Assembly: GCA_049314535.1 (NCBI GenBank)
Contig: JBMOEX010000003.1
Span: 1-39,305 of the forward strand
Length of the DNA stretch: 39,305 nucleotides
Source: Vampirovibrionia bacterium
Lineage (GTDB): Bacteria; Cyanobacteriota; Vampirovibrionia; LMEP-6097
Direction: 5' to 3'
The notes beneath the pieces were generated by a model. That model had not been told where the DNA came from and made no database searches. It saw only the letters and a list, made by a program, of their open reading frames with translations. Below are positions 1-39,305 of this stretch, piece by piece. Numbering within the stretch: position 1 is the stretch's first letter; each line of letters opens with the position of its first letter. The translations under genes and the position numbers were made by a program.

Positions 1-840
1 CTCGCTGGAAGAATAGCCTTTATAGAATTAAGGGGCTTTGGCATAGAGACTTTCACTAAGTTAAAAGAAACTAGCCGTAAATCTGAGCAGCTAGATACCA
101 GCAAACTCTGGCTGAGAGGAGGTTTCCCTCGTTCTTATCTATCTTCAAGCATAAAGGATTCTTACGAGTGGCGAGAAAATTTTATAGAGACTTTTCTTGA
201 AAGAGACATACCAAATTTAGGGATTAATATCCCATCCAGAACTCTCCGGCAGTTCTGGACTATGCTTTCACATTATCATGGACAAGTATTCAATGCCTCT
301 GAATTAGCTCGCAGCATGAATTTAAGCAGCCCTACTATTCAAAGATATTTAGATATATTAAGTGGAACATTTATTATTAGACAGTTACAGCCTTGGTTTT
401 ATAACGCAAAAAAACGCATAGTAAAAAGCCCTAAAATATACTTCAGAGACTCTGGTCTACTACATGTTTTCCTAAGCATAGACTCTAAAACAGCTTTAAA
501 TGGTCATCCCAAGCTAGGTGCTTCGTGGGAAGGCTTCGCTTTAGAAGAATTTATATCTTTTCATAAATTAAGTGAACAAGAGTGTTTTTTCTGGGGATTG
601 CATACTGGAGCTGAGCTGGATTTGGTTTTTCAAAAATCAGGTAAATTATATGGCTTAGAAGTTAAATATAGTGATGCTCCTAAAATGACTAAGTCCATGC
701 ATTCAGCCCTAGCAGAACTGAATCTAGAAAAGCTATTTGTACTTTACCCAGGTAAAGATACTTATAGGTTGGATAAGAAAATCGAAGTTATTGGAATAGA
801 GGCACTTTCAGCTTTAAGCTTAAAAACTACAGTTAACTAA
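1..840 (+). CDS. AAA+ ATP-binding protein with C-terminal DUF4143 domain (5' truncated by window edge)
   Basis: Frame is open from base 1 (LAGRIAFIEL...LWLRGGFPRSY...FLERDIP) into the listed ORF. Motifs KSPKIYFRDSGL, GASWEGF and ELDLV...GLEVK are typical of AAA_14/DUF4143 proteins. Confidence 0.85.
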   Translation, partial: LAGRIAFIELRGFGIETFTKLKETSRKSEQLDTSKLWLRGGFPRSYLSSSIKDSYEWRENFIETFLERDIPNLGINIPSRTLRQFWTMLSHYHGQVFNASELARSMNLSSPTIQRYLDILSGTFIIRQLQPWFYNAKKRIVKSPKIYFRDSGLLHVFLSIDSKTALNGHPKLGASWEGFALEEFISFHKLSEQECFFWGLHTGAELDLVFQKSGKLYGLEVKYSDAPKMTKSMHSALAELNLEKLFVLYPGKDTYRLDKKIEVIGIEALSALSLKTTVN

Positions 841-2936
841 AACACTGACGCTGCAAGCGTCACAGCCACATCTTCTATCTCTGGAATATGGGTACCCGGG
901 AAAGCCGTTTTGGTAGCAGAGTCCACCATAATACTACAGTAAGGACAAGCCACACTAACTTTATCTGGCTTATGCTCATTTAATTCCTCGAAACGCATTA
1001 CGTTAATATGACTACCAGGCATTTCGTACCAAATCTGAGCACCACCACCACCACAGCAAGTGCTTTTCTCCCTTTCATTAACAATGCTCTTCAACTGCAA
1101 GCCAGGTATACTCTCAAGAATAAATCTAGGAGGATTAAACACACGATTATATCTACCTAAATAGCAAGGATCGTGATAAGTAACGGAGATGTCAATTGAA
1201 TTCTTCGGTATTAAGCGAGATTCTTGAATTAATTTAGCTAGAATCTCAGTATGGTGATAGATTTCGACATCTTCTAGACCAAATTCTGTATACTCATTCT
1301 TAAAAGTATTATAGACATGCGGACACTGAGTAATGATCTTCTTAACCCCGAAGGCTTTAAAAATTTCAATATTCTCCATGACTATTTCTTGAAACATGGC
1401 TTCATCACCAGCTCTACGAGCGATATCTCCAGAACTCTTTTCCTCATTACCTAAAATAGCGAAACTAAGTCCAGCAGCCTCAAACAACCTTGCATTAGCT
1501 TTAGATACCTCGATATTACGAGTATCATAGGAGCCAGGACTACCTACCCAGTATAAGTATTCAAACTCTGCTTCCGTACGGCTTAAGACTTTAAGCTCCA
1601 TATCATATTCAGACTTAAGAGTATCTACCCACTTCTCTCTATCACTAGGAGCCAGTCCCCAAGGATTAGATTTAGTGCGCACATTTTTAAGTGTAGACTG
1701 TAAATTAGCTGGAGCTTGATTCATCGCCAGCAAGCCACGTCTCATATCAATGATAGTATCCACATGCTCAATTAAGACTGGACACTCTTCTACACAGGCG
1801 TTACAAGAAGTACATGACCAGAGTACGTCTGGATTAATAAATTCATACAAACTCGGAGAGTGTTCTTCATGCTCAGAAGATTTATTACTAAAACCACTAA
1901 CATGGCTTTGAGATAATTTTTTTATATCCAAGAAAAGATGTTTCGGTGAAAGTGGTTTATCAGTATTTTGAGCTGGGCAGACAACATGACAGCGCCCACA
2001 AGCCGTACAAGCTTCACTATCTAAAAGGGTTTTCCATGAAAAATCTTTATACTCAAAAACACCAGCATTAAAATCCTCTTCATTAATTTCTAAGCCCTTT
2101 TCCTCAGCTTCAAGCATATCTGAAAGCTTAAATGGAGTATAAAGCTGTCCCCTAGCTCTCTTTGAATGAAAGAACATAGATAAAGGCGCCATGAAAATAT
2201 GAATAAACTTAGAATATGGTATTAAAGCGATAAAAGCACAAGTTAGCAGAGCATGAGTCCACCAAAGAGTCACATGAGCCCCTCTTAAGTCAGTATCAGT
2301 CATAAATTGAAAAACCTGAGCTAGTGCATTACCAATAAAAGCATAGGACTCGTCTGCTGGAGTAGCAGCGATTCTCAGACCCTCTACCATAAAACCCGTT
2401 ACCGCTAAACTCAATAGAAATACTGGCTGAATCCAATCTCTCTGAGTATTATCAAGTTTTTTACTAGTAAAAAGATAACGACGCAGAGCAAATATCGTGA
2501 TACCAAGAAATAAGAATAATCCCCCAAGCTCGGCTGCAAAGCTAACTAATTTATAAAAGCTGCCTTGAAAAAAATACACCGGTGAATGATCCTGGAAACC
2601 TACTATATTCGTAACGATCCATAGTGTCATAAAGCCAAGAAACACACCAGCATGAGCAAGACCAGGAGTCTTTTTCTGAGAGGTTTTCTTATGCAAGAAA
2701 GCATATGTAAAAACATAAACTAGTCTATTCCAAACATCACTAAAGCGATTTTCTCCTTTCGGGAATTTACCAGCAGTAATAATCAGTATTTTCTTATAAA
2801 CACCATGAATAAGAATTCCTGTAGAAACAAGGATTAAAAAATAAAATAAAATTCTCGCAAAAGGTGCATCAATATTCCACCAGAGCTGGCGGGTTTCTAA
2901 GATAACAGCATTTGGAACTATAAGTGCAGATTCCAT
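837..2936 (-). CDS. Membrane-bound Fe-S oxidoreductase (FadF/HdrD/GlpC-like): NarI-like transmembrane region, 2x[4Fe-4S] dicluster, two CCG domains
   Basis: Motifs CTACGRCHVVCP, CTSCNACVEECP, TYHDPCYLGR, CCGGGG and ACPYC, plus several N-terminal transmembrane helices. Start placed at ATG 2936 to avoid overlap with metH; the ORF track gives 2966. Confidence 0.85.
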   Translation of the reverse strand: MESALIVPNAVILETRQLWWNIDAPFARILFYFLILVSTGILIHGVYKKILIITAGKFPKGENRFSDVWNRLVYVFTYAFLHKKTSQKKTPGLAHAGVFLGFMTLWIVTNIVGFQDHSPVYFFQGSFYKLVSFAAELGGLFLFLGITIFALRRYLFTSKKLDNTQRDWIQPVFLLSLAVTGFMVEGLRIAATPADESYAFIGNALAQVFQFMTDTDLRGAHVTLWWTHALLTCAFIALIPYSKFIHIFMAPLSMFFHSKRARGQLYTPFKLSDMLEAEEKGLEINEEDFNAGVFEYKDFSWKTLLDSEACTACGRCHVVCPAQNTDKPLSPKHLFLDIKKLSQSHVSGFSNKSSEHEEHSPSLYEFINPDVLWSCTSCNACVEECPVLIEHVDTIIDMRRGLLAMNQAPANLQSTLKNVRTKSNPWGLAPSDREKWVDTLKSEYDMELKVLSRTEAEFEYLYWVGSPGSYDTRNIEVSKANARLFEAAGLSFAILGNEEKSSGDIARRAGDEAMFQEIVMENIEIFKAFGVKKIITQCPHVYNTFKNEYTEFGLEDVEIYHHTEILAKLIQESRLIPKNSIDISVTYHDPCYLGRYNRVFNPPRFILESIPGLQLKSIVNEREKSTCCGGGGAQIWYEMPGSHINVMRFEELNEHKPDKVSVACPYCSIMVDSATKTAFPGTHIPEIEDVAVTLAASVF

Positions 2937-2960
2937 TAAACTATAATATATCCTAGAAAT
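2937..2960. promoter_or_regulatory. Putative back-to-back -10 elements in a 24-bp divergent gap
   Basis: Plus strand: TATAAT at 2942-47 and TATCCT at 2949-54, 6 nt before the metH ATG. Minus strand: TATTAT 6 nt before ATG 2936. Confidence 0.4.
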
Positions 2961-5900
2961 ATGCACTTGTCATTAAAGCCAAAACCTAAATTTCTTGAAA
3001 TACTGGCCCAAAAAGTTATTGTCTATGATGGTGCGATGGGGACTAATCTCTTTAATTACAGTCTGACAGCAGATGATTACGGCGGAGCAGCTTTTGAAGG
3101 CTGCCCTGAAATGCTAAATAAAACTAAACCTGAAATTATTCAAGAAATTCATCGTAATTTTTTCAGCGCTGGAGCTGATATTGTTGAGACTAATAGCTTC
3201 GGCTCTAGTAGACTCGTTCTTGGTGAATACGATATCAGTGAAGAAAGTTATGAAATCAGCAAACTTGCAGCTAGATTAGCAAGAGAGGTGGCTGATGAAT
3301 TTACTATCAAAGAACCAGAAAAACCTAGATTTGTAGCTGGCTCTATTGGACCAGGAACTAAACTCGCAACTTTAGGTAATGTTCAATTCGATGAACTTAA
3401 AAACTCCTACTTAGATCAAGTCCGTGGACTAATTGACGGCGGCGTTGATGTTATTCTGATTGAAACCTGCCAAGACCCTCTACAGATAAAGGCCGTACTT
3501 GTAGCTTGCTATGAAATATTTTCTAAGATAGAAGAAGAGTTTAAAGATAAAACCGATGCAGAATTATTAGAAGCTTACCCAAGGGGAGAAATCACTCAGA
3601 TTCAAGATTTCGCAGACAGAGCAACTATTACAAAAAATCACATTCGAACTAGAACTGGCTTATCAAAGAGATTTAGACTTCCACTGCAAGTGCAAATCAC
3701 GATAGAACAAACTGGCACGATGCTAGTCGGTACAGATTTAAATGCCGCACTTACGACCATAGCAGCTTACCCGATAGATATATTCGGGATGAACTGCGCT
3801 ACTGGACCAAAAGAAATGCAGGAACATATTCAGTATTTAAAAGATAACTGCCCAGTAAAAATCAGCTGCTTACCAAATGCTGGTATCCCCGAAAACGTCT
3901 GTGGCCACGCTCATTTCCCATTAGGACCAGATGAATTCACTAGCTATCTTTCTAAATTTATTACTGAATATCAGGTAAACATAGTAGGTGGCTGCTGTGG
4001 TACTAGTTATCAGCATATTAAACAGTTAGCTGATGCCGTAAAAGACTTATCAGCACCACTAAATGATACTAATACTAAAACCCAGGAAGTAAGAAATTCT
4101 CTTTCTTCACTATATTCCGCAATTAATATGGACTTAGATACTAAGCCTATAATAGTCGGAGAAAGAACTAACGCTAATGGCAGTAAGCTTTTCAAAGACT
4201 TACTTGCAAAAGAAGACTATGACGCAATTATAGACTTAGCTAAAGAACAAGTGGAAGAAGGAGCTCAAATTTTAGATCTCTGTGCAGCTTACGTCGGGCG
4301 GAATGAAATACGAGACATGAAGGAAATACTCTTCAAGCTCAATACCGCAATCAGCATACCAATAATGGTAGATAGCACTGAGGCAGATGTTTTAGAAGAA
4401 TCACTTAAATTAATCTCAGGGAAAGCAGTAGTAAACTCAGTCAACCTCGAAGATGGCGAGCATAGAGTTGAACTTATAGCTAAGCTCTGCAATAGATACG
4501 GTGCCGCATTAGTAGTACTCACCATCGATGAAAGTGGTATGGCGAAAACCGCCGAGAAGAAGCTGGAAGTCGCTGAGCGACTATATGATTTACTAGTAAA
4601 TCAACATGGCATGAATGCTAATGACATTATCTTTGATACTCTAACTTTCACTCTCGGCTCTGGGGATGAGGAATTTAGAAAAGCTGGTATTGAAACCATC
4701 GAAGCGATTCGCTTAGTAAAAGAAAAGATGCCTGGAGTAAAGAGCATACTTGGTGTTAGTAATATTTCATTCGGCTTAGATCCTAAATTAAGAACAGCCT
4801 TAAACTCTGTATTCATGCATGAAGCCACTAAAGCTGGTTTAGATATGGCTATCGTCAATAACAAAAAAATCATCCCTCTGCATAAAATAGAAAATCGACT
4901 CAAAGAACTATGCCTAGATTTAATCTACGATAGAAGAATTTTTAAAGATAATGGCGAATGCAGCTTTGATCCACTTATGGAGTTACTCGCCTTAGTCGAA
5001 GATATTAAGTTAGATGATAATGCCAAAACCAATCCCTATGAGGGTTTAAGCGTAGAACAAATACTCTCTCAAAGAATTATAGATGGTAATAAAACTAATA
5101 TCGATAAAGATTTAGATCTAGCAAGAGAAAAGGGACACAAGCCCTTAGACATTATCAATCAATTTCTCATGGATGGTATGAAGATAGTCGGTGAAAGGTT
5201 CGGGGCAGGTGAAATGCAATTACCTTTCGTACTACAGTCTGCTACGACGATGAAGGCAGCAGTATCTCACCTAGAACAGTTTATGGATAAGATTTCAGCT
5301 AATACTCACAAAGGCTCTCTAGTATTAGCTACTGTAAAAGGTGACGTTCATGACATCGGTAAAAACCTAGTCGATATCATACTTTCAAACAACGGTTATA
5401 AAGTTTATAACTTAGGTATAAAACAGCCGATAGAAGAAATCATTAAAGCCATAGAAGAACACAAGCCAGACCTACTCGCACTTTCAGGCTTACTCGTTAA
5501 ATCAACTTTAATAATGAAGCAGAACCTAGAAATTCTAAATGATAGAGGAATAGACCTTCCTGTTATATTAGGCGGGGCAGCTCTTACTAGGCGCTTCGTA
5601 GAACAAGACTGTGCAAATATCTACAAAGGCACTGTCTTTTATGGCTATGATGCCTTTACTGATTTAGATATCATGGAAAGGCTCAGCAGTAAAACCTCAC
5701 TTGATGAGATTAAAAAAGAATTTTATAAAACTAAACCAAGTGCAGAGAATACTAACAGTGCTTACCAAGAGGTAGGAGACTCTGATGAGGACAGCTACGC
5801 ACCATTATTAAGTTACACTGAAAATTTATCCTCAGTCCCAGCTTTAAAGAATGATGCAGTGCCTAAAATCCCCTTTTATGGAGATAAAATCATAGACTCT

Positions 5901-6674
5901 ACAGACATAGATCTTGATGAAATGTGGAGTTATTTAAACTTAGATGCAATGATAATCGGTCAATGGCGTATGGGGAAAGGGAAACGCTCCGACGAAGAGT
6001 ATAAAATATTCTTAGATACTGAAGTCTACCCAGTACTCGAAAGATTAAAAGTAGAAACCAGAAAAAATCCTTGGTTTAAACCTCAAATCATCTATGGTTA
6101 CTACTACTGTAAAATAGATGACACAAACCCAAATCAGCTCAATATTTACTCCGAAGATAAAACTCAAGTCATAGACTCCTTCATCTTTCCAAGACAAAAT
6201 AAGGATGATTATCTCTGCCTAAGTGATTATTTTCGCCTAGAAGATAAAAGCTCTTTCAACATCGTTCCTTTCCAGCTAGTTACCATAGGAGTTTCAGCAG
6301 CAGAATTCGTAAATAAACTTTACCAAGCTGGAGAATTTTCAGAATACCTCTATTACTACGGGCTAGCGACAGAGAGTACTGAAGCACTTGCAGAATATGC
6401 TCATGCTCGTATTAGAAAAGAATTAGGTTTTAGTGCAGAAGATGACAAAGATACGAAAAAATTACTACGCGGCTCTTATCATGGCATGCGTTTTAGCTTT
6501 GGCTATCCTGCCTGCCCTCGACTAGAAGACCAACTGAAGTTATTTGAACTATTTAAGCCAGATAGAATCGGCATGAAATTATCTGAAGAATGGCAAATTC
6601 ACCCAGAACATAGTACATCTGCGATAGTTATTCATCATCCTGCCGCAAAATACTATAATGTAAAAATTAACTAA
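2961..6674 (+). CDS. metH: Cobalamin-dependent methionine synthase
   Basis: Motifs DGAMGT, GMNCATGP, GGCCGT, pterin domain VGERTNANGS, B12-binding KGDVHDIGKNLV...SGLL and activation domain RFSFGYPACP. Confidence 0.97.
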   Translation: MHLSLKPKPKFLEILAQKVIVYDGAMGTNLFNYSLTADDYGGAAFEGCPEMLNKTKPEIIQEIHRNFFSAGADIVETNSFGSSRLVLGEYDISEESYEISKLAARLAREVADEFTIKEPEKPRFVAGSIGPGTKLATLGNVQFDELKNSYLDQVRGLIDGGVDVILIETCQDPLQIKAVLVACYEIFSKIEEEFKDKTDAELLEAYPRGEITQIQDFADRATITKNHIRTRTGLSKRFRLPLQVQITIEQTGTMLVGTDLNAALTTIAAYPIDIFGMNCATGPKEMQEHIQYLKDNCPVKISCLPNAGIPENVCGHAHFPLGPDEFTSYLSKFITEYQVNIVGGCCGTSYQHIKQLADAVKDLSAPLNDTNTKTQEVRNSLSSLYSAINMDLDTKPIIVGERTNANGSKLFKDLLAKEDYDAIIDLAKEQVEEGAQILDLCAAYVGRNEIRDMKEILFKLNTAISIPIMVDSTEADVLEESLKLISGKAVVNSVNLEDGEHRVELIAKLCNRYGAALVVLTIDESGMAKTAEKKLEVAERLYDLLVNQHGMNANDIIFDTLTFTLGSGDEEFRKAGIETIEAIRLVKEKMPGVKSILGVSNISFGLDPKLRTALNSVFMHEATKAGLDMAIVNNKKIIPLHKIENRLKELCLDLIYDRRIFKDNGECSFDPLMELLALVEDIKLDDNAKTNPYEGLSVEQILSQRIIDGNKTNIDKDLDLAREKGHKPLDIINQFLMDGMKIVGERFGAGEMQLPFVLQSATTMKAAVSHLEQFMDKISANTHKGSLVLATVKGDVHDIGKNLVDIILSNNGYKVYNLGIKQPIEEIIKAIEEHKPDLLALSGLLVKSTLIMKQNLEILNDRGIDLPVILGGAALTRRFVEQDCANIYKGTVFYGYDAFTDLDIMERLSSKTSLDEIKKEFYKTKPSAENTNSAYQEVGDSDEDSYAPLLSYTENLSSVPALKNDAVPKIPFYGDKIIDSTDIDLDEMWSYLNLDAMIIGQWRMGKGKRSDEEYKIFLDTEVYPVLERLKVETRKNPWFKPQIIYGYYYCKIDDTNPNQLNIYSEDKTQVIDSFIFPRQNKDDYLCLSDYFRLEDKSSFNIVPFQLVTIGVSAAEFVNKLYQAGEFSEYLYYYGLATESTEALAEYAHARIRKELGFSAEDDKDTKKLLRGSYHGMRFSFGYPACPRLEDQLKLFELFKPDRIGMKLSEEWQIHPEHSTSAIVIHHPAAKYYNVKIN

Positions 6675-6682
6675 ATTAAACA

Positions 6683-7468
6683 ATGAAAAATGATTTTTTA
6701 TCAAGCCTACTTAATATCATCAAAGCCTTCTTCGTTGGAATAGCTTATGGATTTTATGATTTAATTCCAGTCAAAAAAACACCACGAAATGAGCCTATAG
6801 AGCTGCATGACAGTAGCTGGAAAAAATATTATAAAGTGCCAGAATGGAGATACTTTATAGTACGAGAAATAACCGCTCAAATAGTTATAGTATTAGTTTT
6901 ACTAGTCATCGTAAGAACGACTATTGGTGAATTCAGATACATACCAAGCGAAAGCATGTTACCGACCTTAAAAATCGGCGATAAACTTTTCGTAGAAAAA
7001 ATAAGCAGACTTTTCAGAAAAGAATATCAGCGTGGAGATATTATTATTTTCTTTCCACCAGCTTCAGCAAGTGAAGGCCACGAAAGTATATTAAAAGATC
7101 CAGTTAGCTTATTAATTCGCCTAACAGGTTTACCATTTCTACCTCAGCCAGAGGCTTACATTAAAAGGCTTATCGGTTTACCTGGAGATAAAGTTGAAGT
7201 AATAAAAGGCGATGGTATATACATTAACGATAAAAAACTTTTAGAACCTTACTATGAAGGTAGTCCTGAATTTATTGCCGCCTATGATTACGGAGCAGTC
7301 ACGGTTCCAGCCAATAATTACCTGGTTTTTGGTGATAATCGTAACTTTAGCTATGACAGCCATTACTGGGGCTTCCTTCCGAAAGATAGGGTTATAGGCA
7401 GAGCTGCTTTTTTAATTTATAGAAGTCTTGATCAAAAACCACATTTTTTTGATGCCCCAATGTTATAA
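6683..7468 (+). CDS. lepB: Signal peptidase I
   Basis: Motifs IPSESMLPTL (catalytic Ser), YIKRLIGLPGD (catalytic Lys) and GDNRNFSYDSHYWG, preceded by a transmembrane helix. Confidence 0.95.
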   Translation: MKNDFLSSLLNIIKAFFVGIAYGFYDLIPVKKTPRNEPIELHDSSWKKYYKVPEWRYFIVREITAQIVIVLVLLVIVRTTIGEFRYIPSESMLPTLKIGDKLFVEKISRLFRKEYQRGDIIIFFPPASASEGHESILKDPVSLLIRLTGLPFLPQPEAYIKRLIGLPGDKVEVIKGDGIYINDKKLLEPYYEGSPEFIAAYDYGAVTVPANNYLVFGDNRNFSYDSHYWGFLPKDRVIGRAAFLIYRSLDQKPHFFDAPML

Positions 7469-7478
7469 ATTAAACTGA

Positions 7479-9167
7479 ATGCTCAATTTCCAGCTTTTTC
7501 TAATTCTATTAACGGCACTTCTAGTTTTCTCATTTGGAGTAGCTTCTGTGCCTATTGCTGGAGTAGATGAAGGTAGATTTACTCAGGCCTCTCTTAATAT
7601 GCTTATTAGTGGCGACTGGTTCATTCCACAAGTCGATGGTATTTTAAGGCTAGAAAAACCCATACTATTTTACTGGGAACAGGCTGTTTCATTTTTAATC
7701 TTCGGTACTACTGAATTTGCTGCTCGCTTACCCTCGGTGCTATCTGCTACAGGTTTAGTTGCGTTAGCTTATTTCATGGGTGGCATACAAGGCACACCTT
7801 TAATCGCAGGGTTAATCTGCTTAAGTACCTTATTCATAAACTTCTTTGCGAAAGTAGCTATGATTGATATGAGTCTATGCTTATTAATCTCTGCGACACT
7901 GAGTTTTTTCTTTCTATCTTATTTCTTTAAAACTAAAACTAATAATATTTTCAATAGGCAAAACTCCGATACTAGAATATATTTTTACCTAGCTAGCTTT
8001 AGTGCCTCTCTAGGCTTCCTCTGTAAGGGTCCTATAGCCTTAGCCTTGCCTAGTATAATCATATTCATCTTTTTATTAAAAGAAAAAGAACTAATCATAT
8101 TTTTTGCTCAAAAAAAATATGATTCATTAATTTGTATTGGAATGTTTCTCTTAATAAATATTCCTTGGTATCTTCTTGCCCATATAAAAACTCATGGTGA
8201 ATTTACTAAAAGCTTTTTTCTCGGAGATAATCTAGGACGTTTTCTAGAAACCACCAGTAATCATGGTGGAGCGATTTGGTTCTACATACCCGTAATTCTT
8301 GTCGGATTTTTCCCTTGGTCATTCTTCTTGGTACAAGCATTATTAAACGATCAAAACTCAAGCAAGGTATCTAGGATTAATATTATTGACAATACCAATA
8401 CCTTAAGAAGGTTTAACTTAATCTGGATTGCCGTGACTTTTATTTTCTTTAGCCTTTCTCAAACTAAATTAATTACCTATATTTTACCGATTTCACTGCC
8501 TCTAATTTTAACCATAGCCAAATATTGGTCAATGAAAATGAATGCTGGACGAGGTTTTCAAAATAGAAATTATGATATTTTAGGTGGTTTTCTGGCTTTA
8601 TTTATCACTGTTCCAATCTGCTTATTAATTATTTTAGATAAATTAAGCAACTCCTTAAATGCTCAATTAGTCGGAGAATTACAGTTTTTCCTAGTAATCA
8701 TAGGAATATTTTTCTCCTGCACGCTGATTATCGCAATGACTTCAGTTAAAACTAATCTCAAATTATCTTTTGGGCTAATTCTTATTTTCTCGCTCTGTCT
8801 ATATTTATTTTCTATGGAATTAATAGCTAAACCACTAATAAACAACTTAGATGGTGGTATTAAAAGCTTTTGCACCGAAATCTATGCCCCCGCAAAAGAA
8901 CATGCAAAAAAGCATAAAAGAAAAATAGCAAAGCTTGCTAGCTATAAATTAAATAGAGCCAGCATCGGTTTTTACTGCAAAGATACTGTAAATAACTTCA
9001 ATGATATAAACTCTTTAAATAAATTCTTGGCTTCACCAGAGACATTTCAGAGACCTGTTTATTTACTAGTTAGAAATGATGAGTTGCAAAATATTACAAA
9101 TCAAATAATCAGAGTACGTACGATAATTAAAAAAACGGATAAGCTATCGCTGCTTAGAATTAGCTGA
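7479..9167 (+). CDS. ArnT/PMT-family (GT-C) membrane glycosyltransferase
   Basis: Motifs DEGRF, EKPILFYW, FAARLPS, LCKGP, WFYIP...FFPWS and KLITYILP, with many transmembrane helices. Confidence 0.88.
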   Translation: MLNFQLFLILLTALLVFSFGVASVPIAGVDEGRFTQASLNMLISGDWFIPQVDGILRLEKPILFYWEQAVSFLIFGTTEFAARLPSVLSATGLVALAYFMGGIQGTPLIAGLICLSTLFINFFAKVAMIDMSLCLLISATLSFFFLSYFFKTKTNNIFNRQNSDTRIYFYLASFSASLGFLCKGPIALALPSIIIFIFLLKEKELIIFFAQKKYDSLICIGMFLLINIPWYLLAHIKTHGEFTKSFFLGDNLGRFLETTSNHGGAIWFYIPVILVGFFPWSFFLVQALLNDQNSSKVSRINIIDNTNTLRRFNLIWIAVTFIFFSLSQTKLITYILPISLPLILTIAKYWSMKMNAGRGFQNRNYDILGGFLALFITVPICLLIILDKLSNSLNAQLVGELQFFLVIIGIFFSCTLIIAMTSVKTNLKLSFGLILIFSLCLYLFSMELIAKPLINNLDGGIKSFCTEIYAPAKEHAKKHKRKIAKLASYKLNRASIGFYCKDTVNNFNDINSLNKFLASPETFQRPVYLLVRNDELQNITNQIIRVRTIIKKTDKLSLLRIS

Positions 9168-9204
9168 AAAAATAAAGCAATCACGGGTTCTGCGGTACTC
9201 TAAT

Positions 9205-12200
9205 CTAAAGAGTAAGTAGCTGAGGATCTTGCATAATTCTCTCAACAACGTAAGGACTCTTTGACAGTGCAAATAAAAAGCGCCACAATTTATTACTCAC
9301 TGGGAAATTTTCAGCTTGATCAAGATTATTTAATAAAATCAAAGCAACTTCTTTTAGGCTTTGCCCAGCAGACTTTTCCAATATTTTACTTACCGTTTCA
9401 TCGCCTAGCATTTTGACCAAGTTACCTAATTCACCATCTAAATTTGCAGTTTCCAATTTCTGCTTCAATTGTGAAATTTTCCGCAAAGCTGGCTGAACTA
9501 CCAATGGGTTAATATCCATAGTTTTAGCAATAGTAAATTGTTGTACCGCAGAGGCTTGAACAAATTTACTTAATAATGTCAAAGAAATATTTTCATTCTG
9601 CATTAGATCATCTATACTCGCGAACTTAGATACAGAAGCCAATAATTTAAGATCTTGTGACGTTATCGAATTAATAATTTTCCAAAATGATTTATCTTGT
9701 AATAAAGCTTTAAGCTCTGGTGGCAAACTCTGATTCATTTCTTGAGCTAAACCTAAGTCTATAAGAGTGATTTCATAATTACCTTTATCGTCTTTATTAA
9801 TGAAGATATTACCGTCGTGAGGATCTACGTGAATAAATTTATCAGCAGAATAACTGAAAAATTTAGAAATTTCTTCCTCAAGAAAAGCCACTTCTCGCTC
9901 CGCCTCATCACGACTAGCAGCCCGCCCAACAGCTTCTTTAATATTTTTAAAAGAATCCCCAGGAGCACGAGTTTCTGCGATAATGACAGAGTTCGAGTAT
10001 TTACTGCGAACTGAAGATACCGCAAATCTAACATTAGCAGCTGATCTGGATGCATTATATTCCTTAATGACTAAACTATTCATCTTAAGCATGTTTCCAG
10101 CTTCTATTTCTAAATCTGTCTCTTCTTTTATATCTGCAAAAATTCTTTCTGCGTACTTCGGAATATTTCTGATGCCGAATTCTTTTTCCAAAACTGGGGA
10201 AAGTGCTTCTATTAGATAATTAAAATCGTCTATCTCTGTATCTAAAGACTTATCAGCTCTCATCCTTCTTACTTTTAACACCATCTCATCTTCATTTATT
10301 TCAGTAAGATAGACACATTTAATACTCGCTGAACCACGTAGGTCTAACACCTTAATACTCTGAGCTTTCAACTCAGGACTAGTATCAATAGCCTGCATAA
10401 ACTCATCTAAAGGAATAGGAGCATTAGAATCTTTTAAATCAGATAATTTATCATATAAAACAGGAAACCTTGTTTTTATCTCCATTTGAGAAGATAATAT
10501 CTGAGCAAATTTAACTCCCACAGTACCATAAGCAGAAAGTAAAGTTTGAACCAGATCTTCAAATTCTAAGGTAGGAGTTTTCACAAGTTTATCTACCATT
10601 CTATTCATGATTTCGAGCTTCTTTACTTCATTTTGAGAATCAAAAACTTTATACAGTGCTTCTTTTACGACAACTTTAAGACTATTTCTATCAAGAACCT
10701 GTTTAGAAGTAGCTAATTCTGGTGTTAAAGAATCAGCAAATAAATCATCTAAAAGAGTGTTAAGCTCTTCTTTATTATTAAAGAAACCTTGTGCGCCAAC
10801 GCAAACCTCCTGAATAACAGCGTCTCTTAATGGCTTTATCTCTTTAAATAATTCTTTTATTTGATCTGGCTTAATAGAGAATTTAAGAAAATATTTTTTC
10901 CACTTGTCATCAAGTTCTGCACGAGAGCCAACTAACCACATCAGAGTGTCACGTATCCTGCCTAAGTCACCGTTTTCACTATCAATTAAAAAACTTAAAG
11001 CTGCTCCAGCTCCATGATGTGCAGAACGATCTTGCTTAAAAGCTTCAAACGAATTCTTTAAAAATAGATCTTCATGTTTTTTGTAATCCTCTATAAAAAA
11101 ACCAGTTGAGAGGAAAGCTTTTTCTAAGCGCAAATCCCTCTCTTGGCTGGGTTCTTTAAGGACATCTGTAATTATTTTAACTTTATCTTCCAAACTTAAA
11201 ACTCTAGGTAAATTAGCATCTAAATACATTTCCTTTAACTTAATCGCTTTAAATTCTGAATCATAAGAATTAATAATCTTTAACTGAGTCTCAGAGTCAA
11301 GTTCTTTAAATTCTTTATTCTGACTAAAAATCTTATTTAACACTACATCTCGATACTGACTGGGCTCACTCCAATTCTCTTCAAACCAATTAACTATTTC
11401 CGATAGAGACTTCTGCTTAAACTCATCTATATTTTTATTAAAGTACAGATAATAAGGATAATCTCTGTTTTGAATACTATTAGAAAATTTAACACGACCA
11501 AGTATTTTTTCAATTTCCGGAAATTTAAGCCCTGGAGTTTCCAGTATATCTGAGAGATTATTGGATTTTGATAAATCTATCTCTCTGCCTGAAGCCAAAA
11601 AATCTTTAAATCTTAAAAGACTGTTTTCATCAAAATTTTGAATATTTTGTTGCTTTAAATATACCTCAAATAAAGGTATCTCTAATTCACTAGGAACAAT
11701 ACTTAGCAAAAATTTAAAAGATTTATCATCATCCATAAAACTTCTTAATTTCGGTTCAACTGCATTTAAAAAAATTTCCCCGACTTCAGATGGTGACAAT
11801 GTCTCTCCATCCAAATTCATAAGCAGCGTTTGATCTTTTTGAAAAATATTACTGTTTGTAAAGGTGTTATAAGCCGCTGTCACTGAACTATAGATAGAAC
11901 ATAACGAAGATTCTTGAAGCCGTAGACCAGTTCCTTTTATAAGCCTATCTACTCCGAGTCCATCTAACTGCAGCTCAGGGCTAATGACTTGTTGAAAATA
12001 CATGTAAGTTAATAAATCTGAAGAATGATTATGCTTTTTAATTTCCCGTACAAGATTAGCAATCCCCTCTTCATTACTCGAATTAATATAAGCAAATAAA
12101 TTATTTAAAACTGAATCAGTATAAACAGGTTTGTTTATATTATCAAATAACGAAAGATTAGGTAAACTTGCCCCTATAGTTATATCAGATTCAACTAACA

Positions 12201-14124
12201 CTAATCCAGATTGACTTAAGGAATTATAATAAATACGACCTAAGCTGACATCTTTGTGTACATACTCGAATGGGACATGGATGAAATTGCTATTGCTATG
12301 ATCCACGACTCCTTTTGCATCTTGCATATCAAGCGTGTGACTTTCTAGGAGAATTAATAAACACTGGATTTTATCAGAATCTTCAGTTAAAAAAAGAGAA
12401 TCTAAAAGATCTTGCTTCGAGAATTTACTCGCAAATTCTGAATTAGCCAATCCACCAATTGAGTCCAATAAAGTCCCTGGATTCATTTTACAATCACTAA
12501 GAAAATAATTTCTCACAAGAGAAGATTCTCCTGCAAGAAAATTCAGACTAGTAATTTCCATATATTGAAAAATATTATTAATTAAATCAGGCTTATGTCG
12601 ATTAAGATCCAAGTATTTTTCAAATTCTGTAACAAAACCATCATTATTTTCAAATCTCAAAGAGAACTGACTAATCCGCATATCTAATTTATGAAAAATT
12701 TCTAAAACTTCATTAATTTCAGAATTTTTTATAGTGTATGGATTCTGCAGTAATGAACCTTCTCGACCATTAATCAATTCGTAAAGTTGAATAATTATTT
12801 CTTTTCTGATTATCGGATAATTACTCATTTTATATGGTATTAATTGTAAGTCAAGCTCCTGAAAATTAATTTCACTAGCGAGTTTAATCAGGGCATCTAA
12901 GGATAATTTCTGGGTCTCTGGATATGAAGGTTTCTCAAGCTGATTATCAGCTGCATATTTTGATACTTCCTCCAATGCTCCTTCATCCCAAAAATCCCGA
13001 ATCGTAGCCATTTTACATATTTCTAAAAAAGAATCAAAACCAGATATACTTTTATCTAAATCGCTTAAAGTTTCGTCTGTAAGAATTCTAGTTTTTTCCA
13101 ATAAATCAGAATAAAAGGTCTCTTTGTCCCCTTCACCATTATAATATGTTGGTATTTCTTCTAGCTGGGCTAATTTCTCTGATATAACTCGCGCTGCCAC
13201 TATGTAAGCTTCTTCTAGAGTTCTAGGAGCTCTTCTTTCAAGCTCATCAATATCATACTTAGCTTCTATAGCAATTTCTTTAGAAACCTCTGGTGCTAGG
13301 AGTTTATTACTAAGAGGAGATATATATTCTCCAGATTGACGTGAATATATTTGATTATATGTTTGCAATAGAAATAAATCTCTATCAGAGCCATGTGGAT
13401 GTGAATCTAAGAAAGGAATAGGTTTTAGATCACCAGCATCTCCAAATAAAGTACCAAAAATACCTAAAACTGCTTGAATATCATAACCCGCTTTATGCAT
13501 CAATTTCATAGCTGTTTGATCAGCAAAATCTTCCTCCCAAGTATTATTCTTATTTAAAACATTATCCTGAAGCTCAGCTTTTCTCTGTGCCGCACAAGCA
13601 TGCCCCATTTCATGTGAAATTAGAAACGCTATAACATCATGAACTTTATTAGTTGAAGTATATGCCTCTTCAACCCTTGCTAATAATCCAGTAGCGCTGT
13701 AAAGGCTATTTATTCCTTTTTCATAAAATGCATTAACCAGCTTTGTATCCAAGATATCAATACTGAAATGACCATCTTGGGTGATAGCTTCTTGAAGTAT
13801 TTTATTATCAGCATTTTGCGTTAATATCTCGCTCAAAACAGCTTTAACTAACTTAACTAAAGCAGGTCTTGCTTCATCAGTAATTATTATCCCCTCTAAA
13901 TTTTTACGAAAATCAGTACTTTTAAAATTATCTGACACGGGAGCAGCAGAAGCTACTTGAGTTAAAGGCTGTAACAAAGCCGCTCCAAAAAGAGCTGCTT
14001 GAGTTATAGAACCATTATTAGGATGACTAGCTGGAGAAACATTGTGTATTAGAATTGCATTATTTGCGGGCTTTAGAATATTTCCTTGGCTCTGTGTATA
14101 AACCTTCCGCGATATATTAGTCAA
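9205..14124 (-). CDS. Large protein: N-terminal M48 Zn-metallopeptidase domain, long helical linker, C-terminal ABC1/UbiB (AarF) atypical kinase domain
   Basis: M48 motifs: VNAF, ISHEMGH, EEDFAD...AGYD, FLDSHP. ABC1 motifs: GVKFAQILSS, GSASIKCVY, VLKVRR, EETDLEIEAGN, FIHVDPHDGNIF, LIDLGLA. TTG start is uncertain. Confidence 0.75.
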   Translation of the reverse strand: MTNISRKVYTQSQGNILKPANNAILIHNVSPASHPNNGSITQAALFGAALLQPLTQVASAAPVSDNFKSTDFRKNLEGIIITDEARPALVKLVKAVLSEILTQNADNKILQEAITQDGHFSIDILDTKLVNAFYEKGINSLYSATGLLARVEEAYTSTNKVHDVIAFLISHEMGHACAAQRKAELQDNVLNKNNTWEEDFADQTAMKLMHKAGYDIQAVLGIFGTLFGDAGDLKPIPFLDSHPHGSDRDLFLLQTYNQIYSRQSGEYISPLSNKLLAPEVSKEIAIEAKYDIDELERRAPRTLEEAYIVAARVISEKLAQLEEIPTYYNGEGDKETFYSDLLEKTRILTDETLSDLDKSISGFDSFLEICKMATIRDFWDEGALEEVSKYAADNQLEKPSYPETQKLSLDALIKLASEINFQELDLQLIPYKMSNYPIIRKEIIIQLYELINGREGSLLQNPYTIKNSEINEVLEIFHKLDMRISQFSLRFENNDGFVTEFEKYLDLNRHKPDLINNIFQYMEITSLNFLAGESSLVRNYFLSDCKMNPGTLLDSIGGLANSEFASKFSKQDLLDSLFLTEDSDKIQCLLILLESHTLDMQDAKGVVDHSNSNFIHVPFEYVHKDVSLGRIYYNSLSQSGLVLVESDITIGASLPNLSLFDNINKPVYTDSVLNNLFAYINSSNEEGIANLVREIKKHNHSSDLLTYMYFQQVISPELQLDGLGVDRLIKGTGLRLQESSLCSIYSSVTAAYNTFTNSNIFQKDQTLLMNLDGETLSPSEVGEIFLNAVEPKLRSFMDDDKSFKFLLSIVPSELEIPLFEVYLKQQNIQNFDENSLLRFKDFLASGREIDLSKSNNLSDILETPGLKFPEIEKILGRVKFSNSIQNRDYPYYLYFNKNIDEFKQKSLSEIVNWFEENWSEPSQYRDVVLNKIFSQNKEFKELDSETQLKIINSYDSEFKAIKLKEMYLDANLPRVLSLEDKVKIITDVLKEPSQERDLRLEKAFLSTGFFIEDYKKHEDLFLKNSFEAFKQDRSAHHGAGAALSFLIDSENGDLGRIRDTLMWLVGSRAELDDKWKKYFLKFSIKPDQIKELFKEIKPLRDAVIQEVCVGAQGFFNNKEELNTLLDDLFADSLTPELATSKQVLDRNSLKVVVKEALYKVFDSQNEVKKLEIMNRMVDKLVKTPTLEFEDLVQTLLSAYGTVGVKFAQILSSQMEIKTRFPVLYDKLSDLKDSNAPIPLDEFMQAIDTSPELKAQSIKVLDLRGSASIKCVYLTEINEDEMVLKVRRMRADKSLDTEIDDFNYLIEALSPVLEKEFGIRNIPKYAERIFADIKEETDLEIEAGNMLKMNSLVIKEYNASRSAANVRFAVSSVRSKYSNSVIIAETRAPGDSFKNIKEAVGRAASRDEAEREVAFLEEEISKFFSYSADKFIHVDPHDGNIFINKDDKGNYEITLIDLGLAQEMNQSLPPELKALLQDKSFWKIINSITSQDLKLLASVSKFASIDDLMQNENISLTLLSKFVQASAVQQFTIAKTMDINPLVVQPALRKISQLKQKLETANLDGELGNLVKMLGDETVSKILEKSAGQSLKEVALILLNNLDQAENFPVSNKLWRFLFALSKSPYVVERIMQDPQLLTL

Positions 14125-14192
14125 GATAAGTTTAAACCCTGACTATACAAAGTTATCTTGACTTGAAAATTTATAAGTAAAAAACTAAAACC

Positions 14193-14504
14193 TTACCACT
14201 TAATCGTCGCAAAAGAATCCATATCAATATTCATACGATTGCGATAAATAAGTAATAACAAAGATAAGCCAATAGCGACTTCAGCAGCAGCAATCGCCAT
14301 AACAAACAAACTGAATGCCTGACCTTTAACCGCTAAAGGATCTAAGAAATGAGCAAAGGCAACAAAGTTTATATTAACGGCATTCAGCATAATCTCAATA
14401 CTCATAAGAACCCTGAAAGCATTTCTAGAAATTAAAAGCCCAAAAAGACCGATAGAAAATAACAGTGCTGAAAACGTAAGATAGTGAACTAATGTAACTG
14501 TCAT
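14193..14504 (-). CDS. ndhE: NADH-quinone oxidoreductase subunit K (NdhE/NuoK)
   Basis: Motifs [23 protein letters not shown] and [10 protein letters not shown] in a 103-aa hydrophobic protein. Confidence 0.95.
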
Positions 14505-14507
14505 AAT

Positions 14508-15071
14508 TTATTTAATATCCTTTTTACTTAAGAGAATAGTACCAATAAGAACTATCAAGAGAAGAACAGAGATTAATTCAAAAGGCAAAATATATTTATT
14601 TAGCATTAAGAAACCAATCTGCGAGAGATACTTATCATCAACAAGCTGAACCAAAGATGACTGCCTTTCTGCACCAGTTAACTTCGCAATAGCCTGCCAA
14701 TCTTGAGAACGAATCACAAAGCTTAAAACCGCAAAAACAAGAGACGATATTAACAGTGCAAATGTAACTCTAGCTTTAGAAGAAAAAACAGATTCTTTAA
14801 TATTATGAGCCTCTTCCTTTAAAGAACAGAGCATAACCGCAAAAACTATTACTAAAACTATACCCACCGCATATATCAAGACTTGTGAAACCGCTACAAA
14901 GTTAGCGTTAAGAAGGAAATAAAGCCCCGCTATCCCGATAAAAGAACCGATTAAAGTAAAGCCAGCCCTCACTAAGTTAGGATTAAGTATCATACCCAAA
15001 GCACAAATTATAGAAATTGTGGCAAGAATATAAAAGGGCAAGGATGAAATAGTAGCTAGAAACTGCATCAA
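14508..15071 (-). CDS. ndhG: NADH-quinone oxidoreductase subunit J (NdhG/NuoJ)
   Basis: Motifs LNANFVAVSQVLIYAVGIVLVIVFAVML and YILPFELISVLLL; lies directly upstream of ndhE. Confidence 0.93.
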   Translation of the reverse strand: MMQFLATISSLPFYILATISIICALGMILNPNLVRAGFTLIGSFIGIAGLYFLLNANFVAVSQVLIYAVGIVLVIVFAVMLCSLKEEAHNIKESVFSSKARVTFALLISSLVFAVLSFVIRSQDWQAIAKLTGAERQSSLVQLVDDKYLSQIGFLMLNKYILPFELISVLLLIVLIGTILLSKKDIK

Positions 15072-15108
15072 ATTACATTCTAGTATAATTGTTTCGACAA
15101 GTAAATTT

Positions 15109-15870
15109 ATGAGCTTGAAAAATTTAACCGAATCAAGAATTATTATTGACGGTCCCAGTGGTAAACCTCAAATCAAAGGTACAAAAGTCAGCGTAGCTGA
15201 GCTTATTCTGCAAATCATTGAGGGGAAAGAGCCTCCAGACATAGTTAGAGCTTACCGCAGCCTGAGACTAGAAGACATCAAAGCTTGCTTAGCTTACTGC
15301 TACTGCATTTCAGACAATATAGCCTTAAAGCTTCAAACCACAGATGGTGCTACAAAAGATATACTGAAAGATCCTGAGCTAGAAAGAGACAATAAAGAGA
15401 AAGCCTTTAATGTATTCTATGAAAATCTAGCAAATCAAGCTTCAGTCCAAGAAGATTTAACCAAGGCTCATATAAGCAGACTGAAAGAAACTAAAAAGCT
15501 TCAAGCAAGTGAAGATGCAAGTAAGATGTCTACACCCAATAAAAGAGCTTATGACCTTATTATAGAACTAGGCATCAAAGAAACGACACGCATATTTACG
15601 GATCTAGATGCAGTGGAACAAAAGCTTGATATGAGCTTTGATAATTATCTATTTCAGATCAGAAAAGATGGTAAAGCTTGGCTTACTTATTCAGTAAAAG
15701 ATAAAGTAGAGATAGATAAACAAATGCGACGCAATCTAAAAGTACGTTTTATAAATTTACAAAATGAAAAAGATGAAGGTATTTATGAAGGGTATCTAAG
15801 TACAGACAGGAAACATAAAATTTTCATAGAACGTAACGAAGACGGCAAAACCTGTGGCAGGGCACTTTAA
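15109..15870 (+). CDS. DUF433 domain protein with uncharacterised C-terminal extension
   Basis: N-terminal GKPQIKGTKVSV...GKEPPDIVRAYRSLRLEDIKACLAY matches the DUF433 pattern. The remaining ~185 aa were not recognised. Confidence 0.75.
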   Translation: MSLKNLTESRIIIDGPSGKPQIKGTKVSVAELILQIIEGKEPPDIVRAYRSLRLEDIKACLAYCYCISDNIALKLQTTDGATKDILKDPELERDNKEKAFNVFYENLANQASVQEDLTKAHISRLKETKKLQASEDASKMSTPNKRAYDLIIELGIKETTRIFTDLDAVEQKLDMSFDNYLFQIRKDGKAWLTYSVKDKVEIDKQMRRNLKVRFINLQNEKDEGIYEGYLSTDRKHKIFIERNEDGKTCGRAL

Positions 15871-17231
15871 TGGCAGATATTAGTGGCACTGGGAATTTCG
15901 ATCCTAAATCAAAAAAAATCTCAGGACCGAAATCTACTGGTAAAAATGATACGAAGCCCTCAGTAAATGAAGCAGAGAATAATCATAGAGACACACATTT
16001 AAAAAAAATTCGCAAGGAAAATCAAGGCCGCTATTTAAATGCAAGTGATGCTCAAAAATTCATTCCCAGAGCCTCACGTGAAAAACACCTAGATGAATTT
16101 TCGGCAGAACCTCTGCAAGAGGATGACGATACTGATTTAATTACACCATTTAAAGCAAAGGAAGAAAAAGAAAAGGCTTTCATTAAAAATCCTCTACTGA
16201 GAAGTAAGCTCGACTTGATGTCCAAATCAGATAAATCACAGATAAATGATCATCACGATCATGGCAAATCAAAACCTCCCAAGCCTTCATTAAAATCCCT
16301 ACTTGCACCGAAAGGAAATATAGAAAGGAAAATGAACTACGAAGAACTCATTAACTTAAACCCTCAATTGAAAAAAGTTTCCAGTGTTCAAATCGATAAT
16401 ATGAAGGAACTAGTTAAAACAATGGAAGGCGAAATGGAGCATATCCAAAAAGAAAAAACTTTAGAAAACAAAGCCACAAAAAAAGAATCAACAAGCCTCC
16501 CTCTTACAGAGCTTTTTGACTTCAATGAATTATTTAAAAACTTCAATTACAACGATTTACAGTATTCACTTACAGCCTTATCCCAAAGCGAGCTTGAGGA
16601 TGAGGTTAAAATACAAATAAAAAATACTCATAATGCCTTAAGTGAAGATAATCCTTTACAAAATTTTCTACTGTTAAATTTCCCATATCCGTTTCCTCTC
16701 TACTTTAAAGAATTAGACAGCGAATTCGAAGATATCCTAGACGAGCTAGAAGAAGAAAATGAAAGACAGGAAAAGAACCAAGATACCTACGATAACGAAA
16801 GCGAAGACGACAATGATGGGGATGAAGAAGATGATGAAGAGTTCATTCCAGATTCTATAGCTGCCCTATGCCTAGAAACCTATAATTTCGGCAAAATACT
16901 TGCATTACTTAAATATTCTAAAGAGCTTAATAAATTTGAATTAAGTTTTAAAGGCGATGTCAACGGCGAAGAACTGGCCATTGCCATCAATTCAAACATA
17001 GAATTCGCCTTGAGTGCAGACACTCGTATAAAAGAAAAACGCTTCAAAACATGGAAAGATAAAGCTTATGGTCATATTCCAATAAATGAAAAGCGGAAAA
17101 TTCAGGCCTTTATTGAAGGGGAAGCTAGTCCCGTCTTTTTAAAAACCTGCAGCACTCTTGTTAACTCTATTTTACGCAGTGATCAAGAAATCAGCGAATC
17201 CGAAAAACACAAAAGCGGTAAAATGTTATAA
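15870..17231 (+). CDS. Hypothetical protein; low-complexity and acidic, with possible FliK-like C-terminal domain
   Basis: 453-aa ORF coupled to the upstream gene (TAATG overlap), with an acidic run (ESEDDNDGDEEDDEE). CLETYNFGKILALLKY weakly recalls the FliK_C core. Confidence 0.6.
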   Translation: MADISGTGNFDPKSKKISGPKSTGKNDTKPSVNEAENNHRDTHLKKIRKENQGRYLNASDAQKFIPRASREKHLDEFSAEPLQEDDDTDLITPFKAKEEKEKAFIKNPLLRSKLDLMSKSDKSQINDHHDHGKSKPPKPSLKSLLAPKGNIERKMNYEELINLNPQLKKVSSVQIDNMKELVKTMEGEMEHIQKEKTLENKATKKESTSLPLTELFDFNELFKNFNYNDLQYSLTALSQSELEDEVKIQIKNTHNALSEDNPLQNFLLLNFPYPFPLYFKELDSEFEDILDELEEENERQEKNQDTYDNESEDDNDGDEEDDEEFIPDSIAALCLETYNFGKILALLKYSKELNKFELSFKGDVNGEELAIAINSNIEFALSADTRIKEKRFKTWKDKAYGHIPINEKRKIQAFIEGEASPVFLKTCSTLVNSILRSDQEISESEKHKSGKML

Positions 17232-17234
17232 ACA

Positions 17235-17753
17235 ATGGAATCAAGCAATTTAGAAAAGAGAATTATCGCAAAAGTCTCTTCAGCACATGGAATCAAAGGT
17301 GAAATAAAAATTTTCCCTTTACTAGACTCTTTTGAGGCATTAGACAACATTGACACTATTACAATCAACGACCAAGATTTTCACGTAGAGAGCTTTAGAC
17401 CAGCGAAACAGTTTATCATAGTAAGACTTAAAGAAATTAAAGATAGAAATAGCGCAGAAGCATTATCTGGTTATGTATTTGCAGAGATCAATAGTGATCT
17501 AGAAGCTGATGAATTCTTTATTCAAGACCTTTTTAAACTTAGAGTATTAAATGAGCAGGGGCAAGAACTTGGCATAATTGAGAATGTCGCTGAAGGTGCA
17601 CAAATGAAAATTTTTGTTAAACTTAACGAAACTTTTCAGAAGCGTAATTCTTTAATAATTCCTTTTGTTCAGCAATTCATTGAGGAAGTCAACACAGAAG
17701 AAGGCTTTATAAAAATTAAAGAAAGTGAATTCCTTCTTAGCTTGAACAGCTAG
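17235..17753 (+). CDS. rimM: 16S rRNA processing protein RimM
   Basis: Motifs IAKVSSAHGIKGEIKI, DRNSAEAL, DEFFIQDL and PRC-barrel LIIPFV. Confidence 0.93.
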   Translation: MESSNLEKRIIAKVSSAHGIKGEIKIFPLLDSFEALDNIDTITINDQDFHVESFRPAKQFIIVRLKEIKDRNSAEALSGYVFAEINSDLEADEFFIQDLFKLRVLNEQGQELGIIENVAEGAQMKIFVKLNETFQKRNSLIIPFVQQFIEEVNTEEGFIKIKESEFLLSLNS

Positions 17754-17788
17754 TCCTAATTCTGCTAACATAGCAATTTGGTACTGCC

Positions 17789-18853
17789 ATGAATATAATT
17801 GAAGGTTTAACTTTTGACGACGTTTTCTTAATCCCAAAATACTCTAATATTGAGCATCGGGCTGAAGTTAGCACTAAAACACAGATACTCCCAAGCTTTA
17901 CGCTTGACGTTCCTTTCGTCTCTGCGAATATGGATACAGTAACTGAGCATAAAATGGCTTTTAGCATGATGGAACATGGCGGTGTTGGTATACTTCATCG
18001 TTATCTCAGTATCGAAAACATGCTTGAGCAGATTGAACTTTACAACGCTGAACTAGCAACTCATAAAGTCAGTCCTAAAGCTCCTTTCATCGTTTCAATC
18101 GGCGCGAATGATTTTGAAAGAGTGAAAGCTGCTTATACAGCAGGTATTAGAAACTTTTGTATAGATGTAGCTCACGGTCATCACCTTCTTGTCGAAAGAT
18201 GTATCCAAAAATTAAAAGAACTTTATTCAGATATCGGAATTATTGCAGGTAATGTCTGCACTTACCAAGGTGCTTATGATTTATTTAAGTGGGGCGCGGA
18301 TTGCGTAAAAGTCGGTGTTGGTCCTGGTTCAGTGTGTACCACTAGAATTAAAACTGGTTCTGGCTATCCTCAACTCTCAGCTATTAAATTAGCTTTTCAA
18401 GCGAAGAAAGACTTTCTACAGATAAATCCTAATAGTCAAAAATTTATAATTGCCGATGGCGGTATTAAATACTACGGTGACTTAACTAAAGCGATAGCAG
18501 CTGGTGGCGATGCCGTGATGATGGGCTCTCTATTTGCTGGCTGCAAACAAACTCCTGGAACTGTTTTCAGAAATGAAAATGAAGAAATGGTAAAAAGCTA
18601 TAGAGGTATGGCCTCTATTCCAGCTCAAAGCGATTTTGGGATAGAAGATTTTAACGAAGAAGGCATTTCACTGACTGTTAAATATAGAGGTAATGTCAAA
18701 CACATCATCGAAAGACTGGTAAAGGGTTTAAGAAGTGGCATGAGCTACAGTGGTGCTAGAGACATTAAGACCTTACAGGAAGTAGCTGAATTCGTAAAAG
18801 TTACTCAAAGTGGTCATATTGAAGGGCAGCCGCATAAGGCCTTTAAAAATTAA
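17789..18853 (+). CDS. IMP dehydrogenase / GMP reductase family protein (no CBS domains)
   Basis: Motifs LTFDDVFLIP, SANMDTVTE, IDVAHGH, KVGVGPGSVCTTR, IADGGI and YRGMAS. The catalytic loop resembles GuaC while the flap resembles GuaB. Confidence 0.88.
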   Translation: MNIIEGLTFDDVFLIPKYSNIEHRAEVSTKTQILPSFTLDVPFVSANMDTVTEHKMAFSMMEHGGVGILHRYLSIENMLEQIELYNAELATHKVSPKAPFIVSIGANDFERVKAAYTAGIRNFCIDVAHGHHLLVERCIQKLKELYSDIGIIAGNVCTYQGAYDLFKWGADCVKVGVGPGSVCTTRIKTGSGYPQLSAIKLAFQAKKDFLQINPNSQKFIIADGGIKYYGDLTKAIAAGGDAVMMGSLFAGCKQTPGTVFRNENEEMVKSYRGMASIPAQSDFGIEDFNEEGISLTVKYRGNVKHIIERLVKGLRSGMSYSGARDIKTLQEVAEFVKVTQSGHIEGQPHKAFKN

Positions 18854-18886
18854 ACAAAGATTGGAGTTGTGTGCGGGGCACGGTCT

Positions 18887-19819
18887 CTAAGCAGAGATAC
18901 GAGCTTGCAGGCAGTCCCTTAGCTTCCTTGCGGATAGGTGAGAAACTTTAATATCAGCAGCCTTAAAGCCTTGATATTCTATATGGATTTTTTTTTGGCT
19001 TAAACTTAAATCCAGTAAAGAATTATTAAGTAAGTCATTTTTTACGCTCTCTGCGAAATCTTCTAAGTAAGTAATTTTTTCACTTGCGACATTATAAATG
19101 CCACAGGCATTTGCTTCTATTAACCCTATTAACATAAAACAAAAGTCTCTTATATTCACAAAGTCCCTAACTATTTGCCTTTCAGCTTCTGCATTAATTT
19201 TCACCGTAAAGTTTTCATCCATCGCTGTGTCTAAGAGCTGTTGTTTGAAATTTTGATATACTCCCCTGCATTCAAACTCGCCTCCATAAGGATTCGCTAG
19301 CCTAATTATTAAAAAACACTTTTGAAACAGTTCTTGAATAAATTTTTCCATTTGCATTTTATAAACACCATAGGCACTTACTGGTTTTAGCAGATCATTC
19401 TCATGGCTTGGAATTAATGGGTCTGAGTCATTTTCACCATAAACAGCAGAAGAAGATAAGTAGATGAACTTAATTAAAGAGTTAGTTTTTAAAGCAAACT
19501 CTTGAAGTCCTTTAATGAAAAGCTTTTCTGCTTCTAAATTATTTAATGACGCAAAATGCAAAACTTCTAAATGAAGCAAACCATCCAATAAGCTGGTAAA
19601 TTCCTCTGCCTGAGACAAATCAAAAGCAATTTTTTTTATTTTATTATTTTCTAAAATACCGTCATCCAGCCTTGAAAGCTTCAGATGCCTATCAATTAAA
19701 AAAATCAGGTCATAAGCCTCAAAAAAATCAGGACGTGATGTTTGAATAAAGTTTAAAAAATTAGCAGCTAAATAGCCCGTTGCACCAGTCACCAAAAAAA
19801 CTTTATTCACTTTCAGCAC
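18887..19819 (-). CDS. NAD-dependent epimerase/dehydratase (extended SDR)
   Basis: Motifs VTGATGYLA (Rossmann), YLSSSAVYG, YGVYK (YxxxK), RLANPYG, VRDFV and IYNVAS; GTG start. Confidence 0.85.
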   Translation of the reverse strand: MLKVNKVFLVTGATGYLAANFLNFIQTSRPDFFEAYDLIFLIDRHLKLSRLDDGILENNKIKKIAFDLSQAEEFTSLLDGLLHLEVLHFASLNNLEAEKLFIKGLQEFALKTNSLIKFIYLSSSAVYGENDSDPLIPSHENDLLKPVSAYGVYKMQMEKFIQELFQKCFLIIRLANPYGGEFECRGVYQNFKQQLLDTAMDENFTVKINAEAERQIVRDFVNIRDFCFMLIGLIEANACGIYNVASEKITYLEDFAESVKNDLLNNSLLDLSLSQKKIHIEYQGFKAADIKVSHLSARKLRDCLQARISA

Positions 19820-19869
19820 AAATCAGAGTATAGCTAACTTAAGTCTGTAATGAAAAACAAAGTTTTTCG

Positions 19870-20346
19870 TTACAGTGTAGCCATCTTATTCGTCTCTTTT
19901 TGCATTTTCTGCTGCTCTTCCTGCTCTTTATTCCAGTAGGATTCCTCTACCCTTAAAGCACCTAAAGATGCTTTTAAAACAGCGATAGCCTGCCTAGTCA
20001 CAGCTGAACTCCCTGAATCCTTGGAGAAATCTGTCCAAGCACCATGCGTGTCCTTAATCAAGCCAGCATCATAAGCAATAGTTCTAATAACTTCATGCTG
20101 ATCAGCAGGACTTAACTCATGCTTACTTTCCAAGTAAGCTTGAAAATCTTCACGAGTCTCACTAGCACTTTTAGCAGTATTCCTAGTCGTACTAGTATCA
20201 CCAGCCTTAATTCTCTTAGTCGCTTCCGCTCCTTCCAATTCTAAAAAATCCGACATAAGACCTTCTAGCTGGGTGATTTCCTGCTGTGCAGAATCGATCA
20301 GTGACCGGGTCTGCGATAATCTTACTGTTGGATCAATAGAACTCAT
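19870..20346 (-). CDS. Hypothetical helical protein, paralog of 20384..20668
   Basis: 158-aa ORF whose N- and C-terminal segments align with the neighbouring 94-aa ORF. Confidence 0.75.
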   Translation of the reverse strand: MSSIDPTVRLSQTRSLIDSAQQEITQLEGLMSDFLELEGAEATKRIKAGDTSTTRNTAKSASETREDFQAYLESKHELSPADQHEVIRTIAYDAGLIKDTHGAWTDFSKDSGSSAVTRQAIAVLKASLGALRVEESYWNKEQEEQQKMQKETNKMATL

Positions 20347-20383
20347 AATTTACCTATCTAAAGAATGATTATTTAATCAGTCC

Positions 20384-20668
20384 TTAGCCTGCTCCACTCG
20401 CTAGTTTATTTGTTGCTTGAATATCTTTCTTATTCTCATCAATCTCCGACTTCCAGAATTGAGATTCGTTTCTCCAAAAACCAAGTAAAGACTTAGTCGT
20501 CGTAACCTCTGTCCTTAAAGCTGCCGCTGATATTCTTCCAGCATCTGTGTCAATAGCCAAAGCCTCTGACATCTGATTCTCTAAATCAGTAAGTATATCC
20601 TGATTTAATTCTACGAAAAACTCGCACTGTGCATGCCTGACCGATGGATTCACTGCATTTAAAGCCAT
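20384..20668 (-). CDS. Hypothetical small helical-hairpin protein, paralog of 19870..20346
   Basis: 94-aa ORF abutting the upstream gene, with GGAG in the SD position; shares motifs PxVR..Q, LE..MS and W..E...TNK.A with its neighbour. Confidence 0.75.
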   Translation of the reverse strand: MALNAVNPSVRHAQCEFFVELNQDILTDLENQMSEALAIDTDAGRISAAALRTEVTTTKSLLGFWRNESQFWKSEIDENKKDIQATNKLASGAG

Positions 20669-21304
20669 TTATATTCCCTCCTGTTTTCTCATTCTCTCTA
20701 ACCTGACTAACTGCATGCGATACTCCTCCTCTGATGAATTAGTTCTAAAAGCTTTCTTTACAAGTGCATAATGATCAAATCTTTCCTCACTTGAAGAAGC
20801 ATCCTTAAAAATTGCCCGCCCAAGACCTTCTAATTTTTTCTGTTGATCTTGCAGTTTTTCAATCTTCTTGTTTAACTCCTCATCATTACGCATATCTTTT
20901 GCGGTTTTTCTAGCCCAAGAAGCGACGTCACGCAAAGCCTCAATACCACCAGTAGAAGCAACTTGAATTAATTGAACAAAATCATCTGGTATGTCGATTT
21001 GATTTAAAATTGTTTTCTGTATTTTCTCAAATTTTTCTTTATACTCATCTTGCTTACCCTTGTCTAATTCTCTTTTTTTGGCATCAGCCATATTATCTGC
21101 AAGAACAGCAAGCTGATTTAAAGCAGAAATAAACTGAAGTGATGATTCAACATCTGTTTTAAGAGCTACATGCGATGACTCTAAAGATTTATACTGTTTT
21201 ATATTTGCATCTTTATTCTTTTCAACAAGAAAATTATCAAAATTCTCATCCTTGAGCCGCGAAAAAGTTATTTCCCTTAAAGCATCGATATTAATTTCAC
21301 TCAT
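20669..21304 (-). CDS. Hypothetical coiled-coil protein
   Basis: 211-aa charged, helical-looking ORF with SD-like AAGGGG upstream; first gene of a three-gene run. Confidence 0.7.
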   Translation of the reverse strand: MSEINIDALREITFSRLKDENFDNFLVEKNKDANIKQYKSLESSHVALKTDVESSLQFISALNQLAVLADNMADAKKRELDKGKQDEYKEKFEKIQKTILNQIDIPDDFVQLIQVASTGGIEALRDVASWARKTAKDMRNDEELNKKIEKLQDQQKKLEGLGRAIFKDASSSEERFDHYALVKKAFRTNSSEEEYRMQLVRLERMRKQEGI

Positions 21305-21409
21305 GGCTTTCCCCTTAATCTACTCTTCCTAAGACTAAGGCTACTAAATCAAAAAAAAATTATGGTTTAGTTAAGTAAACTTCAAGAAGTAATGACAAGC
21401 TCTATCAAT

Positions 21410-21886
21410 CTAGTTAAACTTCTTACCACGTAGAAGAGCAACGGACCCAGTCCTTGCAAGCTCCTTAATTCCAAAAGGTAAAATTAACTGTATAACCGCA
21501 TTGATCTTCTCGGAATCACCAGTCACCTCCACCACTAATGAATCCTCTGCGACATCAATAATGCGACTACGAAAGAGATCTGCAATTTCAATAATCTCGG
21601 CTCTATTTTGTTTAGAAGAGACCTTGATTAAAGCAAGCTCCCTATCAACATAAGGCAATTCACTTAAATCAGTTATCTTAATAACATTAATCAGTTTATT
21701 AAGTTGTTTTTTAACCTGTTCAACGTCATCTTGAGTAACAATAATCATGCGACTTAAGCCTTCCTGCTCACTTGGACCAACCGTGAGACTTTCGATATTA
21801 TAACCACGACGACTAAAAAGACCAGATATTCGAGCAAGAACCCCTGATTCATTTTCAACTAGAACTGAGAGAACACTCCTTTTCAT
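21410..21886 (-). CDS. ilvN: Acetolactate synthase small (regulatory) subunit
   Basis: ACT domain LSVLVENESGVLARISGLFSRRGYNIESLTVG; further motifs RELALIKV, EVTGD and ELARTG. Confidence 0.95.
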   Translation of the reverse strand: MKRSVLSVLVENESGVLARISGLFSRRGYNIESLTVGPSEQEGLSRMIIVTQDDVEQVKKQLNKLINVIKITDLSELPYVDRELALIKVSSKQNRAEIIEIADLFRSRIIDVAEDSLVVEVTGDSEKINAVIQLILPFGIKELARTGSVALLRGKKFN

Positions 21887-21907
21887 GATTTACCTATTTA
21901 ATAGATC

Positions 21908-22342
21908 CTAATCGGCGTCTATTAAATCTACCCTCTTTTTATGTCTTCCAGCAGTGAAATCAGTATCCAACCAAGCTTTAACTATTTCTTTAGCTGAATT
22001 TTCATCAATAAACCTAGCTCCCATAGCAATAACATTGGAATTATTATGCTCTTTACTGAGCTTTGCATACTCAGTATTATGACAAAGCGCACACCTGATG
22101 CCCTTCGTACGATTAGCAGTAATAGTCATACCGACCCCCGTACCACAAAGAAGTATTCCAAGGTTTTCTTTATCAGACTTAACATTACGCACTAATAGTT
22201 TGGCGAAGTCTGGATAGTCGACAGCTCGACTAGAATTACAACCAAGATCAACAACCTCTAATAAGAGATCTTCTTTTAAGAATTTAAGGAGAACCTGTTT
22301 AAGGCCGTAACCTGCGTGATCAGATGCAATAAATATGCTCAT
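21908..22342 (-). CDS. rpiB: Ribose-5-phosphate isomerase B
   Basis: Motifs ASDHAG, DYPD, CGTGVG, ANR..GIR, EHNNSNV and GRH..RV. Confidence 0.95.
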   Translation of the reverse strand: MSIFIASDHAGYGLKQVLLKFLKEDLLLEVVDLGCNSSRAVDYPDFAKLLVRNVKSDKENLGILLCGTGVGMTITANRTKGIRCALCHNTEYAKLSKEHNNSNVIAMGARFIDENSAKEIVKAWLDTDFTAGRHKKRVDLIDAD

Positions 22343-22878
22343 AAGTTTGCTAATAAATCTTTTTTTATTGCTTGAAGAGCAGTTTTCATCGAAAAATCTA
22401 TTCTTCTATCGTCGATAGTAACACTTAAACCAGCAAGTAAAGTTCTATCATGCAAAACTTCTCCAAACTGAACCATCTTAGAAGTTAATCTCTCAAGCTC
22501 AGTCTTTAAAAGAGCGAGTTCACCAGAATCTAATGGTGTTGGTGCTGAAACATTTACAATAACAATACCTTTGGCTTGATAATATATTTTTTTATAAACT
22601 TGACATAAAAATGGAAGAACATTCGCTCTATTTTTTTTAAGCAATAATAAAACAAGACTCTGAACTGGTTTCGACACATAATCCGAAATAGCAGATAAAA
22701 GCTTTTCTTCTTTTTGCTTAAGTTCTATATTCGGATCTCTTAAAAACGTTTCTATTTTCTCTTGGTTTACTAAATTTTCAATAAAGCTCAACTCAGAAAT
22801 TACGGATTCATCAAGAGAAAGCTCTGCAAGAGCACTTGCATATTTCTGGGCTATTTTTTTTAGCTGAATTATATTCAT
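22339..22878 (-). CDS. atpH: F1Fo ATP synthase subunit delta
   Basis: Motifs IAQKYASAL, LLLLLKKNR and LLAGLSVTIDDRRIDFS; follows subunit b. Confidence 0.88.
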   Translation of the reverse strand: MNIIQLKKIAQKYASALAELSLDESVISELSFIENLVNQEKIETFLRDPNIELKQKEEKLLSAISDYVSKPVQSLVLLLLKKNRANVLPFLCQVYKKIYYQAKGIVIVNVSAPTPLDSGELALLKTELERLTSKMVQFGEVLHDRTLLAGLSVTIDDRRIDFSMKTALQAIKKDLLANL

Positions 22879-23372
22879 TTACAATCAATACTTTTTAAAC
22901 TCGCAAATGCGGCTAAATGTTTACTATCTTCACCTTTTTCGATTTTCTCAAGAAAACTAGCTTGAACCGAAACAACTGCTTTTTCTATAAAATAAGCTTC
23001 TACCTCTTGATAAGCTTTCTTCTTCTTATCCTCTATTTCTTGATAAGCCAAAGATTTCATCTTTTCTATCTCAAGCTCTGCTGAATCAATAATTTGTCTT
23101 TTTAAAACTTCAGCTGCTTGCTCCGCAGAATTAATAATTGCACCTGCATCATGCTTTATAGAATCTATTTTTGCTTCTATTTTATTTAGCTTTTCTTGAT
23201 AGCCTAATTTTTGAGTTTCTAATTCAAGAACTTCTTTATTTAATAAAACTTTCTTGTCTTCAAGAGATTTTTTTAAAGCTCTAGGTAAAAAATAAATGAC
23301 TAAAAACAAAACTACAAGAAAATTAAGTAAATTACTCTCTAATATTATCTTCAAATAATCATTTTCCAACAT
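22875..23372 (-). CDS. atpF: Fo ATP synthase subunit b
   Basis: ILESNLLNF motif (cyanobacterial/plastid b type), one transmembrane helix, then coiled coil. Confidence 0.85.
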   Translation of the reverse strand: MLENDYLKIILESNLLNFLVVLFLVIYFLPRALKKSLEDKKVLLNKEVLELETQKLGYQEKLNKIEAKIDSIKHDAGAIINSAEQAAEVLKRQIIDSAELEIEKMKSLAYQEIEDKKKKAYQEVEAYFIEKAVVSVQASFLEKIEKGEDSKHLAAFASLKSIDCK

Positions 23373-23376
23373 ATAT

Positions 23377-23856
23377 TTATACCAAACTATGATCTTGATT
23401 ACGAGATTCTAAACGAGAATCCCGATTCTTCATCACTAAATTTAATTTCTCGGATAATGCAATAATAATCTGCTGAATATACTCTGCAGATGAATTCATT
23501 ATTTCATGCCTATCATCTTCTACAGCACTAAGAAGTTCTTCAACTTTAACGCTTAGATCTTTAGCCGATTCTTGAATTAAAGCCTCTTTTGCATGACCAG
23601 CTTTAACCCTAGCTTCCATAATTACTGCATTCCCATGGATCTTAGCTTCAGGAATAGTCTTATCTTCTTCTAAAACCTTCAGCCTTAGTGCTATTTTGGC
23701 CTGAAGTTCCTCAATATCTCCCTTAGCTCCACCAGACTTATCTTCTCTAGCCCTAACATTAGCGAAGACTGGCTTAAAAAAAAGCAAATCAAACAAAAAC
23801 ATAAAAGCAATAAAGCTAACTAAAAAAAGAAAAGCGGTGAAGTCTACGGAGATCAC
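23377..23856 (-). CDS. atpF2: Fo ATP synthase subunit b' (atpG in cyanobacterial nomenclature)
   Basis: Motifs DFT...SF...LFFKPV...RE; transmembrane helix plus coiled coil; positioned between c and b; GTG start. Confidence 0.8.
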   Translation of the reverse strand: MISVDFTAFLFLVSFIAFMFLFDLLFFKPVFANVRAREDKSGGAKGDIEELQAKIALRLKVLEEDKTIPEAKIHGNAVIMEARVKAGHAKEALIQESAKDLSVKVEELLSAVEDDRHEIMNSSAEYIQQIIIALSEKLNLVMKNRDSRLESRNQDHSLV

Positions 23857-23881
23857 TAATAAAAATCCTCTATTTCAAAAA

Positions 23882-24115
23882 CTAAATCTTGCTGAAAATC
23901 AAGAAAGAAACTAACCACGCAAGAATTCCAAGAGCCTCAGCCATACCTGCAAAAATAATCGCATTAGTAAAAAGAGCTGGGGTGTGATCTGGTTGTCTTG
24001 CTGAACCTTCAAGCATCTTCGCAGCAACATTACTTACTGCAATCGCTGGACCTGTAACGCCTAAAGCTGCAATACCTGCACTTAAAGCTAAACCTAATGT
24101 TTCAATTTCTGCCAT
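23882..24115 (-). CDS. atpE: Fo ATP synthase subunit c
   Basis: 77-aa hairpin with ARQP loop and ion-binding Glu in MAEAL. Confidence 0.93.
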   Translation of the reverse strand: MAEIETLGLALSAGIAALGVTGPAIAVSNVAAKMLEGSARQPDHTPALFTNAIIFAGMAEALGILAWLVSFLIFSKI

Positions 24116-24252
24116 AACCTTATAACCATCCTTTTAAAGAATTAACTCAAGAAATTATAACAAACTTAAAACTAAATAATTCAAAAGCTTAACCACAGTT
24201 TAAAGTTTCTCGGTTTAAACATATATGTACGAGAGTGTAAAAAGGAACAAAT

Positions 24253-24573
24253 ATGCAGGGACATAATTACGGATATATACCAATGCCAACAGAAGGAATC
24301 AAAGTTCCTAAACCGACTATTCAGGGTGCGGCAGAATATAACCTAGTAGAGGGGCAAAGTTTTGGTCAAACATTAACCAATATTATAGGGAAAGCCAATG
24401 AAACGATAGGAGCACCACAACAATTGACCATAGATGCAGTAACTAAAGGAAATGTAGATATACACGAAGTAATGGTGGCACTAGGTAAGTCAGAAGTAGC
24501 ATTTAAATTAATTTCATCTCTTTCTCAAAAAGTAATTGGAGGCTTTGAGAAACTTGTCAGTATGCAAGTTTAA
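24253..24573 (+). CDS. fliE: Flagellar hook-basal body protein FliE
   Basis: Motifs SFGQTL, G.VDIHEVMVAL.KSEVAF and QKVIGGFEKLVSMQV (typical C-terminus); SD AAGGA upstream. Confidence 0.85.
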   Translation: MQGHNYGYIPMPTEGIKVPKPTIQGAAEYNLVEGQSFGQTLTNIIGKANETIGAPQQLTIDAVTKGNVDIHEVMVALGKSEVAFKLISSLSQKVIGGFEKLVSMQV

Positions 24574-24670
24574 CCTTGTCTTTAATTAATCATACATATT
24601 TGTTATCTTATGTTTAAGGACGGGTATATCGTAGTATATCTATACCTAGCAGGATAAGGGTTTAGTAGTA

Positions 24671-26464
24671 ATGGCAAGCGAAGTAATAGCTGATAACGGA
24701 ATGAACGAAGGGGTCGGCGGAGGGAATGCCCCTCTTAGCTATGCTAATGCTCAAACCAGTCAAGGTTTTATAAATGACATAATCTCAGACCCACAGAAGC
24801 GGCTTTACGCCATTATCGGGGTCTCTGTGGTCGCAGTTTTATTAGTAACTTTTATTTACATAGGTGCTCAGCCTAAAAATGAGAATAGAGGTAAATTAGT
24901 ACCTTTAGTTCAAGAATTAAATCAATCAAGAGCTTTTGAAATTATCGCTAAATTAAAATCAGTAAATATTGAAGCAAAAGTAGTAAATGGTGAAAAACCA
25001 GGAGAATACGTAGTTCAAGTTTACGAAAAAGCTATAGAAACAGCTTACCTAGCACTTTCCAGAACTAATTTATTAGAGGATGAAGGTTATGGTCTTTTCG
25101 ACCAAAATGACTGGGCTGCTAGTGATTACGATAAAAGAATAAAACTCACAAGGGCCATAAATGGTGATTTATCTAAAATCATCAGCCGCCTTGATGGCTT
25201 AAGAACAGCTATCGTTAGAGTAAACATACCAGAGCAGCAATTATTCACAGAACAGCAGTCCCCAACTACGGCAACGGTACAACTAGAATTAGCAAATGAT
25301 GCCGAGAAATTATCTAAAACCCAGATACAGAGCATAGTTAACATACTGCGTGGTTATATTCAGAACATCAAAGAAGATCATATCTCTATAGTAGACACGC
25401 AAGGTAATAATTACAGTGCTTACAAAGAAGAAACTGAATCAGACGTCGAAGATTACATAGACGAAGTAGAAAAAATAAATACCAAAATGAAAGAGAGAAT
25501 TAGCAAGTATCTTGATGCTATTCTCGGCGCAGAAGATTATAAAGTCAGTGTCAGTGCTTCCGTTAGTAGAGAAAAAGTAGAACAGCAAGAAACCACATAC
25601 ACAGAGGGAGCTGTAGGCTCAAGACAGACAGGCACCGAATATCTCAATCAAGGTGAAAATGCAGCAGTACCAGCAGCAGGTGCTACTAATGGTAAAAACT
25701 ATTCTCATCAATCAGTTAATGAAAGCCTGTTACCAAGCTTTGAGCAAAAACACACAACATACCTACCAGGCAGAGTTACTGACGTAACCGTAGCCTTAGC
25801 TTTAGACAAATCAGTTCCATCAATGGTCTCATTAAAACAGCTTCAAGAAAGTGTCGCTGCCATTATAGGGCCGGATATAGATCCAGAAAATGTAAAAATC
25901 ACTATCGCAGATTTACACGCCAAAGACCAGCTAGAAGCACCAGTGAAAGCCGTTGAGACTCCTCAAGGTTGGTTTGACAGCATGGGATTCTGGGGTAAAG
26001 CTATGACTATAATTGGTTTTATAGCCCTTGCCTTAATCGTCAGTTTATTTGGCTTAAGCTTTCTAAGTTCTTTTGCTAACAAAGACAGTCAAGCAGAAAC
26101 AGATGTCTATCCAGACTTAGGCAATGAGTTTGAAGATGACATACCAACAAACAGTATAGAAGAAGGTAATGATGGTGAAGATTACGGTGAGAAAGAAGCC
26201 TTAAGGCAGCAAGAATCTCTATTAAAAGAAATGATGAGCCAAAGTGCACCACCAAAATACTTCGAACAACAAGAACAGAGCAATATTTATGATAAGGGCA
26301 GCATGAGGCAAAGTTCTCCACTGTCATTAAGTGGCAACGTTGGCAATTCAAATAACGAAGAGATTAGATTTGAATCATTATTAAATAATTTTGAGAGTGT
26401 AGCGAACAGAAAACCAGACCTGCTTGCTAAAAAGATTGAAGTTTGGTTAGATGAAAAAGAATAA
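24671..26464 (+). CDS. fliF: Flagellar MS-ring protein FliF
   Basis: TM1; ring-building motifs GYGLFD, RAINGDLSKII, VRVNIPEQQLF and ISIVDTQGN; RBM3 region; TM2; C-terminal KPDLLAKKIEVWL helix. Confidence 0.88.
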   Translation: MASEVIADNGMNEGVGGGNAPLSYANAQTSQGFINDIISDPQKRLYAIIGVSVVAVLLVTFIYIGAQPKNENRGKLVPLVQELNQSRAFEIIAKLKSVNIEAKVVNGEKPGEYVVQVYEKAIETAYLALSRTNLLEDEGYGLFDQNDWAASDYDKRIKLTRAINGDLSKIISRLDGLRTAIVRVNIPEQQLFTEQQSPTTATVQLELANDAEKLSKTQIQSIVNILRGYIQNIKEDHISIVDTQGNNYSAYKEETESDVEDYIDEVEKINTKMKERISKYLDAILGAEDYKVSVSASVSREKVEQQETTYTEGAVGSRQTGTEYLNQGENAAVPAAGATNGKNYSHQSVNESLLPSFEQKHTTYLPGRVTDVTVALALDKSVPSMVSLKQLQESVAAIIGPDIDPENVKITIADLHAKDQLEAPVKAVETPQGWFDSMGFWGKAMTIIGFIALALIVSLFGLSFLSSFANKDSQAETDVYPDLGNEFEDDIPTNSIEEGNDGEDYGEKEALRQQESLLKEMMSQSAPPKYFEQQEQSNIYDKGSMRQSSPLSLSGNVGNSNNEEIRFESLLNNFESVANRKPDLLAKKIEVWLDEKE

Positions 26465-26853
26465 TGACAGCGACAGAAGAAAAGAAAAACAAAAAATTAA
26501 AATCCTTAGCATTAATTCTTAGATCGCTTGCCCCTGAATCACAAAGGGCTATTTACAAACAGCTTCCAGACGAATTAGTCAGAAGAATAACTCAGGTAAG
26601 CCTAGATATAGATAAAGAATTAACCAAAGAAGACTGGGAAATTTTCACTCACTCTTGGCCAGAATTTTCACATTTAATCAGTGGCGTAGTACAAGAAACC
26701 CAATATGAACACTGCGCAAAATTTAAAAATAAAGAAAGACCAAAAGTACAGGAGTACCTAGACTATAAAATGGGGAATAAAAAAGGGAGACCTAATTTAA
26801 GTAGTTCAATTACCCGAATAATCGATAACTTCATATCCCAAAATGCTAATTAA
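26464..26853 (+). CDS. fliG: FliG N-terminal-domain-only protein
   Basis: Occupies the fliG slot between fliF and fliH. KSLALILRSLAPESQRAIYKQLPDELVRRIT resembles FliG_N. Only 129 aa. Confidence 0.55.
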   Translation: MTATEEKKNKKLKSLALILRSLAPESQRAIYKQLPDELVRRITQVSLDIDKELTKEDWEIFTHSWPEFSHLISGVVQETQYEHCAKFKNKERPKVQEYLDYKMGNKKGRPNLSSSITRIIDNFISQNAN

Positions 26854-29770
26854 AGCACAAAAAAGAAAAGCCACAAGTTCGACAAGTTTTCAAAACCAAT
26901 CAGCAGCTAGATTTGAGCAAGCTGAACAATTAATGCCGTCATTACAAGAGGTTCAGATTTCTGAGCAAGTACAAGCCCCTGTTATTCACATTGACAGAGC
27001 TGAAATTCAGAAAGTAGTTGAAATAGAAAAACAGATCATACTGCAAGAATTTGAAGCTGAAATAGCAGAAAAAAGAAGAATTGTTGAAACAGAGATACAG
27101 AGCAAACTTGAAGAAATAGAAATCAATTTAGCAAATATACAACAACGTGAACATGAAATAGAAACTATTTTATCTACAGAGAAACAAAATTTAGAAATCG
27201 AAAAAGCTGCTGAACAAGAGAGAATTCAGACCATAGAGCAGCAGCTTCAAAGTCAATTCGAGACTGCGATTCAGCAAGGCTTTGAACAAGGATATCAAGA
27301 AGCTAAAACAAATTTAGATAAAGTAAGTAGTGAATTTGAAGAAATTATCCATAATATGCATCGCTCTAAAGAAGTACTTCTTCTAGAGATAGAACCACAA
27401 ATCACCAGCATAGCCCTAGAAGTAGCGAGAAAAATTTTACAAAGGGAAAGCAAACTAGATAGCAACCTGATTCTAGAACAAGTAAAAAGCGCCATCCGAA
27501 AAGTTACTATTCGAGGTGGTCTCCTCGAAGTAAGTATCAATCCAGAAGATACTCAGCATCAAACTGACCTAGAAAGTGCCTTAGATAAAATGCTTGATAA
27601 AGAAGTTAGATTAATTTTCAAGGAAGATCCCAGTGTAAGTCAAGGCTCTTGCATAGTTGATACCCAAGGCGGCCAATTAAATGCAAATTTTAAAATTCAG
27701 ATCGAGTCTGTTAAATTAGCTTTTGAGAAATACTTCGGCAAAGAAATAATTTTAATAGAGGCTCCAGATGAAGAGGAAATACCACTTGAGTTAGAGGCAG
27801 TCACAGAGTTAGAAGAGATACTGCCTGAATTAGAAGCAGTCACAGAGTTAGAAGAAATACCACTTGAGCTAGAAGCAGTCACAGAGCCAGAAGAAATACT
27901 GCCTGAATTAGAAGCCGTCACAGAGTTAGAAGAGATAACACTTGAGCCAGAAGCAGTCGCAGAGCTAGAAGAAATAGCACTTGAGCTAGAGCCAGTCACA
28001 GAGTTAGAAGAGATATCACTTGAGCCAGAAGCAGTCACAGAGCTAGAAGAGATAGCGATTGAGATAGAAGCAGTCACAGAGTTAGAAGAAATACCACTTG
28101 AGTTAGAGGCAGTCACAGAGCTAGAAGAAATACCACTTGAGCTAGAGCCAGTCACAGAGTTAGAAGAGATACCACTTGAGCTAGAAGCAGTCACAGAGCC
28201 AGAAGAAATATCACTTGAGTTAGAAGCAGTCACAGAGCCAGAAGAGATCAACTTCACCGAGAATCTAGATAATCAATTTATTTTTGAAAGTGCAGTAGAC
28301 GCACAAAGTCAACAAAATTCAAATGAAGCCTTTTCAGCCGATACTTTAGCTTTAATGAACGAACTAGATTTAGCCTTCAATCCAAGAGACATTAGCAATT
28401 CCACCGATGAATACATCAACCTTGAGACCCTAGATGCCGAGCTGGAATCGGTTTTAAGTGAAGATGTTAATCATGTTGAGATAAAAATAGAAGATGTTAA
28501 TCATGTTGAGATAGAAGCAGAAGGTCTTAGTCATATCGAAAACACAGAAATTGAAAATTGCGAGCAGTCTCTTGAAAATCTTAATACACCTGAAAACCCT
28601 AGCGAGATTAAAGACGATATAGAAATTAAAGACCACAACGAAATTAAAAACTCTAATAAAACTGAAGATATTAACTTAGAAGATTTACAGGCATTATTTG
28701 CAGCTGACAGTGAAGAAGAAGAAGAAGAAGAAGAAGCAGAAGAAGAAGCAATCACAGAACATCCAAACAATCAGCTTATTTTCGAGAGTATAACAAGCAC
28801 GCTGGATCAACACCACTCAAGTGAAGCTTTCTCTGCTAATGCTCTACAATTGATGAACGAACCAGATTCAGCCTTCAATCAAAAACACATTAGCAATTCC
28901 ACAGATGAGCACATCAACATTGAGACCCTAGATGCTGAGCTGGAATCGGTTTTAGGCAAAGAGGTTAATCATGTTGAAATAAAAATAGAAGATGTTAATC
29001 ATGTTGAGATAGAAGCAGAAGGTCTTAGTCATATCGAAATAGAACCGACTGAAGATCTTAGTAAAACTGCAAGCCCTAGCGAGATTAAAGACGATACAGA
29101 GATTAAAGACGATACAGAAATTAAAGACCACAACGAAATTAAAAACCCTAGCAAAATCGAAGATATTAACTTAGAAGATTTACAGGCATTATTTGCAGCT
29201 GATAGTGAAGAAACTGTAGATGAGGAAACGAATGCAGACCTTGATTTCATTCTAGATCAACTTAAAGAAAATACACCAATTGATCTAGAAAATGATGGGT
29301 CTAATGAGAGTAAAGTAATAGAGGAGACTGATGAATTAGATAAAATCATGGACAAATCAGATTTAGATAAAATAGATTTAAATTTCGACCTTGAGTCACC
29401 AGATGAAGAGGATTTGGAGGCACTGGAAGAGAGCATGGATGCACTATTGACAGAAGTTGAGGGTGAAGACACAGATGAGCTCGAAGCTTTACTCGGGGCA
29501 AGCAGTATTAAGTTTAACTTCTCAGAAGATGATGATGAGCTGCCAGAAATTGTCACAGACGAACTTGAAGAAGATGATGATGACAAAGAACTGCCAGAGA
29601 TTGTCATTGAGGAGATTGAAGATGATGATGAGGTGATAACCAGTATCACCGATGAAGAAGAAATAGATTTCAGCGAAAATCCTAAAAAAGATCCAGTCTT
29701 TGAAGAATTTGATGAAGGTTACGATGATGACTACAGTGAAGGCAGCGATCCTCGCTTTCCAGATTACTAA
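26843..29770 (+). CDS. fliH: FliH/SctL-family export protein with very long acidic repeat tail
   Basis: AIQQGFEQGYQEA (AxxxGxxxGxxxA), IALEVARKIL, VSINPED and DPSVSQGSCIVDTQGGQLNA in the first ~300 aa; then ~665 aa of D/E-rich repeats. Confidence 0.8.
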   Translation: MLIKAQKRKATSSTSFQNQSAARFEQAEQLMPSLQEVQISEQVQAPVIHIDRAEIQKVVEIEKQIILQEFEAEIAEKRRIVETEIQSKLEEIEINLANIQQREHEIETILSTEKQNLEIEKAAEQERIQTIEQQLQSQFETAIQQGFEQGYQEAKTNLDKVSSEFEEIIHNMHRSKEVLLLEIEPQITSIALEVARKILQRESKLDSNLILEQVKSAIRKVTIRGGLLEVSINPEDTQHQTDLESALDKMLDKEVRLIFKEDPSVSQGSCIVDTQGGQLNANFKIQIESVKLAFEKYFGKEIILIEAPDEEEIPLELEAVTELEEILPELEAVTELEEIPLELEAVTEPEEILPELEAVTELEEITLEPEAVAELEEIALELEPVTELEEISLEPEAVTELEEIAIEIEAVTELEEIPLELEAVTELEEIPLELEPVTELEEIPLELEAVTEPEEISLELEAVTEPEEINFTENLDNQFIFESAVDAQSQQNSNEAFSADTLALMNELDLAFNPRDISNSTDEYINLETLDAELESVLSEDVNHVEIKIEDVNHVEIEAEGLSHIENTEIENCEQSLENLNTPENPSEIKDDIEIKDHNEIKNSNKTEDINLEDLQALFAADSEEEEEEEEAEEEAITEHPNNQLIFESITSTLDQHHSSEAFSANALQLMNEPDSAFNQKHISNSTDEHINIETLDAELESVLGKEVNHVEIKIEDVNHVEIEAEGLSHIEIEPTEDLSKTASPSEIKDDTEIKDDTEIKDHNEIKNPSKIEDINLEDLQALFAADSEETVDEETNADLDFILDQLKENTPIDLENDGSNESKVIEETDELDKIMDKSDLDKIDLNFDLESPDEEDLEALEESMDALLTEVEGEDTDELEALLGASSIKFNFSEDDDELPEIVTDELEEDDDDKELPEIVIEEIEDDDEVITSITDEEEIDFSENPKKDPVFEEFDEGYDDDYSEGSDPRFPDY
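27773..28240 (+). repeat. Coding tandem repeat, 12 x 39 bp (13-aa unit EEIPLELEAVTEL)
   Basis: Twelve contiguous degenerate copies counted in both DNA and protein, with no spacers. Confidence 0.95.
28271..29212 (+). repeat. Internal duplication of ~445 bp (28271..28717 and 28769..29212) within fliH, with a (GAA)8 run at 28712..28735
   Basis: Both copies contain NQ.IFES...ETLDAELESVL...VNHVEIKIEDVNHVEIEAEGLSHIE...EDINLEDLQALFAADSEE. Confidence 0.92.
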
Positions 29771-29806
29771 AAGCAAATCTTTAGGAAAAACTATATAATT
29801 AATCTT

Positions 29807-30382
29807 ATGAGTACATTAAATGTTACTGTAAGAGCGGAGTACACGCCGAACCCCAATAGTTTAAAATTCATATGCAGTGAAACCCTTTATCCATACGGAG
29901 GATCACTATCATACAGCTCTCAAGCGGCAGCGGAAGCGGCTGAAAACCCCGTAGCTATAAGATTGTTCAACATAGAAGGCTTGAATAAAATATTTATCAT
30001 GTCAAATTTTGTCACCATTGACAAAGAAGATCATATTAATTGGAAAGATATTCACCTAGAAGTGAAGGAAGCTATTAAAGATAATTTATCCTCTTTTAAA
30101 AAATGGGCTGAAGAAAACGCCCCAGCCGTCCCAGAAAGTGATGGTAGTGAAGGCGGTCTTAGAGTAGAAATAGAAAGAGTGCTTGATAAAATCAGACCTT
30201 CTTTAATGGCTGACGGTGGAAATATAGAACTCGTGGACATAATCGGCACGGATGCGAGATTAAGGATGGTAGGAGCCTGTGGGACCTGCCCAAGTTCACT
30301 TATGACGATGAAGATGGGAGTGGAGAGAGCTTTGCTTTCTGAGCTGCCTGGTAAGGTTGAAACTGTGACGCAGGTTTTTTAG
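29807..30382 (+). CDS. Nfu1/NifU-family Fe-S cluster scaffold (Nfu_N + NifU_C domains)
   Basis: N-terminal motif TPNPNSLKF; C-terminal motifs IRPSLMADGGNIEL and GACGTCPSS (CxxC). Confidence 0.9.
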   Translation: MSTLNVTVRAEYTPNPNSLKFICSETLYPYGGSLSYSSQAAAEAAENPVAIRLFNIEGLNKIFIMSNFVTIDKEDHINWKDIHLEVKEAIKDNLSSFKKWAEENAPAVPESDGSEGGLRVEIERVLDKIRPSLMADGGNIELVDIIGTDARLRMVGACGTCPSSLMTMKMGVERALLSELPGKVETVTQVF

Positions 30383-30399
30383 GAAAATATTTTTTAACT

Positions 30400-30873
30400 T
30401 CAACTCAATAACTGGTATTCGTAGAAAAGATCAAATAATTGATTCCTAATTTTCCGAAGCTCTCTGTCAGTACGTTCCCCAAGTGTAAATAAAGAACAGT
30501 GCGAATTATCTTTTTCTAAGGCTGTATCTAAAACAATTAATTGCCTTTCTCGGGATTCATCTGTAAGAGAGCGAACTTGAATGCATTTGATTTTTGCAAA
30601 AGCAGCCGACTGTTCTTGACGTAGTCTCTGAGTGCTTCGTGCTGACCTATTAATTGCATTATCTTTCATAATGTTGAAATTTACATAATTTTCTCTATGA
30701 CAGCTAAGTCCCCTGCTACGAAGGTCACTAATTGACATTGAGCTATCAAGAAATCTTGAGTTATCATCAATATCTGCAGGACTAGAATAAGTCCTCAACA
30801 AAACCTCATTATTATCAACCACTGCAGGTGAGAATTCTGACTGTTTTATCGTTTCATCTTCGAGAGTGCGCAT
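30400..30873 (-). CDS. Hypothetical protein, possible ADP-ribosyltransferase-fold toxin
   Basis: 157-aa ORF with EVLLR...GLSCHR...NSHCSL spacing reminiscent of small ART-fold proteins; overlaps the upstream gene. Confidence 0.55.
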   Translation of the reverse strand: MRTLEDETIKQSEFSPAVVDNNEVLLRTYSSPADIDDNSRFLDSSMSISDLRSRGLSCHRENYVNFNIMKDNAINRSARSTQRLRQEQSAAFAKIKCIQVRSLTDESRERQLIVLDTALEKDNSHCSLFTLGERTDRELRKIRNQLFDLFYEYQLLS

Positions 30874-31487
30874 TGAAACCCCATAAGCAAGATTACAAGT
30901 AATTGTAAATCAAATTCTATATTACTAAATTCCTTATCGTCCTCTCCGAACTCTTTATCTTTAATTTTGGCATAATAAGAATAAATACCAGAACCATAAA
31001 AACCTATATCAAATCTAGCTTCTGGCAAATTCCACCAAAAATTTATCTCACCATCATTCATCAAAGAAACTATGGGCTGCTCAATCTCATCAAGAATGCG
31101 CCTGTCTTTTAATAAATATATAAAGTCCTCTGCTTCTTGAATCGCTTTAGCTGTAGGTGCTTTCGCACATTCACCATCCCAAGTATCCTCCAAAACAGCA
31201 AAAGAACGAACTTTTTCAATTAATAATTGTCCGCTATCTCTAAGAGTAGACTTCCAAGGAACACTCTCTGATTTATTAAATACCACTTGTTGAGTATTAG
31301 GATTAAGATTAAGCCATAAAGGCTTTCCATCGGCTAGATAAATATAAGTAATCACACCTTGCTTGTAAGTATGTGATGATTCAATAGCAAATCCTTGCTT
31401 AGATGAAGTCCCAGAGTTCCAAACATTTTCTGGGAGAGTAGCAGACTTCATCGTCTCAGGCATATTCATGATAGATGCTAAATTCAT
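30846..31487 (-). CDS. Hypothetical protein (WDG-motif family), middle gene of the TIGR04255-like module
   Basis: SD AGGAGAGG upstream; motif LEDTWDGECAKAP...DGEINFWW. Confidence 0.7.
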   Translation of the reverse strand: MNLASIMNMPETMKSATLPENVWNSGTSSKQGFAIESSHTYKQGVITYIYLADGKPLWLNLNPNTQQVVFNKSESVPWKSTLRDSGQLLIEKVRSFAVLEDTWDGECAKAPTAKAIQEAEDFIYLLKDRRILDEIEQPIVSLMNDGEINFWWNLPEARFDIGFYGSGIYSYYAKIKDKEFGEDDKEFSNIEFDLQLLVILLMGFQCALSKMKR

Positions 31488-31499
31488 AACCTCTCCTAT

Positions 31500-32312
31500 T
31501 TATCCATTTAAATCAACTAACATTAGTTTCTTTGATACTTCCGCAACAAACATTGATGACAGAAGCTTTTTATTATTATCATGCATATCATCAAGAAATC
31601 TCAAAACAGTTTCATAATTTAGCCATTCACACATATTGGTTAAGAGCATATTATGATCTATTAAGATTGTTGTATTATCAAGATTTCTGATATTCATTGT
31701 TCCAGAGCTAACATTTAATTGATTTAAATATTCGAATAGTCTTCCATCATAAGATATTTTTTCAAACCAGCCAGAATTAGAATGCCAGCGATGACCACTA
31801 TCAAAGGACTTTCTGTTCAGATAGTTATTATCTCTAAAAAGAGTACTTAGCTGATAGTCCTCTCCCTCTTTATTTTTTTTTATAAATGCATCTATGTATC
31901 TTAAAGAAATCGATTCAACTGAATGAGATGAACTTTGAGTAGAATTTTGGAAAATTTGCTTGAGAAGAATAGAAACTATTCCAATAAATCCTTTCCATCT
32001 TTGATAATCAAGACAACGAAGACTTAAGCCAGAAGGCAATACCGCAAGAATCCATTCAGGATTACCATCTTCTTTAAATCTCTTTAATTCAAAACCAAAA
32101 TCATCTTCATAAGAAGGTGACACATCTTCAGCCTGAAATTGAATAGCCCTTACTTTTAGTTCCTCTACCTTAGGAAGAAAAGCTTGCAATTCTTGATTAT
32201 CTCTAATTCCCCGTATTAGCTCTTCTCTTCGAGATTTTTCCAAAGATGAAACAAAGCCCAAATTAAAACTAGCTTCCAATATAGAATGAGCTCTATTAAT
32301 AGGTTCAAACAT
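31500..32312 (-). CDS. TIGR04255-family-like protein
   Basis: Size (270 aa) and pattern FEPIN.AHSILEASF...CLDYQRW..F...ISLRYIDAF...LIDH...LDDMHDNNK recall this family. Confidence 0.7.
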   Translation of the reverse strand: MFEPINRAHSILEASFNLGFVSSLEKSRREELIRGIRDNQELQAFLPKVEELKVRAIQFQAEDVSPSYEDDFGFELKRFKEDGNPEWILAVLPSGLSLRCLDYQRWKGFIGIVSILLKQIFQNSTQSSSHSVESISLRYIDAFIKKNKEGEDYQLSTLFRDNNYLNRKSFDSGHRWHSNSGWFEKISYDGRLFEYLNQLNVSSGTMNIRNLDNTTILIDHNMLLTNMCEWLNYETVLRFLDDMHDNNKKLLSSMFVAEVSKKLMLVDLNG

Positions 32313-32375
32313 AAATAACCATACAATAACTAAAAGTAATTTTAACCCAAAGTTACAGACTAGGTAATATAATCC

Positions 32376-33167
32376 CTAAATCATCAGTAAAATCACACCC
32401 AAAATAATTCGATAAACCACAAATAAAGTAAAAGTATTCTTACTTAAAAACTTAATTAAAAAATCTATAGAAATTAAACCAGCAAGGAAGCTAGTAAAGA
32501 AGCCTACAGCGAAATATAAGCCCTCGTTCATTAAATCAAAACTCGCACCAGCAGCGGTATAGATTTCAAACAGATCTTTAGTCGCAAGCAAACCAGCACC
32601 CGCAATAGCTGGGCTACCCAATAAAAAAGCAAAACGCACAGCGGCAGCACGACTTAAGCCTAAGCTTAATCCAGCCAAAGAACAAATCCCAGAGCGAGAT
32701 ACTCCAGGGAATAATGCAAGGCACTGTGCCAGACCAATTAAAACAGTATCTTTAAAAGAGATATCTGAAATTTCTTTTTTCTGAGGAAAAAGCTTATCTG
32801 CGATAAAAAGCAATACTGCCACAATAAATAAAGTAAAAGCTATAAACTTCGTAGAACGCAGTAATAATGAGTGTTCAAAGAATGGCTTACAGGTAAAACC
32901 AATAATAACTACAGGTAAAGTAGCCACAAGAATAGCAAGTAATAATTTTCGCTGTGATTTATCTAGAATCAAGCTCAGAAGATCTTTTCTAAAATAAATT
33001 AAAATCGCAAATAAAGTTCCTAAATGTAAAAAAGCATCAACGTTAAGCCCAGGGTCCTGCCAGTGAAGCAGCTTTGGGAAAAGAATCAAGTGAGCGGAAC
33101 TGCTAATCGGCAGCATTTCAGTTACACCCTGAACTAAGCCGAGAATAAAAATCTGGAAAATATCCAT
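32376..33167 (-). CDS. uppP: Undecaprenyl-diphosphate phosphatase
   Basis: Motifs LGLVQGVTEMLPISSSAHL, HLGT, AQCLALFPGVSRSG and FVVYR. Confidence 0.95.
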   Translation of the reverse strand: MDIFQIFILGLVQGVTEMLPISSSAHLILFPKLLHWQDPGLNVDAFLHLGTLFAILIYFRKDLLSLILDKSQRKLLLAILVATLPVVIIGFTCKPFFEHSLLLRSTKFIAFTLFIVAVLLFIADKLFPQKKEISDISFKDTVLIGLAQCLALFPGVSRSGICSLAGLSLGLSRAAAVRFAFLLGSPAIAGAGLLATKDLFEIYTAAGASFDLMNEGLYFAVGFFTSFLAGLISIDFLIKFLSKNTFTLFVVYRIILGVILLMI

Positions 33168-33203
33168 AAATAAAATATTAATCTAAAAAGCTGTATTTAA
33201 TGC

Positions 33204-34115
33204 TTAAACAACAAATAAATCAGGACGATATTTTTTAGTCATTTTTAAAGCCTCTTCTATTCTCCAGAAAAGAATTTTTTTATGATCACCAGACTGTAAG
33301 ACCTCTGGAACAGTCTTTCCATAAAAATCTTTAGGGCGAGTATAATGTGGATACTCTAAAAGACGTAAAGCCAGAAAGCTTTCTAGAGATTTAACACCAT
33401 AGTCCAAAAGCAAATCCTGAAGGCGTTTCAGCTCAGCTTTAGTAAAATCATAATCCTTTAGATGAAAGAGCTCTTGAGCTGTGCTAAAGCTGTCAGCAGC
33501 ATGGCTTTCAGCAGAGCCTAAGACATTAGGCACTAAACGAGAAACAGCGTCTATAACTGCCATAGCAGCAAGCTCACCACCCGTTAAAATAAAATCCCCC
33601 AAAGAAATCACTTTAGTCGCTAAAGAATAAATCCTCTCATCGAAACCCTCATAGTGACCGCAAAGCATGATGATTTGTTTTTTCTGCGCGAGCTCTGAAA
33701 CGAGCTGCTGATTTAAGACTGCACCTCGTGGTGAAAAAATTATCACCTCAGGGGCGTGTAGCTGAACTCCAATTTCTGCGTTTTCGTCGTCCTCATGATC
33801 CTCATGTATTCGTGATACACTGCGGTCATTCGTCCTCCTCAGCCTTGAACTTGTTCGTTCAGCCACACGCCCCTCTGAGGCACTAGACGATATCACAGAT
33901 TCAAGACAGTCATAAAAAGGCTGCGGTGAAAGCAGCATCCCAGCACCGCCGCCATAAGGGGTATCATCCACTTTTTTATGTTTATTAAGAGAGAAGTCTC
34001 TAGGATTATGCACGAGAACCTCACAGACTCTAGATTTCTGGGCATTCGCCAAAATACTAGTATTACAGTAAGACTGAATTAATTCTGGAAATAGAGTCAG
34101 GACATCAAAGCGCAT
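33204..34115 (-). CDS. trmD: tRNA (guanine-37-N1)-methyltransferase, with two in-frame insertions
   Basis: Motifs VLTLFPE, VDDTPYGGGAGM, CGHYEGFDER, SLGDFILTGGE, LLEYPHYTRP and VPEVLQSGDH. Confidence 0.96.
   Translation of the reverse strand: MRFDVLTLFPELIQSYCNTSILANAQKSRVCEVLVHNPRDFSLNKHKKVDDTPYGGGAGMLLSPQPFYDCLESVISSSASEGRVAERTSSRLRRTNDRSVSRIHEDHEDDENAEIGVQLHAPEVIIFSPRGAVLNQQLVSELAQKKQIIMLCGHYEGFDERIYSLATKVISLGDFILTGGELAAMAVIDAVSRLVPNVLGSAESHAADSFSTAQELFHLKDYDFTKAELKRLQDLLLDYGVKSLESFLALRLLEYPHYTRPKDFYGKTVPEVLQSGDHKKILFWRIEEALKMTKKYRPDLFVV
33751..33873. mobile_element. 123-bp palindromic MITE/RPE-like element inserted in frame in trmD
   Basis: Terminal inverted repeat GGGGCGTGTAGCTGAAC / GTTCAGCCACACGCCCC (16 of 17 match), central TGTAT-N5-ATACA hairpin, GC-richer than its flanks, length divisible by 3. 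Confidence 0.8.
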
Positions 34116-34129
34116 TAAAAACTTCTCCC

Positions 34130-35206
34130 TTACACATAAAACAGCTTGGGATTTATAAATTCCTTATCCTTAGTATTAGCTAAAAGATATCCAGCCGCTT
34201 CCAAATAATTATTAACCACTTTATGCGGTATAGCATAGAAATCCGCAGTATCATCAATCACAGTCTGATTATTAAGCACAGTCAGCAATTGAATTTCAGA
34301 CCTATGAGCTTCTATCATGGGAACACCATTACAGCAATCATAAGGCACTACCAAGTTAGATAAATCAGCCACCCTAATATCATCCTCTTTAGGATTTAAA
34401 TCCCAATCAGCTGGATTTACATATTCAGACTGAAGCAGTTTATAAGAGTGTTTCAGGGGAATAATCCTTGGCGAAAACTGAAGGCACTTAAATACTGAAG
34501 GCAGAAAGGTATGTGCGAGCTGCTCAGCTGCTACCCGCGGGTGAACTACCCCTTCATGCTGAATAGGATAATCGAAGACTGGTGCATGAGCAGAAGGAAT
34601 TAGAAACTGCTTGGAGACCATATGCGAAATTTTCGCTTCTATAGAGCCGATAGGATCTGCACCAGCTCCATCTAAATATTCTTTAGAATTTTCTGAATCT
34701 AAGGCTAAAGGTAATTTAACTAATAAAGCTAAAGCAGTCGCCCCAGCTTCTACAGCCTGCTTGCAGGCATTTAAAAGCGGAACTATATTACCAAGCCCTT
34801 CTAGGCTAACATTTAGAGGAATATCCGTATAAAAAATATTTTCTATCACATCCAATCCATAAACATTCTCCGCCGCATGGATAGCATTTTCAGTAATTTC
34901 CTTCTCTCTTAAAGCCGCTCCTGAATCCATAATCACGGCTATTTTATGCTTCACATTCAGGCGCAGGCATATTTGGTTAGCAAAAAATCTATCTAAAAGA
35001 TATCCTTCGAGAACCGTCACATTCTGCGGAATATCAGTAAGTGCCGCAGCATTTATAACATTCGGGTGAGTGATAAGCAGGTCAGAGGCTTTCGCTAAAA
35101 GCTTAGCTACAGGGGTGCCATCGCCAGCATAACCACCAATTTTCGCCCCGATTCCAGTAGGAATAATTAATGCATTGATGTTTCTATAAAGTTTCTTTAC
35201 CGTCAT
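34130..35206 (-). CDS. DUF3326 domain protein
   Basis: Motifs LIIPTGIGAKIGGYAGD, LITHPNVINAA, GADPIGSIEAKISH, AHAP, AAEQLAHTFLPSV and NYLEAAG. Confidence 0.88.
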   Translation of the reverse strand: MTVKKLYRNINALIIPTGIGAKIGGYAGDGTPVAKLLAKASDLLITHPNVINAAALTDIPQNVTVLEGYLLDRFFANQICLRLNVKHKIAVIMDSGAALREKEITENAIHAAENVYGLDVIENIFYTDIPLNVSLEGLGNIVPLLNACKQAVEAGATALALLVKLPLALDSENSKEYLDGAGADPIGSIEAKISHMVSKQFLIPSAHAPVFDYPIQHEGVVHPRVAAEQLAHTFLPSVFKCLQFSPRIIPLKHSYKLLQSEYVNPADWDLNPKEDDIRVADLSNLVVPYDCCNGVPMIEAHRSEIQLLTVLNNQTVIDDTADFYAIPHKVVNNYLEAAGYLLANTKDKEFINPKLFYV

Positions 35207-35253
35207 TTAACTTATTTATTATAGAGAATATTAATGGGTAAAGGCGAATTGAT

Positions 35254-36141
35254 ATGAATTTTGAGTTCTCACCTACCAGTATAAATTTTGGAACCACTCT
35301 TGAGTCCTCACCTACCACTGGTATAAATATTGGAACTAATACTTTTGATATAAACAAAAGTGTTATTCCAATTACTGAAACGCCTAAAAACCAAACGCTT
35401 ACAATTAATGATAATTATAAAGATACTTTTTCTACCTCTTCTACCTCAGAAAAACCCTCACTCACAGAGACATTACTTTTTAATCCATCAACAACAAATG
35501 CAAGTATTTTCACAAATACAAATGTAAATACTTCAACAAATCAAAATATTATCAATACAATAAATTTTGATGATCCAAATATTACTTTCGGCTTCTCAGA
35601 CATTAAAATTAACACTAATACTTTTAATGTTGATAACGAATGGATAAATAATGCCGATAATATCAATTTTAGCTTTAATACAGTGCAAGAAGATTTATTA
35701 AAAAACCTAATCGAACCTGAAGCAGTCTACGATATAAATGAACTAATAGATGACACCGATATATTATATTCAGAGACCTTTGTTAGTTACGACTACCATG
35801 ATGATCCTCTACCAAACAATTATTATTATTCAGACGACGAAAACTCAGAAATACGCGCAGGAAGTCCCGAGTTTCATGCATTAACGAAGGAAGACCAAGG
35901 CTTAATACTAGGTCAATTAAATACAGAAACTGCACAGAAGAACGCAGTAGAAGAACTCACTTCATGGGGAGTTCCTAGACATATTGCACTGGCTATAGTA
36001 ACAAACAATACTGAATCATTAAAAGAAAAAACTAAAGGAATGTCAAGCGAAACTGCTTCTAAGTACCTAAGCTTAGCTGGTCTAAGTATCACAGAAAATA
36101 CACAATACGAGAGCAAAATTTTAGGCTTAACTATAAGCTAA
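35254..36141 (+). CDS. Hypothetical Thr/Asn-rich acidic low-complexity protein
   Basis: 295-aa ORF filling the gap between two minus-strand genes; N-terminal imperfect duplication (EFSPTSINFGT / ESSPTTGINIGT). Confidence 0.65.
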   Translation: MNFEFSPTSINFGTTLESSPTTGINIGTNTFDINKSVIPITETPKNQTLTINDNYKDTFSTSSTSEKPSLTETLLFNPSTTNASIFTNTNVNTSTNQNIINTINFDDPNITFGFSDIKINTNTFNVDNEWINNADNINFSFNTVQEDLLKNLIEPEAVYDINELIDDTDILYSETFVSYDYHDDPLPNNYYYSDDENSEIRAGSPEFHALTKEDQGLILGQLNTETAQKNAVEELTSWGVPRHIALAIVTNNTESLKEKTKGMSSETASKYLSLAGLSITENTQYESKILGLTIS

Positions 36142-36178
36142 AAGCCACCCTTCTTTTCGACAAGCATCCCTAAATTTC

Positions 36179-37501
36179 CTAAGCAAAAAACTTAGCTTCT
36201 TTAATCTTAAACAGATCCACAAAAAAGAATAGTAAAGTCTTAGTCACAAACAACGAACTAAACAAACTAATCAAAACACCAAGAAGTAGTGTCACGGCAA
36301 AGCCTTTCACAATCCCCGTTCCAAACACAATCAAAACTAAACTAACAATAGAAGTATTCATATTACTATCAAAAATACTGCTATAAGCCTTATCAAAACC
36401 GTCTCTCATCCCAATAAGAACAGACTTGCCTGTCGCCATCTCTTCTTTAGCACGCTCGAAAATTAATATATTAGCGTCGACAGCCATACCGATACTTAAA
36501 ATAAAACCAGCCACCCCAGCAAGAGTTAAGGTTACTGTATCTTTAAACACGGCAAGAGTGAGGAATACATAAATAAATAGAGCTAAACTAGCCACTGCTC
36601 CTGAAAATCTATACATGGAGATCATAAAAATAACGACTAAAGCGAAGCCCAGAATTCCAGCCCAAAGGCTCTTATTAATTGACTCTTGCCCCAAAGTAGC
36701 ACTAATAGATCGTTCCGTAAGAATTTTCACGGGAACTGGTAAGGCACCAGCATTTAACTGTACAGCTAGATCCTGAGCATCTTCTACCGAAAAATCACCA
36801 GAAATCTGTCCAGAGCCTCCAGAGATAACGCTTTTCACAGTCGGTGCAGAAATTAAATTCCCATCTAAAAAGATCGCAAGCGGCTTACCTATTAACTTAG
36901 CTGTAAGCTCAGAAAACTTCCTCGCAGAGTCTGGTTTTAAATCAAAATTCACAGCCCAGCCCATGCCACCATCAGACATCGCCTGTGCTTTTTTAAAATC
37001 AGCCCCAGTAATGCCTGTAGAAACCCATTCTCCCTTTTCATTCATTTGAGCGAATTCGAGAAAAGCGGTAGCAAGCAGTCTTCTTTTAACCGCTTGTGGA
37101 TTAGCTCCTGGAACTTCCACTAAAACTCTATCCTTCCCAACCTGCTGCACAACAGCTTCTGTAGTACCTGAAGCATTAACCCTATTTTCAAAAACTTTCA
37201 CTAAACCAGCCATAGTCTCTGGATTTATTACAGGAACAGCTTCTGAGGGCAGCGCCTTAAACTCAAACTGCGAACCACCGATTAAATCTAAACCCAACTT
37301 AATGTTACTGTAAACATTGAAATTAGCAATCACCAGAAATGGCTTTCGGGGAGACTCTAGAGGAGCATTAACTGACTGCTTCTCAGCTCCAAGCTTTGCA
37401 GCAGGCTGATTAATTAACTGAAAACTAAAGACCGAAAATAGCGCCCAAAGCATCAGTACACCTATTACAATAAGCCTAAAATTACGTTTTACAAATTCCA
37501 T
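36179..37501 (-). CDS. secD: Protein translocase subunit SecD
   Basis: Motifs KLGLDLIGG, RVNASGTTE, LAIFLDG, LNAGALPVP, GMAVDANILIFER, IFDSN and VKGFAVTL. Confidence 0.96.
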   Translation of the reverse strand: MEFVKRNFRLIVIGVLMLWALFSVFSFQLINQPAAKLGAEKQSVNAPLESPRKPFLVIANFNVYSNIKLGLDLIGGSQFEFKALPSEAVPVINPETMAGLVKVFENRVNASGTTEAVVQQVGKDRVLVEVPGANPQAVKRRLLATAFLEFAQMNEKGEWVSTGITGADFKKAQAMSDGGMGWAVNFDLKPDSARKFSELTAKLIGKPLAIFLDGNLISAPTVKSVISGGSGQISGDFSVEDAQDLAVQLNAGALPVPVKILTERSISATLGQESINKSLWAGILGFALVVIFMISMYRFSGAVASLALFIYVFLTLAVFKDTVTLTLAGVAGFILSIGMAVDANILIFERAKEEMATGKSVLIGMRDGFDKAYSSIFDSNMNTSIVSLVLIVFGTGIVKGFAVTLLLGVLISLFSSLFVTKTLLFFFVDLFKIKEAKFFA

Positions 37502-37508
37502 GCTCTAG

Positions 37509-38513
37509 TTAATTTAGCATGGGATCTAGAAACTTACTTTTAAATACAGAATAATTTTTAGATTCATAGGCTTCCTTAACCTTCGCAAATATTTGATTTA
37601 AATTACCGATATCCTTGGGGTAAAACGCCACGATGGTTGAACCAGAACCAGCGAGTAAAACCTTATTCGCTCCAAATTTAGAATACAAAGTATCTTTAAT
37701 TTGTGTTAACAACGGATAATCATCTATGATCGCCTCTTCGAAACTATTATAAACATCTTCAATGACGTCATTTTTTTGAACAGATTGCGAAGATCCTTCT
37801 CGATTAAAAACTAAACCTGTTATTTTTTTCAAGCGCTTTTTCTCAGCAAACTTATCAACTGCCCTATAAGCATCAGAACTAAGTATCCCAAAATCAGGCT
37901 TAACCATAATTAAATTTGAAATCTCATTATAATTAATGTTTGACTTCTTATCTTTAAAGTCATCCCCAATCCCTTCAGCATAAGCACGAGTCTGTAGGGT
38001 TGAATTTAAACAAAATGGTACATCTGCGCCTACTTTAGCTGCTAACTGCAGAAGGACAGCGGAGGAGAGTCCCCCATTAAAATTTTCATAAAAATATCTG
38101 TTAATTACTCTTAAAATTGCAGCAGCATCAGCGCTACCACCAGCTAAACCTGCCGAAATAGGAATTTTTTTATCTATGTAGATGTTTAGTTTAATTTTCT
38201 GAATTTGCTCTAAAACCTTTGGGTCTACAGCAGCAAAGTAAAGCATTAAGGATTTATGTACGATGTTCTTTTGCCCAAGTTTCTCTATTTCTGGGACATT
38301 TGATTTAATAATAACTTCATAACTAATCTTTTCCGATTTAACAACCACTGACTCTATCTCTACATTTAATTGATCTGCTAAATCGATAGCTTGAAATAAA
38401 GTTTTAACATTGTGCAAACCATCTTCACGTGGATAAAATTTGCGATCCAGAACATCAAGATATAAATTAATCTTAGCTGGAGCTTTTTCTTGGTAAACAG
38501 TCTTTATTATCAC
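37509..38513 (-). CDS. ispE: 4-diphosphocytidyl-2-C-methyl-D-erythritol kinase
   Basis: Motifs APAKINLYL, KKIPISAGLAGGSADAA (GHMP), GADVPFC and GSGST; GTG start. Confidence 0.92.
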   Translation of the reverse strand: MIIKTVYQEKAPAKINLYLDVLDRKFYPREDGLHNVKTLFQAIDLADQLNVEIESVVVKSEKISYEVIIKSNVPEIEKLGQKNIVHKSLMLYFAAVDPKVLEQIQKIKLNIYIDKKIPISAGLAGGSADAAAILRVINRYFYENFNGGLSSAVLLQLAAKVGADVPFCLNSTLQTRAYAEGIGDDFKDKKSNINYNEISNLIMVKPDFGILSSDAYRAVDKFAEKKRLKKITGLVFNREGSSQSVQKNDVIEDVYNSFEEAIIDDYPLLTQIKDTLYSKFGANKVLLAGSGSTIVAFYPKDIGNLNQIFAKVKEAYESKNYSVFKSKFLDPMLN

Positions 38514-38600
38514 TTTTATTATTATGGACGTTTTACATTAAAAAGCAAACATGAAATATAAATAATCACAATAAAATCATACTTTAAGGCTAGCTTTTGA

Positions 38601-38673
38601 GCACTATTGCGAAACTGAAAGTTCTACGCTTACGACGCCCACAGCCTCGAACTTTCACGCTCGGAAGCAGTGC
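38601..38673. repeat. Imperfect palindrome in the 16S trailer
   Basis: GCACT (38601-05) / AGTGC (38669-73) and TGAAAGTTC (38616-24) / GAACTTTCA (38649-57) are nested inverted repeats. Confidence 0.6.
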
Positions 38674-38825
38674 CTTCGAGTAAAAACTGCTATTTTGTAA
38701 ACAAACTGAAAACTGAATAATACCTGAACCTCATTAATGAACACTCCACTAACAAGAACTGAGTTTTAATTGAAAACTTGTTAGCTTCACAGTGATCGAC
38801 CATAGGACTGGTGTCCTACTCCTTA

Positions 38826-39305
<480 letters not shown>

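Follow-up and report, generated by a model that had tools for sequence, protein, structure and literature searches.

A rare family of giant bacterial proteins joining a predicted M48 metalloprotease, a helical scaffold and a UbiB-type domain

A 1639-residue protein encoded by a member of the Cyanobacteriota is, judged by its sequence, one of a rare and conserved family whose members carry a predicted M48 protease, a long helical scaffold and a UbiB-family domain in one polypeptide (Table 1; positions refer to the window, the whole stretch of 39,305 nucleotides that was analyzed). The initial annotation had described a fusion of the two enzyme families in an architecture that it did not recognize, and the layout does prove rare: its relatives come to 31 cluster representatives among 1.84 billion, and a literature search found no published description of an M48-scaffold-UbiB arrangement. 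The reading that we tentatively prefer, with confidence a little short of even, is that of a soluble, most likely cytoplasmic two-enzyme protein in which a UbiB switch is coupled to an M48 protease.

Table 1. Features of the giant gene, the domains of its product, and its two upstream neighbors
Feature	Position in window	Strand	Details
Whole ORF	9205..14124	(-)	1639 codons plus stop; stop 9205-9207; TTG start 14122-14124
N-terminal tail, residues 1-66	13927..14124	(-)	Polar, disordered, fast-evolving
M48 zinc-metalloprotease domain, residues 67-271	13312..13926	(-)	NAF; HEMGH at 13600-13614; E198 in EEDFAD; SHP..R at 13381-13401
All-helical scaffold, variable, solenoid-like, residues 272-879	11488..13311	(-)	Family not assigned
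Pre-UbiB helical domain, conserved, residues 880-1186	10567..11487	(-)	Y-R-D at 924-926; W1063
UbiB/ABC1 (COQ8-like) atypical kinase fold, complete, residues 1187-1639	9208..10566	(-)	K1284 catalytic
UbiB lid motif	10501-10512	(-)	K-F-A-Q
UbiB motif	9808-9831	(-)	H-V-D-P-H-D-G-N
UbiB motif	9751-9759	(-)	D-L-G
nuoK	14193-14504	(-)	Pfam Oxidored_q2; directly upstream, 68-base gap to the giant's start
nuoJ	14508-15071	(-)	Pfam Oxidored_q3; upstream of the giant

The host is Melainabacteria-like, and photosystem I was not found in its genome, which is 92% complete; the gene is present in freshwater samples. The reading frame is a single intact ORF, free of internal stops as first annotated, and independent contigs tile it: contigs from three DNA runs of two studies cover the whole of 8900-14600 (30 of 30 bins). 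Indels within the ORF were seen in run X3 only, and because they come as +1/-1 pairs within 4-8 bases, or as +3, they keep the frame. The TTG start is shared by the congener G004, and at least six other genomes hold full-length ORFs of this layout, 1517-1774 aa long. An assembly artefact or a decaying gene, with two genes mis-joined or a stop missed, might be suspected from the source, a metagenome-assembled genome in 188 contigs, and from loose ends that some Logan contigs show inside the ORF. Set against this are the coverage of every bin by contigs with frame-keeping indels, the full-length orthologues in other assemblies and the conservation of the catalytic motifs; no mis-join or missed stop came to light, and we give this explanation practically no credence. 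Searched by BLAST against its own genome, the ORF gives only one match, of 29 bases, at chance level. One metatranscriptome from the same study has no contig on the ORF, and no RNA dataset was listed with it, a result uninformative either way. Cysteine makes up 0.43% of the giant, half of the 0.88% seen in neighboring ORFs, a weak hint compatible with export.

Proteins of the UbiB/ABC1 group, which are ancient and occur widely, have links both to the metabolism of quinones and prenyl lipids and to disease in humans. In the giant, the ABC1 model PF03109 scores 62.8 bits over residues 1264-1468 against a cut-off of 22.9 (66.6 bits in the genome scan), confirming the Pfam assignment. All 12 Foldseek matches at E<=0.001 to the structural model of residues 860-1639 (pLDDT 85, pTM 0.80) are UbiB-family proteins (COQ8A, Rv3197, MSMEG_1954; best E 4.8e-8). 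VIA-align pairs the ADCK3 structure 4ped_A with the model at Z 18.8 over 341 residues (chain 258-639, model residues 328-780), with other kinases at Z <=12.5. The full ABC1 motif set that had been noticed at about 9740-10560 is borne out by the lid, the D-L-G motif and the UbiB fold. NCBIfam equivalog models for UbiB score far below their cut-offs (TIGR01982, 53.3 against 487.55; NF003404, 39.8 against 667), and the domain, though of the UbiB family, is not an orthologue of E. coli UbiB.

PMC8956952 describes the ABC1 active site as occluded by a KxGQ lid, with an Ala triad replacing the Gly-rich loop; from the truncated construct described there, the ADCK3 span 258-639 should include the lid. 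Among 39 sequences of the giant family, lid residues K1205 and Q1208 are invariant, as are D1434 of the catalytic loop and the metal-binding D1456, while conservation is at least 90% at the catalytic Lys, K1284, and at the loop Asn, N1439. The lid itself reads K-F-A-Q in the giant and K-x-G-Q in several relatives. At the Ala-triad site the giant has G-S-A-S, five relatives (P0010, P0012, P0014, P0013 and P0031) have A-A-A-S, and others have G-S-A-S or E-G-S-M. The likeness to UbiB, COQ8A (ADCK3) and ABC1K proteins thus takes in the fold over the whole crystallized ADCK3 domain, the lid Lys and Gln, the catalytic Lys, HxDxHxGN and DxG. The giant departs from these proteins in being only about 14% identical to solved structures, in its K-F-A-Q rather than K-x-G-Q lid, in the G-S-A of its Ala triad, in lacking a membrane helix, and in having a 300-residue helical domain before the UbiB fold and a protease fused to it. 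Mycobacterial Rv3197 and MSMEG_1954 share the UbiB-type fold (Foldseek E 6.8e-6 to 2.7e-7; VIA Z 16.0, for Rv3197), but they are stand-alone proteins of about 400 aa with neither protease nor pre-UbiB domain.

Pfam places the protease above its cut-off, with 24.6 bits for Peptidase_M48 (PF01435) against 20.3, but since the match is confined to residues 188-248 (profile positions 130-178 only), the assignment is marginal by Pfam alone; the ORF is absent from a six-frame whole-genome PF01435 scan at E<=0.001. In relatives, other stretches of the profile give 24-42 bits. A profile built from nine full-length homologues finds 3c37_A, an M48 peptidase of solved structure, at E 3.7e-8, and BepA too. 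When the AlphaFold model of residues 1-860 is compared with known structures, BepA 6sar_A comes out at Z 14.9 (165 residues, rmsd 3.4, model residues 67-270) and 3c37_B at Z 13.7 (171 residues), followed by other zincins at Z <=10.1. N131-A132, H171-E172-x-G174-H175, E198/D199/D202 and H242-P243/R248 are invariant in the nine-sequence alignment, and 28 of 29 aligned full-length relatives have HExxH. In the profile alignment E198..D202 falls on the E..AD motif of 3c37 and BepA, and we infer that E198, on the downstream helix, is the third zinc ligand. The M48 motif set reported at about 13380-13860 therefore stands, on its HEMGH and SHP..R motifs and on the fold match, and residues 67-271 are, by model and motif, an M48 domain of the small soluble BepA/3C37 type, predicted to be catalytically intact.

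Against BepA/YfgC (6sar, 6ait) and the Geobacter M48 peptidase 3c37, the resemblance covers the catalytic fold, with HExxH and the downstream Glu aligning residue for residue, and BepA also carries a helical repeat region after its protease. Some 25-30 residues that separate the HExxH and Glu helices in these structures are absent from the giant. BepA is periplasmic, whereas the giant has no signal peptide and is probably cytoplasmic; moreover, the helical region of the giant spans about 900 residues and is not a TPR domain, and a UbiB domain has been added. Values of dN/dS are 0.34-0.42 in the M48 domain and 0.20-0.24 in the UbiB domain, and both predicted catalytic centers are, from these comparisons, intact and under purifying selection. 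Compared with core housekeeping enzymes, catalytic-domain values of 0.2-0.4 are high.

The N-terminal tail behaves quite differently from the M48 domain: its identity is 5-17% in relatives whose M48 domain keeps 34-47%, and its dN/dS against G004 is about 1.2. In the AlphaFold model pLDDT is below 50 over residues 1-70 (23-35 over residues 1-66). No signal peptide or membrane helix was found, with Kyte-Doolittle values at or below 1.34 in all 19-residue windows, in agreement with the polar N-terminus lacking a clear Sec signal that had been noted at the outset. Because there is no hydrophobic segment above that value, and because the N-terminus is disordered without the shape of a signal peptide, the sequence makes it most likely that the giant is a soluble, cytoplasmic protein. 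Unlike the giant, a stand-alone M48 protein of 224 aa in the same genome has an obvious signal peptide; the closest stand-alone M48 protein there is only 21% identical.

Between the two enzymes, the roughly 900 aa first described as helical sequence of no recognized family are indeed helical, and resolve into two parts. For residues 272-879, where helices have pLDDT mostly of 55-90 (modeled within residues 1-860), only generic helical-repeat matches were obtained (Foldseek E >=1.9e-3; VIA Z <=8.0, in the range that VIA calls common among helical models). This scaffold is 65% identical between the giant and P0004, against 94-96% for the catalytic domains, and its dN/dS is 0.41-0.78. The pre-UbiB domain has a dN/dS of 0.20-0.22 and pLDDT of 81-94, packs in front of the UbiB fold in the predicted structure, and keeps R925 and D926 in at least 90% of 39 sequences. 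It corresponds to positions 570-830 of our mid-region profile, the sole part matched by the majority of distant relatives, and at the sequence level it is the family-defining signature, apparently specific to the giant M48-UbiB family. Look-alikes of it in the ESM Atlas reach at best 0.82-0.84, the level of the shuffled control, and gave no lead.

Relatives of the giant occur in Margulisbacteria, Saganbacteria, Elusimicrobia and Omnitrophota. Within the host's own family, nine of 29 genomes have an ABC1 match, in every case within a frame of 714-2176 aa (the shortest of these being cut by contig ends), with M48 also recognized by Pfam in three; a canonical ABC1 protein of 500-660 aa was found in none of the nine. 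In the host genome, no ABC1 domain was found outside the giant. Giants were not found in the other 20 genomes of the host's family, and the mid-region profile, run on 400 further genomes from across the phylum, detected none; with so patchy a distribution, the protein is dispensable. On a contig of 78.8 kb, a homologue of 1564 aa, 28% identical and with both M48 and ABC1 by Pfam, stands by itself, surrounded by housekeeping genes. The same genus contains a second, 37% identical type (P0010, P0012, P0014). There are also short forms lacking the protease: P0013, of 869 aa, whose start is preceded by an in-frame stop, and P0027, of 664 aa, on a 105.6-kb contig.

Of 29 full-length relatives, 28 retain all three parts, across several phyla and at identities down to about 15%. 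In a tree, the UbiB domains of 39 giants separate from those of 60 ordinary ABC1 proteins (2 label changes versus a shuffled mean of 30.9), and a single clade is not rejected by an AU test (p 0.341). A single, old fusion, as these sequences suggest, is counted here in favor of the two-enzyme reading. A word-based search for shorter stand-alone relatives returned three M48-region and five UbiB-region matches, all of them fragments or short forms of the giant family. A locus search by full-length alignment returned 80 loci, of which only L039 and L040 belong to the family, the rest being ordinary ABC1 genes.

The gene sits in conserved housekeeping synteny in two congeners, with nuoJ-nuoK upstream (the nuoJ-nuoK-giant order is kept in G004) and MetH, signal peptidase and PMT_2 genes downstream; its immediate neighbors are nuoK and the PMT_2 glycosyltransferase. 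No integrase, transposase or defence genes lie beside it. This synteny, the single ABC1 match in the genome and the restriction of ABC1 to giants in the nine family genomes argue for a cellular rather than a mobile role. Beyond the genus the neighbors differ (S1/FtsW, TP_methylase, or alanine racemase/PHP), no conserved operon partner was found across lineages, and the adjacency to NDH-1 genes may be chance. In G025, the short form is found two genes away from nuoD. The host genome has one UbiA-family prenyltransferase and five NuoL/M/N-type genes.

The biochemical role of UbiB/ABC1 proteins is debated, the choices being protein kinases, lipid-activated ATPases or something else (PMC8956952). 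If the preferred reading is right, the UbiB module of the giant would be an ATP-binding or ATP-hydrolyzing switch, as is thought for COQ8, which at a membrane or lipid surface responds to hydrophobic ligands of a prenyl-lipid or quinone-like kind. The module would position or gate the M48 protease by way of the pre-UbiB domain and the helical arm. Clients bound to the helical scaffold would then be cut by the protease, in an arrangement similar to that of BepA and its TPR domain. The coupling of one enzyme to the other is purely inferred.

The two families have been reported together elsewhere. The lipid-droplet proteome of Synechocystis contains sll1280, an M48 protease that is listed together with Arabidopsis PGM48, as well as three ABC1K proteins (PMC12223511); over-accumulation of ABC1K6 enriches PGM48 on plastoglobules (PMC8956952), and PGM48 is co-expressed with ABC1K7 and ABC1K3 (bioRxiv 10.1101/2021.02.05.430006). 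What the giant shares with PGM48/sll1280 and ABC1K1/3/6/7 is a family-level likeness, the same two families being found at one site, the plastoglobule or the cyanobacterial lipid droplet. There, however, each is a protein in its own right and of normal size. No fibrillin, which is a hallmark of plastoglobules and cyanobacterial lipid droplets, was found in the host genome, which lacks a detectable photosystem I as well. On the preferred reading, the fusion would be a "Rosetta stone" for M48 and ABC1K partners that are encoded separately and meet on cyanobacterial and plastid lipid droplets. By this analogy M48 and UbiB/ABC1 would make up one functional unit, with a lipid-sensing UbiB gating or targeting the protease, and the same would hold for the separate PGM48/sll1280 and ABC1K proteins and possibly for M48 proteases and UbiB-type proteins in mitochondria; we regard so general a claim as speculative and on the whole unlikely.

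Several other functions have to be weighed against a coupled two-enzyme protein. The giant could be two independent enzymes in one chain, with UbiB serving generic quinone or prenyl-lipid homeostasis and M48 serving protein quality control, in which case the fusion would only co-localize or co-express the two. The lone ABC1 match in the genome, the intactness of both centers, the existence of protease-less forms such as P0013 and P0027, and the relaxed constraint on the linker are all as expected for such a protein. Retention of the layout in 28 of 29 full-length relatives over such distances is hard to explain without a functional reason, however, and a conserved, family-specific pre-UbiB domain also speaks against independence, which we consider possible and rather unlikely. 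A conflict or defence protein is the improbable alternative suggested by the scaffold, which would sense a foreign or changing partner while UbiB acts as nucleotide switch and M48 as effector. The model for this is the sensor-switch-effector immune ATPase, with a phage or competitor protein as the partner. Fast divergence of the scaffold between close strains relative to the catalytic domains, with dN/dS up to 0.78, fits this picture, as do the patchy distribution and the second type within the genus. But no region-wide excess of nonsynonymous change accompanies it (regional dN/dS <1), and the locus is syntenic housekeeping DNA free of integrase, transposase and defence genes. PADLOC-DB 2.0 gave 0 families for the giant and P0012 (P0011 had a single ZorA match of 20.8 bits, coiled-coil-like, in a helical stretch). 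The only immune-sensor fold match was Avs4, at Foldseek rank 44 with E 1.6e-2, among generic helical repeats.

The initial annotation had favored an effector or signaling protein, possibly a substrate of a type III system in the window. The broader label of signaling protein may apply. The type III substrate proposal was not supported, as the genes concerned (FliE, FliF and a FliH-like gene) are flagellar and the locus has housekeeping synteny. A secreted or injected effector that leaves by the flagellar type III apparatus or some other non-classical route would suit the disordered, polar and fast-evolving N-terminal 66 residues, the lack of a Sec signal and the low cysteine content. It would also suit the presence of two FlhA/SctV paralogues only 37% identical to each other, which could point to a second type-III-like export gate. 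Neither paralogue lies within a secretion cluster, though, six flagellin matches over the cut-off occur elsewhere in the genome, and no injectisome-type cluster was found in the 92%-complete assembly. The two secretins belong to other systems, one being of the STN/FecR_C type and the other, Tad-like, standing beside a T2SSE ATPase and a SAF-domain gene. VirB4 had no match in the same assembly, and no chaperone-like gene is adjacent to the giant. An ATP-dependent UbiB fold would be unexpected outside the cell, and the giant holds the only ABC1 match of the genome. Export as an effector seems very unlikely.

The natural fusion of a UbiB domain to a protease, conserved in several uncultured phyla, is a strong hint at a partner activity of UbiB. 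The hint is specific and testable because both families co-reside on lipid droplets of the sister lineage (Cyanobacteria and plastids), and the giant offers a single-chain system for measuring coupling. Should the Rosetta-stone reading be true, the UbiB family, long unexplained, would gain a concrete output at the level of proteins, open to assay within one polypeptide. Giants of this family are currently labeled "hypothetical protein," "AarF/UbiB family protein" or "M48 family metalloprotease," and each of these labels misses half of the protein.

The giant ORF opens with TTG and contains no internal stop, and both Pfam families that the initial annotation had read in this one uninterrupted frame, at motif coordinates that prove correct, score over their cut-offs (see the table). 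No mis-join or missed stop is seen: contigs from three DNA runs (two studies) span 30 of 30 bins of 8900-14600, and the divergent strain sequenced in run X3 differs within the ORF by many substitutions, its only indels being one +3 and, twice, a +1 offset by a -1 within 4-8 bases, all of which keep the frame. A search of the ORF against its genome finds inside it no copy of the genome's ~121-base dispersed repeat. The giant is not an assembly artefact, and the M48–UbiB architecture is real and conserved.

Locations of the features discussed, in the window unless another contig is named
Feature	Location	Strand	Details
Giant ORF	9205-14124	minus	1639 codons
Peptidase_M48 (PF01435)	giant, residues 188-248 only	minus	Pfam 24.6 bits, cut-off 20.3
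ABC1 (PF03109)	giant, residues 1264-1468	minus	Pfam 62.8 bits, cut-off 22.9
FliH-like ORF	26843-29770	plus	975 aa, FliH domain at residues 162-289
ORF between FliF and the FliH-like ORF	26464-26853	plus	129 aa, no Pfam match
FlhA/SctV (FHIPEP) paralogue, full-length	own genome, C49:5555-7681	plus	
FlhA/SctV (FHIPEP) paralogue, full-length	own genome, C139:604-2706	minus	
Dispersed repeat, ~121 bases	33750-33872		inside the TrmD gene
TrmD (tRNA (m1G37) methyltransferase) gene	33204-34115	minus	Pfam match broken into 3 stretches
Second dispersed repeat	20448-20635		intergenic, about 190 bases
Second giant type, locus L017	G005:C7, 2838-7931		1697 aa, M48 and ABC1
Second-type fragment	G006:C243:818-1096		
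16S rRNA gene, 3' third	38826-39305	minus	Rfam SSU_rRNA_bacteria model positions 1055-1533; truncated at the edge of the window

The weak Pfam M48 match reflects a real M48 domain. Speaking against it is a six-frame PF01435 scan of the whole genome at E<=0.001, which did not return the giant ORF, only a separate stand-alone M48 gene; the 224-aa product of that gene clearly begins with a signal peptide and shares just 21% identity with the giant's M48 domain. A profile of nine full-length homologues matched the solved M48 peptidase 3c37 (E 3.7e-8) as well as BepA, and aligned NAF, HExxH, the E..AD helix and HP..R residue for residue with 3c37/BepA. AlphaFold, given a 29-sequence alignment, models residues 1-860 at a mean pLDDT of 70.5; a confident domain at 67-271 superposes on BepA 6sar_A with Z 14.9 (rmsd 3.4, 165 residues aligned) and on 3c37_B with Z 13.7 (171 residues), the remaining zincins scoring Z <=10.1. 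The motif set is intact, as first noticed: N131, A132, H171, E172, G174, H175, E198, D199, D202, H242, P243 and R248 are invariant across the nine-sequence alignment. Of the 29 full-length relatives in the alignment, 28 carry HExxH, several of them without a Pfam M48 score; the 29th, a 2176-aa protein of genome G011, has HELVH at residue 203, missed by the alignment. The N-terminus, described at the outset as polar and lacking a clear Sec signal, is disordered over its first 66-70 residues in the model (pLDDT <50 at residues 1-70), and since no 19-residue window exceeds a Kyte-Doolittle value of 1.34, no signal peptide and no membrane helix are seen in the giant.

From a 39-sequence alignment, residues 860-1639 were modelled with confidence (mean pLDDT 85, pTM 0.80), and all 12 Foldseek matches at E<=0.001 are UbiB-family structures (COQ8A/ADCK3, Rv3197, MSMEG_1954; best E 4.8e-8). 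VIA-align places model residues 328-780 (protein 1187-1639) on residues 258-639 of ADCK3 4ped_A with Z 18.8 over 341 residues; Rv3197 follows at Z 16.0 and other kinases at Z <=12.5. Because the ADCK3 alignment extends to residue 1639, the helices beyond the Pfam ABC1 match belong to the UbiB fold, which reaches the C-terminus. The ABC1 motif set is likewise full, with residues invariant in 39 sequences (K1205 and Q1208 of the K-x-G-Q lid motif, K-F-A-Q in the giant; E1341; D1434; D1456) and K1284 and N1439 at least 90% conserved. At the Ala triad that PMC8956952 reports in ABC1 proteins, the giant reads G-S-A and the genus's second type A-A-A. The UbiB equivalog models of NCBIfam matched residues 1149-1465 with a score of 53.3, far below the cut-off of 487.55, and a PADLOC search of the giant gave no match.

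The stretch between the two enzymes is helical in the models, as the initial annotation had it. Residues 272-879, modelled with moderate confidence, match generic helical repeats only; residues 880-1186 form a conserved helical domain directly before the UbiB fold, with a Y-R-D motif and pLDDT 81-94. A profile of residues 270-1150, run against 1.84 billion representative proteins, returned 31 at E<=0.001, 21 at <=1e-10 and 12 at <=1e-30, so that the architecture is indeed rare. This pre-UbiB domain is the family's true signature, and most of the profile's distant matches cover it alone. Pfam scores M48 and ABC1 in 10 of the 26 scanned representatives, ABC1 alone in 9 and neither in 7, several of the latter two groups being fragments or having the motifs without a Pfam score. 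Measured against two congeners, dN/dS is 0.20-0.24 in the UbiB region, 0.20-0.22 in the pre-UbiB domain, 0.34-0.42 in M48, 0.41-0.78 in the scaffold and about 1.2 in the N-tail; the homologue P0004 is 94-96% identical to the giant in the catalytic domains and only 65% in the scaffold.

A word-based search found nine proteins, with identities from 95% to 31% and both Pfam families in six. Whole-protein matches at E<=1e-5 occur in 8 of 61 related genomes, including 4 of the 6 congeners, and the mid-region profile (residues 270-1150) gave no match in a phylum-wide sample of 400 other genomes; the named relatives are Margulisbacteria, Saganbacteria, Elusimicrobia and Omnitrophota. A weak match of the mid-region profile, P0037 (E 2.5e-05), shares a 90% cluster with P0059, an Omnitrophota protein of 5599 aa annotated as LPS heptose kinase and bearing two HELAH motifs. 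Within the host's own family an ABC1 scan gave matches in 9 of 29 other genomes (54-117 bits), all of them in 714-2176-aa frames, of which the shortest are truncated where their contigs stop. ABC1 genes of canonical form, with frames of about 450-660 aa and scores of about 210-283 bits, were found only in other families of the class, and the sole ABC1 match of the window's genome (92% complete) is the giant. In three further giants of the host's family (1653, 1675 and 1517 aa) Pfam scores both M48 and ABC1. A UbiB-domain tree, which was built by a quick search, contains many long branches and omits 18 of the 78 ordinary loci L041-L118 (no tblastn match, frame outside 350-800 aa, or containing X), separates 39 giants from 60 ordinary ABC1 proteins of metagenome loci: two label changes are needed, one of them forced by well-supported branches, against a shuffle mean of 30.9, and the AU test does not reject a single clade of giants (p 0.341). 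The giant is a new architecture and subfamily assembled from two known enzyme kinds, with no prior study found; full-text literature searches showed no description of an M48–UbiB/ABC1 fusion in the titles or abstract starts of the papers listed. The genus has a second giant type, 37% identical to the window's giant, a fragment of which lies in a congener (G006) that also carries a window-type copy; the window's genome shows one giant copy only.

Upstream of the giant, on the same strand and across a 68-base gap, are nuoJ and nuoK; downstream are a PMT_2 glycosyltransferase, a signal peptidase, MetH and an HdrD-like protein. Both flanks are conserved in congeners G004 and G006, and in a genome of another genus (G027) the giant is again convergent with MetH. 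Neighbours differ elsewhere: S1 and FtsW in G005, TP_methylase in G020 and G008, and, on a 78.8-kb metagenome contig where the giant is alone on its strand, alanine racemase, PHP, DnaX and RecR; in G025, nuoD is two genes away from a short form of 869 aa. No mobile-element or defence gene adjoins the giant, and promoter-like sites near it are as numerous as in shuffled sequence. Other contigs of the genome carry dozens of copies of the ~121-base repeat, at 85-98% identity; the second dispersed repeat, distinct from it, recurs twice on contig C68 and twice on C113, at 72-79% identity.

The giant had been proposed as an effector or signalling protein, possibly a substrate of the window's type III system. 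The effector interpretation is not supported: the type III genes of the window (FliE, FliF and the FliH-like ORF) are flagellar, the genome has six flagellin matches over the cut-off, its two secretins are of other types (one STN/FecR_C, the other adjoining a T2SSE ATPase and a SAF-domain gene), and VirB4 was not found in it. Unexpectedly, the genome encodes two FlhA/SctV paralogues, only 37% identical, which means that a second export gate may exist; each is placed among unrelated genes, outside any flagellar or secretion cluster. Cysteine content (0.43% in the giant, 0.88% in the window's 32 other ORFs) is a weak hint at most. Past its FliH domain, the FliH-like ORF has 12 tandem 39-base units, each encoding 13 residues (EEIPLELEAVTEL-like); in addition, a block of ~500 bases is duplicated, and the tail is extremely acidic. 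Only the 129-aa ORF separates it from FliF, where a FliG-sized gene is expected.

Both catalytic centres of the giant are intact; a conserved, family-specific domain packs against its UbiB fold, and its helical arm is under relaxed constraint. BepA holds clients with its TPR domain, and membranes, like phenolic quinone intermediates, stimulate COQ8 as an ATPase. According to PMC8956952, ABC1 proteins have their active site covered by the KxGQ lid and may require a lipid environment for activity. By analogy, and judging from sequence and models, the UbiB module could act as a switch that responds to nucleotide or lipid and gates the M48 protease, or directs it, on the shared scaffold. Since it offers a handle on UbiB function, the giant is of moderate to high interest. 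The sister lineage lends independent support to an M48–ABC1K functional link. Table 1 of PMC12223511 places in the Synechocystis lipid-droplet proteome three ABC1K proteins together with an M48 protease, sll1280, for which Arabidopsis PGM48 is the neighbouring entry. Passages elsewhere state that over-accumulation of ABC1K6 enriches PGM48 on plastoglobules (PMC8956952), that ABC1K7 and ABC1K3 are co-expressed with PGM48 (bioRxiv 10.1101/2021.02.05.430006), and that PGM48 is reported to promote senescence (PMC12587418). Counting against a lipid-droplet link are the patchy distribution of the giant family and the window's genome, in which fibrillin was not found.

Of 120 other genomes sampled from the phylum, 40 have photosystem I (PF00223); the window's genome gave no match to it, nor did any of the 40 sampled genomes of family f6 of the same class, and among named controls only Synechococcus elongatus matched. 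This indirect test marks the host as a non-photosynthetic member of the phylum Cyanobacteriota. The runs holding the giant gene are labelled as freshwater, lake, drinking-water and lagoon metagenomes. Two congener records (L003/L004) are titled "MAG: bacterium" and "MAG: Proteobacteria bacterium"; the latter conflicts with the photosystem I test and is likely a public-record mislabel.

Follow-up and report, generated by a model that had tools for sequence, protein, structure and literature searches.

What kind of machine is encoded by a flagellar gene cluster in which a 129-aa ORF occupies the position of fliG? Such a cluster lies within the window, the 39,305-nt stretch of a Vampirovibrionia genome that we analyzed here (GCA_049314535.1, contig JBMOEX010000003.1). 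The source is a freshwater bacterium; for its relatives in the class, the respective sources use the names Melainabacteria or Caenarcaniphilales. The first-pass annotation, made from the DNA letters alone, had read the cluster as a possible motor-less, flagellum-derived type III export apparatus containing a "mini-fliG", and its description of the gene layout was borne out: the order fliE-fliF-slot gene-fliH was present as given, with all four ORFs on the same strand (Table 1).

Table 1. Features of the system B cluster and its downstream neighbor, in window coordinates.
Feature	Position	Strand	Basis
fliE of system B, 106 aa	24253-24573	+	PF02049, 48.9 bits, E 7e-13
fliF of system B, 597 aa, MS-ring protein with conserved C-terminal tail	24671-26464	+	YscJ_FliF and YscJ_FliF_C
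129-aa slot protein, short form of protein X	26464-26853	+	Alignment to the C-terminal ~130 aa of long X
fliH of system B, 975 aa	26843-29770	+	PF02108 at residues 162-289
FliH domain inside fliH	27326-27709	+	PF02108, residues 162-289
Tandem repeat inside fliH, 12.2 x 39 nt (13-aa acidic unit)	27772-28245	+	Tandem Repeats Finder
Acidic low-complexity FliH tail, residues 301-975	27743-29767	+	D/E versus K/R composition
Nfu-type Fe-S scaffold gene (Nfu_N and NifU), neighbor outside system B	29807-30382	+	Pfam domains

The 129-aa ORF is clean and coupled to both neighbors, as had been described: its start shares one base with the fliF stop (TAATG), and the fliH ATG lies 11 nt upstream of its own stop. 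Its overlap with both genes leaves no space in which remnants of a decayed fliG could lie. The fliH gene, which had been put at about four times normal length, encodes a protein whose length is 3.7 times that of the genome's second FliH (261 aa), and it is indeed followed by an Fe-S scaffold gene (Nfu_N, E 5e-24; NifU, E 2e-22) in place of fliI. The flanking products are recognizable members of their families: FliE passed PF02049 (cut-off 22.4) and TIGR00205 (43.3 bits, cut-off 30); FliF passed the Pfam cut-offs for YscJ_FliF (116 bits, E 2e-33) and YscJ_FliF_C (41.8 bits, E 2e-10), with 120.6 bits against the NCBIfam fliF equivalog, under its cut-off of 129.75; and FliH passed PF02108 (58.1 bits, cut-off 24.1, E 1e-15), with all NCBIfam FliH equivalogs far under their cut-offs (best 60.2 versus 200). 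In RNA libraries from three studies, contigs were found that cover fliE, fliF, the 129-aa gene and the two ends of fliH, which is a weak hint that the window genes are expressed, as such libraries may contain DNA.

The search of the whole genome for FliG_M/FliG_C, motor and flagellin genes that the first-pass annotation had proposed as a check on its reading turned these genes up. The same assembly encodes a full-length, 344-aa FliG with N, M and C domains (contig C50; the sole FliG_C in the genome), FliM and FliL (C71), MotA with a MotA_N domain (C13), FlgI, FlgD, several flagellins, two FlgK and two FlgL-like genes in tandem (C37), and a second, canonical flgB-flgC-fliE-fliF-fliH-fliI set (C23), whose genes a tblastn search missed. 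Because full-length FliG, FliM, FliL, MotA, FlgI, FlgD and flagellins are encoded, the organism is not motor-less. The literal first reading, under which a flagellum-derived export apparatus with no motor would be all that the organism possesses, would fit the lack of FliG in the slot and of fliI in the window, but it is barely credible given the full flagellar set elsewhere in the assembly, FlgK/L included, and the occurrence of FliG_C, flagellin and FliM in 27-29 of 29 other genomes of the family.

The genome holds pairs of FliF, FliH, FlhA (37% identical to each other), FliI (two over cut-off) and FliP, with one each of FliG_C, FliM, FlgI and FlgD; for FlhB, a single copy was detected, the assembly being 92% complete. 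The window FliE and FliF are 28 and 25% identical to their C23 counterparts. One set, which we call system A, is a normal flagellum consisting of the C23 genes, the orphan fliG, fliL-fliM, motA, flgI, flgD, flgK/L and the flagellins. To the other, system B, we assign the window fliE-fliF-X-fliH (X being the slot gene, see below), the FlhA of contig C139 (41-44% identical to FlhA inside B clusters, versus 33-35% for that of C49), the FliN-domain protein of C12, which aligns end to end with those of genomes that have only system B (E 2e-51 to 2e-22), and the second FliP. The FliI of C39 probably belongs here as well, a marginal assignment (52% identity versus 48-53%).

We then placed both systems in a sample of 150 genomes of the class besides the window's own. 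A tree of 40 FliF sequences resolved two clades, A with 14 members and B with 26, with support of 100/100 and recovery in 100% of 200 bootstrap trees; the window FliF fell in clade B, and in families with both systems the family branching was congruent between the two clades. A and B are two paralogous flagellar-type systems, which appear to have separated anciently and to have been passed on side by side from a time before the families diverged. Six families hold system B beside a full flagellum. In the sister families f6, f7 and f8, which are non-motile gut relatives, B was the only system found: all 13 of their FliF in the tree (13 loci, one per genome) were B-type, and most genomes gave a single FliF match (two in G066, G087, G127 and G143, among the genomes listed). 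Across f6, f7 and f8, respectively, FliF was detected in 32/32, 8/9 and 11/12 genomes, FliH in 32/32, 9/9 and 11/12, and FliP, in one copy each, in 32/32, 7/9 and 11/12, while FliM, FlgI and Flagellin_N were each found in 0/32, 0/9 and 0/12, and FliG_C in 0/32, 1/9 (20 bits, below cut-off) and 0/12. These absences come from Pfam models run over six-frame translations, so that very divergent homologs could be missed. Three B-only genomes of 92-99% completeness each had one FlhB and one FliN-domain ORF and no detectable FliM or FlgD, and FlhA was kept in the B-only genomes checked. Since FliG_C, FliM, FlgI and flagellin were not found in these families, the idea of a torque-free export platform with its MS ring survives for system B, although it fails for the organism as a whole, which encodes a canonical motor. 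With no FliG_C over cut-off, FliM, P ring or flagellin of its own detected in the B-only families, and no hook cap in the three genomes examined for FlgD, we did not class system B as a motility organelle.

The slot ORF is a real gene. ORFs of 119-130 aa were found in 20 of 22 database matches, the 129-aa ORF was present in 28/29 genomes of the window's family, and dN/dS against five same-genus genomes was 0.027-0.051 (dS 0.19-0.36), a sign of strong purifying selection. In other families the slot is filled by proteins of 317-409 aa, and the 129-aa protein aligns with their C-terminal ~130 aa; R92 of an ERP motif is invariant across the alignment, and we placed the window protein in the same family, protein X. 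Long X carries, ahead of this C domain, an unrelated helical domain of ~175 aa and a P/Q-rich linker, and the N-terminal domain appears to have been lost in the window's family and two others. X lies between fliF-B and fliH-B at 21/26 mapped B loci and was found in f1 (27/29), f2 (1/1), f3 (2/2), f5 (17/17), f6 (32/32), f8 (11/12), f10 (14/14) and f11 (1/1), and in 0/9 genomes of f7, even though FliF there is B-type. Besides the window, the Nfu neighbor occurs at the B locus of G034, from the sister family, and is absent from the remaining mapped loci. The X family has at least 1072 members in the databases, with no Pfam domain or functional name on any of the 120 members listed.

The presence and the length of X are matched by features of its two neighbors. 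Eight B-type FliF share invariant tail positions (A578, P582, L585, A586, K588, W592 and L593), and the four B-type tails examined from the X-bearing families f1, f3, f5 and f6 all had a W four or five residues before the end, with the pattern ...K-[IL]-x-x-W-[LI]-[DE]-E in f1, f2 and f8. Four A-type tails had Y or F where the B-type has W, and two tails from f7, the family where X was not found, were Pro-rich and without W. The W-type tail and X thus go together in the loci examined. On the other side, the excess length of the window FliH is due to the 12.2 copies of the 39-nt repeat (score 626, 83% matches) and to further repeats; residues 301-975 are 35% D/E and 4% K/R, and the C-terminus, RFPDY, fits an RFP[DE]Y motif common to two other B-type FliH of the same family. 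The fliH-B ORF varies from 476 to 982 aa across the genus, and FliH-B measures 398-975 aa at eight short-X loci versus 224-358 aa at 13 long-X loci, with the long, acidic, disordered tail occurring in exactly the lineages that have short X.

Sequence gave little resemblance between the slot protein and FliG. The "mini-fliG" label was an inference with no database match behind it, because the FliG_N score (PF14842) is below cut-off: 16.1 bits against 25, with E 0.017 over residues 13-45 only (15.4 bits in the genome scan). FliG_M and FliG_C had no Pfam match in the protein, and the ORF has no room for either. Comparison by hhalign of the slot-protein profile with six FliG of the class gave a probability of 0.9% (E 0.061, 27 columns), BLASTP against FliG gave E 0.057, and a profile search of PDB sequences with the 129-aa protein found no FliG. 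The protein is not a truncated FliG; it corresponds to the C domain of protein X. With a mini model of the 129-aa protein (pLDDT 70), VIA-align ranked FliG N domains 1, 2 and 6 among 48,161 PDB chains (3hjl_A, residues 5-72, Z 5.8, 59 aligned, 20% identity; 5tdy_D, Z 5.3; 8umd_B, Z 4.8), and the only two chains with Z>=5 were FliG N domains, although a Z of 5-6 falls beneath both noise limits given for the method (8 in general and 13 for helical proteins). In an independently modeled long X, FliG N domains were the only matches covering the C domain (5wuj_B, the FliG_N of the H. pylori FliF-FliG complex: Z 6.0, 67 aligned, 25% identity), and the best Foldseek row for the slot protein was 5tdy_D (E 0.8). 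We take these models as weak evidence that the 129-aa protein has a FliG_N-like fold.

Two other explanations of the cluster have to be weighed at this point. The slot protein could be unrelated to FliG, a lineage-specific accessory such as a chaperone or regulator of FliH/FliI or an export substrate, whose likeness to FliG_N is the generic look of a short helical repeat. The hhalign probability, the sub-threshold Pfam score and Z values inside the VIA-align noise range for helical proteins would all agree with this, as would the C-terminal placement of the domain in long X, opposite to the order in FliG, and the translational coupling of the 129-aa gene to fliH as well as to fliF. We nevertheless consider it unlikely, given that ranks 1 and 2 of all chains are FliG N domains, that only FliG N domains cover the C domain of long X, at 25% identity, that the gene occupies the fliG slot at 21/26 B loci, and that X tracks the W-type FliF tail in the loci examined.

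Alternatively, system B could be a second motile flagellum, comparable to polar plus lateral systems, that borrows FliG, FliM, stators, hook and flagellin from A, with the B-only families holding non-functional leftovers. The two FlgK and two FlgL-like genes on C37, the many flagellins of the genome and the 2-3 FliG_C matches in f3 genomes could be read in this way, as could the interpretation of incomplete sets as flagellar loss in the available portions of two earlier studies (PMC4040986, PMC4451040). However, FliM, FlgI and FlgD each occur only once in genomes that have both systems; in the B-only families the set is intact in 32/32 f6 genomes (~99% completeness) and 11/12 f8 genomes; B has its own slot protein instead of FliG and a distinct FliF-B tail; the slot gene is under strong purifying selection; and the parallel inheritance of A and B predates the family split. 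A second motile flagellum therefore seems to us distinctly improbable.

We favor, with reasonable though far from full confidence, the reading that the window cluster supplies system B with its ring and ATPase-tether genes, and that B is a paralogous, non-rotating machine in which the 129-aa protein replaces the FliG N domain. Judging from the B-only families, system B would combine an MS ring and rod with a type III export gate and a FliH/FliI/FliN-like cytoplasmic complex, and would do without the FliG/FliM switch, stator interface, P ring, hook and filament. Without these last parts, something would be exported or anchored and nothing rotated, although the canonical FliG, FliM and stator of the window genome could in principle also serve the FliF-B ring. 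The 129-aa protein, in the place of the FliG N domain, would adopt an armadillo-like helical fold and with it cap the conserved tail at the C-terminus of FliF-B. The analysis turned up no substrate, effector or outer-membrane component for system B. More tentatively, and at somewhat under even confidence, we propose that system B is a nanomachine that derives from the flagellum, works autonomously and does not rotate, forming a third long-lived type III branch beside flagella and injectisomes. It would have been passed down by vertical inheritance through the whole of this non-photosynthetic sister class of cyanobacteria, whose human- and animal-gut members would have no other machine of the type; X would then be a previously unrecognized FliF-tail adaptor at the FliG position, and the machine would serve protein export or cell contact, not motility.

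This matters for how such genomes are read. Published surveys, in the portions available, treat the incomplete sets of gut Gastranaerophilales as leftovers of motility, with flagella lost (Soo et al., 2014, PMC4040986; Soo et al., 2015, PMC4451040), or vaguely as "secretion", a preprint noting that ~75% of genomes keep flhB, fliI, flgG and others, "postulated" for this purpose (10.64898/2026.04.24.720558). The genes of these partial sets probably coincide with those of system B as found in the B-only families; as far as those texts go (PMC4040986; 10.64898/2026.04.24.720558), they are taken as the remains of one flagellum, whereas here they belong to a separate paralog with its own slot protein. 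If B is indeed a distinct, conserved second system, inferences of motility or secretion from these genomes change, and a match to KEGG "flagellar assembly" does not imply a flagellum. It would also offer a natural experiment on the flagellar export core without FliG, FliM or stators, a concrete new component in protein X, widespread in the databases and unannotated among the members listed, and a case in which the type III apparatus separates from the motor by a route independent of the injectisome.

Several known systems invite comparison. Bacteria with polar and lateral flagella likewise have two paralogous flagellar gene sets per genome; both of their sets are complete and motile, unlike the window genome with only one FliG_C, FliM, FlgI and FlgD. 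The Buchnera basal body retains FliG, FliM and FliN, whereas system B lacks FliG and FliM. In the available text on the filament-less basal bodies of Buchnera aphidicola (PMC8109811), a basal body with type III export persists in a non-motile cell, as in the B-only case, but as a reduced single system, whereas B is a paralog coexisting with a real flagellum. For the non-flagellated, predatory Lysobacter enzymogenes, the remaining flagellar type III genes have been proposed to have diverged functionally (PMC7688988); unlike system B, these are a one-genus leftover of one system and not an ancient second system, and the portion available describes no slot protein of the X kind.

The injectisome arose from the flagellum by losing motility parts (Abby and Rocha, 2012, PMC3459982, in the part available) and, like B, has homologs of FliF, FliH, FliI, FliN, FlhA, FlhB and FliP and lacks FliG. 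The window FliF, however, does not reach the equivalog score of an SctJ-type ring protein: it has 60.3 bits against TIGR02544, far under the cut-off of 161.95, and scores higher, 120.6 bits, against the fliF model; and system B retains FliE, flagellar rod proteins and a lytic transglycosylase. A further parallel is FliG_N bound to the FliF tail (PDB 5tdy, 5wuj, 3hjl). X differs from FliG in lacking FliG_M and FliG_C, in having no significant sequence similarity and in the C-terminal position of the domain in long X, and its binding to the FliF tail is putative; like fliG, its gene lies between fliF and fliH, its model is all-helical with FliG N domains as best structural matches, and FliF-B retains a conserved C-terminal tail. 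Set beside these systems, system B represents a new form among the known flagellum-derived, non-motile export systems.

The genome to which the window belongs, and its class, hold two paralogous flagellar-type systems, not one: a normal flagellum set (system A) and a second set (system B) that includes the window's fliE-fliF-X-fliH genes, where X is the family of slot proteins between fliF and fliH and the 129-aa ORF encodes its short form. The gene order itself, which the first-pass annotation had read as a motor-less export apparatus, is real, including the Nfu-type gene that follows fliH (see table). The stop codon of fliF overlaps the beginning of the 129-aa ORF by one base, and fliH starts 11 nt upstream of that ORF's stop. 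The exception is the label "mini-FliG", given at the same time to the 129-aa product, which has behind it a Pfam FliG_N match of 16.1 bits, below threshold.

System B genes of the window and the gene that follows them
Feature	Position	Strand	Remarks
fliE	24253-24573	+	passes Pfam cut-off and NCBIfam equivalog cut-off
fliF	24671-26464	+	passes Pfam cut-off; misses NCBIfam equivalog cut-off
129-aa ORF	26464-26853	+	slot between fliF and fliH
fliH	26843-29770	+	975 aa; passes Pfam cut-off; misses NCBIfam equivalog cut-offs
Nfu-type Fe-S scaffold gene	29807-30382		next after fliH, on the + strand

The rest of the window is made up of housekeeping genes (ATP synthase subunits, ilvN, rpiB, metH and others). 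Its minus strand also carries a 1639-aa ORF (9205-14124) in which nothing is recognised apart from an ABC1 atypical-kinase domain close to the C-terminus (residues 1264-1468), and three adjoining ORFs of 158, 94 and 211 aa (19870-21304), none of which matches a Pfam family above noise; at the corresponding place in the system B locus of a related genome (L090 map) are ORFs of 211 and approximately 92 aa. Directly downstream of nfu, on the opposite strand, lie three consecutive ORFs of 157, 213 and 270 aa (30400-32312, -) with no Pfam match at E ≤ 1e-5.

The window is an entire contig (C3) of an assembly of 2.12 Mb in 188 contigs that is 92% complete. Elsewhere in this assembly we found a three-domain FliG of 344 aa, isolated amid housekeeping genes (C50), FliL with FliM (C71), a MotA with a MotA_N domain adjoining flgN (C13), FlgI, FlgD, two FlgK and two FlgL-like genes (C37), and flagellins; the MotA_ExbB match on C30 is a member of an ExbB-ExbD-TonB set. 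Because a full-length FliG, FliM, MotA and flagellins, as well as FlgI, FlgD and FlgK/L-like proteins, are encoded there, the claim that the organism is motor-less is wrong. The hook-associated genes on C37 (locus L013, 9467-16561) stand in tandem, flgK-like (746 aa), flgL-like (418 aa), flgL-like (428 aa) and flgK-like (740 aa), and these pairs are not explained by system B, because genomes in which only system B was found (B-only genomes) have no Flagellin_N-family matches.

A tblastn search of four window proteins against their own genome returned self matches only, and the single-copy status that this implied for the window genes was overturned by Pfam scans of the genome, which revealed a second FliF and FliH in the order flgB-flgC-fliE-fliF-fliH-fliI on C23 (FliF of 553 aa, FliH of 261 aa), paralogues that tblastn had missed. 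The FliE, FliF and FliH copies of the window and C23 are only 25-28% identical. The genome further encodes two FlhA (37% identical), two FliI-type ATPases over the cut-off and two FliP, together with a single FliG_C, FliM, FlgI and FlgD. We assigned the FlhA on C139 to the B type by its identity to FlhA inside B clusters (41-44%, versus 33-35% for the copy on C49), and the C12 protein with a FliN domain (444 aa) is orthologous to the lone FliN-domain proteins of B-only genomes; the FliI on C39 is probably B-type, by a small margin. The sole FlhB found lies on C31 (18719-19747), while FlhA, FliP, FliI, FliF, FliH and FliE are all duplicated; the relative G004, a complete genome carrying both systems, has two FlhB. 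In our genome the other copy may lie in the unassembled 8%.

We built a maximum-likelihood tree from 40 FliF genes, which we retrieved along with their neighbouring genes from 26 genomes in the class. Clade A (14 sequences) and clade B (26 sequences, including the window FliF) separated with 100/100 support and in 200/200 bootstrap trees. The tree is unrooted, since no outgroups were included, and in families with both systems the branching order is congruent between the two clades. The A-type locus order is flgB-flgC-fliE-fliF-(fliG in f10 and f11)-fliH-fliI, and the B-type order is (rod genes, lytic transglycosylase)-fliE-fliF-X-fliH-(flhA)(-fliI). A tblastn search of plasmids returned only proteobacterial FliF, at 24-27% identity.

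We then considered a class sample of 150 genomes plus our own, with families under anonymous labels (f1 to f11, f1 being the window's own). Two FliF were found in six families (f1, f2, f3, f5, f10 and f11), in nearly all genomes of which FliG_C, FliM, FlgI and flagellin were also detected. In f6, f7 and f8, the FliF of all 13 loci that went into the tree, each from a different genome, are B-type; most genomes there have a single FliF match, and four among those listed have two. Profile scans of six-frame translations, in which "not found" is not proof of absence, detected Flagellin_N, FliM and FlgI each in 0/32, 0/9 and 0/12 genomes of f6, f7 and f8, respectively, and FliG_C in 0/32, 1/9 (20 bits, below cut-off) and 0/12. 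Kept in the same families are FliF (32/32, 8/9 and 11/12), FliH (32/32, 9/9 and 11/12) and one copy of FliP (32/32, 7/9 and 11/12), and the completeness rating of many f6 genomes is 99%. Checked singly, three B-only genomes each encode one FlhB, one FliN-domain ORF (348-419 aa) and one MotA/ExbB-family gene (of either type), with no match for FliM or FlgD in the scans. None of these flagellar-type genes was found by profile scans in f4 and f9. From the pattern in f6, f7 and f8, we concluded that system B stands alone in these three families, where it would consist of a ring, a rod, an export gate and an ATPase complex and would lack the switch, P ring, hook cap and filament. At the level of the system, the motor-less reading is well supported by comparative genomics.

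Two f3 genomes (G001 and G008) have two and three FliG_C matches, respectively, in full-length ORFs, compared with one in the other listed FliG-bearing genomes. In G058, G068, G073, G081, G101 and G034, FlgI matches in two stretches (profile positions 1-297 and 278-343) within longer ORFs of 437-483 aa, so that the P-ring protein may carry an insertion in some genera.

The family of the 129-aa protein is a narrow one: there were 22 database matches, 20 of them of 119-130 aa and one named by its source "Candidatus Caenarcaniphilales bacterium." The short-form profile alone gave 7 matches in 1.84 billion representatives, reaching few distant relatives, and an ESM Atlas search returned only the protein's own cluster. 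Within the genus, dN/dS of the gene is 0.027-0.051. In other families the slot holds proteins of 317-409 aa, to whose C-terminal approximately 130 residues the 129-aa protein aligns, and which add an N-terminal helical domain (approximately 175 aa) and a P/Q/A-rich linker. A combined X profile detected members in f1 (27/29), f2 (1/1), f3 (2/2), f5 (17/17), f6 (32/32), f8 (11/12), f10 (14/14) and f11 (1/1), and nothing in f7 (0/9), f4 and f9; weak matches to the profile of the 129-aa protein (A1) in f4, f6, f7 and f10 (E 1e-3 to 1e-2) were excluded from these counts. The database search brought the family to at least 1072 members, one of them from "Candidatus Scatousia sp.," with no Pfam domain or functional name among the 120 listed. 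The families with the short form, f1, f2 and f8, group as a single clade among the B-type FliF (100/99). Structural searches with the N domain of long X gave generic helical matches only, and no fold was assigned (best Z of 11, to cytomegalovirus IE1, below the helical noise bar). Two extra ORFs related to this domain (209 and 177 aa) lie between fliF and X in an f10 genome (G074, L053, 3275-4441), similar extra copies occur in other f10 genomes, and in many f6 genomes the N domain also occurs by itself, in a further ORF of about 230-250 aa at another place in the genome.

Is the 129-aa protein a reduced FliG? Its sequence says no: besides the sub-threshold Pfam match, hhalign against the class's own FliG gave a probability of 0.9%, and a PDB sequence-profile search with A1 returned no FliG, only two irrelevant weak rows. 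Foldseek likewise found no match at E ≤ 0.001 for the models of either the short or the long form. The predicted structures nonetheless point weakly but consistently to FliG_N. With the AF2 model of the short form (pLDDT 70), only 2 of 48,161 chains reached Z ≥ 5, and both are FliG N domains, 3hjl_A residues 5-72 (Z 5.8) and 5tdy_D (Z 5.3), the latter from the T. maritima FliF-FliG complex, with Salmonella FliG residues 1-64 at rank 6; in a separate model of long X (pLDDT 85), the C domain was covered only by H. pylori FliG_N (Z 6.0, 25% identity), also from a FliF-FliG complex, and by a FliG_M, all these FliG_N Z values being below the tool's stated noise bars. Given Z values in that range, we grade a FliG_N-like fold of the 129-aa protein as no more than likely.

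In flagella, FliG_N binds the C-terminal tail of FliF, as PDB entry titles also state. The C-terminal tail of FliF-B is conserved, and seven of its positions, W592 among them, are invariant in 8 sequences. Of 10 FliF tails compared, the four B-type ones from X-bearing families carry a motif with W at the end, Y or F takes the place of this W in the four A-type ones, and the two from f7, where X was not found, are proline-rich and without the W motif. From these tail motifs and the gene position, we infer that, like FliG_N in flagella, the 129-aa protein could cap the tail of FliF-B, a predicted binding that we regard as plausible. At f7 loci L111-L113 and L119, the B-type FliF is longer (629-723 aa) and neither X nor fliH adjoins it; FliH is present in 9/9 f7 genomes although X is in 0/9.

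In the 975-aa window FliH, the FliH domain covers residues 162-289, and residues 301-975 are 35% D/E, a stretch made up of a 39-nt unit in 12.2 copies plus other repeats. FliH-B measures 398-975 aa in 8 short-X loci (f1, f2 and f8) versus 224-358 aa in 13 long-X loci; the tails in f2 and f8 are likewise acidic and of low complexity, and those of f1 have an RFP[DE]Y motif at the end (3/3 sequences examined). As the length of the FliH open frame varies between 476 and 982 aa within the window's genus, we interpret the extreme length as a recent repeat expansion. The idea that the tail is a relocated X N domain was dropped, because 7595 six-frame ORFs of our genome, searched with an HMM of that domain, gave no match at E ≤ 10, and neither did FliH-B of f1, f2 and f8. 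One may speculate that the FliH-B tail functionally replaces the lost N domain.

In RNA libraries of three studies, which carry the labels freshwater and lake metagenome, contigs span fliE, fliF and the 129-aa gene as well as fliH at both its ends, leaving the repeats (27160-28500) uncovered, and one 531-nt contig bridges the last part of fliF and the first part of fliH. RNA libraries can contain DNA, and a contig does not equal a transcript; we take these contigs as a weak hint that system B genes are expressed. A related strain's RNA-library contig (run X17) has 165 other nucleotides in place of 139 nt of the fliE-fliF spacer (24582-24722).

The accessible text of Soo et al. (2015; PMC4451040) infers one ancestral flagellum with later loss from a fliI tree, and that of a 2026 preprint (10.64898/2026.04.24.720558) describes complete sets in about a quarter of genomes, the rest keeping genes "postulated" for secretion. 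Two paralogous systems or a distinct fliG-slot protein are nowhere described in the accessible text of the literature searched; supplements, beyond the search, may bear on this. Our best guess is that system B would serve type III export or the assembly of a rod-only, envelope-embedded structure. Going by the accessible text of the respective papers, it has functional analogues in Buchnera, whose basal bodies lack filaments (PMC8109811), in Lysobacter, which is non-flagellated and has an FT3SS-like system (PMC7688988), and in the injectisome, a flagellum derivative (PMC3459982). Unlike these, system B is an old paralogue beside a working flagellum set, and carries protein X.

Follow-up and report, generated by a model that had tools for sequence, protein, structure and literature searches.

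A putatively mobile three-gene cassette with a TIGR04255 protein, a WDG-domain protein and a predicted ADP-ribosyltransferase fold in Vampirovibrionia: a candidate toxin-antitoxin-like or defence module

What is the role of three small genes packed between an nfu-like gene and uppP in the genome of a Vampirovibrionia bacterium, and do they belong together? In our window, the whole stretch of 39,305 nucleotides that was analyzed, the ORF list gives at this place three co-oriented minus-strand ORFs, termed here A, B and C (Table 1). An initial annotation, made from the sequence alone, had described them as a tightly packed accessory module and as a candidate toxin-antitoxin-chaperone or antiphage system. 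The coordinates confirm the packing: a gap of 12 bp (31488-31499) separates A from B, and 28 bp (30846-30873) are shared by B and C. On balance, we favor a tripartite toxin-antitoxin-like or defence module, in which C would be a NAD-using effector, B its neutralizer and A a constant accessory protein.

Table 1. Features of the three-gene cassette and of its flanks in the window.
Feature	Position	Strand	Description
nfu-like flank	29807-30382	+	PDB NifU/NFU1 matches, best E 9.6e-24
Left copy, 13-bp imperfect direct repeat	30396..30408	.	Overlaps the C stop codon and the last two C codons
Gene C	30400..30873	-	157 aa; stand-alone protein, predicted ADP-ribosyltransferase fold; ORF list
Gene B	30846..31487	-	213 aa; S/T/N-rich variable N-terminal part and conserved C-terminal WDG domain; ORF list
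B WDG-domain part	30915..31217	-	Residues about 91-191; holds the WDG motif and the P138...E147-I148..W151-W152 stretch; conserved alignment columns
Gene A	31500..32312	-	270 aa; TIGR04255 protein, first in cassette; ORF list
Spacer, uppP stop to A start	32313..32375	-	63 bp; cassette co-directional with uppP
Right copy, 13-bp imperfect direct repeat	32338..32350	.	Within the uppP-A spacer
uppP flank	32376-33167	-	Undecaprenyl-diphosphatase, E 1.8e-28

Of the seven genomes of the genus, four have the triplet (A falls beyond the contig end in G005), and in the three others nfu and uppP abut, 34-53 bp apart. The cassette is a clean presence/absence polymorphism of ~1.9 kb within the genus. Local alignment of the empty site of the congener G001 with both window junctions revealed a 13-bp imperfect direct repeat, whose two copies in the window are identical at 10 of 13 bases and of which the empty site holds one copy. 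This repeat could have arisen by target duplication or by chance, or it could be a microhomology used in recombination. By a rough estimate, the dS of the cassette (0.09-0.17 in comparisons with G002 and G004) is lower than that of the flanking nfu and uppP genes (0.18-0.41), which fits a more recent spread of the cassette. The best explanation would be that A, B and C constitute one mobile cassette.

The three genes are real, conserved and under purifying selection within the genus. Rough Nei-Gojobori estimates of dN/dS between congeneric genomes amount to 0.33-0.37 for A, 0.41-0.51 for B and 0.10-0.15 for C, the latter being the most strongly constrained of the three. In G005, C is interrupted by two in-frame stop codons, which could be assembly errors in this 54%-complete MAG, and B is still open. 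Decay of a toxin gene with its partner left open is a frequent pattern. As for expression, a simple scan found neither a sigma-70-like nor a terminator-like site in the spacer upstream of A, so that read-through from uppP could possibly transcribe the cassette; promoter-like sites were overall fewer in the promoter/terminator scan than in shuffled sequences (8 vs 10.7). Contigs from RNA libraries bridge both gene junctions, namely X8 (31098-31571) and X16 (31122-31533), without differences, for A/B, and X17 (30799-30961) and X19 (30719-30951) for B/C. These contigs may include DNA and cover only parts of the cassette, and a single transcript is not proven by them.

The assignment of A to TIGR04255, a NCBI family of unknown function, made in the initial annotation, is upheld by the NCBIfam HMM: with 63.4 bits (E 2.7e-17), A passes the curated cut-off of 30, its residues 10-258 being aligned to profile positions 6-246 of 252. 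In three cyanobacterial triplets, the first gene reaches 128-167 bits. Except for one stray match, no Pfam family was found at E<=0.01 in 36 members of the A family, and a PDB sequence search with A returned nothing meaningful. Y103 and D219 are invariant in the family and R138, Y139 and P47 are conserved at 90% or more. The AlphaFold2 model of A (pLDDT 84.9, pTM 0.85) predicts a duplicated beta-alpha-beta4-alpha fold, TBP-like, with a saddle-like sheet. Its structural matches, among which RepDE (Z 7.4), AdoMetDC (Z 7.0), TBP (Z 5.5), TBP-like proteins and guanidino kinases, are all weak (Z <=7.4) and heterogeneous. A SecB-like fold, considered at the outset for this 270-aa protein, was not borne out: no SecB chain appears among the best 50 structure matches of A, a family outside these 50 not being thereby excluded.

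Which company does TIGR04255 keep elsewhere? We detected the family in 48 of 401 genomes from the phylum of the window and in 32 of 401 from Pseudomonadota. At 59 of 61 other loci the TIGR04255 gene comes first and is followed by two co-oriented genes (54 loci recognized by script, five more by eye). Across these loci the second and third genes are exchanged together, as pairs. Third genes include cysteine-motif families, and one second gene shows a weak HTH_3 match. In the genome of the window itself, another TIGR04255 cassette (contig 54) carries as third gene a HEPN-like protein, matched by PADLOC HEPN_IX (E 5.7e-4), with Pfam E-values of 0.059 for HEPN and 0.036 for Ribonuc_2-5A and a Rx4H motif seen by eye. 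In a maximum-likelihood tree built from 62 A proteins, pair types cluster (16 changes vs 40.8 in shuffles), and the B+C pair nevertheless needs at least four separate placements; A of the window falls, with a support of 100, in one group with three A proteins of Pseudomonadota that are likewise accompanied by B+C. This is a quick tree, in which related genomes share pair labels. The cassette is best explained as a member of a widespread and undescribed family, with TIGR04255 first and then an exchangeable pair. A full-text search of ~8.4 million papers and preprints retrieved no mention of TIGR04255, and we found no description of this cassette in the literature on ART, toxin-antitoxin, tripartite, TBP-like and Tpt1 topics, supplementary tables lying outside the search.

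The initial reading depended on the three genes occurring together elsewhere, and they do: the same triplet in the same order is found in distant cyanobacteria and in Pseudomonadota, that is to say in two phyla. A C-family match was obtained in 11 of the 401 genomes of the own-phylum sample, and in all 11 a B-type gene lies directly upstream, one copy being truncated. A complete A-B-C triplet occurs in a Hyphomicrobiales MAG, and the B+C pair accounts for eight of the 30 TIGR04255 loci of the Pseudomonadota sample. B and C co-occur at every C-family locus examined. At five Nostocales-like loci they stand beside a different first gene of 100 aa, for which the TIGR04255 HMM gave no match even at E<=10, so B and C are apparently able to work without A. 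A search for related loci with a single C-family protein (P0020) as query led to one locus, and tblastn with another relative (P0014) gave no match in plasmids. A setting in obvious defence islands, which the initial annotation had suggested to check, was not supported: most cassettes sit singly among housekeeping genes, and from a reading of the scanned flanks, which comes without a background rate, a restriction, toxin-antitoxin, transposon, integrase or phage gene lies within 1.5 kb at about a dozen of 60 loci.

The WDG motif noticed in B ('TWDGECA') is real and conserved, as it is shared with relatives ('NWDGYDA', 'NWDGYGA', 'DWDGYEG'). The five most divergent cyanobacterial relatives are without the WDG letters and keep the rest of the domain. 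A word-indexed search yielded 10 relatives of B, all from the same genus and at least 77% identical. Remote relatives were recovered beside C-family genes, and a HMM built from their alignment detected B-type proteins at six other loci with E-values from 2.6e-15 to 3.5e-7. B matches no Pfam, NCBIfam or PHROG family, and a PDB sequence search with the B profile gave nothing meaningful. The C-terminal third of the PADLOC candidate PDC-M32A (profile positions 263-358 of 375) matches B weakly (E 3.1e-4) and, in the same profile region, the middle gene of another locus (L063; E 1.6e-4), a relative only 20% identical to B. This profile is matched by four of the nine members of the B-type alignment, the five others being more divergent cyanobacterial relatives. 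We propose that B is the cognate antitoxin-like partner of C.

The word-indexed search was sparse for C (three relatives only), and an exhaustive search was therefore needed; with phmmer it gave a family of 186 cluster representatives at E<=1e-3. This family is unannotated: Pfam gave no match for C at E<=1 nor for 121 family members at E<=0.1, and no relative was found by sequence in the PDB. IcmE, brought up by the C profile in the PDB sequence search, was rejected as a repeat artefact, and weak matches of C, at 26-30% identity, to ORFs of 542-650 aa in relatives were treated as spurious. From a reading of its sequence, the one in the genome of the window is an ABC-F-type ATPase with a charged linker. 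The initial annotation had pointed to R...S...H residues in the last protein, and the alignment of 121 sequences agrees, with E23, S57 and H125 invariant and R27 present in at least 90%. The conserved set comprises E23, R27, S57, R60, R101, D116 and H125.

The ART-like fold suggested for this 157-aa protein also found support. In the AlphaFold2 model (pLDDT 93.5), C is predicted to adopt the split beta-sheet ART/NAD-binding fold. Against 48,161 representative chains, ART-superfamily members make up the first 28 and, counted by hand, 39 of the 50 best matches; they include Tpt1, Tse2, AvrPphF-ORF2, DarT, Scabin, PltA, the pertussis and LT A subunits, MbcT, ParT, RhsP2 and PARPs. With VIA-align, the best match is Tpt1 (8tg4_A), a protein of minimal ART fold, with a Z of 7.9 and a rmsd of 2.9 over 96 residues (C residues 10-157). 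A second Tpt1 chain scores 7.6, both chains aligning 95-96 residues of their NAD lobe (rmsd 2.9-3.0) and the next match having a Z of 4.4. These values are middling, best scores of 7-8 being common for models without a clear match, and Foldseek found nothing at E<=1e-3 in the PDB or BFVD. In the model and the alignment, R27 belongs to strand 24-31 and S57 to strand 56-60, and H125 opens strand 125-130. By strand order, the one criterion used here, the three would thus follow one another as the active-site positions of an ART should. ART clades have been described with R-S-E, H-Y-[EDQ] and H-H-h patterns (PMC9503650, consulted in part). Compared by strand position, the conserved R, S and H of C match none of them, nor does a clear counterpart stand out for the catalytic glutamate that is canonical in toxin ARTs.

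A parallel can be drawn with several known systems. The analogy to TAC systems, proposed in the initial annotation, is apt for the logic: as in TAC and CmdTAC there are three genes, a single constant family being joined to varying pairs of toxin/antitoxin type. The gene order differs, and no SecB chain is among the best 50 structure matches of A. In TAC and CmdTAC the gene of the constant chaperone comes last, whereas here the constant protein is TIGR04255, with a predicted TBP-like duplicated fold, and is encoded first. The variable low-complexity extension of B could, as in TAC, be the recognition target of the constant protein. CmdT is an mRNA ADP-ribosyltransferase (PMC11618068, seen in part), and an ART-fold effector is what we propose for C; by sequence, C resembles none of the annotated ART families. 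A search of PADLOC-DB v2.0.0, which may lack CmdTAC models, brought at E<=1 no match for either A or C, and for B only the weak and partial one to PDC-M32A. The WDG domain of B and that of its 20%-identical relative are shared with this profile, but only about 100 of its 375 positions match and neither A nor C matches PDC-M32B, which falls short of a full PDC-M32; the latter is named in one paper found, PMC12429752, whose accessible part only lists it as a hypothetical system.

C is also reminiscent of DarT in DarTG, ParT in ParST and MbcT/NatT in RES-Xre, being a stand-alone protein of predicted ART fold, of the class of about 150-220 aa, beside a candidate neutralizer gene. It is nevertheless less similar to these toxins (DarT, Z 4.4, 4.3 and 3.9; MbcT, 3.3; ParT, 3.0; NatT, 2.8) than to Tpt1, B is neither a macrodomain nor a Xre/DUF2384-type antitoxin in the libraries searched, and the cassette has a third, constant gene. 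Operons of the omega-epsilon-zeta type and other three-component toxin-antitoxin operons encode an accessory or regulator, then the antitoxin, then the toxin. The order proposed for our cassette is the same; A, however, is about 250 aa long with a predicted duplicated alpha/beta fold and comes without evidence of DNA binding, in contrast to the small ribbon-helix-helix repressor of these operons.

How could such a module operate? Through an atypical active site made of R27, S57 and H125 with E23, R60, R101 and D116 nearby, C would modify a nucleic acid or a protein with the help of NAD+, or else would destroy NAD+. B would bind and neutralize C via its WDG domain. A would be the constant accessory component that stabilizes, regulates or triggers the B-C pair, and it could hold the variable and probably disordered N-terminal segment of B on its saddle-like sheet. 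What the analysis shows is how the genes are laid out, to which families they belong, which folds their models have, and that they are inherited together and present or absent as a unit; we infer the enzymatic activity, the toxicity, the B-C and A-B contacts and any role in phage defence, as well as which of B and C is the toxin and which the neutralizer.

One would also wonder whether C is a toxin at all. The two Tpt1 chains stand well above the next match, Tpt1 is an RNA-repair enzyme and not a toxin, and the H-H-h clade that includes KptA deals mainly with RNA repair, small-molecule modification and soluble ADPr derivatives (PMC9503650, known to us in part); moreover, the predicted saddle-like fold of A recalls proteins that bind nucleic acids, among them TBP and RepDE. 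On this basis, C could be equivalent to the NAD lobe of Tpt1/KptA and place ADP-ribose on an end phosphate of RNA or DNA, with A and B binding the substrate, in a non-toxic NAD-dependent processing or repair of nucleic acids. We nevertheless hold this to be unlikely. The N-terminal RNA-binding lobe of Tpt1 is missing in C, only residues 84-181 of the chain being aligned, so that C does not qualify as a two-lobed Tpt1/KptA (PF01885, PTS_2-RNA). No similarity is seen at the profile level either: Pfam PTS_2-RNA does not match, and when the C family was compared with 11 Tpt1 sequences, hhalign returned a probability of 2.4%. The conserved residues are R/S/H and not the H-H-h pattern (same partial source, PMC9503650), and C resides in a putative mobile cassette with a sporadic distribution and presence or absence within one genus. 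The TIGR04255 gene is also combined with unrelated pairs, including the HEPN-like protein, and no RNA-ligase, 2H, Macro or Nudix family was matched among the scanned flanking genes. Still, the polarity of the module could be reversed: the constant TIGR04255 protein would be the effector or enzyme, and the variable pairs would control it as interchangeable modules for sensing or specificity. The few invariant or nearly invariant polar residues of A and the enzymes among its structure matches (AdoMetDC, guanidino kinases) would agree with this, and in many defence systems the sensor parts vary most. Those matches are, however, weak and heterogeneous, the variable third genes are of effector type (the predicted ART fold of C, the HEPN-like protein of contig 54), and at the five Nostocales-like loci B and C apparently do without a TIGR04255 first gene; we therefore find a reversed polarity quite improbable.

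Another hypothesis lies in inter-bacterial competition, C being a secreted toxin comparable to the T6SS effector Tse2, B its immunity protein and A an export adaptor or chaperone. Tse2 indeed ranks second among the matches of C to the representative chains (Z 6.0, 107 residues), the same list contains several ART toxins of Rhs and T6SS type, and T6SS combine constant adaptors with variable effector-immunity pairs. The C-family proteins, however, are stand-alone, 148-230 aa long and devoid of an N-terminal trafficking domain, as seen by eye for 150 listed representatives; no secretion-system family was found among 96 flanking ORFs scanned, and the cassettes lie singly between housekeeping genes, which makes a secreted effector very improbable. 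That the three neighbors are functionally unrelated hypothetical genes, adjacent by chance, is hardly credible, in view of the same triplet and order in two phyla, the tight gene junctions and the joint gain or loss of all three genes within the genus.

Returning to the toxin-antitoxin-like or defence module, its implications would extend beyond this locus. TIGR04255 gains a testable context, as the fixed first gene of cassettes present in about a tenth of the sampled genomes of two phyla, and its partners look effector-like (a predicted ART fold, a HEPN-like protein, cysteine-motif families). If our proposal is true, it would bring a new accessory principle for tripartite toxin-antitoxin or defence systems, a new minimal family of NAD-using enzymes with an unusual active site and a new antitoxin-type domain. 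More tentatively, and with doubts of our own, one could imagine that, at least in Cyanobacteriota and Pseudomonadota, TIGR04255 marks a large unrecognized class of conflict systems built as three-gene modules, in which a constant protein of TBP-like fold would serve as common sensor, chaperone or trigger for many exchangeable effector/neutralizer pairs; a new WDG-domain protein with a new minimal ART family using an R-S-H active site would be one of the commonest of these pairs. Being short (about 1.9 kb here) and self-contained, the cassettes are easy to synthesize and to test in laboratory strains.

Two minor observations may be added. PHROGs did not match A, B or C, and matched weakly a cyanobacterial TIGR04255 protein, one cysteine-motif third gene and the HEPN-like protein. 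In the ESM Atlas, the neighbors of B and C are unnamed clusters, to which DUF6098 is added for C, at 0.91.

The open reading frames of the window place three minus-strand genes exactly where the initial annotation had put them, a TIGR04255 gene (A), a gene for a WDG-domain protein (B) and an ART-like gene (C), with 12 bp between A and B and a 28-bp overlap between B and C. Given the strands of its flanks, this cassette converges on nfu and runs in the same direction as uppP, and its GC content (0.30-0.36) is slightly lower than theirs.

Coordinates of the cassette, its surroundings and the two other TIGR04255 cassettes of the same genome (window positions unless a contig is named)
Feature	Position	Strand	Description
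A	32312..31500	minus	270-aa ORF
B	31487..30846	minus	213-aa ORF
C	30873..30400	minus	157-aa ORF
nfu	29807-30382	plus	NifU/NFU1-like gene, cassette flank
uppP	32376-33167	minus	undecaprenyl-diphosphatase, cassette flank
13-bp segment, left copy	30396-30408		spans the stop codon and last two codons of C
13-bp segment, right copy	32338-32350		
X8	31098-31571		RNA-library contig, 474 nt, spans A/B junction
X16	31122-31533		RNA-library contig, 412 nt, spans A/B junction
X17	30799-30961		RNA-library contig, spans B/C overlap
X19	30719-30951		RNA-library contig, spans B/C overlap
Acidic ORF	26843-29770	plus	975 aa
TrmD-like ORF	33204-34115	minus	303 aa
Second cassette (L099)	contig 42, 3857-5573		A 247 aa, 113 aa, 209 aa
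Third cassette (L067/L100)	contig 54, 6173-7787		A 249 aa, 152 aa, 131 aa

RNA-library contigs from four libraries and three studies fall on the cassette. Two of them cross the A/B junction without differences and two cross the B/C overlap; such contigs may contain DNA, and those spanning junctions do not demonstrate a single transcript. A scan for promoter-like and terminator-like sites detected neither in the 63-bp spacer that precedes A. Two contigs of the X8/X16 RNA-library set follow nfu to position 30383 and then run on into DNA that resembles neither the window nor the empty G001 site, which suggests a third allele at this intergenic site in the population.

The cassette is carried by four of the seven genomes of the genus and by none of 34 more distant relatives. 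A, B and C are present in the window's own genome (G000), G002 and G004, and B and C at a contig start in G005, where C has two in-frame stops and B is intact. In the empty sites nfu lies next to uppP, with 53 (G001), 34 (G003) and 51 bp (G006) between matched ends. Alignment of the G001 site to both window junctions gives an insert of about 1.94 kb and reveals a 13-bp segment that is single in G001 and present twice in the window, in imperfect copies (10 of 13 bases). Rough Nei-Gojobori estimates indicate purifying selection on all three genes. Likewise rough, dS is 0.09-0.17 in the cassette versus 0.18-0.41 in nfu and uppP (G002 and G004), which suggests that the spread of the cassette postdates the split of the lineages.

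A word-indexed search returned just three relatives of C; an exhaustive search gave 186 cluster representatives at E<=1e-3, 37 of them at E<=1e-10, nearly all stand-alone proteins of 150-200 aa. We aligned 121 sequences (119 of the 150 listed representatives, the query and relative P0003, fragments and partial matches being dropped by eye). E23, S57 and H125 are invariant, and at least 90% of the sequences share S15, P16, V19, R27, P32, G55, R60, R101, D116 and L146. The arginine, serine and histidine singled out in the initial annotation are thus among the most constant positions of the family. No Pfam family recurred among the 121 members, and no sequence relative of C was found in the PDB. 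AF2 modelled C with high confidence (pLDDT 93.5, pTM 0.87). Foldseek returned no significant match for the model in PDB or BFVD. An independent structure search over 48,161 representative chains was dominated by the ART superfamily, as anticipated for this protein: by our own count it accounts for 39 of the 50 best rows, the first 28 among them, Tse2, AvrPphF, CC0527, protein 6b and BC2332 being presumed members. The matches include 9ld3, a 179-residue ADPR-bound chain (Z 7.0), Tse2 (6.0), mouse Tpt1 (5.4), AvrPphF-ORF2 (5.2), CC0527 (4.5), and TreX and DarT (4.4), and in lower rows Scabin, PltA, Tne2, pertussis toxin, LT, SPN, NarE, CopC, MbcT, TreTu, pierisin, SdeA, ParT, TccC3, PARPs and RhsP2. 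In the model, R27 lies on strand 24-31, S57 on strand 56-60 and H125 on strand 125-130; judging from topology, they would correspond in order to the three classical ART active-site positions. PMC9503650 gives the clade signatures H-H-h, H-Y-[EDQ] and R-S-E, and the putative R-S-H pattern of C fits none of these three.

The word-indexed search found relatives of B in the same genus only, and no Pfam, NCBIfam or PHROGs family includes it. Remote relatives are encoded directly upstream of C-family genes. Their alignment bears out both features first read in the single sequence: the variable N-terminal 60-90 residues are rich in S, T, N and Q, and the C-terminal domain of about 110 residues carries a recurrent [NDT]WDG[YE] motif, a helix and then P..[VI]....[DE]G.I.[FL].W. 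In PADLOC v2.0.0, no model matched A or C; B does match part of a PADLOC candidate, the C-terminal third of PDC-M32A (E 3.1e-4), as does a 20%-identical relative (E 1.6e-4), and the five most divergent B relatives do not.

The assignment of A holds, with 63.4 bits against the TIGR04255 HMM (cut-off 30). No Pfam counterpart appeared among 36 members scanned, bar one stray match, and no sequence relative was found in the PDB. Y103 and D219 are invariant in the family; at least 90% of members share P47, R138 and Y139. The AF2 model from a 36-sequence alignment (pLDDT 84.9, pTM 0.85) contains two beta-alpha-beta4-alpha repeats. Foldseek ranked AdoMetDC chains best (E 2e-4, TM just 0.23-0.30), and VIA-align listed RepDE (Z 7.4), AdoMetDC (7.0), TBP (5.5), YwmB, a 'TBP-like protein' and Med18/20. 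We read the model as a TBP-like pseudo-dimeric saddle, all structure scores being in the middling range of the tool.

The triplet also recurs elsewhere, as would be expected of a functional unit in the initial annotation. Across the window's phylum, the C-family profile matched 11 of 401 genomes. In five large cyanobacterial genomes (G341, G269, G295, G247, G201) a B-type gene precedes a divergent C-type gene, and four of these loci start with a TIGR04255 gene (the three scored reached 128-167 bits). The G201 copy (L034) is degenerate: C is intact, B is shortened to 118 aa, and the upstream TIGR04255 gene is missing. Closer C proteins with a WDG-domain B occur in the large cyanobacterial genomes G275, G279, G195, G411 and G401, where the first gene (100 aa) does not match the TIGR04255 HMM even at E<=10. 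At all five loci (L025, L026, L028, L029 and L030/L036) this set has an ndh-like membrane gene on one side and a 376-aa gene on the other. The C gene of G401 is interrupted by about 1.1 kb of inserted DNA with two ORFs (135 and 214 aa), a putative insertion element. In a Hyphomicrobiales MAG contig (L068), a TIGR04255 gene cut by the contig end is followed by B (196 aa) and C (162 aa), with spacers of 2 and 4 bp.

The TIGR04255 HMM matched 48 of 401 genomes in the window's phylum, at three loci in the window's own genome, 32 of 401 in the phylum of the Hyphomicrobiales MAG, and none of 14 control genomes. We examined 61 loci besides the window (the best 30 per phylum sample and the second extra own-genome copy). 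Two close, co-oriented downstream ORFs were found by script in 54 and by eye, beyond the script's gap limits, in five more (L047, L050, L051, L073, L095); L092 runs off its contig and L081 is an exception to the rule. The second and third genes co-vary as pairs. The third gene belongs to the C family in 13 loci (12 by cluster or HMM, L063 by eye), to smaller families in 4, 3 and 2, and is a singleton in 5; L081 and L092 could not be scored. The commonest third genes form three clusters (15, 10 and 7 loci; 32 of 61; L038-L059, L071-L095) in which, by eye, a hydrophobic strand precedes a '[ST]Q.CD[LI]'-type motif. These clusters have no Pfam family, and one member matches phrog_4575, of unknown function. 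Among 14 second and third proteins scanned, only a sub-threshold HTH_3 match to Pfam was obtained. In the own genome, the second cassette, whose last protein carries a 'SNACDI'-type motif, is bordered by a pair of paralogous ABC-transporter genes (543 and 565 aa, ABC_membrane and ABC_tran). The third, flanked by dnaB and a SIMPL-family gene, ends with a HEPN-like singleton (PADLOC HEPN_IX E 5.7e-4, Pfam HEPN 0.059, Rx4H motif by eye).

In a quick ML phylogeny of 62 A proteins, in which related genomes share labels, proteins with one type of pair cluster (16 changes vs 40.8 in shuffles) but are not monophyletic, the B+C pair needing at least four placements. L037 (B+C) nests within a clade whose remaining members have a cysteine-motif pair (support 99), and the two extra own-genome A copies are sisters (support 100) yet have different pairs. 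The window A falls together with three A proteins from Pseudomonadota whose cassettes likewise have B+C (support 100), which suggests that the entire triplet has been passed between phyla.

Taken together, the tight operon, its gain and loss as a unit, its conservation across phyla, a first gene that stays constant while co-varying pairs are exchanged behind it, and third genes with effector-type folds lead us to favour, by a modest degree, a tripartite toxin-antitoxin-like or defence module. In this module C would act as the NAD-using effector and be neutralised by its cognate partner B; A would be a shared accessory protein, for which chaperone, regulator or trigger roles are speculative. 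C could ADP-ribosylate a macromolecule, act like Tpt1 on phosphate termini or simply consume NAD+. The strongest rival is a non-toxic, Tpt1-like processing role. A second look at the C model aligned two Aeropyrum Tpt1 chains (Z 7.9 and 7.6, rmsd 2.9-3.0, 95-96 residues) over chain residues 84-181, the NAD lobe, the next row being at Z 4.4; hhalign of the C family against 11 Tpt1 sequences from genomes gave no profile similarity (probability 2.4%). We consider this role improbable. The preferred module resembles TAC systems in its cassette logic and differs from them in that its constant protein is encoded first and that the predicted fold of A appears unrelated, no SecB chain being among the structural matches listed. 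A full-text literature search found no paper mentioning TIGR04255, and literature searches on ART, TA, tripartite, TBP-like and Tpt1 topics, supplementary tables excluded, found no description of the A-B-C cassette. There is a real chance that this cassette class is new, beyond the tripartite TA-like modules already known.

Flanking genes (96 ORFs from 60 loci, scanned against Pfam) are mostly housekeeping. By our own reading, and as a raw count, genes of mobile elements, restriction or TA systems lie within 1.5 kb of about a dozen of the 60 loci: Uma2, C-5 methylase, GmrSD, type I R subunit, PIN, PrlF/YhaV, TniQ/TniB twice, an integrase and a phage terminase. The picture is one of solitary small units inserted between unrelated genes, an arrangement usual for TA modules. 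Near the window cassette, the 975-aa ORF encodes an extremely acidic protein with long tandem 'ELEAVTELEEIP'-type repeats, followed further along by duplicated blocks. By eye, the 303-aa ORF, which lies downstream of a 358-aa ORF, resembles TrmD with an S/R/E/D-rich insert of about 50 residues.

Follow-up and report, generated by a model that had tools for sequence, protein, structure and literature searches.

An RPE-like family of miniature elements lies in frame within housekeeping genes, including trmD, of a Vampirovibrionia bacterium

Background

The trmD gene encodes an essential tRNA methyltransferase, and in one Vampirovibrionia bacterium, a non-photosynthetic cyanobacterial relative with a 2.1-Mb genome, it contains a segment that raises the question of how foreign DNA can enter such a gene and be retained as part of its reading frame. 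A first-pass annotation of the window, by which we mean the whole 39,305-nucleotide stretch of DNA analysed here, had described this segment as a palindromic selfish element.

Reports of selfish DNA frequently entering essential genes in frame come mainly from Rickettsia, where R. conorii carries 44 copies of the Rickettsia palindromic elements (RPE), and the portions of a review on which we draw deem the same process conceivable in other prokaryotes (PMC10969869).

Results

Anatomy and borders of the insertion

The trmD coding sequence occupies positions 33204..34115 on the minus strand as an unbroken open reading frame of 303 aa that matches the Pfam family tRNA_m1G_MT (PF01746, E 3.5e-54), and it is the sole locus matching this family in the host assembly. 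Comparison of filled and empty alleles delimits the added DNA to 126 nt at 33747..33872 (minus strand), equivalent to 42 codons and TrmD residues 82-123. This net insertion comprises a mobile element of 121 bp (33752..33872, minus strand), oriented so that its purine-rich strand serves as the sense strand of trmD, and a 5-bp target-site duplication (TSD). An insertion of 123 bp or 41 codons had been proposed at this place; its reality was borne out and its size was corrected. In the allele alignment, the first TSD copy reads CTCAG on the plus strand (33747..33751), one synonymous change away from the CTCTG of the second copy (33873..33877), and the 3-bp TCA/TCT duplication suggested earlier gives way to these five base pairs. 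The G+C content is 51% in the insert region and 35.8% genome-wide.

The ends of the element begin with a run of G and pair with each other. The raw inverted arms (33750-33767 and 33857-33874) measure 18 nt and are 94% complementary; comparison of the filled and empty alleles refined them to terminal stem arms of 16 nt at 33752..33767 and 33857..33872 with a single A.C mismatch, which retains the one mismatch of the original description and shortens its 17-bp repeats. The first arm adjoins an invariant 24-nt "left core" (33765..33788), the sense strand of which encodes DENAEIGV, and family matches also define a conserved 17-nt "right core" (33837..33853). Covariation analysis places a small central hairpin, with a 6-bp stem and a 5-nt loop, at 33804..33820; its loop sequence differs from copy to copy, and a nested module sits there in the longer variants of 190-202 bp. 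The element carries no transposase gene, and its sole reading frames are those of host read-through. Because 121 + 5 gives 126, which is divisible by three, and because the purine-rich strand has one frame free of stops, an insertion in that orientation and phase leaves the host frame unshifted and open.

Copies in the host genome

A BLASTN search of the element against its own genome returned 268 matches, which, like the fold of its hairpin (z = -7.6 on the coding strand), is far more than chance would give; DNA identity from copy to copy is 87-96%. At up to four mismatches the left core has 193 matches, which we treat as copies or remnants and use as anchors, and the right core has 114 at up to three mismatches. 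Two-armed copies number 77, and 43 of these are exactly 121 bp long, variants of 75 and 190-202 bp being present as well. The TSD recurs throughout the family: at least four of five flanking positions agree in 42 of the 77 copies (16 perfect and 26 at four of five), compared with about 7% of shuffled partners (0.9% and 6.3%, respectively). Of these 42, 35 have T as the second base of the target. Small size, terminal inverted repeats, a fixed 5-bp TSD, dispersed copies and filled and empty sites are all traits of MITEs that this family displays.

Reading frame and host genes

Within open reading frames of at least 150 codons, 99 of the 193 anchors share one orientation and phase and 12 occupy any other. 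Two-armed copies in reading frames use the same frame as this main set in 37 of 38 cases, and none of the 12 copies with a frameshifting length lies within a long reading frame. Intergenic copies between co-directional genes are oriented 17 in sense and 10 in antisense, a bias that is not significant; since the intergenic copies have no built-in strand bias, the bias within genes reflects selection. Same-frame copies read as one conserved peptide across unrelated genes, and 18 of 19 tested host reading frames contain Pfam domains of housekeeping enzymes that span or flank the insert. The interpretation as a selfish element, which anticipated multiple copies with some in frame in other genes, was upheld by these counts.

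Position of the insert in TrmD

The added 42 residues are hydrophilic, basic in their first half and acidic in their second, and account for the 303 aa of TrmD in the window against 261 aa in the congener G006. As had been read from the translation, the unbroken frame contains the added peptide just before the SPRG motif (S128-P129-R130-G131; 33723..33734, minus strand), which follows closely on the insert and whose P129 and G131 are invariant or nearly so in the TrmD alignment. In an AlphaFold model with a mean pLDDT of 81.7, values below 50 occur solely at residues 82-118, a stretch bordered by a helix (64-83) and a strand (123-133). Sequences of solved TrmD proteins align to residues 1-74 and 123-212 and pass over the insert, and the model superposes on the solved structures with TM scores of 0.80-0.89 (target-normalised). 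The insert is accordingly modelled as a disordered surface loop that links the helix to the strand ahead of SPRG, in agreement with the loop location proposed at the outset.

Alleles in congeners and distribution

Alleles of trmD in the genus record several states of the same site. The gene of G006 is an empty site with a single CAGAG on the coding strand (GCCTCAGAGGTGATA), which supplies the unoccupied allele that had been sought; G001 and G004 carry the full insert between perfect CAGAG/CAGAG duplications on the coding strand, and G002 retains a remnant with an 84-bp in-frame deletion. When the sites of 41 full copies from four congeners were located in the host genome, 6 were full, 10 were empty and 21 were in other states, mostly remnants.

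All seven genomes of the genus contain the element, and weaker matches were found in all three of one other genus; a further genus gave marginal single matches in two of three genomes (E about 1e-4), and the other 11 genera among the 31 genomes of the order that were searched had no match. All of these genomes are MAGs, 79-93% complete except for one at 54%. In a collection of genome contigs, the exact 24-mer core occurs in at least 105 stretches from five MAG assemblies. Their labels are Melainabacteria, Caenarcaniphilales or Cyanobacteria, apart from a single "Proteobacteria" and an unqualified "bacterium", which supports the earlier placement in a lineage far from Rickettsiales. Freshwater metagenome contigs extend from trmD into the element from both sides; in the four public runs no contig joins across the whole element and no empty allele was seen. 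One contig from an RNA library spans the junction between element and trmD, a weak hint of a transcribed insert, as the RNA runs yielded just two or three short contigs and the spanning one may stem from DNA in the library. Viral contigs scanned for the 24-nt core yielded one contig with a remnant copy inside a reading frame; that frame matches one on host contig C27, and a phage vehicle has no support.

A probable MITE insertion tolerated in frame

The reading that we prefer, at a probability of roughly 85%, is that the trmD insert is a copy of a MITE with 16-bp pairing ends and a 5-bp TSD that is tolerated in frame. It builds on the multi-copy state, the duplication, the empty and filled alleles, the frame statistics and the loop location in the model, each of which is established above. 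The element would have inserted at the CAGAG of trmD in an ancestor shared by four sampled species, after the G006 lineage had split off. A transposase acting in trans would presumably have moved this non-autonomous element and cleaved the target with a 5-bp stagger. The insert would then be read through as 42 residues in the disordered loop before the SPRG strand. Copies in the wrong frame, in the opposite orientation or of a frameshifting length would be purged by selection, and resident copies would erode in place by in-frame internal or one-sided deletions.

Three observations count against a plain MITE. The searches described below found no partner transposase. The ends of the family are variable and covary from copy to copy around an invariant core, the reverse of what sequence-specific recognition of transposon ends predicts, and resident copies change more slowly than plain junk DNA would. 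The last two bear on the explanation that follows.

Covariation and slow change of resident copies

The element may be of mobile origin and yet not neutral, its hairpin being kept as an RNA structure or DNA site, or serving a machine that reads the folded hairpin together with the core; we consider this unlikely, on the evidence of this section. The machine might be an undescribed mobilisation machinery that recognises structure, a doubtful proposition at present, or, with similarly low probability, the sense-strand RNA or DNA hairpin might have acquired a role shared by about 100 housekeeping genes, tentatively as a docking site for a nuclease or a binding protein. The ends would then need only to pair, and hairpin and core might be fixed at the nucleotide level in genes and spacers alike, a prospect that we also rate as improbable.

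Pairing speaks for such a role. Over 50 copies, 92.9% of stem cells are paired and both partners have changed in 13 of 16 pairs, with a covariation score of 0.259 against 0.103 in shuffles, a level reached by none of 500. In the central hairpin (helix 4) all cells are paired (100%), with compensatory changes in two pairs. The asymmetry of wobbles and mismatches favours the sense strand: A:C mismatches number 44 and G:T mismatches 22, and 43 of 50 copies close the central hairpin with a G.U pair when read on the sense strand. The sense RNA also folds more stably (-50.8 kcal/mol, z = -7.6) than the opposite strand (-38 kcal/mol, z = -4.1); the RNA folding proposed at the outset agrees with a hairpin.

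Conservation of resident copies points in the same direction. Orthologous copies of the element change several-fold more slowly than the surrounding host genes: the core has 10 changes in 486 positions against 217 in 3414 for the flanks (P = 4e-5) across nine orthologous pairs, all from short-read MAGs in which repeats might have been assembled towards a consensus. The trmD element has 2 changes in 121 positions against 20 in 100 four-fold sites (P = 4e-6), the stems of five pairs have none in 160, and relative to G004 the non-loop positions have 1 in 339 while the flanks differ by 4.5%. Two shared intergenic copies are equally conserved, so selection on the peptide is not the cause of the conservation. 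Recent recombination was rejected as the source of the low divergence, since the flanks have no clear tract and no dip near the element (5.6% at 6-30 bp, 5.0% at 31-60 bp and 6.2-7.6% farther away). Repair templated by the hairpin was rejected by reasoning, because it would leave the substitution rate per pair unlowered.

Several of the same data weigh against a non-neutral hairpin. With 100-200 near-identical copies present, gene conversion between them could hold the core uniform, and the loops of orthologous copies, which either match exactly or are replaced altogether (0, 0, 0, 3 and 4 of 8 positions changed), point to conversion or replacement. Frequent loss and truncation between congeners speak against a needed function at each site, the intergenic orientation (17 versus 10) provides no significant strand preference, and the comparison comprises the nine pairs of short-read MAGs described above.

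Fate of the insert in expression

It is very improbable that the insert is absent from the protein, whether removed from the mRNA or skipped by ribosomes passing from GAG to GAG of the TSD copies. Programmed translational bypassing has precedents in T4 gene 60 and the yeast mitochondrial "byp" elements, and each TSD copy has a GAG codon, the two being in phase with a strong hairpin between them. A skipped element would, however, be free in frame and length, yet 99 of 111 anchors in reading frames of at least 150 codons use the stop-free sense frame, the 12 frameshifting copies all fall outside long reading frames, and deletions within genes are in frame, as in the 84-bp case of G002 trmD. Excision is opposed by an Rfam 15 scan of 33600-34000 on both strands, which gave no ribozyme, intron or other family match at a permissive threshold; the sole hit was at chance level (E 6.9; 14 bits, where the gathering score is 50) and outside the element.

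Search for a mobiliser

No partner transposase or parent IS with ends matching those of the element was found in the MAGs of the genus, a class of assembly that often misses IS copies, and the first-pass expectation of such an IS went unfulfilled. Five genus genomes, all carrying the family, contain no Tn3 DDE transposase (PF01526) and no Y1_Tnp (PF01797, IS200/RAYT; control matches in 6 of 14 genomes), one weak match to the TnpB zinc ribbon (in G002) and one RVT_1 reading frame (in the host genome only). DDE_Tnp_1 was not found in the host genome; some congeners do have DDE_Tnp_1 and rve, and the IS copies there were dismissed as mobilisers because their inverted ends are unrelated to the element arms. 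Distant pairs of inverted arms were likewise considered as borders of a parent element, and the intervals examined hold housekeeping genes (a FliI-type ATPase, a sugar transferase, Lgt, DapF, FtsQ, TruA and GrpE) rather than a transposon.

Spread through an RNA copy by target-primed reverse transcription would explain the excess of one-ended copies (116 left cores lack a right core and about 37 right cores lack a left core), and we hold it to be highly improbable. Comparison of orthologous sites shows full copies losing one side or an internal part in place, as in G002 trmD and several other pairs, the TSD is fixed at 5 bp, and a reverse-transcriptase reading frame occurs in one of five genus genomes whereas the family occurs in all five.

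An old, immobile, vertically inherited loop of TrmD conserved as protein, to which the unrelated extra residues at the same loop in other genera of the family might be likened, is refuted by dozens of copies of the same DNA, 87-96% identical, in genes and spacers unrelated to one another and by the 5-bp TSD with a precise empty site in a congener; the single copy, the lack of empty-site orthologs and the protein-level conservation that had been named as signs against a selfish element were all contradicted by what was found.

Discussion

Comparison with known systems

As RPE are described in the portions of the review on which we draw, they share with the trmD element the form of short, hairpin-forming repeats of about 100-150 bp that lie in frame within many unrelated housekeeping genes, each family reading as one conserved peptide, with about half of the copies in reading frames (PMC10969869). 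Insertions of this kind are said there to be compatible with the fold of the host protein, and the model of TrmD, the sole host protein modelled, suggests the same tolerance. The likeness is one of features, with RPE compared by description, and the host, a Melainabacteria-type cyanobacterial relative, belongs to an unrelated phylum, kinship in sequence not being expected; by this analogy the trmD element appears to work like RPE and not to be a member by descent. In contrast to RPE, its clear 16-bp inverted ends and 5-bp TSD mark it as a transposon-type insertion, its ends covary around an invariant core, and its orthologous copies are conserved rather than decaying. Its load is also higher: in-frame copies or remnants number about 100 in a genome of 2.1 Mb, compared with the figure given for R. 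conorii in the same source.

Bacterial MITEs such as Correia, ERIC, Nezha and Coxiella QMITE1 (named in PMC10969869) are likewise small elements with inverted ends, TSD and no transposase, with many copies, presence or absence among strains and occasional in-frame fusions. The trmD family differs in that a parent IS with the same ends was not found, in that its ends are variable while its interior is constant, and in that intragenic occupancy in a single frame is the rule and not the exception.

Three further groups offer partial parallels. PARCELs, like the trmD family, are coding sequences of dyad symmetry that spread inside a genome and from one genome to another and lengthen proteins; they form tandem repeats of 25 residues in surface or membrane proteins whose function is unknown, whereas the trmD family consists of single 42-codon insertions with TSD inside conserved enzymes. 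REP/REPIN elements are abundant, clade-confined, extragenic hairpin repeats that are mobilised by RAYT (Y1) and are not known to make a TSD. The trmD family resembles them in its abundance, its confinement to a clade and the importance of pairing, its arms changing together; it differs in its 5-bp TSD, in the half of its copies that are intragenic and in the lack of Y1_Tnp in the five genus genomes. Tn3-derived miniature elements (TIMEs) have a 5-bp TSD and ends that start with a run of G and are conserved over about 38 bp. The trmD element has the same TSD length and G-rich opening, but its family has variable ends of 16 bp, and the Tn3 domain is lacking in the five genus genomes. Taken by these features, the trmD element represents an RPE-like MITE family in a phylum new for such elements.

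Conclusions

The trmD family provides a second, independent and denser case of in-frame gene invasion, in a free-living freshwater lineage. It adds features that are not known as marks of the Rickettsia case, namely defined ends, a fixed TSD and many sets of filled, empty and remnant alleles between species. The rate at which an insert of 42 residues is tolerated, the positions at which it is tolerated, the speed with which it is trimmed and whether any insert is kept can now be counted. The slow change of resident copies and their covarying ends could point to a new mode of transposon-end recognition or to a co-opted function.

Insertion in trmD and its alleles in related genomes

The trmD gene occupies positions 33204-34115 on the minus strand as an unbroken 303-codon open reading frame, and its product matches the Pfam domain tRNA_m1G_MT (E 3.5e-54) in three separate stretches, at the single locus of the 2.1-Mb assembly where this domain was matched. 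Two inverted arms of 18 nt (33750-33767 and 33857-33874; 94% complementary) lie within the gene, in a region of ~51% G+C compared with 35.8% genome-wide. The first-pass annotation had read this region as an in-frame inverted-repeat insert, and the arms, the peptide it quoted and the intact frame are all present. Its measurements (a possible 3-bp duplication and 123 bp or 41 codons) gave way to others when trmD DNA was aligned from the six genus genomes that gave a match. The borders in this alignment define an element of 121 bp (33752-33872) with a 5-bp target duplication, read on the coding strand of the window as CAGAG/CTGAG through a synonymous CCA to CCT change, and a total gain of 126 bp or 42 codons (303 aa vs 261 aa in the congener G006).

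In G006 the trmD site is uninterrupted (GCCTCAGAGGTGATA), which supplies the empty allele that had been looked for. The congeners G001 and G004 carry the element between perfect CAGAG/CAGAG on the coding strand, and G002 has the same insertion minus 84 bp, still in frame; lost with the deletion were 12 bp of host sequence and, in the sense direction, the element's 5' part. The residues of G003 at this place are unrelated. Identity to the window outside the insert is 96% for G004, 93% for G001 and G002, 85% for G006 and 70% for G003. As the alleles are filled or remnant in four species and empty in G006, the insertion is placed in the common ancestor of the four, after the split of the G006 lineage.

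On either side of trmD, and like it on the minus strand, lie a DUF3326 gene (34130-35206) and an undecaprenyl-diphosphatase gene (32376-33167). The usual neighbours of trmD are rimM and rplS, neither of which is adjacent to it in the window. A further ORF (35254-36141) is rich in asparagine and threonine and without a Pfam match.

Public sequencing runs, all DNA but three, contain the stretch at least in part in 20 cases from 14 studies of freshwater, lake or unspecified metagenomes. In two DNA runs of relatives (~96% identical), contigs enter the element from trmD on both sides and end there, with a summed depth of 2000-7700 in the element bins and ~9 in the flanks; no contig spans the whole element in the runs examined. 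A 183-nt contig from an RNA library covers 33826-33932 with 3 differences and bridges the element-trmD junction, a weak hint of transcription for which DNA carry-over is a possible source.

Position of the insert in the TrmD protein

An AlphaFold2 model of TrmD was built from a 34-sequence alignment (mean pLDDT 81.7, pTM 0.75) and resembles solved TrmD structures with a target-normalised TM of 0.80-0.89. The sole predicted segment with pLDDT below 50 comprises residues 82-118, between a helix (64-83) and a strand (123-133, EVIIFSPRGAV), and the alignment of solved TrmD sequences covers residues 1-74, 123-212 and 252-301. In the same loop, other genera of the family carry 0 to ~100 extra aa of unrelated sequence, which indicates that this hot spot tolerates length change. 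Unrelated insertions of about 8 to 100 residues are found in the loop equivalent to 33747-33890 (loci L036-L047, including L046 of G011, from another genus of the family).

A second extra segment of ~39 residues (213-251; 33363-33479) lies between the N- and C-terminal domains and is unrelated to the mobile element. It occurs in nearly all aligned genomes of the family (the exception being one short fragment), is missing from class-level relatives and every solved TrmD sequence, and is predicted as three short helices with pLDDT means of 71-95 in 10-residue blocks.

A multi-copy family with a defined target

The trmD insert belongs to a multi-copy family. BLASTN of the element against its own genome (2.1 Mb, 188 contigs) gave 268 matches; 30 of these reach 100 bp or more, 38 measure 60-99 bp and 200 are shorter. 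The conserved 24-nt left core (33765-33788) occurs 193 times at up to 4 mismatches, and the 17-nt right core (33837-33853) 114 times at up to 3. The 77 two-armed copies are mostly 121 bp (43), followed by 202 bp (10), 75 bp (8), 190, 196 and 199 bp (3 each), 130 and 78 bp (2 each) and three single lengths. In the 75-bp form, 46-48 bp are missing from the centre of the 121-bp element. Forms of 190-202 bp contain a module of 69-81 bp nested in the central hairpin; it has small inverted ends of its own and covarying inner stems, and looks like an element within an element. Examples of these forms lie at C11:15578-15768, C24:19136-19336 and C18:833-1035.

The 5-bp duplication is perfect in 16/77 two-armed copies and matches at 4/5 positions in 26/77, compared with 0.9% and 6.3% for shuffled partners, and the target shows a preference for T at position 2 (35/42) and A or T at position 4 (41/42). 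Element DNA was detected in all seven genus genomes (22-345 first-look candidates per genome). A second genus gave weaker matches in 3/3 genomes and a third gave marginal ones in 2/3; the search covered 31 genomes of the order, and the remaining 11 genera among them gave none. The exact left-core 24-mer is present in at least 105 stretches of genome_contigs, and the 80 matches listed all lie in five MAG assemblies, with carrier titles among them of Melainabacteria, Caenarcaniphilales, Cyanobacteria, 'bacterium' and one 'Proteobacteria'. The closest named TrmD relatives are Melainabacteria/Gastranaerophilales at 38-44% identity. A 14.9-kb contig filed as viral (L300) has a one-armed remnant in frame in an ORF matching one on contig C27, and is itself possibly host DNA or a genomic island.

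In-frame residence in genes

Of 193 left-core anchors, 99 share a single orientation and phase within open frames of 150 codons or more. The remainder are in other frames of such ORFs (12), in ORFs of 100-149 codons (3) or in those below 100 codons (79); as a control, 87% of 5000 random 38-mers fall in ORFs of at least 150 codons. The common peptide reading is ...(G)(R/T)VAER(A/T)SSRLRRTNDRSV..HEDHEDDENAEIGV followed by 5 variable residues. Two-armed copies of 121-130 bp are in long ORFs in 26/46 cases, 26/26 in that single frame, and those of 190-202 bp in 11/20 cases, 10/11 in the family's frame; for the 75-82-bp class the number is 1/11. The 12 copies of frameshifting length (length plus 5 not divisible by three) are all outside long ORFs, with longest spanning frames of 30-81 codons. 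The opposite consensus strand also has one stop-free frame, which is hardly ever used.

Intergenic copies between co-directional genes are 17 sense and 10 antisense (no significant strand preference), and others lie between convergent genes (25), between divergent genes (11) or at contig ends (16). The lack of strand preference in intergenic copies indicates that the bias within genes reflects survival and not insertion. Pfam domains were found in 18/19 host ORFs with a full copy, and the insert is often within the matched domain. The hosts include CoaBC, FtsX, LpxB, a menaquinone-synthesis protein, a cytochrome c assembly protein, glutamyl-tRNA synthetase, tRNA U5-methyltransferase, TsaE, an ABC ATPase, GH31, HPPK, an MFS transporter and a nucleoside phosphorylase.

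Covarying hairpin structure

The purine-rich sense strand, which is the coding strand of trmD, has a predicted RNA fold of -50.8 kcal/mol (z -7.6), compared with -38 (z -4.1) for RNA of the opposite strand; folded as DNA, the sense strand gives -24.7 (z -5.6). Covariation was evaluated in a gap-free alignment of 121-bp copies, 50 distinct sequences taken from the own genome and G001; copies related by descent are among them, so that counts are not independent. In the 16-bp terminal helix 13 pairs have changes on both sides and 92.9% of cells are paired, and in the central 6-bp hairpin 100% of cells are paired with two compensatory pairs. The score for the whole structure was 0.259 compared with 0.103 for shuffled alignments (0/500 reach 0.259) and at most 0.075 for slid partners. 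The 89 nt between the arms are nearly invariant except for a 5-nt loop. The central hairpin is closed by G.U on the sense strand in 43/50 copies, and stem mismatches on the pyrimidine-rich strand are A:C (44) and G:T (22), so that wobble pairs are twice as frequent on the sense strand; these counts, too, are not independent.

At 33822-33838 the sense strand contains a Shine-Dalgarno-like GAGGAGG with an out-of-frame ATG four bases downstream; judged by its sequence, this motif could serve intergenic copies as a ribosome-binding site.

Turnover and slow change of resident copies

Forty-one full 121-bp copies with flanks from G001, G002, G004 and G006 were each compared with the orthologous site of the own genome, which was full in 6 cases, empty (up to 8 nt) in 10 and in another state, mostly shorter remnants, in 21; 4/41 were without a resolved orthologue. 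Two further shared full copies (on C8 and C35) are visible in alignments and failed the strict filter. None of the 11 copies from G006, the most distant congener, was shared in full. Precise empty sites were seen, for example where the element is flanked by ATTAG in G001 and the own genome has a single ATTAG. Internal deletions keeping both ends (one example pairs a 121-bp copy of G001 with an own 75-bp form) and one-sided deletions were also seen, which indicates that short forms and many 'solo' ends arise in place by deletion. At one site (L156 of G001 vs C48:11894-12014) the element is oppositely oriented and the own genome has 17 extra bases alongside, a difference due either to inversion between the arms or to independent insertion nearby.

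Copies that are shared in full change slowly; nine pairs were compared overall, all from short-read MAGs. Changes amounted to 10/486 in the core (2.1%), 7/192 in the stems (all seven in one pair) and 7/48 in the loop, compared with 217/3414 (6.4%) in the flanks (core vs flank, P = 4e-5). Relative to G004, non-loop positions differ at 1/339 and flanks at 4.5%. The trmD element differs at 2/121 positions from both G004 and G001, and four-fold degenerate sites of trmD differ at 15/111 and 20/100, respectively (P = 6e-4 and 4e-6 vs element). Two shared copies outside long ORFs, on C35 and C62, are equally conserved, so selection on the peptide is not the cause of the slow change.

Conversion among many near-identical copies can keep the core constant, and two observations point to such exchange. 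The exceptional pair, in glutamyl-tRNA synthetase (L176 of G002 vs C99:1929-2050; flanks differ 7.8%), has compensatory stem changes and a different central hairpin and looks like replacement or conversion by another copy, while a second insertion at the same spot could produce it as well. Loops are identical or largely replaced (0, 0, 0, 3 and 4 of 8 positions), which likewise points to replacement or conversion. However, conversion does not account for copy-specific stem variants staying constant across species. Recent transfer of the filled allele is argued against by flank divergence, which does not fall near the element (5.6, 5.0, 7.6, 6.2 and 7.0% in successive distance bins).

Search for a mobilizer and relation to known elements

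No partner transposase was found in the five genus genomes searched, which are MAGs and as such commonly lose IS copies. An IS with matching ends had been looked for as a parent; none was found, and the IS and transposase genes of the genus have unlike inverted ends. Distant inverted arm pairs enclose ordinary genes and were rejected as a parent element. Searches of the five genomes for Tn3-type and Y1 transposase domains found none. DDE_Tnp_1 gave 1-11 matches in congeners and is absent from the own genome, where rve is represented by a fragment with a stop; these genes were rejected since the surrounding inverted ends are unlike the element arms. Two congeners have a 1272-bp IS that contains a 410-codon DDE_Tnp_1 frame and is bounded by inverted ends of 20 bp (L147, G002:C50:7-1278; L148, G006:C72); it is missing from the own assembly, and its ends are unrelated to the arms. 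A reverse-transcriptase domain match (RVT_1, E 1.3e-13) lies at C131:2533-3093, within an open frame of 512 codons; of the five genomes searched, only the own genome gave one.

The closest described phenomenon is the Rickettsia palindromic element (RPE). According to a review (PMC10969869), RPEs are ~150 bp long, fall into ten families and number 44 in R. conorii, and just under half of them sit in ORFs, fused in frame and encoding a conserved peptide. Judged by description, the present family works alike in an unrelated host. Structurally it fits the definition of a MITE in all respects but one, a known parent. PARCELs are tandem coding repeats in surface proteins and unlike this family (PMC2996958). 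Identity with REPINs was rejected on the grounds that no RAYT was found in the five genomes, that insertion leaves a duplication and that copies occur within genes, and a Tn3-derived element on the grounds that no Tn3 transposase was found in these genomes and the ends are short and variable. No description of such elements in Melainabacteria was found in the literature searched, subscription journals being outside its scope.

The insert in trmD is real, and its interpretation as an RPE-like in-frame MITE, as first proposed, is supported by the multi-copy family, the in-frame copies in other genes and the empty trmD site. The covarying ends together with the slow change of resident copies keep open a reading more novel than this one. 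The trmD copy provides a clean series of filled, empty and truncated alleles. In-frame palindromic elements are a known kind in Rickettsia; what is new is an RPE-like in-frame MITE in a phylum without a described case.
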